Below are positions 1 to 17,127 of a stretch of DNA of 17,127 nt, in pieces. The notes under the pieces were generated by a model, which was not told the origin of the DNA, made no database searches, and saw only the letters and a program-made list of their open reading frames with translations. Positions within the stretch are counted from its first letter, which is position 1; each line of letters begins with the position of its first letter. Location of the stretch: NCBI GenBank assembly GCA_016926735.1, contig JAFGOA010000120.1, positions 1 to 17,127 of the forward strand. The letters run 5' to 3'. Source of the DNA: Promethearchaeota archaeon (lineage in GTDB: Archaea; Asgardarchaeota; Lokiarchaeia; Sigyniarchaeales; SOKP01). A program made the translations under genes and the position numbers.

Positions 1-15
1 ATTACTAATTTTTTA

Positions 16-543
16 ATGACAGAGATGAATAAGGAGAAATTAAAAAAAAAAAGAAATGAGATTGCAGAAGAATTACTTAATATGGGTTATATTGAATATA
101 GAATAGAAAATTATTCAGAAGCTTTAATATGTTTTGATAAAGTAATTGAAATAGATTCAAATTCTATTGAAGCTTGGTATATGAAAGGCAAAGTATTAAG
201 TGTTTTAAAAAGGCATAAAGAATCATTAGAATGCTTCACAAAAGCAGTAGATTTAGAACCTGATGATTATGAGATAGGATATACCAAAGGTTTAGCAATA
301 TTATTATATGAATATTATAAGAAGATTATAAAAGAAATAGAAATAAAGCTAGAACGATTACCTAATGATATTGATCTTATTTTTAAAAGGGGTTTAGCTT
401 TTGAATATATTGAAAATTTTGAAGAAGCAATATATTCTTATGAAAAAGCTCTTGAACTAAACCCAGATTCTGAGAAAATTAAAAAAGCTAGGTTGAGAGC
501 TATAAATACTCGTAATAGTTATCTTGAATTGAATTCAAATTAA
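16..543 (+). CDS. Tetratricopeptide repeat (TPR) protein; the frame is open to the window edge, so the true start may lie upstream
   Basis: TPR consensus units: 'YSEALICFDKVIEIDS', 'AWYMKGKVL...ESLECFTKAVDLEP', 'FKRGLAFEYIENFEEAIYSYEKALELNP'. Codons at 1..15 contain no stop. Confidence 0.9.
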   Translation: MTEMNKEKLKKKRNEIAEELLNMGYIEYRIENYSEALICFDKVIEIDSNSIEAWYMKGKVLSVLKRHKESLECFTKAVDLEPDDYEIGYTKGLAILLYEYYKKIIKEIEIKLERLPNDIDLIFKRGLAFEYIENFEEAIYSYEKALELNPDSEKIKKARLRAINTRNSYLELNSN

Positions 544-573
544 ATTTTTAATATATTATCATCAAAATCCTCA

Positions 574-2253
574 TTATTCTATTTTTTTCAAATATTTTTG
601 ATCAATATCATTGTCAAGCATATTGTAAAAATATGAATAATATTTTTGATAGAATTCTCTCTTTTTATTTATAACTCTTGATTTTTCTTCTTCAGTAAAA
701 TACTTTCCTTCAGACCAAAATATTTTACCTTGATGATTCATAAGTATTTTATCTTCTTTTTTCACAATATATCCATTTTTTATAACATATTCAATATATT
801 CAAAAGCTTTTTCTATCAATTTATAATCTTTATTTGTATCTATTTTATCAATATTAATATTTAAAATATTTATATCTGCTTCAGAACCATTTGATAAATT
901 TCCTTTGAATTTACTTAATCCTAAAGACTTAGCTGGACTAGATCTAGTTAATATTATTAAATCATTAAAATTAAGTACATCCTCATTTGTAGATATTGAG
1001 ATGTTCTTTAAAAACTTATTATTCATATTTTCCATAAATTTAAAACGAGCATCTTTACTTAGTAACCATGTTATTATTTTTGGAATATCATTAAGATGAG
1101 AATAATGAGGGAAATTTAAAGAAAATTGTATTTGCCATTTATTTTTAATATTAAGAGCTAAATCTATTGCATTGCCCCATAAAATACAATCTTTGTATTC
1201 ATTCTTTTTAAATTCTCTAAAATTAGAATATGAGTCTCCTTCAAATTCATTAGAGTTAATAATATTATTTTTTTTTTTTTTGTAGGAATCAGTAATATCA
1301 GAAAAAAATCGTCTATCTGATGTAATAATAGGATTTATTTTATCAAATCCTATAAATGCTAAATCTACATCAATATTTGAATTATTGTTTAGATTATTAA
1401 TAATATTTTTATTATTTCCATCTATATTTAAAGAGTTAGCATGAGCTAAATGGCATATTTGATTTCTTTTATCTTTTGTAGATGTTCTCGCATCTAATTT
1501 TAGATTATCTAATTCTTTTAATAATGAATTTAAATTCTCTTTTCCTTCTAAATTTTCATATCCTTCTATATGACAATGAGCAGAGTGTGGTAAATCTAAT
1601 ATTTCTACTGCTTCTATAAACGTTTTATAGACATTTATAGCTTTAAAATTATAAAGAATACCATTTTTATTAATATCCTCTCGTAATTTATTAAAATTCC
1701 ATATTTCACTTTCGAAAGGATTATAGATTTTAATACCAAATCCTTTACATTTTGATAATAAATCGGAAATGAATAAAGCTATATCTTTAGTTTTTTTTTT
1801 CTCAATATCAAATTCTAAGGGCCAAAAATTACCCAAATTTAAAAGCATAGCTTTATCTAAAACAGGTATATTAATAAAATTAAAAATAGTATGTTTAGCA
1901 AGTGATGGATATACGTTAGCTTCTGTTATAAAAGTATAACCTTGGGAGATATACTCTTTAGCTATATATTCAGAAGTAAGAGCACCCCAATTAGAATTAA
2001 ATTCTTGATTATTTTTTCCCAAAAGACGTATCCAATTCATCTGTTGGGATGCTATATGACAATGGATATCTATAGCTGCGGGAATAATTGTTTTATTTTC
2101 AGCATTTATTTCTTTTATATCATTATTAGATGTAAATTTTTCTACTATTATTCCATTCTCAATCAAGATATCTTTTTTTTCTCCTATAATATTTGAGAAT
2201 GGATCGAATACTAAACCATTTTTAATTAATAGATTATTGCCTTTTTTTGACAT
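574..2253 (-). CDS. fwdA: Formylmethanofuran dehydrogenase subunit A-like amidohydrolase (divergent; final metal-ligand Asp replaced by Asn)
   Basis: 559 aa. Motifs 'LIKNGLVFDP', 'IDIHCHI' (HxH), 'GYTFITEA', 'GIKIYNP' (carboxylatable Lys), 'LPHSAHCH', 'HLAH', 'TRSSPAKSLGL..KGNL..GSEADI'. Last gene of an operon with B, D and G homologues. Confidence 0.88.
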   Translation of the reverse strand: MSKKGNNLLIKNGLVFDPFSNIIGEKKDILIENGIIVEKFTSNNDIKEINAENKTIIPAAIDIHCHIASQQMNWIRLLGKNNQEFNSNWGALTSEYIAKEYISQGYTFITEANVYPSLAKHTIFNFINIPVLDKAMLLNLGNFWPLEFDIEKKKTKDIALFISDLLSKCKGFGIKIYNPFESEIWNFNKLREDINKNGILYNFKAINVYKTFIEAVEILDLPHSAHCHIEGYENLEGKENLNSLLKELDNLKLDARTSTKDKRNQICHLAHANSLNIDGNNKNIINNLNNNSNIDVDLAFIGFDKINPIITSDRRFFSDITDSYKKKKNNIINSNEFEGDSYSNFREFKKNEYKDCILWGNAIDLALNIKNKWQIQFSLNFPHYSHLNDIPKIITWLLSKDARFKFMENMNNKFLKNISISTNEDVLNFNDLIILTRSSPAKSLGLSKFKGNLSNGSEADINILNINIDKIDTNKDYKLIEKAFEYIEYVIKNGYIVKKEDKILMNHQGKIFWSEGKYFTEEEKSRVINKKREFYQKYYSYFYNMLDNDIDQKYLKKIE

Positions 2254-2254
2254 C

Positions 2255-2635
2255 TTAAATTTTATCAGATTTTATTTTTTCAATTAATTCATTTAATTTA
2301 GTAGGAGGATCTCTCGTACCTTCTACATTAACTTTAATATTTTTATAAATAATATTGTTATTTTTTACATAGGTAACTTGGTTAGCCCATAATGATACAG
2401 GCATTAAAATAATACCTTCTGGAATTTTTGAATCTTGTTTGAAATTTACAATTACGTCACCATGATTGTTTGAAATATGTAATTTTAAACTTGGAACTAG
2501 ATACAGTTTTTTAAAGTCTAGAGGATTTATAAAACCTATAGCCAAATGTTCTTCCATAAATTCTACATCTTGACAATTCCATTCTACATTCTGATCATTA
2601 TTTATTAATCTTATTGTATTTAATATCATTTCCAT
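2255..2635 (-). CDS. fwdD: Formylmethanofuran dehydrogenase subunit D-like protein (molybdopterin dinucleotide-binding domain; divergent)
   Basis: 126 aa. 'MILNTxR', 'INPLDFKKL', 'HGDVIV', 'PEGIILMP..WAN' and 'YKNIKV.VE.T' follow the FwdD layout. Located between fwdB and fwdA. Confidence 0.82.
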   Translation of the reverse strand: MEMILNTIRLINNDQNVEWNCQDVEFMEEHLAIGFINPLDFKKLYLVPSLKLHISNNHGDVIVNFKQDSKIPEGIILMPVSLWANQVTYVKNNNIIYKNIKVNVEGTRDPPTKLNELIEKIKSDKI

Positions 2636-2652
2636 ATTTATTTTACACCAAA

Positions 2653-3957
2653 CTATTTATTTAACCTATCAAGAATTTTTTGTAATAATTCATAATCAGA
2701 TTGAATAAGACTAGGAGGCTCAATTATTTTTTTCAATTGTATAGGTACATGATCAAGTCTAAATGCTAGACCTTTATTTTCTATTCCTGTAATTGATGTG
2801 GGCAATATAAGAGTTGCAATTAAAAATGTCCCTGATTTTTTATTATCTATTAGTATTATCGGTTTAGATGATAATATCTTACTTATTTCTAAAGGAAAAT
2901 GAGATATAGGATCTGTTCCTATGATAATAGATAAATCAAAATCTTCTTTTTGTATTTTTGAAATTATATTATCATCAGATTTGATGGATTCTCCATTCTT
3001 AAATTGAATACTTTGATTTTTACCCGTTTCACTTAAAGCCATATGTTCAAAACCTACCATGTTATAGTGTCCTCCAACCATTAATAGAGAAATACGTCCA
3101 TTATTTTTAATATTATTAAGTAAATTTACTAATTCTAAAAGTTCTTTAATAGCATCTCCATTTGTTTTTTGATTTAATAAAGCTTGACCCGGTAATATTG
3201 TAATGTGTTCTGAATTTAATAGAAATGTTTTAAATCTTTCTAAATCTTGTTTATCAATGCCAGAAATACCCTCATTTGGAAAAGTATAGTCTCCTTTTAC
3301 AGCTTTTTTCAAGATTTTGATTAATTCAATATCCTCATTTGGTCTGATAATAATAGCTAAGTCTCTTGTACCCATAACTTTAAATGACGCAGTCTTATAA
3401 ATATCAACAATAATTAAGTTTTTTATTTCTCTACCCGTCATTCTAAATTTTCCTCGAGAAAATAGTATTTTACTAAATAATCGAGGGATTGACTCAACAA
3501 TATTCGTACCCCATAGTATAATCAAATCTGATTTATTAATAATTTCTGTAAGTGTCGTTGTAGTTATACCCATTTCGGAAGCAATATTCAAAAATTTACC
3601 TTGACATATAGTAGAATTTGAATCTATGAATGCATCTATTTTTTTAGCAATTTTAAGCGCTAAAATTTGAGATTCACATGAAATTGTTGATAATCCATAA
3701 ATAAGTGGTTTTTTAGCATTTTTTATAATCTGAATAGCCTTATTTAAAGCTAAATCCCATTCAAGAACTTTTAAACCTCCTTTATCTTTATATAACGGAG
3801 ATAAAATTCTATTTTTAGATTTTATTTGATTAAATTTATTTATGCCTTTTTGACAAGCTCCAAGAATTTCCTTTATTTCTTTATCATCTTTTATAATGAT
3901 TATATCATCACATAATAAAGAACAACCTGAACAAGTTATTTTTAATTGTTCTGACAT
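2653..3957 (-). CDS. fwdB: Formylmethanofuran dehydrogenase subunit B-like protein (divergent active site)
   Basis: 434 aa. N-terminal [4Fe-4S] motif CSGCSLLCDD...ACQKG; 'AKKPLIYGLS..SCE'; 'IDSNSTICQG' (W/Mo-ligand Cys118); 'TLTEIIN.SDLIILWG.N'; 'GHYN..G'; 'IIGTDPISHFP'; 'GIE..G.AFRLD.VPI'. Confidence 0.9.
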   Translation of the reverse strand: MSEQLKITCSGCSLLCDDIIIIKDDKEIKEILGACQKGINKFNQIKSKNRILSPLYKDKGGLKVLEWDLALNKAIQIIKNAKKPLIYGLSTISCESQILALKIAKKIDAFIDSNSTICQGKFLNIASEMGITTTTLTEIINKSDLIILWGTNIVESIPRLFSKILFSRGKFRMTGREIKNLIIVDIYKTASFKVMGTRDLAIIIRPNEDIELIKILKKAVKGDYTFPNEGISGIDKQDLERFKTFLLNSEHITILPGQALLNQKTNGDAIKELLELVNLLNNIKNNGRISLLMVGGHYNMVGFEHMALSETGKNQSIQFKNGESIKSDDNIISKIQKEDFDLSIIIGTDPISHFPLEISKILSSKPIILIDNKKSGTFLIATLILPTSITGIENKGLAFRLDHVPIQLKKIIEPPSLIQSDYELLQKILDRLNK

Positions 3958-3985
3958 TTTTTTTAAGATATTATTTAATTATAAA

Positions 3986-4474
3986 TTATATATACTCAAT
4001 TTTTAAAGCTTCTCTAGGGCAATAGGTTTCACAAACTCTACATTCTCGTTCTTTTCCTTCGGTTTCTAATCTTCGGCAATATTTAATATTCAATAATTCA
4101 CATTTTCCTTCTTTTACCATAAATAATTGATGCGTATCTGGAGGATAATCTGGTGCTTTTCCACTTAAAATAGAATAACAATATCTGGCATTTACAGGAC
4201 ATATAGTGACACATATTCCACACCCATCACATAATTCATTTTCAATATTTATTTTAAGTTCTTTTTTTTTTCCTTCTTCACTTTTTAATAAATCCTTTAA
4301 TTTTAAATATTTTTCTTGGTATTTTGGGTCATCTAAAAGTGGAGTACAGTCTTCAATTTTTACATTACCCTTTAACAGTTCAAGTGAAAATGCCATACAT
4401 GTTGGTTTCCCACATTTCTTACAATTTGTTTGAGGTAAATAATTAAAAAGTTCCAGAAAATTTTTAGGAGGTAT
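3986..4474 (-). CDS. fwdG: FwdG-like ferredoxin with an N-terminal extra Fe-S domain (about 162 aa; start extended from the ORF-track ATG at 4396 to a putative ATA at 4474)
   Basis: The frame upstream of the ATG at 4396 reads IPPKNFLELFNYLPQTNCKKCGKPTC-MAF, followed later by 'DCTPL'. This is the CxxCxxxxC...C Fe-S domain seen in AcsC/CdhE/RnfB N-termini. The C-terminal part has CDGCGICVTICP and C...CRVCETYCP. An in-frame TAA at 4477..4475 bounds the ORF. Confidence 0.8.
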   Translation of the reverse strand: MPPKNFLELFNYLPQTNCKKCGKPTCMAFSLELLKGNVKIEDCTPLLDDPKYQEKYLKLKDLLKSEEGKKKELKINIENELCDGCGICVTICPVNARYCYSILSGKAPDYPPDTHQLFMVKEGKCELLNIKYCRRLETEGKERECRVCETYCPREALKIEYI

Positions 4475-4725
4475 TTATATCACTTATTCTGTTTACTATA
4501 TATTTTTATAGAAAGTACATAATATTAATTCATTTATTATTTTAATTAAAGCAAATAGTATAATATTATTTTTTTATATAGAAAATTTAAGAGTTATTGT
4601 TTTCTTAAAAAGATATAAAAACAAAAACTTTTACTAATCATATTAGTTAATGTAGTGTTTAAAATAAAAATAAACAATAATTTAGTCGTATATTTAAAAT
4701 TCGTAATAATCTAAAGGATATTCTA

Positions 4726-5265
4726 ATGACATCATATTCAAATAGACTTTATAAAATATGTATTGTTGGTGATGGAGGCGTAGGAAAAACAACAATATTA
4801 CATAGATTTGTAGATGGTGTTTTTTTAGAGAATGCAAAATTAACAATAGGTACTAATTTCTTTCTTAAATCTGTTAAATTGGATAAAGAAAATATAAAAG
4901 TTACTCTTCAAATATGGGATTTAAGTGGTCAAGATAGATTTTCAATTATACGACCCAATTTCTATAATGGAGCTAAAGGAATTATCTATACATTTGATGT
5001 CACAAGAAGAATATCATTGATAAATTTGCTAAATTGGAAAGATGAGATTGAACATGCTATAGGAAAAAAACCCAGTATTTTATTGGGAAATAAAATAGAT
5101 TTAATTTCCGATATAGGAGAGAGAATTATATTAGAAGACGAATGTGAGTTAAAAAGAAAAGAAATTAATGCAAAAATCTTTTTAGAAACAAGCGCTAAAA
5201 ACAATATAGGTATAAATAAAGCTTTTAATATAATTTCCCGACAAATATACAAATTATCAAAATAA
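4726..5265 (+). CDS. Ras-superfamily small GTPase, Rab-like (Asgard eukaryotic signature protein)
   Basis: G1 GDGGVGKT, G2 TIG, G3 'LQIWDLSGQDRF', G4 'GNKID', G5 'ETSAK'. No C-terminal prenylation cysteines. Confidence 0.95.
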   Translation: MTSYSNRLYKICIVGDGGVGKTTILHRFVDGVFLENAKLTIGTNFFLKSVKLDKENIKVTLQIWDLSGQDRFSIIRPNFYNGAKGIIYTFDVTRRISLINLLNWKDEIEHAIGKKPSILLGNKIDLISDIGERIILEDECELKRKEINAKIFLETSAKNNIGINKAFNIISRQIYKLSK

Positions 5266-5342
5266 GTTGATTAATATCATAAGTATTATAATTATTTTTT
5301 TAGAGGTTAAGAAAAATTTTATAAAGTTTAAGGAAAAATATT

Positions 5343-5615
5343 ATGAGCGAAGTTAAACAAAATGAATTGAAATCAAGGATTGAAAAAATAGTTGAAAAGA
5401 CATTTAAAAAGATAATTGAAAAGAGTTCTAAAGGTTATTCTATTGAAGAACTTGTTAAAACTCTGATAATTACCAAAATTATGGCTAAACTTAAAATTAT
5501 TATAAGACGAAGTGCTGTAAAAAGCTTAGTGAGAATAGCTGTTAAAAAAGCGGTGAATAGATATTGGGAAAAACATAGAGATCAGATGATAACGATAATC
5601 AATAACTTGGAATGA
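5343..5615 (+). CDS. Hypothetical basic, probably helical protein (90 aa)
   Basis: ATG start and co-oriented with its neighbours; K/R/I-rich. No motif recognised. Confidence 0.65.
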   Translation: MSEVKQNELKSRIEKIVEKTFKKIIEKSSKGYSIEELVKTLIITKIMAKLKIIIRRSAVKSLVRIAVKKAVNRYWEKHRDQMITIINNLE

Positions 5616-5617
5616 TT

Positions 5618-5643
5618 TTTCTCTATAAAATTTCTCTATAAAA
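5618..5643. repeat. Tandem duplication of 13 bp (TTTCTCTATAAAA x2)
   Basis: 5618..5630 and 5631..5643 are identical. Confidence 0.6.
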
Positions 5644-5697
5644 AAAATTAGATTGGAAAAAAAAATCTTTTTAATCTTCACATTCTAATTAACTATT

Positions 5698-5850
5698 ATG
5701 GAAAAAATTATTTTAGAAGTAAATGAAAATGAAATACCTCTTAATCCTTTAATGCAAAACATGCTTAAAAATATGGTATTAGCATATCTAAAAAGCGCAA
5801 AAAAAGTACCTGATGATATAAATTCCATTAAAATTGAAATTGAACTTTAG
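5698..5850 (+). CDS. Small protein (50 aa) resembling the C-terminal extension domain of MobB-type proteins; absent from the ORF track
   Basis: Reads ATG(5698) MEKIILEVNENEIPLNPLMQNMLKNMVLAYLKSAKKVPDDINSIKIEIEL TAG(5848..5850). The pattern 'L.V....IPLNP..Q..L...V.....S.K.V......I.I.I' is recalled from MobB C-terminal domains. It fills the gap between co-oriented genes. Confidence 0.75.
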   Translation: MEKIILEVNENEIPLNPLMQNMLKNMVLAYLKSAKKVPDDINSIKIEIEL

Positions 5851-5908
5851 AAAACTAAATATCAACCAACTTAATAGAATTTAATTAATTTCCTACTTTT
5901 TTTATATT

Positions 5909-6793
5909 ATGAAATTAGAACCTGAATGCATAGGCTGTTTTTTTAATCAAGTTTTAAAAGCATTTAAATTATTAAAACCTAATATTTCAAATGATATTAT
6001 TCTAGATGCCCAAGAACGTATTATGAAATTTTTATTAAAAAATGATATAAAAAAAATTACATCTCCTTTAGTAGGAAAATATTTGTATAATCTAATAGGG
6101 AATATTCTTAATGATAATGATCCGTATGCTAATTTGAAGAAAACGTCAAATCAAATCGCCCTTAAATATTATGATAGAATAAAAAATTTTATAGAAAAAT
6201 CTGCTGATCCATTATTAGAAGCATTGGTTGTATCTGCTCTTGGAAATACAATAGATTTCGCTAGTCAACATAAAATAGATATTCTAAATGATATTGAAAA
6301 AATGAATCCTAAAGATCTTATCATAAATGATTATATAAAATTTAAACAATCATTAGATTCAACTGATAGGTTAGTAATATTATTAGATAATGCAGGTGAA
6401 ATTGTATTTGATAAAATTCTAGTCGAAATTTTACAGAAATTTTATCCTAAATTGGAAATAATATGTGCTGTTCGTTCTGCACCCATTATTAATGATGCTA
6501 CTATGCAAGATGCTGAATATATAAAATTAAATTTATTTGTAAAAATAATAAAATCGAGTCCAGCTCCCGGTATTGATTTCTCTGATATTTCTGAAGAATT
6601 AAGAAAATATTTATATTCTGAAGATGGAATGATTCTTTCTAAAGGACAAGGCAATTTTGAAACATTATATGGATTAGATTTACCAAATAAAAATATATTT
6701 TATCTGTTAAAAGCAAAATGTAATCTAATGGAAAGAATATTTAATGTAAAAATAGGTAGTCTAATTTTAAAAAAAAAGACTTTGGGATTTTGA
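5909..6793 (+). CDS. DUF89/ARMT1-family damage-control metal-dependent phosphatase
   Basis: N-terminal 'ECIGC', 'DPY...K..SN', 'GNTIDF', 'DNAGEIVFD', 'PIINDAT..DA', 'SKGQGNFETL', 'LLKAKC'. Confidence 0.92.
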   Translation: MKLEPECIGCFFNQVLKAFKLLKPNISNDIILDAQERIMKFLLKNDIKKITSPLVGKYLYNLIGNILNDNDPYANLKKTSNQIALKYYDRIKNFIEKSADPLLEALVVSALGNTIDFASQHKIDILNDIEKMNPKDLIINDYIKFKQSLDSTDRLVILLDNAGEIVFDKILVEILQKFYPKLEIICAVRSAPIINDATMQDAEYIKLNLFVKIIKSSPAPGIDFSDISEELRKYLYSEDGMILSKGQGNFETLYGLDLPNKNIFYLLKAKCNLMERIFNVKIGSLILKKKTLGF

Positions 6794-6805
6794 TTTTAAT
6801 ATTAT

Positions 6806-7321
6806 TTAATTCAATTTTTCTTTTTTCATTTTTTTAATTGCTTCAGTAAAAAATCCAAAATCCTCAATAGGTTGTTGATTGTCTTTTTCTTTTAATTTAT
6901 CAAAATATTCGATAATTTGCATAAGCATTATTTTTTTGAAAGACTCAAATTTGCTGACATATTGGCATTCATCTATTTCATTCTTATAGAAATTGTAGAA
7001 ATTATCTAAAGCTTTTTCAGCTTCTTCTCTGAGATTATATTTTCTAAATTTTTTATCTAAAATTGCTATAAGTATTAATTTATGTTTACTTACAATTATC
7101 ATTTCTACATCTAAACCCTTGATGGTAATTTCTTCAATTTTCCCTAAATTATCTTTACCAAAGAGAGATAATGCACCAACGAAAGATGATAATAATACAG
7201 GATTTATATCTGAATCTAATATTAGGTCTACTAAATATTCACCAGACTCTTTACATATAATAATCCCCTTCAATAAATTTATATTATAATTATCTAAAAT
7301 ATTCGTCAAATTAATCAACAA
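6806..7321 (-). CDS. Longin/roadblock-like domain protein (putative small-GTPase regulator); TTG start, exact start uncertain
   Basis: Strand-strand-helix layout: 'KGIIICKESGEYLVD', 'DINPVLLSSFVGALSLFG', 'KIEEITIKG..MIIV...LILIAILD', helix 'ALDNFYNFY', 'VSKFESF'. This resembles Asgard longin-like proteins. Confidence 0.7.
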   Translation of the reverse strand: MLINLTNILDNYNINLLKGIIICKESGEYLVDLILDSDINPVLLSSFVGALSLFGKDNLGKIEEITIKGLDVEMIIVSKHKLILIAILDKKFRKYNLREEAEKALDNFYNFYKNEIDECQYVSKFESFKKIMLMQIIEYFDKLKEKDNQQPIEDFGFFTEAIKKMKKEKLN

Positions 7322-7393
7322 TCAATTAAATCTAAAATTAGCTTTATTACCATAATAAAATAATTAATTAAAAATCTTTTCTTTGCAGAAATT

Positions 7394-7415
7394 ATAGATT
7401 TTGAACAAAATCTAT
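7394..7415. promoter_or_regulatory. Perfect 10-bp-arm inverted repeat upstream of the longin-like gene (possible operator or hairpin)
   Basis: ATAGATTTTG-AA-CAAAATCTAT. Confidence 0.35.
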
Positions 7416-7729
7416 CAAAATAAATTATTATCCTTCAAGAGAGATTTCTTGAATCTTTTGTTCAACGACTTATACCCTTGTTATCATATAATTATTTAGA
7501 TTATTTAAAAATTTCCTTTATTCATCAAATTTATCATCCAATAGGCTATATTTACACTTAAATTTAAGTCTTTATCATATTATAAATATATATAAATCTG
7601 AAAACATCCAATACTGAAAAAAAATAGAGAAAGTATGATGAATTATTGGATTAATATATGTGATTCATTTTATTCTTGAAAATAAAGGTAATCCTCGCCT
7701 TAGGAATAAAAAATATAGCTTATTTTTTT

Positions 7730-8737
7730 TTATATAAGTTGTTCTAATTCCATTGGGATTTTATCATAATTATCTTTATATCGTTGCTTTACTTTCATCA
7801 AATCTAATGGATGTGTCTGTGCTCCTTCTGTTTCAATAGTAAAAGAAGCAATAATAGAACCAAGACAACAAGAATCATACATATTCATATTTAGAGATAA
7901 TCCGGTTAATAAACCCCCTCTAAAAGCATCTCCTGCTCCTGTTGTATCCTTTATAGTATTAATTTTACATGCTGGTATTGATATTTCCGAGAACTCATTG
8001 TTTTTATTTTTATGTAATAAATTACAGCCTAATTCTCCTAAGGTAGTAATTATTGCTGAATTATTCTCTAATATTTGTTCTTTTGTTAATTCTGTTTTTT
8101 CCAATATTTTTTGTATCTCAAATTTATTTCCTATTACTATTTCAGATCTATTAATTATATTTTTTAATGATTGTTGAGTAAATAAAGGAGTTACTTGCCC
8201 CGGATCAAAAATAAATGGTATTTTTAATTTATTTAGCTGTATCGCGAGATTCTCCATAGCTTTAACACTTTGAGCAGAATTTATAGCATAAAAATATTTA
8301 CTTGGATTTGGTATTCTTTTTATAAGGTCAATCTCGATAGATTTATTTAAAGCTCCACCATGAAAAATTATCATCTGATTATTTTTGATATCATTGACAA
8401 TATAACATGTGGCTGTAGAATCATCATTATATATATCTACATCTATTTTTATATTACTAAATTTTAATAGATGTGATTTATATCCTAAATCTTCAAAATC
8501 CTTCCCAACAGCGCCTATTAATAATGCGTTTGTAATATTTAATAATCCTATATTATAAGCTATATTTCCTGCTATACCTCCAAAACGTATTATTTTCTTG
8601 TTTGTTGTAATTGTGCTTTGATACTCTTCACTTTCATAATTAATCGATACAGCATTAATAAATTTTTCAGGGAATGAGAACAAATAATCATATGCTATAG
8701 AACCTAAAATTATAATGTTCTTTTTTTGTATTATCAT
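7730..8737 (-). CDS. PfkB/ribokinase-family kinase, nucleoside/adenosine kinase-like
   Basis: 'GSIAYD', 'FGGIAGNIAY', 'GAVGKDF', 'FDPGQ', 'GN.FE', 'ITTLGELG', 'DTTGAGDAFRGG'. Confidence 0.92.
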   Translation of the reverse strand: MIIQKKNIIILGSIAYDYLFSFPEKFINAVSINYESEEYQSTITTNKKIIRFGGIAGNIAYNIGLLNITNALLIGAVGKDFEDLGYKSHLLKFSNIKIDVDIYNDDSTATCYIVNDIKNNQMIIFHGGALNKSIEIDLIKRIPNPSKYFYAINSAQSVKAMENLAIQLNKLKIPFIFDPGQVTPLFTQQSLKNIINRSEIVIGNKFEIQKILEKTELTKEQILENNSAIITTLGELGCNLLHKNKNNEFSEISIPACKINTIKDTTGAGDAFRGGLLTGLSLNMNMYDSCCLGSIIASFTIETEGAQTHPLDLMKVKQRYKDNYDKIPMELEQLI

Positions 8738-8827
8738 TTTGTATTAGAAATAAGTCTTCTAATAATATTTTTATTATTTATAAAAAGTAATAAATATAAA
8801 TTTAAAAGATGTAAATTTGCTAAAATT

Positions 8828-9451
8828 GTGAAAGAATTAATGCAAAATATAAGAGAGTTAATGAGAACAAAAATAAGTTCTATTATAGATAAAAAGATTT
8901 ATGAATTTGAATCTTTTAAACATAAAAGTATAAAAAAGATATTTAAAGAATTATGTTTTTGTATCATGACGGCTAATTGCTCTGCTGATAAATGTATTCA
9001 AATCCATAATAAAATAGGAAATAATTTTCTAACTCTTTCTGAAAGTCAATTATCTCTCAAATTTCAAAATTTAGGATATAGATTTCCTAATATAAGAGCG
9101 AAATTTATTATAACAGCAAGAAATAAAATATTTGAACTCGAAGATGCTTTAAAAAAATATAATTCAAATGATCTAAGATCTTGGATATCACAAAATATTC
9201 TTGGTTTAGGTTATAAAGAAACAAGCCATTTTCTTAGAAATATTGGATATAAAGATTATGCTATAATCGATTTTCACATAATAGATATATTAATCTCAAA
9301 TAATATTATTGAAAAACCAACCTCTTTATCAAAAAAGAAATATATTGAAATAGAGAATATTTTAAAGGGGATGGCTAATAAATTGAAATTAACCCTTGCA
9401 GAATTAGATTTATATCTTTGGTTTATAGAAACTGGAAAGATTCTAAAATAA
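8828..9451 (+). CDS. ogg: 8-oxoguanine DNA glycosylase/AP lyase (Ogg2 type); start revised to GTG 8828 (alternative ATG 8840)
   Basis: 'FKELCFCIMTAN.SA', 'GYRFPN.RA.FI', HhH 'GLGYKETSHFLRNIG' (catalytic Lys), 'AIIDFHI' (catalytic Asp), 'Y..IE', 'ELDLYLW', C-terminal 'GKILK'. The ORF-track start at 8726 overlaps the divergent kinase gene. Confidence 0.92.
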   Translation: MKELMQNIRELMRTKISSIIDKKIYEFESFKHKSIKKIFKELCFCIMTANCSADKCIQIHNKIGNNFLTLSESQLSLKFQNLGYRFPNIRAKFIITARNKIFELEDALKKYNSNDLRSWISQNILGLGYKETSHFLRNIGYKDYAIIDFHIIDILISNNIIEKPTSLSKKKYIEIENILKGMANKLKLTLAELDLYLWFIETGKILK

Positions 9452-9466
9452 AAAGAAAAATTAAAA

Positions 9467-10438
9467 CTATAATTTAATAAATATTTCAGATTTAAACATT
9501 CCATATGCTATTATCCAAATTATAATACAATGAATTATAGCTATACTAAATGCTAGAGTTATGTTTAAATCAGTGGGAGAAAATTGATATATAAATGAAT
9601 TTATTATAAAATGAATAATAAATAAGATCAATGAATTTCTACCTAATATACTTAGAAAATTATCATTATTTATCTTATTTTCATTTAATTTATCAAAATA
9701 AAGATAGAATAAGTAGAAGAGTAAAGAGCTAATTCCTACACTTAGAAAAACAAACGGCAACGTAATTCTAAATCGACTTAGACCCCAAATAAAGGAAGTA
9801 ATCATTCCTATTATGAAAAATACTATTCCTAAAATCAGGAAATATTGTTCTTTTTTTTCTTTTAGAAAATTTTCACATATAATCGAAGAAAAAATAATTA
9901 TTGAAGCCCATGATAAAGCTCCTATGATACCTCCTTCTATCATATCAAATATAATATCTCCAATAAATGTACTAAGAAGATATTGATGAATTATAATAAA
10001 TATTGTTGCGATGGTAAGTTTTATTATTTGGGGAAGTTTGTAAACTAATAAAAGAAATAGACCAGATAATCCAAGTACTTGAAGTATACCCCATCTTATT
10101 AAGATTCTAAACTCATTTATCCCTAAAAATAAAAATAATCCAATTCCAATTATAATTAAATTACGAGTGATATAATGGAGATATAAGCGAGATTTTGAAT
10201 ATATTTTTTCTCGTTTATTAAATGAGATATTAAAATTTAAAGCCATCATAAATAAAAAAGCAGGAGCTATTAAATCTACATATGTTAAACCATAATCAGG
10301 AGCATGCTTTGTCCATGAGGGGATATTTTCAAATAATGGAATGGAATTTACAAAAACCATTAATAGAATTATGAATCCTTTAAATACATCGATACTAAGA
10401 ATCCTTTTTTTTTTTAAATAATCATTATTGTTTTCCAT
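9467..10438 (-). CDS. Multi-pass membrane acyltransferase, HGSNAT/NagX-like family
   Basis: 'RILSIDVFKG..ILLMVFVN', 'WTKHA..GLT.VDL..PAFLF', 'GILQVLG', 'LGRNSL..F'. Many hydrophobic segments. Confidence 0.85.
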   Translation of the reverse strand: MENNNDYLKKKRILSIDVFKGFIILLMVFVNSIPLFENIPSWTKHAPDYGLTYVDLIAPAFLFMMALNFNISFNKREKIYSKSRLYLHYITRNLIIIGIGLFLFLGINEFRILIRWGILQVLGLSGLFLLLVYKLPQIIKLTIATIFIIIHQYLLSTFIGDIIFDMIEGGIIGALSWASIIIFSSIICENFLKEKKEQYFLILGIVFFIIGMITSFIWGLSRFRITLPFVFLSVGISSLLFYLFYLYFDKLNENKINNDNFLSILGRNSLILFIIHFIINSFIYQFSPTDLNITLAFSIAIIHCIIIWIIAYGMFKSEIFIKL

Positions 10439-10852
10439 TTTAGTAATAATTTTAATGAATTTAATAATTAATCTCTTAAAAAATTAAAGAAAATATATAA
10501 TCGCGTTTCTTTAAATAATTTAAAAGAGTTTAAGAAGAAGATTCATTTTTTAATTACTAGTATGAGAATAATCTTTTTCTTCAAAGAAAAAATAATTCTC
10601 TTTTGAAAGATAATAATTCCATCTAAATTATTCTATAAAAAATAACTATATGTCATTTGATAATAATCTAAAAGATTTGTGTGTAAAATACTTAATTTTA
10701 TTTTTCTTTGAGGTAAAAAATACTATATTAATTATTATAATTTTATAATTTGTACGCAATAATATAACATACATTGTAAAAAAAAATTCTTATTTAAATG
10801 CGATCCAATTTTTTTTAAGTTATATCAAAAAGAATATATGAACTTATAAAAA

Positions 10853-11161
10853 ATGAATATTTTATCCAATCAATATAATTCAGATTTAGATTATTATTAT
10901 GATATTTTAGAACAATATCAACAAATTTCTAAAACAGAAAAAGATAAAGATATTTGGAAATACAGACTTTATATGCAATTAATGGAATTATTGATTGATA
11001 AAAATAACATTACTCTTGTAAGGAATTCTATACTATTAATTCTATCTTTATTTGAAAATTTACCTCCTGATCCTTACAATAACCAAGGTATTAACATTAA
11101 TTCTATTACTGAAGCTGAAAAAAAAATATTAATTTCAAATTTAAAGGAAGAAATAGCTTAA
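10853..11161 (+). CDS. Hypothetical helical protein (102 aa)
   Basis: ATG-started 102-codon ORF in very AT-rich DNA with protein-like composition. No motif recognised. Confidence 0.7.
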   Translation: MNILSNQYNSDLDYYYDILEQYQQISKTEKDKDIWKYRLYMQLMELLIDKNNITLVRNSILLILSLFENLPPDPYNNQGININSITEAEKKILISNLKEEIA

Positions 11162-11242
11162 TAATAATTTACCATTCAAATTTTTCTGATTATATCCTCA
11201 ATAAAAATAATTATAATATATCAATTATTATGGATAAAGCTT

Positions 11243-11261
11243 ATACTATAATTTATAGTAT
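11243..11261. promoter_or_regulatory. Perfect 9-bp-arm palindrome next to a TATA-like element upstream of the pyrophosphatase gene
   Basis: ATACTATAA-T-TTATAGTAT, followed by TTTTTATAAA at 11267..11276. Confidence 0.35.
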
Positions 11262-11406
11262 GAAGATTTTTATAAATTTCTTTCTATCTTATATTAGGTA
11301 ATTTAATAAGGAGCCATTTCAATATTTTTTTAAGTTTCCGAACATTTACTTGTTTTAATCTTTTTAAAATGTATTTATCTAATATTTTTAGAAAATTCGA
11401 AAGTTT

Positions 11407-13653
11407 ATGTTGCATATATTACCCGCTATAGAAAAATTTAAAGAAATTTTATCAAATTTTGCAGAACATCCTGTTTTTTTTATTTGTATATTTATTTTAA
11501 TTCCATTAGCTTTGATCTTTTCTTTAGTTAGTATCTTTCTAATTTATAGGAAAATAAACGCGTTAGAAAAGAAAACTGTAAGAATGAGAGAGATTAGTGC
11601 TGATATTAAACATGGAGCAAAAGTATATCTTAAAGATCAAGCAAAATCTTTATTAAAAATTTTAGTATTACTCTTTATTCCTGTTGGGATAACCGGATTT
11701 AATTTCTTAGATAATCCATTAATTGGAATTCTTTTAACTGGACTTATTTTTCTTCTGGGTTCTGTTAGTTCCTTAATTGCTGGATATATAGGGATGATTG
11801 CTGCAACTAAATCAAATATATTAGTGGTCGAAGCATCCATAGATGATCCTAATAAAGGATTTAAATTATCATATTATGGGGGAATGATCACTGGAATATT
11901 AAATATTTCTATGTTTGTTTTAGGTATTTGGCTTGTTTTAATCCTTACTAATGGAAATATATATCTAATGGTGGGATATGATTTTGGAGCTAGTGTTTCT
12001 GCTTTATTTGCTCAAGTAGGGGGTGGTATATATACTAAAAGTGCTGATATGGGTGCTGATTTAGTTGGTAAATATGAAATGGATATTAAAGAAGATGATC
12101 CAAGAAATCCCGCAATAATCGCAGATTTAGTAGGTGATAATGTAGGTGATTGTGCGGGGAGAGGAGCAGACTTATTTGAAAGTGCCGCTTCTGATGCTAT
12201 AGGGGGAATGGTTCTTGGATTAGCAATTTTTCTTTTAATAGGAGAACCTATATTCATTATTTCAAATTTAACACTAATCGCTTTAGGATTATTTTCATTA
12301 TTTTTCACTACCATTTTCTTAAAAATCGATTTTAAAAAACCAGCAAAAAGCATTTGGAGAGTTTTCTTAGCGTGTACTCTCTTTAATATCCTTATAATTA
12401 TTATAATAAATATCTTATTTTTTGGAATTTTAGGATTCTGGTTAATTTTTTCAAGTATCATTGGTCTGGTTTCAGTTTTTATTACAATAATTTTTACAAC
12501 ATATTATACAAGAAGTGAATACACGCCCACCAAGAAGGTAGCTGTTGCTTCTCAGATAAGTCCTTCTTCTAATATAATAGCAGGATTATCTACAGGGTTT
12601 AGTTCTGTATTTGGTCCTATGATTATATTTGCTTTATCTGTTGTTGGCTCTTATTTATTTGGATATTTTTGCGGTATCCATTATGTAGATATGCTTGGAG
12701 GTTACCCAACGAATAATATTTTAGGAGAACCAATAGATGGAGCCTTTTTACTGCCCCTTGTTTTTGGGATTTGGGGTGTTAATATGGCTTCTGTTTCTTC
12801 GGATATTATAATTAGCACTGTACTTAGTTTTGATACTTTTGGACCTATTGCAGATAATGCCGCGGGAATTGCCGAAATGGGTCATGAAGAAGCATCAGAG
12901 GGATTAAGAGACAATTTAGATAAATTAGATGCGATTGGTAATACAACTAAAGCAATAGCAAAAGGTTTCGCTCTAATATGTGGTGGATTTAGTAGTATTG
13001 TGCTCTTTTTTACATTTTTATTATCAGCTAATACTCTAGCTGAAGGGTCTTGGAATATATTCAATAATTTAAATCTTGAAAATCCTCTAATAATTATGGG
13101 TTTGAGTATTGGAACCGTTATCTCTATATTATTTACTGCCATGGTATTTAAAGCAGTTCAAAAAGGATCAATGAAAATGGTCCTTGAGGTCAGACATCAA
13201 TTCAAAAATATTCCTGGTTTGAAAGAAGGAGCGAATAAACCCGATTATGATGAATGTATTAATATTTGTGCTAAAAATGCCTTGAATTCTATGTTGAAAC
13301 CAGTATTATATATAATTGCTATTGAATTAATTTTAGGGATATTATTTGGTCCAATTGTAATTAGCGCATTTTTGATAGGAAATTTAATAGGATGTCTAAT
13401 AATGGGATTTTGGCAGAGTATAGGTGGTGCGAGTTTTGATAATGCAAAAAAATCTATAGAAGCAGGATTATTTGGTGGAAAAGGTAGTTTCGCTCATAAA
13501 TCTGCTATTATTGGTGATACTGTAGGAGATCCATTAAAAGATGCTGCTGGTCCAAGTATGAATATTCTTATTACAACAATAAATAATTTAGCTTTAACAT
13601 TTCTTCCTATATTTATATTAACAGGATATTTATGGAACATTATTCCTTTCTAA
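11407..13653 (+). CDS. hppA: Membrane-integral ion-translocating pyrophosphatase, predicted K+-independent (AVP2/type II-like signature)
   Basis: 'GGGIYTKSADMGADLVGK', 'EDDPRNPAIIADLVGDNVGDCAGRGADLFES', 'DTFGPIADNA', 'LDAIGNTTKA' (Lys indicates K+-independence), 'DNAKK', 'GDTVGDPLKD.AGPS'. Many transmembrane segments. Confidence 0.96.
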   Translation: MLHILPAIEKFKEILSNFAEHPVFFICIFILIPLALIFSLVSIFLIYRKINALEKKTVRMREISADIKHGAKVYLKDQAKSLLKILVLLFIPVGITGFNFLDNPLIGILLTGLIFLLGSVSSLIAGYIGMIAATKSNILVVEASIDDPNKGFKLSYYGGMITGILNISMFVLGIWLVLILTNGNIYLMVGYDFGASVSALFAQVGGGIYTKSADMGADLVGKYEMDIKEDDPRNPAIIADLVGDNVGDCAGRGADLFESAASDAIGGMVLGLAIFLLIGEPIFIISNLTLIALGLFSLFFTTIFLKIDFKKPAKSIWRVFLACTLFNILIIIIINILFFGILGFWLIFSSIIGLVSVFITIIFTTYYTRSEYTPTKKVAVASQISPSSNIIAGLSTGFSSVFGPMIIFALSVVGSYLFGYFCGIHYVDMLGGYPTNNILGEPIDGAFLLPLVFGIWGVNMASVSSDIIISTVLSFDTFGPIADNAAGIAEMGHEEASEGLRDNLDKLDAIGNTTKAIAKGFALICGGFSSIVLFFTFLLSANTLAEGSWNIFNNLNLENPLIIMGLSIGTVISILFTAMVFKAVQKGSMKMVLEVRHQFKNIPGLKEGANKPDYDECINICAKNALNSMLKPVLYIIAIELILGILFGPIVISAFLIGNLIGCLIMGFWQSIGGASFDNAKKSIEAGLFGGKGSFAHKSAIIGDTVGDPLKDAAGPSMNILITTINNLALTFLPIFILTGYLWNIIPF

Positions 13654-13868
13654 AATAATAAGATGTTTTTTAACTGAACTTTGTAAGATCTAAAGACTAT
13701 ATTTTCTTATAAATACATAGTTATTTTTAATATTTGTTAGCTTGTTTAAGTAAAAAGATATTTCATTATGATTAGAATACTTTCTTGTTCACAAGGGTCT
13801 CATATGATAAGAAATTAATATTATGGGAAATCAAATTTTATTGTCATTATATTAAATAATAAGATGTT
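13653..13868. repeat. Pair of 15-bp direct repeats flanking 186 bp of non-coding DNA
   Basis: AAATAATAAGATGTT at 13653..13667 and 13854..13868. Confidence 0.5.
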
Positions 13869-13879
13869 AAAAAAAAAGG

Positions 13880-13899
13880 ATGATTAATTGATTAATCAT
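13880..13899. promoter_or_regulatory. Perfect 9-bp-arm palindrome abutting a TATA-like element upstream of the YkgJ gene
   Basis: ATGATTAAT-TG-ATTAATCAT, followed immediately by TATATA. Confidence 0.4.
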
Positions 13900-13978
13900 T
13901 ATATATTGAGATTCAATTCATTACTTTCATATATGAAGATGTTTTCTTGAGTAATAGGGATAAAAAAAGTCAATATCT

Positions 13979-14578
13979 ATGTTAAATGATAAACAATTTA
14001 GATTTGAATGTGAAAATTGTGGTAGATGTTGTATTGATAAGGAAACAATTGTAAATATAACATTTTTTGATATAAAAAGAATATATAGTAAATTAAAATT
14101 AACAATAGATGAACTGATTCATATTCTTGGTTTCTATATATTCGATAAACCATTATCTCAAGATACTCTCTTAAAGATGGTTATAAGTCCAATAATTACT
14201 GAAAAAGGTTTTGCTTTTTTAGGATTAAGGAAATTAGAGAATAATTATTGTTTTTTTTTTGATAAAGAAGAAAAAAAATGTAGGATTTATGAGATAAGAC
14301 CAGACATATGCAGAATTTTTCCCTTTTCTTTTGAATATAAAGATAAAGATGTTATTAATATAATATATTCTAAAAAAGCTAAACAATATTGTATAGGAAT
14401 TAATAATGATGCTCCAACTATCAATAAAAATAAACTGAAAGCATTGGCTTTAGAATTTTCAAAAATTCTAAAAAAAAATGAAGAGATTATTTCAGATTGG
14501 AATAATATTCTCTCTAAAAAAAAAAGAAAGTTGTCTATTAGAGATTTTATAGAATATATTTTAAAATTAGAATTTTAA
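13979..14578 (+). CDS. YkgJ-family cysteine-cluster (putative Zn/Fe-chelating, CxxCxxCC) protein
   Basis: 'FRFECENCGRCC', 'CFFF......CRIYEIRPDICRIFPF' and a later 'C.GI'. Confidence 0.92.
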   Translation: MLNDKQFRFECENCGRCCIDKETIVNITFFDIKRIYSKLKLTIDELIHILGFYIFDKPLSQDTLLKMVISPIITEKGFAFLGLRKLENNYCFFFDKEEKKCRIYEIRPDICRIFPFSFEYKDKDVINIIYSKKAKQYCIGINNDAPTINKNKLKALALEFSKILKKNEEIISDWNNILSKKKRKLSIRDFIEYILKLEF

Positions 14579-15621
14579 GAGAAATTTTTTTGAATAAATG
14601 ATTGATATTGAACGGAGGTTATTAGAGTCCAATATAATATTTTTACTTCGACCTTAAAAGCAGTTATATCATTTTTCCATGAAAAATCTTCATCCTGTAT
14701 TTCAGACATAAAAAACTTCGTATTTGTTATCAATTTATTTAATAATAATTTAATTTGAGGAGCATATTTCTCTCTAAGTGTTAACATGTCTAAAATTAAT
14801 AATAATTGAGAGCATTCAGTTAGATTATAATTACTTACTTCTAATTCATTAAATATTTTATCTAATTTTTTAAGATATTGGTTATTAACATTTCTATAAT
14901 CAAAATGGGTATCTAATAATTTGGAAATAGAAATAAGTCTATAAAAGTTATAGATAAACTCATTATATTCTGTATTATTTATGCGAATTTCACTAAATCT
15001 TTTTAGTAAATCGATTCTGTCTATATTAATATTAAAATCAAATTTTTTCAACAGATTGATACAATTAAATAAATAATAATTATAAAGAAATTTATTTTCA
15101 TTAAAATGCTTTAATTCTTCATTCAAAAGATCATTTAGGATGTTTAAGTCAATTATATTCATATTCATCTTGATGGTTTCAGAAATTATAGCAAGTCCAT
15201 AAAAATTATTTATTATATCTGGAGTATCATTATATCTTGAATAAAAAAGTTTTTTATTTGATTGATTTTCTACAATTGAAAGAATTAAGCTAATATTTGC
15301 TGGTAAATCTCCATTTATCATTTTAAAAATAGATATATAATAAAATATTGTTTCAAGATTTACATTCTCCATATGATTGATTATTGAGACTAATAAATTT
15401 GATATATCAATATTGAATAAATGAATTAGATTATTGGTAAGAATAGGTGTGTTTCCGATATTATCAAAAAAAATCCGTGAAATATATTCATCTTTTAAGG
15501 CTATATTGGTATTATCAGATATAATTTGATCATTAGGATTTATTAAATCTTCACTATCTTTAATAGCTGTGTTAAGCTTTTTAATTACATCTTTTTCATG
15601 ATTATGTAAATTTTCATTCAG
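14575..15621 (-). CDS. Hypothetical helical protein, about 348 aa if started at CTG 15621 (ORF track gives 265 aa from ATG 15372)
   Basis: The frame stays open for 83 codons upstream of 15372 to a CTG at 15621 (LNENLHNHEKDVIKKLNTAIKDSEDLINPND...), bounded by a TAG at 15627..15625. No ATG/GTG/TTG occurs in the extension. A purine-rich GAGTGGGA lies just upstream. Confidence 0.7.
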   Translation of the reverse strand: MNENLHNHEKDVIKKLNTAIKDSEDLINPNDQIISDNTNIALKDEYISRIFFDNIGNTPILTNNLIHLFNIDISNLLVSIINHMENVNLETIFYYISIFKMINGDLPANISLILSIVENQSNKKLFYSRYNDTPDIINNFYGLAIISETIKMNMNIIDLNILNDLLNEELKHFNENKFLYNYYLFNCINLLKKFDFNINIDRIDLLKRFSEIRINNTEYNEFIYNFYRLISISKLLDTHFDYRNVNNQYLKKLDKIFNELEVSNYNLTECSQLLLILDMLTLREKYAPQIKLLLNKLITNTKFFMSEIQDEDFSWKNDITAFKVEVKILYWTLITSVQYQSFIQKNFS

Positions 15622-15890
15622 TTTCTATCCCACTCTGATTAATCCTTTGTTTTATATTTAAATTGTCTATAAATAAGATTATTTTGATCAATTAAAATAT
15701 TTGTATAATAAATCTTTTAGTCGATCTTGATTATTATTTAGTTTTTTAGATGATAATTCACTTAAAATAGATTGTACTTAGATTAGAGATATAAGGATTT
15801 ATGTCAGTAAATATAAAAATTTTGACAATAATAATAAAAAATAATCCATATTAAATAATTTATAAAGATTAATATTAATGATTTTATAAT

Positions 15891-16628
15891 TTGTCAGTAT
15901 ATAATGAATTTGCAGAAGATTATAACAATAAGAGAAGTAAACCTTGGAAAGCTTTCATGGAATTTTATCTTTATTTAATAAAAAGAGATTATAGATTTCA
16001 TGGAACGATAATAGATTTAGGATGTGCAAATGGAAGACATTTTACAACATTTAAAAATTATAGAAATAGGTTAATTGCTATTGATAATTCAAAAGAATTT
16101 CTTAATATATGTAAAAAAAGAATTAATAAGGATTTTAAAAGTAAATATAATTTAAATACAATTCAATTAGTTCTTTCTGATATGAATTATTTACCAATTA
16201 GAAATGATCAAATCAATACTATCTTCTCTATTGCTACTATCCATCATATTCAATCTTATATTTCTCGTAAAATCTTTTTTTATAATATTTATAATATTTT
16301 GAAAAAGAATTCTTCAATAATTTTCTCTGTGTGGAGAAGGTGGCAAAAAAAATATAGATATTATTTTTTTAAGGATTTTATGCATAGAAAATTAGGATTT
16401 ATAGTCAAAAGAAAAGAATTCATAGATAAAAATCTAGAATTTGGGGATATAATTATACCATGGAATTTATCTTCGAGAAAAAAAGTAATTAAAAGATATT
16501 ATCATTTATTTTCATTCCAAGAATTAAAGAAATTGTTAAAAAAATATAATATAAAAAAAATTAAGAAATTGGGAGGACCAGGGAATAAAGATAATTTTTT
16601 TATTTTAGCTGAAAAATCTTATAATTAG
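15891..16628 (+). CDS. Class I SAM-dependent methyltransferase, Trm9/ALKBH8-MTase-like (putative tRNA wobble-uridine methyltransferase)
   Basis: 'VYNEFA..Y...R.KPW', 'IIDLGCANGR', 'IAIDNS', 'SIATIHHI', 'SVW', 'GDIIIPW', 'RYYHLFS..EL'. TTG start. Confidence 0.8.
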   Translation: MSVYNEFAEDYNNKRSKPWKAFMEFYLYLIKRDYRFHGTIIDLGCANGRHFTTFKNYRNRLIAIDNSKEFLNICKKRINKDFKSKYNLNTIQLVLSDMNYLPIRNDQINTIFSIATIHHIQSYISRKIFFYNIYNILKKNSSIIFSVWRRWQKKYRYYFFKDFMHRKLGFIVKRKEFIDKNLEFGDIIIPWNLSSRKKVIKRYYHLFSFQELKKLLKKYNIKKIKKLGGPGNKDNFFILAEKSYN

Positions 16629-16630
16629 TC

Positions 16631-17122
16631 TTAATGGCAAATTATCGACTTATAACATTCTAGAATAAAAGGTTTAAAATTATCATAATGATTGCTTATA
16701 ATACTTGTATGGAAAGAAAAAAGCCTTTCAGATAGATCACAATAAAACACACTATGAATTGCATTTTCACTGTAATATTTTTTTCTTATCATTTTAGATC
16801 TATTTCCAAACCAATATGTAAATTCATGACTTCCTACCCATGTATTTTCTTTCTGAGTGATTACCATATTTATAGCATTAAAGACATCAATTGAATTTTG
16901 AACTTCCTTATAATGAAAAAAATCCATTCTTTCTTTCTTTTCCCAATTAATTTCTAATTTTGCATCTGCTCCCCAATTTTCATCATAATTATTATTAGAA
17001 TGCAAGATAATATTACCATGATTCTGATCTCCTTTAATCTCAATTTCTTTAAACCAAATTGGCATTCTATTTATTTTAATATTAAAATCTTTTTTTTCAT
17101 AAACATAATAATTATATTGCAT
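16631..17122 (-). CDS. Hypothetical protein (163 aa); starts 5 nt from the window edge and may extend further
   Basis: Long ORF with W/H/C/Y-rich globular composition, convergent with the methyltransferase and separated from it by 2 nt. Confidence 0.75.
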   Translation of the reverse strand: MQYNYYVYEKKDFNIKINRMPIWFKEIEIKGDQNHGNIILHSNNNYDENWGADAKLEINWEKKERMDFFHYKEVQNSIDVFNAINMVITQKENTWVGSHEFTYWFGNRSKMIRKKYYSENAIHSVFYCDLSERLFSFHTSIISNHYDNFKPFILECYKSIICH

Positions 17123-17127
17123 AAAAT

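Follow-up and report, generated by a model that had tools for sequence, protein, structure and literature searches.

An operon of altered formylmethanofuran dehydrogenase paralogs in a Lokiarchaeial genome, probably with a role other than CO2 fixation

The window, by which we mean the whole stretch of 17,127 nucleotides analysed here, comes from a Promethearchaeota archaeon of the class Lokiarchaeia. At positions 574-4474 its minus strand carries four tightly packed genes in the order G2-B2-D2-A2, all intact, with zero internal stops on inspection of the open reading frames and intergenic gaps of 1, 17 and 28 nt. The features are as follows.

1-543, plus strand: TPR gene, the convergent flank of the operon
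574-2253, minus strand: A2, 559 amino acids, FwdA-like amidohydrolase subunit
2255-2635, minus strand: D2, 126 amino acids, FwdD-like cap domain
2653-3957, minus strand: B2, 434 amino acids, FwdB paralog with the molybdopterin-oxidoreductase fold
3986-4474, minus strand: G2, electron-transfer subunit (the ATG-start form is 3986-4396)
4726-5265, plus strand: Ras-family GTPase gene, the divergent flank

A sequence-only reading had described this spacing and had taken the TPR and GTPase genes as the bounds of an operon that excludes fwdC and fwdF. The coordinates agree on both points, and neither FwdC nor FwdF is encoded within the window according to its open reading frames and profile matches.

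B2 is the subunit closest to its canonical counterpart. It scores 337.5 bits against TIGR03129, above the cut-off of 327.8, and matches FwdB in the PDB with an E value of 8.6e-64. Its relatives carry the public name 'formylmethanofuran dehydrogenase subunit B', as was foreseen in the warning that automated annotation would count the operon as a Wood-Ljungdahl enzyme. The four cysteines of the [4Fe-4S] motif (C9, C12, C16 and C35) are invariant in the clade alignment. The catalytic residues of FwdB are given as Cys118, His119 and Arg288 in the available part of PMC6926001; numbering in B2 was counted on the alignment with PDB FwdB chains, and clade counts refer to 33 rows, the window copy plus 32 loci. 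Cys118, the W/Mo ligand, is kept in all 33. In the window copy Cys118 is followed by Gln119, and Gly295 stands at the position of Arg288; the solved FwdB chains among the matches listed, three in number, have Cys/Sec-His and Arg288 there. Across the clade, Arg288 is replaced throughout (Gly in 26 rows, Thr in 4, Ser in 2, Ala in 1, Arg in 0), and it is present in 12/12 canonical FwdB proteins compared. Position 119 is more variable (Gln 26, His 6, Leu 1), and since the histidine persists in genus g8, which looks ancestral, and in two further loci, glutamine does not define the clade. Only 35 of the 57 columns invariant in canonical FwdB are kept. Some of the changes fall where other B* proteins stay canonical, namely His160 to Leu, Arg179 to Lys and Arg187, in a 'VDPR'-like motif, to Val, Tyr or Ile.

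D2 is more distant, falling below the cut-off of 175 for NF042908 (49.5 bits) and below that of PF01568 (24.1 bits), with a match to PDB FwdD 5t5i_D at E 1e-7. The alignment shows a clade-specific deletion of three residues within a loop that is conserved among canonical FwdD proteins, and S-I/L-W in place of their G-P-W. According to the available text of PMC6926001, the pterin is both capped and coordinated by the D domain, which the pterin-less Fhc complex does not have. Taken with the losses of His160, Arg179 and Arg187 in B2, the loop deletion suggests that the putative W/Mo-bis-pterin pocket of B2 may be changed or even empty.

A2 scores 302.9 bits against TIGR03121, below the cut-off of 392.75, and matches PDB FwdA chains at E 3.5e-60; 34 of 63 columns conserved in canonical FwdA are kept. 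The HxH motif, the lysine and the later histidines are retained, giving four His plus Lys in total, and by row His64 is found in 33/33, His66 in 32/33 and Lys175 in 31/32. Asn380 lies at the position of the aspartate in solved FwdA (two chains among the matches listed), and this catalytic and ligand position holds Asn in 29 of the 33 rows and Ser in 1, the other 3 being cut at a contig end. The aspartate is described in the available part of PMC11656701 as perfectly conserved among the formylmethanofuran dehydrogenases studied and as required by the proposed mechanism. Four residues are new and fixed in the clade (E230, E233, Y177 and N113), of which the acidic pair E230/E233 adjoins the ligands. 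The A2 metal site may nevertheless be dispensable, as suggested by one locus (L065, genome G006) in which most of the ligands have gone from an intact reading frame, by in-frame TAA stops within A2 in genomes G008 and G193, and by the lack of an A gene beside the related cluster of Methanosarcinales. Docking predictions placed A2 on B2 with an ipSAE of 0.94 in 3/3 runs against 0.00 for the best control, with contact agreement of at least 96% between runs and a partner pLDDT of at least 90; of 157 solved complexes 116 attain this ipSAE mark, as do 2 of 215 mismatched pairs. A2 is thus predicted to sit on B2 as FwdA does in Fwd, a result that speaks for likeness rather than for binding because Fwd complexes have already been solved.

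The first gene had been called fwdG, a name that its domain architecture does not sustain. In profile searches G2 comprises a PF04060 FeS domain (49.4 bits) and a Fer4 domain (35.8 bits), which rules out a FwdG-type protein. The N-terminal four-cysteine Fe-S domain is of the RnfB/CFeSP type, and the ferredoxin domain fused to it is of the two-[4Fe-4S] kind and contains a long insert. As the query, the ortholog at locus L041 matched large subunits of corrinoid Fe-S proteins (E about 2e-9) and also RnfB (E 0.0055) over this N-terminal domain, and FwdF/FwdG over its C-terminal part. Twelve cysteines are invariant in all six aligned proteins of this type, denoted G'. The G2 frame opens with ATA at 4474, immediately past a TAA, and no ATG, GTG or TTG lies upstream of the FeS domain in either the source genome or its nearest relative, G003; the source genome has CTG at the position of the orthologs' Met. 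The full G2 of 162 amino acids therefore requires a non-canonical start, and translation from the ATG at 4396 would yield 136 amino acids with three of the four N-terminal cysteines missing.

The source genome also encodes a canonical Fwd, as the sequence-only reading had proposed to check. FwdA (749 bits) is found on contig C181, and contig C78 carries FwdB (602 bits), FwdC (246 bits) and, cut off at its edge, the end part of FwdD. The operon in the window is therefore a paralog, and on profile matches the genuine CO2-fixing Fwd of this genome is the canonical set. The contigs of both copies all lie within the GC range of the genome, and both copies are found on a single contig in relatives (e.g. 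G027:C1 and G025:C3). A2-type matches (at least 48% identity) occur in 59 of the 68 other genomes sampled from the same Asgard family, f1, and in none of 232 genomes from other families of the phylum; B2-type matches (47-96% identity) occur in 32 of 36 other f1 genomes. The order B-D-A is found in all 32 f1 loci fetched, with G2 upstream in 31, and the reading frames are intact in nearly all of them. At least 12 genera retain the operon, with identities as low as 46-47%, and among the matches listed at least 120 public protein clusters have an identity of 54% or higher to B2. Among pairs with dS below 0.7, ω ranges from 0.035 to 0.23 for all four genes, values equal to those of canonical FwdB, FwdD and FwdC in the same genome pairs; in genus g8, ω is 0.10-0.13 for canonical FwdB and 0.107-0.119 for B2. 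The tree of B subunits places canonical FwdB in a single clade (SH-aLRT 99) apart from that of B2 (100), which has a stem of 0.74; B2 and the Methanosarcinales B* fall in a polytomy in this quick search. A2 (100, stem 0.70) lies outside a 99-supported clade of canonical FwdA and A*. The suspected changes to key residues in A, B and D are clade-wide and not private to this copy, the dN/dS values separate the operon from incipient decay, and the solved, active enzymes among the matches listed carry the canonical residues.

In comparison with canonical FwdABCDFG/FmdABCD (PDB 5T5I, 7BKB, 8RJA, 9SW6 and 9SFI), the A, B and D folds match with E values of 1e-7 to 1e-64. The B [4Fe-4S] motif, Cys118 and the four His and Lys of the A site are held in common, and the predicted A2-B2 interface resembles that of Fwd. 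The operon differs in having Gln for His119, Gly for Arg288 and Asn for the A-site Asp, in being without FwdC and FwdF, in its RnfB/CFeSP-type G2 instead of an 82-residue FwdG, and in A2 and D2 that score below family cut-offs. The Fhc complex (FhcABCD, PDB 6S6Y) had been offered as a precedent. It is a Fwd derivative that has lost CO2/formate redox chemistry, and His119 and Arg288 are unconserved there too, as the available part of PMC6926001 describes. It is nevertheless a poor precedent because, according to the same text, it lost the Fe-S domain, Cys118 (Ser62) and the D subunit, all three of which are kept here. Fhc also retains FhcC and gained Ftr (FhcD), neither of which has a counterpart in the window complex, and FhcA keeps Asp377 and all ligands, whereas the aspartate is changed in A2.

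A closer likeness is found in Methanosarcinales. In Methanohalophilus, Methanolobus, Methanoperedens and another Methanosarcinales MAG (loci L082-L090), a G' protein (PF04060 plus ferredoxin) lies upstream of B* and D*, the same G-B-D order, and is 33-38% identical to G2 with the same architecture. These B* proteins, like B2, keep the Fe-S cysteines and Cys118, with Cys-Gln in 6/6 and Val or Ala at Arg288; B* is found in 32 of 41 sampled genomes of the family. PMC2838876 describes a cluster under the name fwdG2B2D2 for three species of Methanosarcina and, in M. acetivorans, constitutive transcription of fwdB2. From gene order and taxonomy we infer that the Methanosarcinales clusters correspond to the published one. 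There are also differences. The Methanosarcinales cluster has no adjoining A gene, whereas the window operon has the FwdA-like A2 with Asn for Asp; its B* retains His160, Arg179 and Arg187, which B2 has lost; its D* lacks the loop deletion; and HdrA-MvhD and a polyferredoxin adjoin it in two of six loci (L082 and L086), unlike the window operon. Hdr-linked altered Fwd clusters of other Asgard families (L073-L075 in f21 and L080 in f13) share the G' type and a FwdA-like gene. Their B* is also without Arg288 (Ile or Ala) but keeps His119, and the FwdA-like gene has Asn for Asp in f13, as in A2, and the canonical Asp motif in f21. Their gene order, D-A-(polyferredoxin, HdrA-MvhD)-G'-B* or D-A-G'-B*, differs from that of the window, and in BLAST their A* and B* are closer to canonical proteins than to A2 and B2. 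Finally, an HdrA-linked molybdopterin-family clade from ANME-2/3, Methanolobus and Methanosarcina, all of them methane-metabolising archaea, is, like B2, related to FwdB/FhcB. In the available part of PMC12054007 it is described as without Cys118, predicted unable to hold the cofactor, and located with hdrABC-mvhD-fdhB, whereas B2 and B* keep Cys118 and sit with G' and D.

The reading that we favour, at a probability of roughly 0.55, is of a four-subunit Fe-S/pterin-type descendant of Fwd that would have lost the conversion of CO2 to formylmethanofuran and would belong, as its Lokiarchaeial branch, to an uncharacterised class, the 'type-2 Fwd' of the fwdG2B2D2 type. It builds on the observed anatomy, conservation and selection of the operon, on the presence of a canonical set in the same genome and on the relatedness of G' and B*. 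Cofactor content, electron path and substrate are matters of deduction. Electrons would enter or leave through G2, with up to three [4Fe-4S] clusters, and cross the [4Fe-4S] cluster of B2 to a putative metal site with Cys118 as ligand and D2 as cap. Without the His/Arg pair that formate dehydrogenases and Fwd use for CO2/formate, this site would act on a different substrate or serve as a redox centre only. A2 would dock on B2 in the manner of FwdA and bind metal through four His and Lys; without the aspartate general base, it would not condense formate with methanofuran by the known route.

An alternative that we consider unlikely, if deserving of attention, is that the complex is inert, an Fe-S relay or docking scaffold (e.g. 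for Hdr-type partners) with the B2 pocket empty or non-catalytic and A2 structural. It would account for the disappearance of the catalytic His, Arg and Asp, the further loss of His160 and Arg187 in B2 and of the D2 loop, the degenerate A2 metal ligands of L065 in an intact frame, and a Methanosarcinales version that dispenses with A and adjoins HdrA-MvhD and polyferredoxin in 2/6 loci. Precedents exist in FhcB and FhcC as scaffolds (available part of PMC6926001) and in the Cys-less HdrA-linked clade judged incapable of holding cofactor (likewise PMC12054007). Yet Cys118 is present in 33/33 B2 and in 9/9 Cys-bearing B* compared, and the pterin-less FhcB, as PMC6926001 has it in the part available, lost this cysteine, the Fe-S domain and the D subunit together. 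D2 is under purifying selection (ω 0.035-0.23), five of six A2 ligand positions are kept in 31-33 of 33 rows, and the clade-fixed E230 and E233 beside them would be needless in a pure scaffold. Hdr genes do not adjoin the operon in f1 loci, apart from g8, where it neighbours the HdrA of the canonical cluster.

A working formylmethanofuran dehydrogenase isoenzyme, for instance W/Mo- or condition-specific, with other residues substituting for His119, Arg288 and the Asp and FwdC borrowed from the canonical locus, is more doubtful still. B2 does exceed the NCBIfam FwdB equivalog cut-off (337.5 vs 327.8), the four subunit folds, Fe-S motifs, Cys118 and five A-site ligands are retained, the B2-A2 interface is predicted to be Fwd-like, the canonical FwdC could be shared, and several Fwd/Fmd isoenzymes are known in methanogens (PMC2838876). 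These points are set against Arg288, found in 12/12 canonical FwdB and the three solved chains listed and in 0/33 B2, and against an aspartate that the available text of PMC11656701 presents as perfectly conserved and mechanistically needed. A2 and D2 lie far below family cut-offs, 35/57 B and 34/63 A columns are kept, the electron-input subunit is of a different type, and B2 and A2 stand on long separate stems. Decay of a duplicate towards pseudogenes is strongly disfavoured and by far the least probable reading. A full G2 without a canonical start in the source genome and G003, the A2 stops in G008 and G193 and the degenerate A2 metal site in G006 would fit it, but the window and nearly all of the 32 loci have four intact frames, ω matches that of the canonical genes, and conservation extends over at least 12 genera, to 46-47% identity.

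The suggestion that the operon was repurposed under selection, away from canonical CO2 fixation, is thus supported by clade-wide changes and low dN/dS, and every computational check proposed along with it turned out in its favour. A further point is that the operon represents one lineage within a broader class, which had been named before and has the same Cys-Gln/no-Arg signature. As the residues for CO2/formate chemistry are missing and the operon belongs to the type-2 class, it probably does another job than CO2 fixation, and should not be tallied among the CO2-fixation genes.

The operon at 574-4474 on the reverse strand comprises four tightly packed, stop-free reading frames, separated by gaps of 1, 17 and 28 nt and bounded by a convergent TPR gene and a divergent GTPase gene; ORF calls and model matches bear out the sequence-only reading in this description. 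The features of the window are as follows.

1-543, forward strand: TPR gene, convergent with A2
574-2253, reverse strand: A2, ORF of 559 aa, no internal stop
2255-2635, reverse strand: D2, ORF of 126 aa, no internal stop
2653-3957, reverse strand: B2, ORF of 434 aa, no internal stop
3986-4396 from the first ATG (frame open to 4474), reverse strand: G2, ORF, no internal stop
4726-5265, forward strand: Ras-family small GTPase gene, divergent from G2
11407-13653, forward strand: H+-translocating pyrophosphatase gene (PF03030, 608 bits)

A2, B2 and D2 match the FwdA, FwdB and FwdD models and solved chains, and it is these matches to solved Fwd chains that are decisive for the folds predicted for the subunits. 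B2 is the sole one of the three to reach its cut-off (337.5 bits against 327.8 for TIGR03129). A2 scores 302.9 bits against a cut-off of 392.75 for the curated FwdA model, and D2 scores 49.5 bits against 175 for NF042908 and also falls under the PF01568 cut-off; it is a homolog of the FwdD cap domain (5t5i_D, E 1e-7). A FwdC gene is absent from the window and from 32 related operons. tRNA and Rfam scans of the whole window gave no match, and its G+C content in 1-kb steps is 20-33%. The pyrophosphatase-gene stretch is clearly higher (0.33 against ~0.23 around it), and a homolog of this gene lies directly upstream of the paralog operon in one related locus (L057). Beside the Ras-type GTPase gene is a 90-aa ORF (5343-5615, forward strand) with no Pfam or NCBIfam match, and a similar ORF holds the same position in three relatives of the same genus (L038, L039 and L040).

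The window operon is a paralog. The genome to which it belongs (99% complete, 238 contigs) contains elsewhere the second, canonical fwd set with FwdC whose presence the sequence-only reading had raised: FwdA on contig C181 (749 bits) and, on C78, FwdB (602 bits) followed by the sole good FwdC of the genome (245.6 bits), the edge of C78 holding the C-terminal end of FwdD. Each of these contigs is within the GC range of the genome, and relatives with long contigs have canonical and paralog copies on one contig. The FwdC of C78 may be shared with the paralog complex. At three loci of g8, a genus of f1, the Asgard family that carries the operon, a canonical Hdr-linked Fwd cluster (HdrA-MvhD-FwdG-polyferredoxin-FwdD-FwdB-FwdC) lies convergent to the paralog at a distance of 0.2-1.6 kb (L066, L067 and L069).

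Trees of FwdB-like and FwdA proteins indicate that the operon is not a recent copy of the canonical genes of its host. In a quick maximum-likelihood tree of 42 FwdB-like proteins, the canonical FwdB of Asgard archaea and Methanosarcinales form one clade (SH-aLRT 99) and all non-canonical rows fall on the other side; B2 is a clade of its own (100, stem 0.74). In the FwdA tree, also a quick one, A2 (100, stem 0.70) lies outside a 99-supported clade that unites canonical FwdA with A*, as we call the related non-canonical Fwd-like proteins of other loci (likewise G', B* and D*). There it groups weakly (86) as sister to four FwdA-like representatives that are strongly degenerate (P0130, P0137, P0148 and P0154), full-length proteins from which the HxH pair, the Lys and the Asp have all been lost.

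Within f1, the operon is widespread. B2-type genes (47-96% identity) are found in 32 of 36 other f1 genomes, nearly all of which also hold a canonical copy at ~30% identity, and in a phylum-wide sample 59 of 68 other f1 genomes have A2-type genes (at least 48% identity); none of the 232 genomes from the remaining families does. The order B-D-A is the same in all 32 fetched loci, with G2 upstream in 31. The protein database holds at least 120 clusters with at least 54% identity to B2 and, among the clusters listed, those that are named are 'formylmethanofuran dehydrogenase subunit B' from MAGs labelled Lokiarchaeota or Promethearchaeota. Pairwise dN/dS (NG86, pairs with dS < 0.7) is 0.035-0.23 across all four operon genes, in line with canonical FwdB (0.10-0.13), FwdD (0.16-0.24) and FwdC (0.10-0.27) of the same g8 pairs. 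That the operon is decaying, a reading to which dN/dS near 1 had been tied, is excluded by these selection data. A search of RNA sequencing runs found none that carries the operon genome, the word share being 0.00 in three metatranscriptome runs.

The neighbourhood of the operon varies between loci. In eight of the 32 (L042, L043, L044, L047, L056, L059, L062 and L065) it has upstream of G2, in the same orientation, one to three NifX-like genes (PF02579) and two genes for MinD/CbiA-type P-loop ATPases, the latter carrying an inserted ferredoxin domain; six further loci have one MinD/CbiA-type ATPase gene directly upstream and divergent. The genome G000 carries a NifX-like gene and one ATPase gene of this type on a different contig (C50:55890-57255). 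Other neighbours, namely MFS_2 transporter (10 loci), AMP-binding (5), VWA CoxE-like with AAA (5) and MttB-family (4) genes, were considered as functional hints and set aside as too inconsistent.

The operon departs from canonical Fwd at several residues that would carry its chemistry. In excerpts of PMC6926001, the catalytic residues of FwdB are given as Cys118, His119 and Arg288. Aligned in M. wolfeii numbering, the three solved FwdB chains have Cys/Sec-His and Arg, and Arg288 is present in all 12 canonical FwdB compared. In B2, the W/Mo-ligand Cys118 of 5t5i_B is kept (33 of 33 clade rows, these being the window and 32 loci), as are the N-terminal [4Fe-4S] cysteines C9, C12, C16 and C35, invariant in 31 of 31 aligned rows. 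The window protein has Gln119 in place of His119 (Gln 26, His 6 and Leu 1 in the clade) and Gly295 in the Arg288 column, where the clade has Gly 26, Thr 4, Ser 2, Ala 1 and no Arg. Further changes are His160 to Leu, Arg179 to Lys and Arg187, of a 'VDPR'-like motif, to Val/Tyr/Ile, and in D2 a loop that canonical FwdD conserves is shorter by 3 residues. B2 retains 35 of the 57 columns, and A2 34 of the 63, in which canonical proteins are conserved. These changes put the retention of a bis-pterin in the B2/D2 pocket in question; in its favour are the invariant Cys118 and a D cap that is under selection, both of which the pterin-less Fhc, the methylotroph formyltransferase/hydrolase complex, has lost.

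At the second site, four His, one Asp and a carboxylysine are described in excerpts of PMC11656701 as perfectly conserved in the enzymes studied; the same excerpts propose a mechanism in which the Asp abstracts a proton from the amine of methanofuran, and describe the tunnel between the two sites as braced by FwdC. By alignment, A2 has all positions of the predicted binuclear site, namely H64, H66, K175, the H223/226/228 group and H268/271. Asn380 replaces the Asp that the two solved FwdA chains aligned have in the 'T-T-D-(H/S)-P-N' stretch; of the 30 rows with coverage there, 29 have Asn and 1 has Ser. Each of the other ligand positions is preserved in 30-33 rows. Near the metal site, the clade has fixed new residues (E230, E233, Y177 and N113). 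The gatekeeper Lys64 of FwdA was discarded as evidence: 25 of 29 A2 rows have Gln there, but among the canonical rows only 10 of 17 have Lys. The substitutions are thus a property of the clade, and the claim that key residues are altered in A, B and D together holds for Asn380, for Gln119/Gly295 and for the D2 loop; what does not stand is the naming of the first gene as fwdG.

The A2 ortholog of one genome (G006, L065:5748-7382, forward strand) is an intact 544-aa ORF from which most metal-ligand positions have been lost (His66 to Asn, Lys175 to Ser, His223 to Asn, His226 to Gln, His268 to Gln, His271 to Asp and Asn380 to Ser); its B2 looks typical of the clade. A2 matches with in-frame TAA codons occur in two MAGs (G008:C453:2307-3896 with two stops and G193:C211:103-1137 with one), and are either pseudogenes or assembly errors.

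Judged by its sequence, the 'G' subunit of the operon is not FwdG. In the 162-aa reading from 4474, a PF04060 'FeS' domain (49.4 bits) comes first in G2 and a ferredoxin domain follows. In an ortholog (L041), the N-terminal part matches the [4Fe-4S] domain of the corrinoid iron-sulfur protein and, weakly, RnfB, and the C-terminal half matches FwdF/FwdG. Six diverse G' proteins of the Asgard families f1, f13 and f21 share twelve invariant Cys, a number sufficient for three clusters. The start of the gene is anomalous. No ATG, GTG or TTG precedes the in-frame N-terminal Fe-S domain at 4397-4474 (reverse strand) of the window or in its closest relative, G003 (L038), and the Met that orthologs have before this domain reads CTG in the window genome and, in G003, CTA. 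A GTG further upstream meets a TAA two codons on, and after that stop there is ATA only. Either initiation is non-canonical, or both species make a 136-aa protein without the first cluster, a recent loss; the 5 nt differences between the two genomes in these 26 codons decide for neither.

A search with an alignment of G' proteins places the operon in a wider class. Full-length relatives of G' were found in Methanohalophilus, Methanolobus, three Methanoperedens records and another Methanosarcinales MAG. In all six Methanosarcinales loci the G' match is followed by B* and D*, the order G-B-D of the window, and an A or C gene lies beside none of them; in two (L082 and L086) a divergent HdrA-MvhD fusion and a polyferredoxin gene adjoin. 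Their B* has Cys-Gln in 6 of 6 and Val/Ala at Arg288, compared with Cys-Gln and Gly in the window. The genomes also carry canonical FwdB, and B* is present in 32 of 41 sampled genomes of that Methanosarcinales family. From gene order and taxonomy, we infer that these clusters are the published fwdG2B2D2 of Methanosarcina, of which fwdB2 is constitutively transcribed at about half the fwdA1/B1 level according to excerpts of PMC2838876. The window operon has the features of this type: a G' directly upstream of B, Cys118 without Arg288 and the order G-B-D.

Other Asgard families have sets with the same G', in the order D-A*-polyferredoxin-HdrA/MvhD-G'-B* (f21) or D-A*-G'-B* (f13); their B* is Cys-His with Ile/Ala at Arg288. 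In the B tree these form a polytomy with the B2 and canonical clades, the Methanosarcinales B* being a further group. Second FwdA copies of f21 and f24 (33-37% identity, 250-280 bits to A2) were rejected as A2 orthologs because they are nearer by BLAST to canonical FwdA (36-40%), with which the tree groups them. Three f24 loci (L072, L076 and L077) have a stand-alone second FwdA-like gene of 533-542 aa with the ligand motifs kept and no B, D or G gene beside it; P0127, close to these copies, has Asn at the Asp position. A clade described in PMC12054007 was likewise rejected as belonging to the same family as B2 because, in the part of that paper that describes it, it is without Cys118.

All three co-folding runs of B2 with A2, made from custom-built alignments, gave an ipSAE of 0.94, a mark that 116 of 157 solved complexes attain, as do 2 of 215 mismatched pairs; the best of three controls gave 0.00. 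The runs share at least 96% of contacts, partner pLDDT is at least 90, and the predicted interface takes in residues 70-81 of A2, which closely follow the HxH motif. Given that solved Fwd complexes exist, the model shows that a Fwd-like A-B interface is retained in the sequence, a likeness and not binding.

Taken together, the best-supported account is that the operon is a repurposed Fwd derivative, in which the predicted electron-transfer hardware and metal ligands are kept under selection and residues that handle CO2/formate and methanofuran are replaced, the CO2 step being presumably left to the canonical enzyme. Retained Fwd activity is unlikely: as aligned, the operon has the Fe-S cysteines, Cys118 and the four His and the Lys of the A site, but is without His119, Arg288, the FwdA Asp and FwdC. 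The methylotroph Fhc had been proposed as a precedent for such a derivative, and does not serve as a model for this complex. In excerpts of PMC6926001, Fhc has a B subunit without the Fe-S domain and the Cys ligand, has no D, and includes FhcC and the Ftr-like FhcD, whereas the window operon keeps the Fe-S cysteines, Cys118 and D2 and has neither an Ftr nor a FwdC gene.

A weaker alternative is that the complex acts as an electron relay or scaffold, for which the extra losses in B2 and D2, the Methanosarcinales version without A, the intact G006 A2 stripped of most metal ligands and the in-frame TAA codons in A2 of two MAGs all speak. Within the account of a repurposed derivative, a more specific proposal, tentative and with the odds against it, is that G2B2D2A2 works as an enzyme with two sites and a new chemistry. 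In the rebuilt B2/D2 pocket, a metal cofactor with a Cys ligand would act on a substrate other than CO2/formate; this cofactor may be a modified pterin, or another metallocluster delivered by the NifX-like and MinD-ferredoxin proteins that 8 of 32 loci encode upstream. A small product would travel along a Fwd-type tunnel towards a re-tuned binuclear-metal site in A2 or away from it, and the Methanosarcinales fwdG2B2D2 modules would be an A-less version of the same reaction. If this were true, an undiscovered redox enzyme would be encoded by an entire class of 'Fwd' genes from Asgard archaea and methanogens.

In the main texts searched, as far as the portions available go, there is no description of a Lokiarchaeial G-B-D-A operon and no function for fwdG2B2D2, and both are likewise absent from the portions available of 10.1101/2020.10.19.343400, PMC9012536, PMC13580544, PMC5861303, PMC12054007 and PMC11493965. 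New here are the tie between the Lokiarchaeial operon and the Methanosarcinales G'B*D* class, through a common G' and the Cys-Gln/no-Arg signature, the extra pocket changes in B2 and D2, the start-codon anomaly of G2, and the equally strong selection on paralog and canonical genes. Since fwd genes serve as markers of the H4MPT Wood-Ljungdahl pathway in Asgard metabolic reconstructions, and public labels call the operon FwdB and so on, false or double fwd counts are possible with an operon that is without the residues for that chemistry. The Methanosarcina fwdG2B2D2 genes, transcribed and without an assigned function since 2010, belong to a class that can now be defined by sequence (RnfB/CFeSP-like G', retention of Cys118, loss of Arg288) and, Methanosarcina being genetically tractable, is directly testable. 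The class would represent a second route by which Fwd has been repurposed, unlike that of Fhc: it retains the redox hardware and exchanges the residues that handle the substrate.
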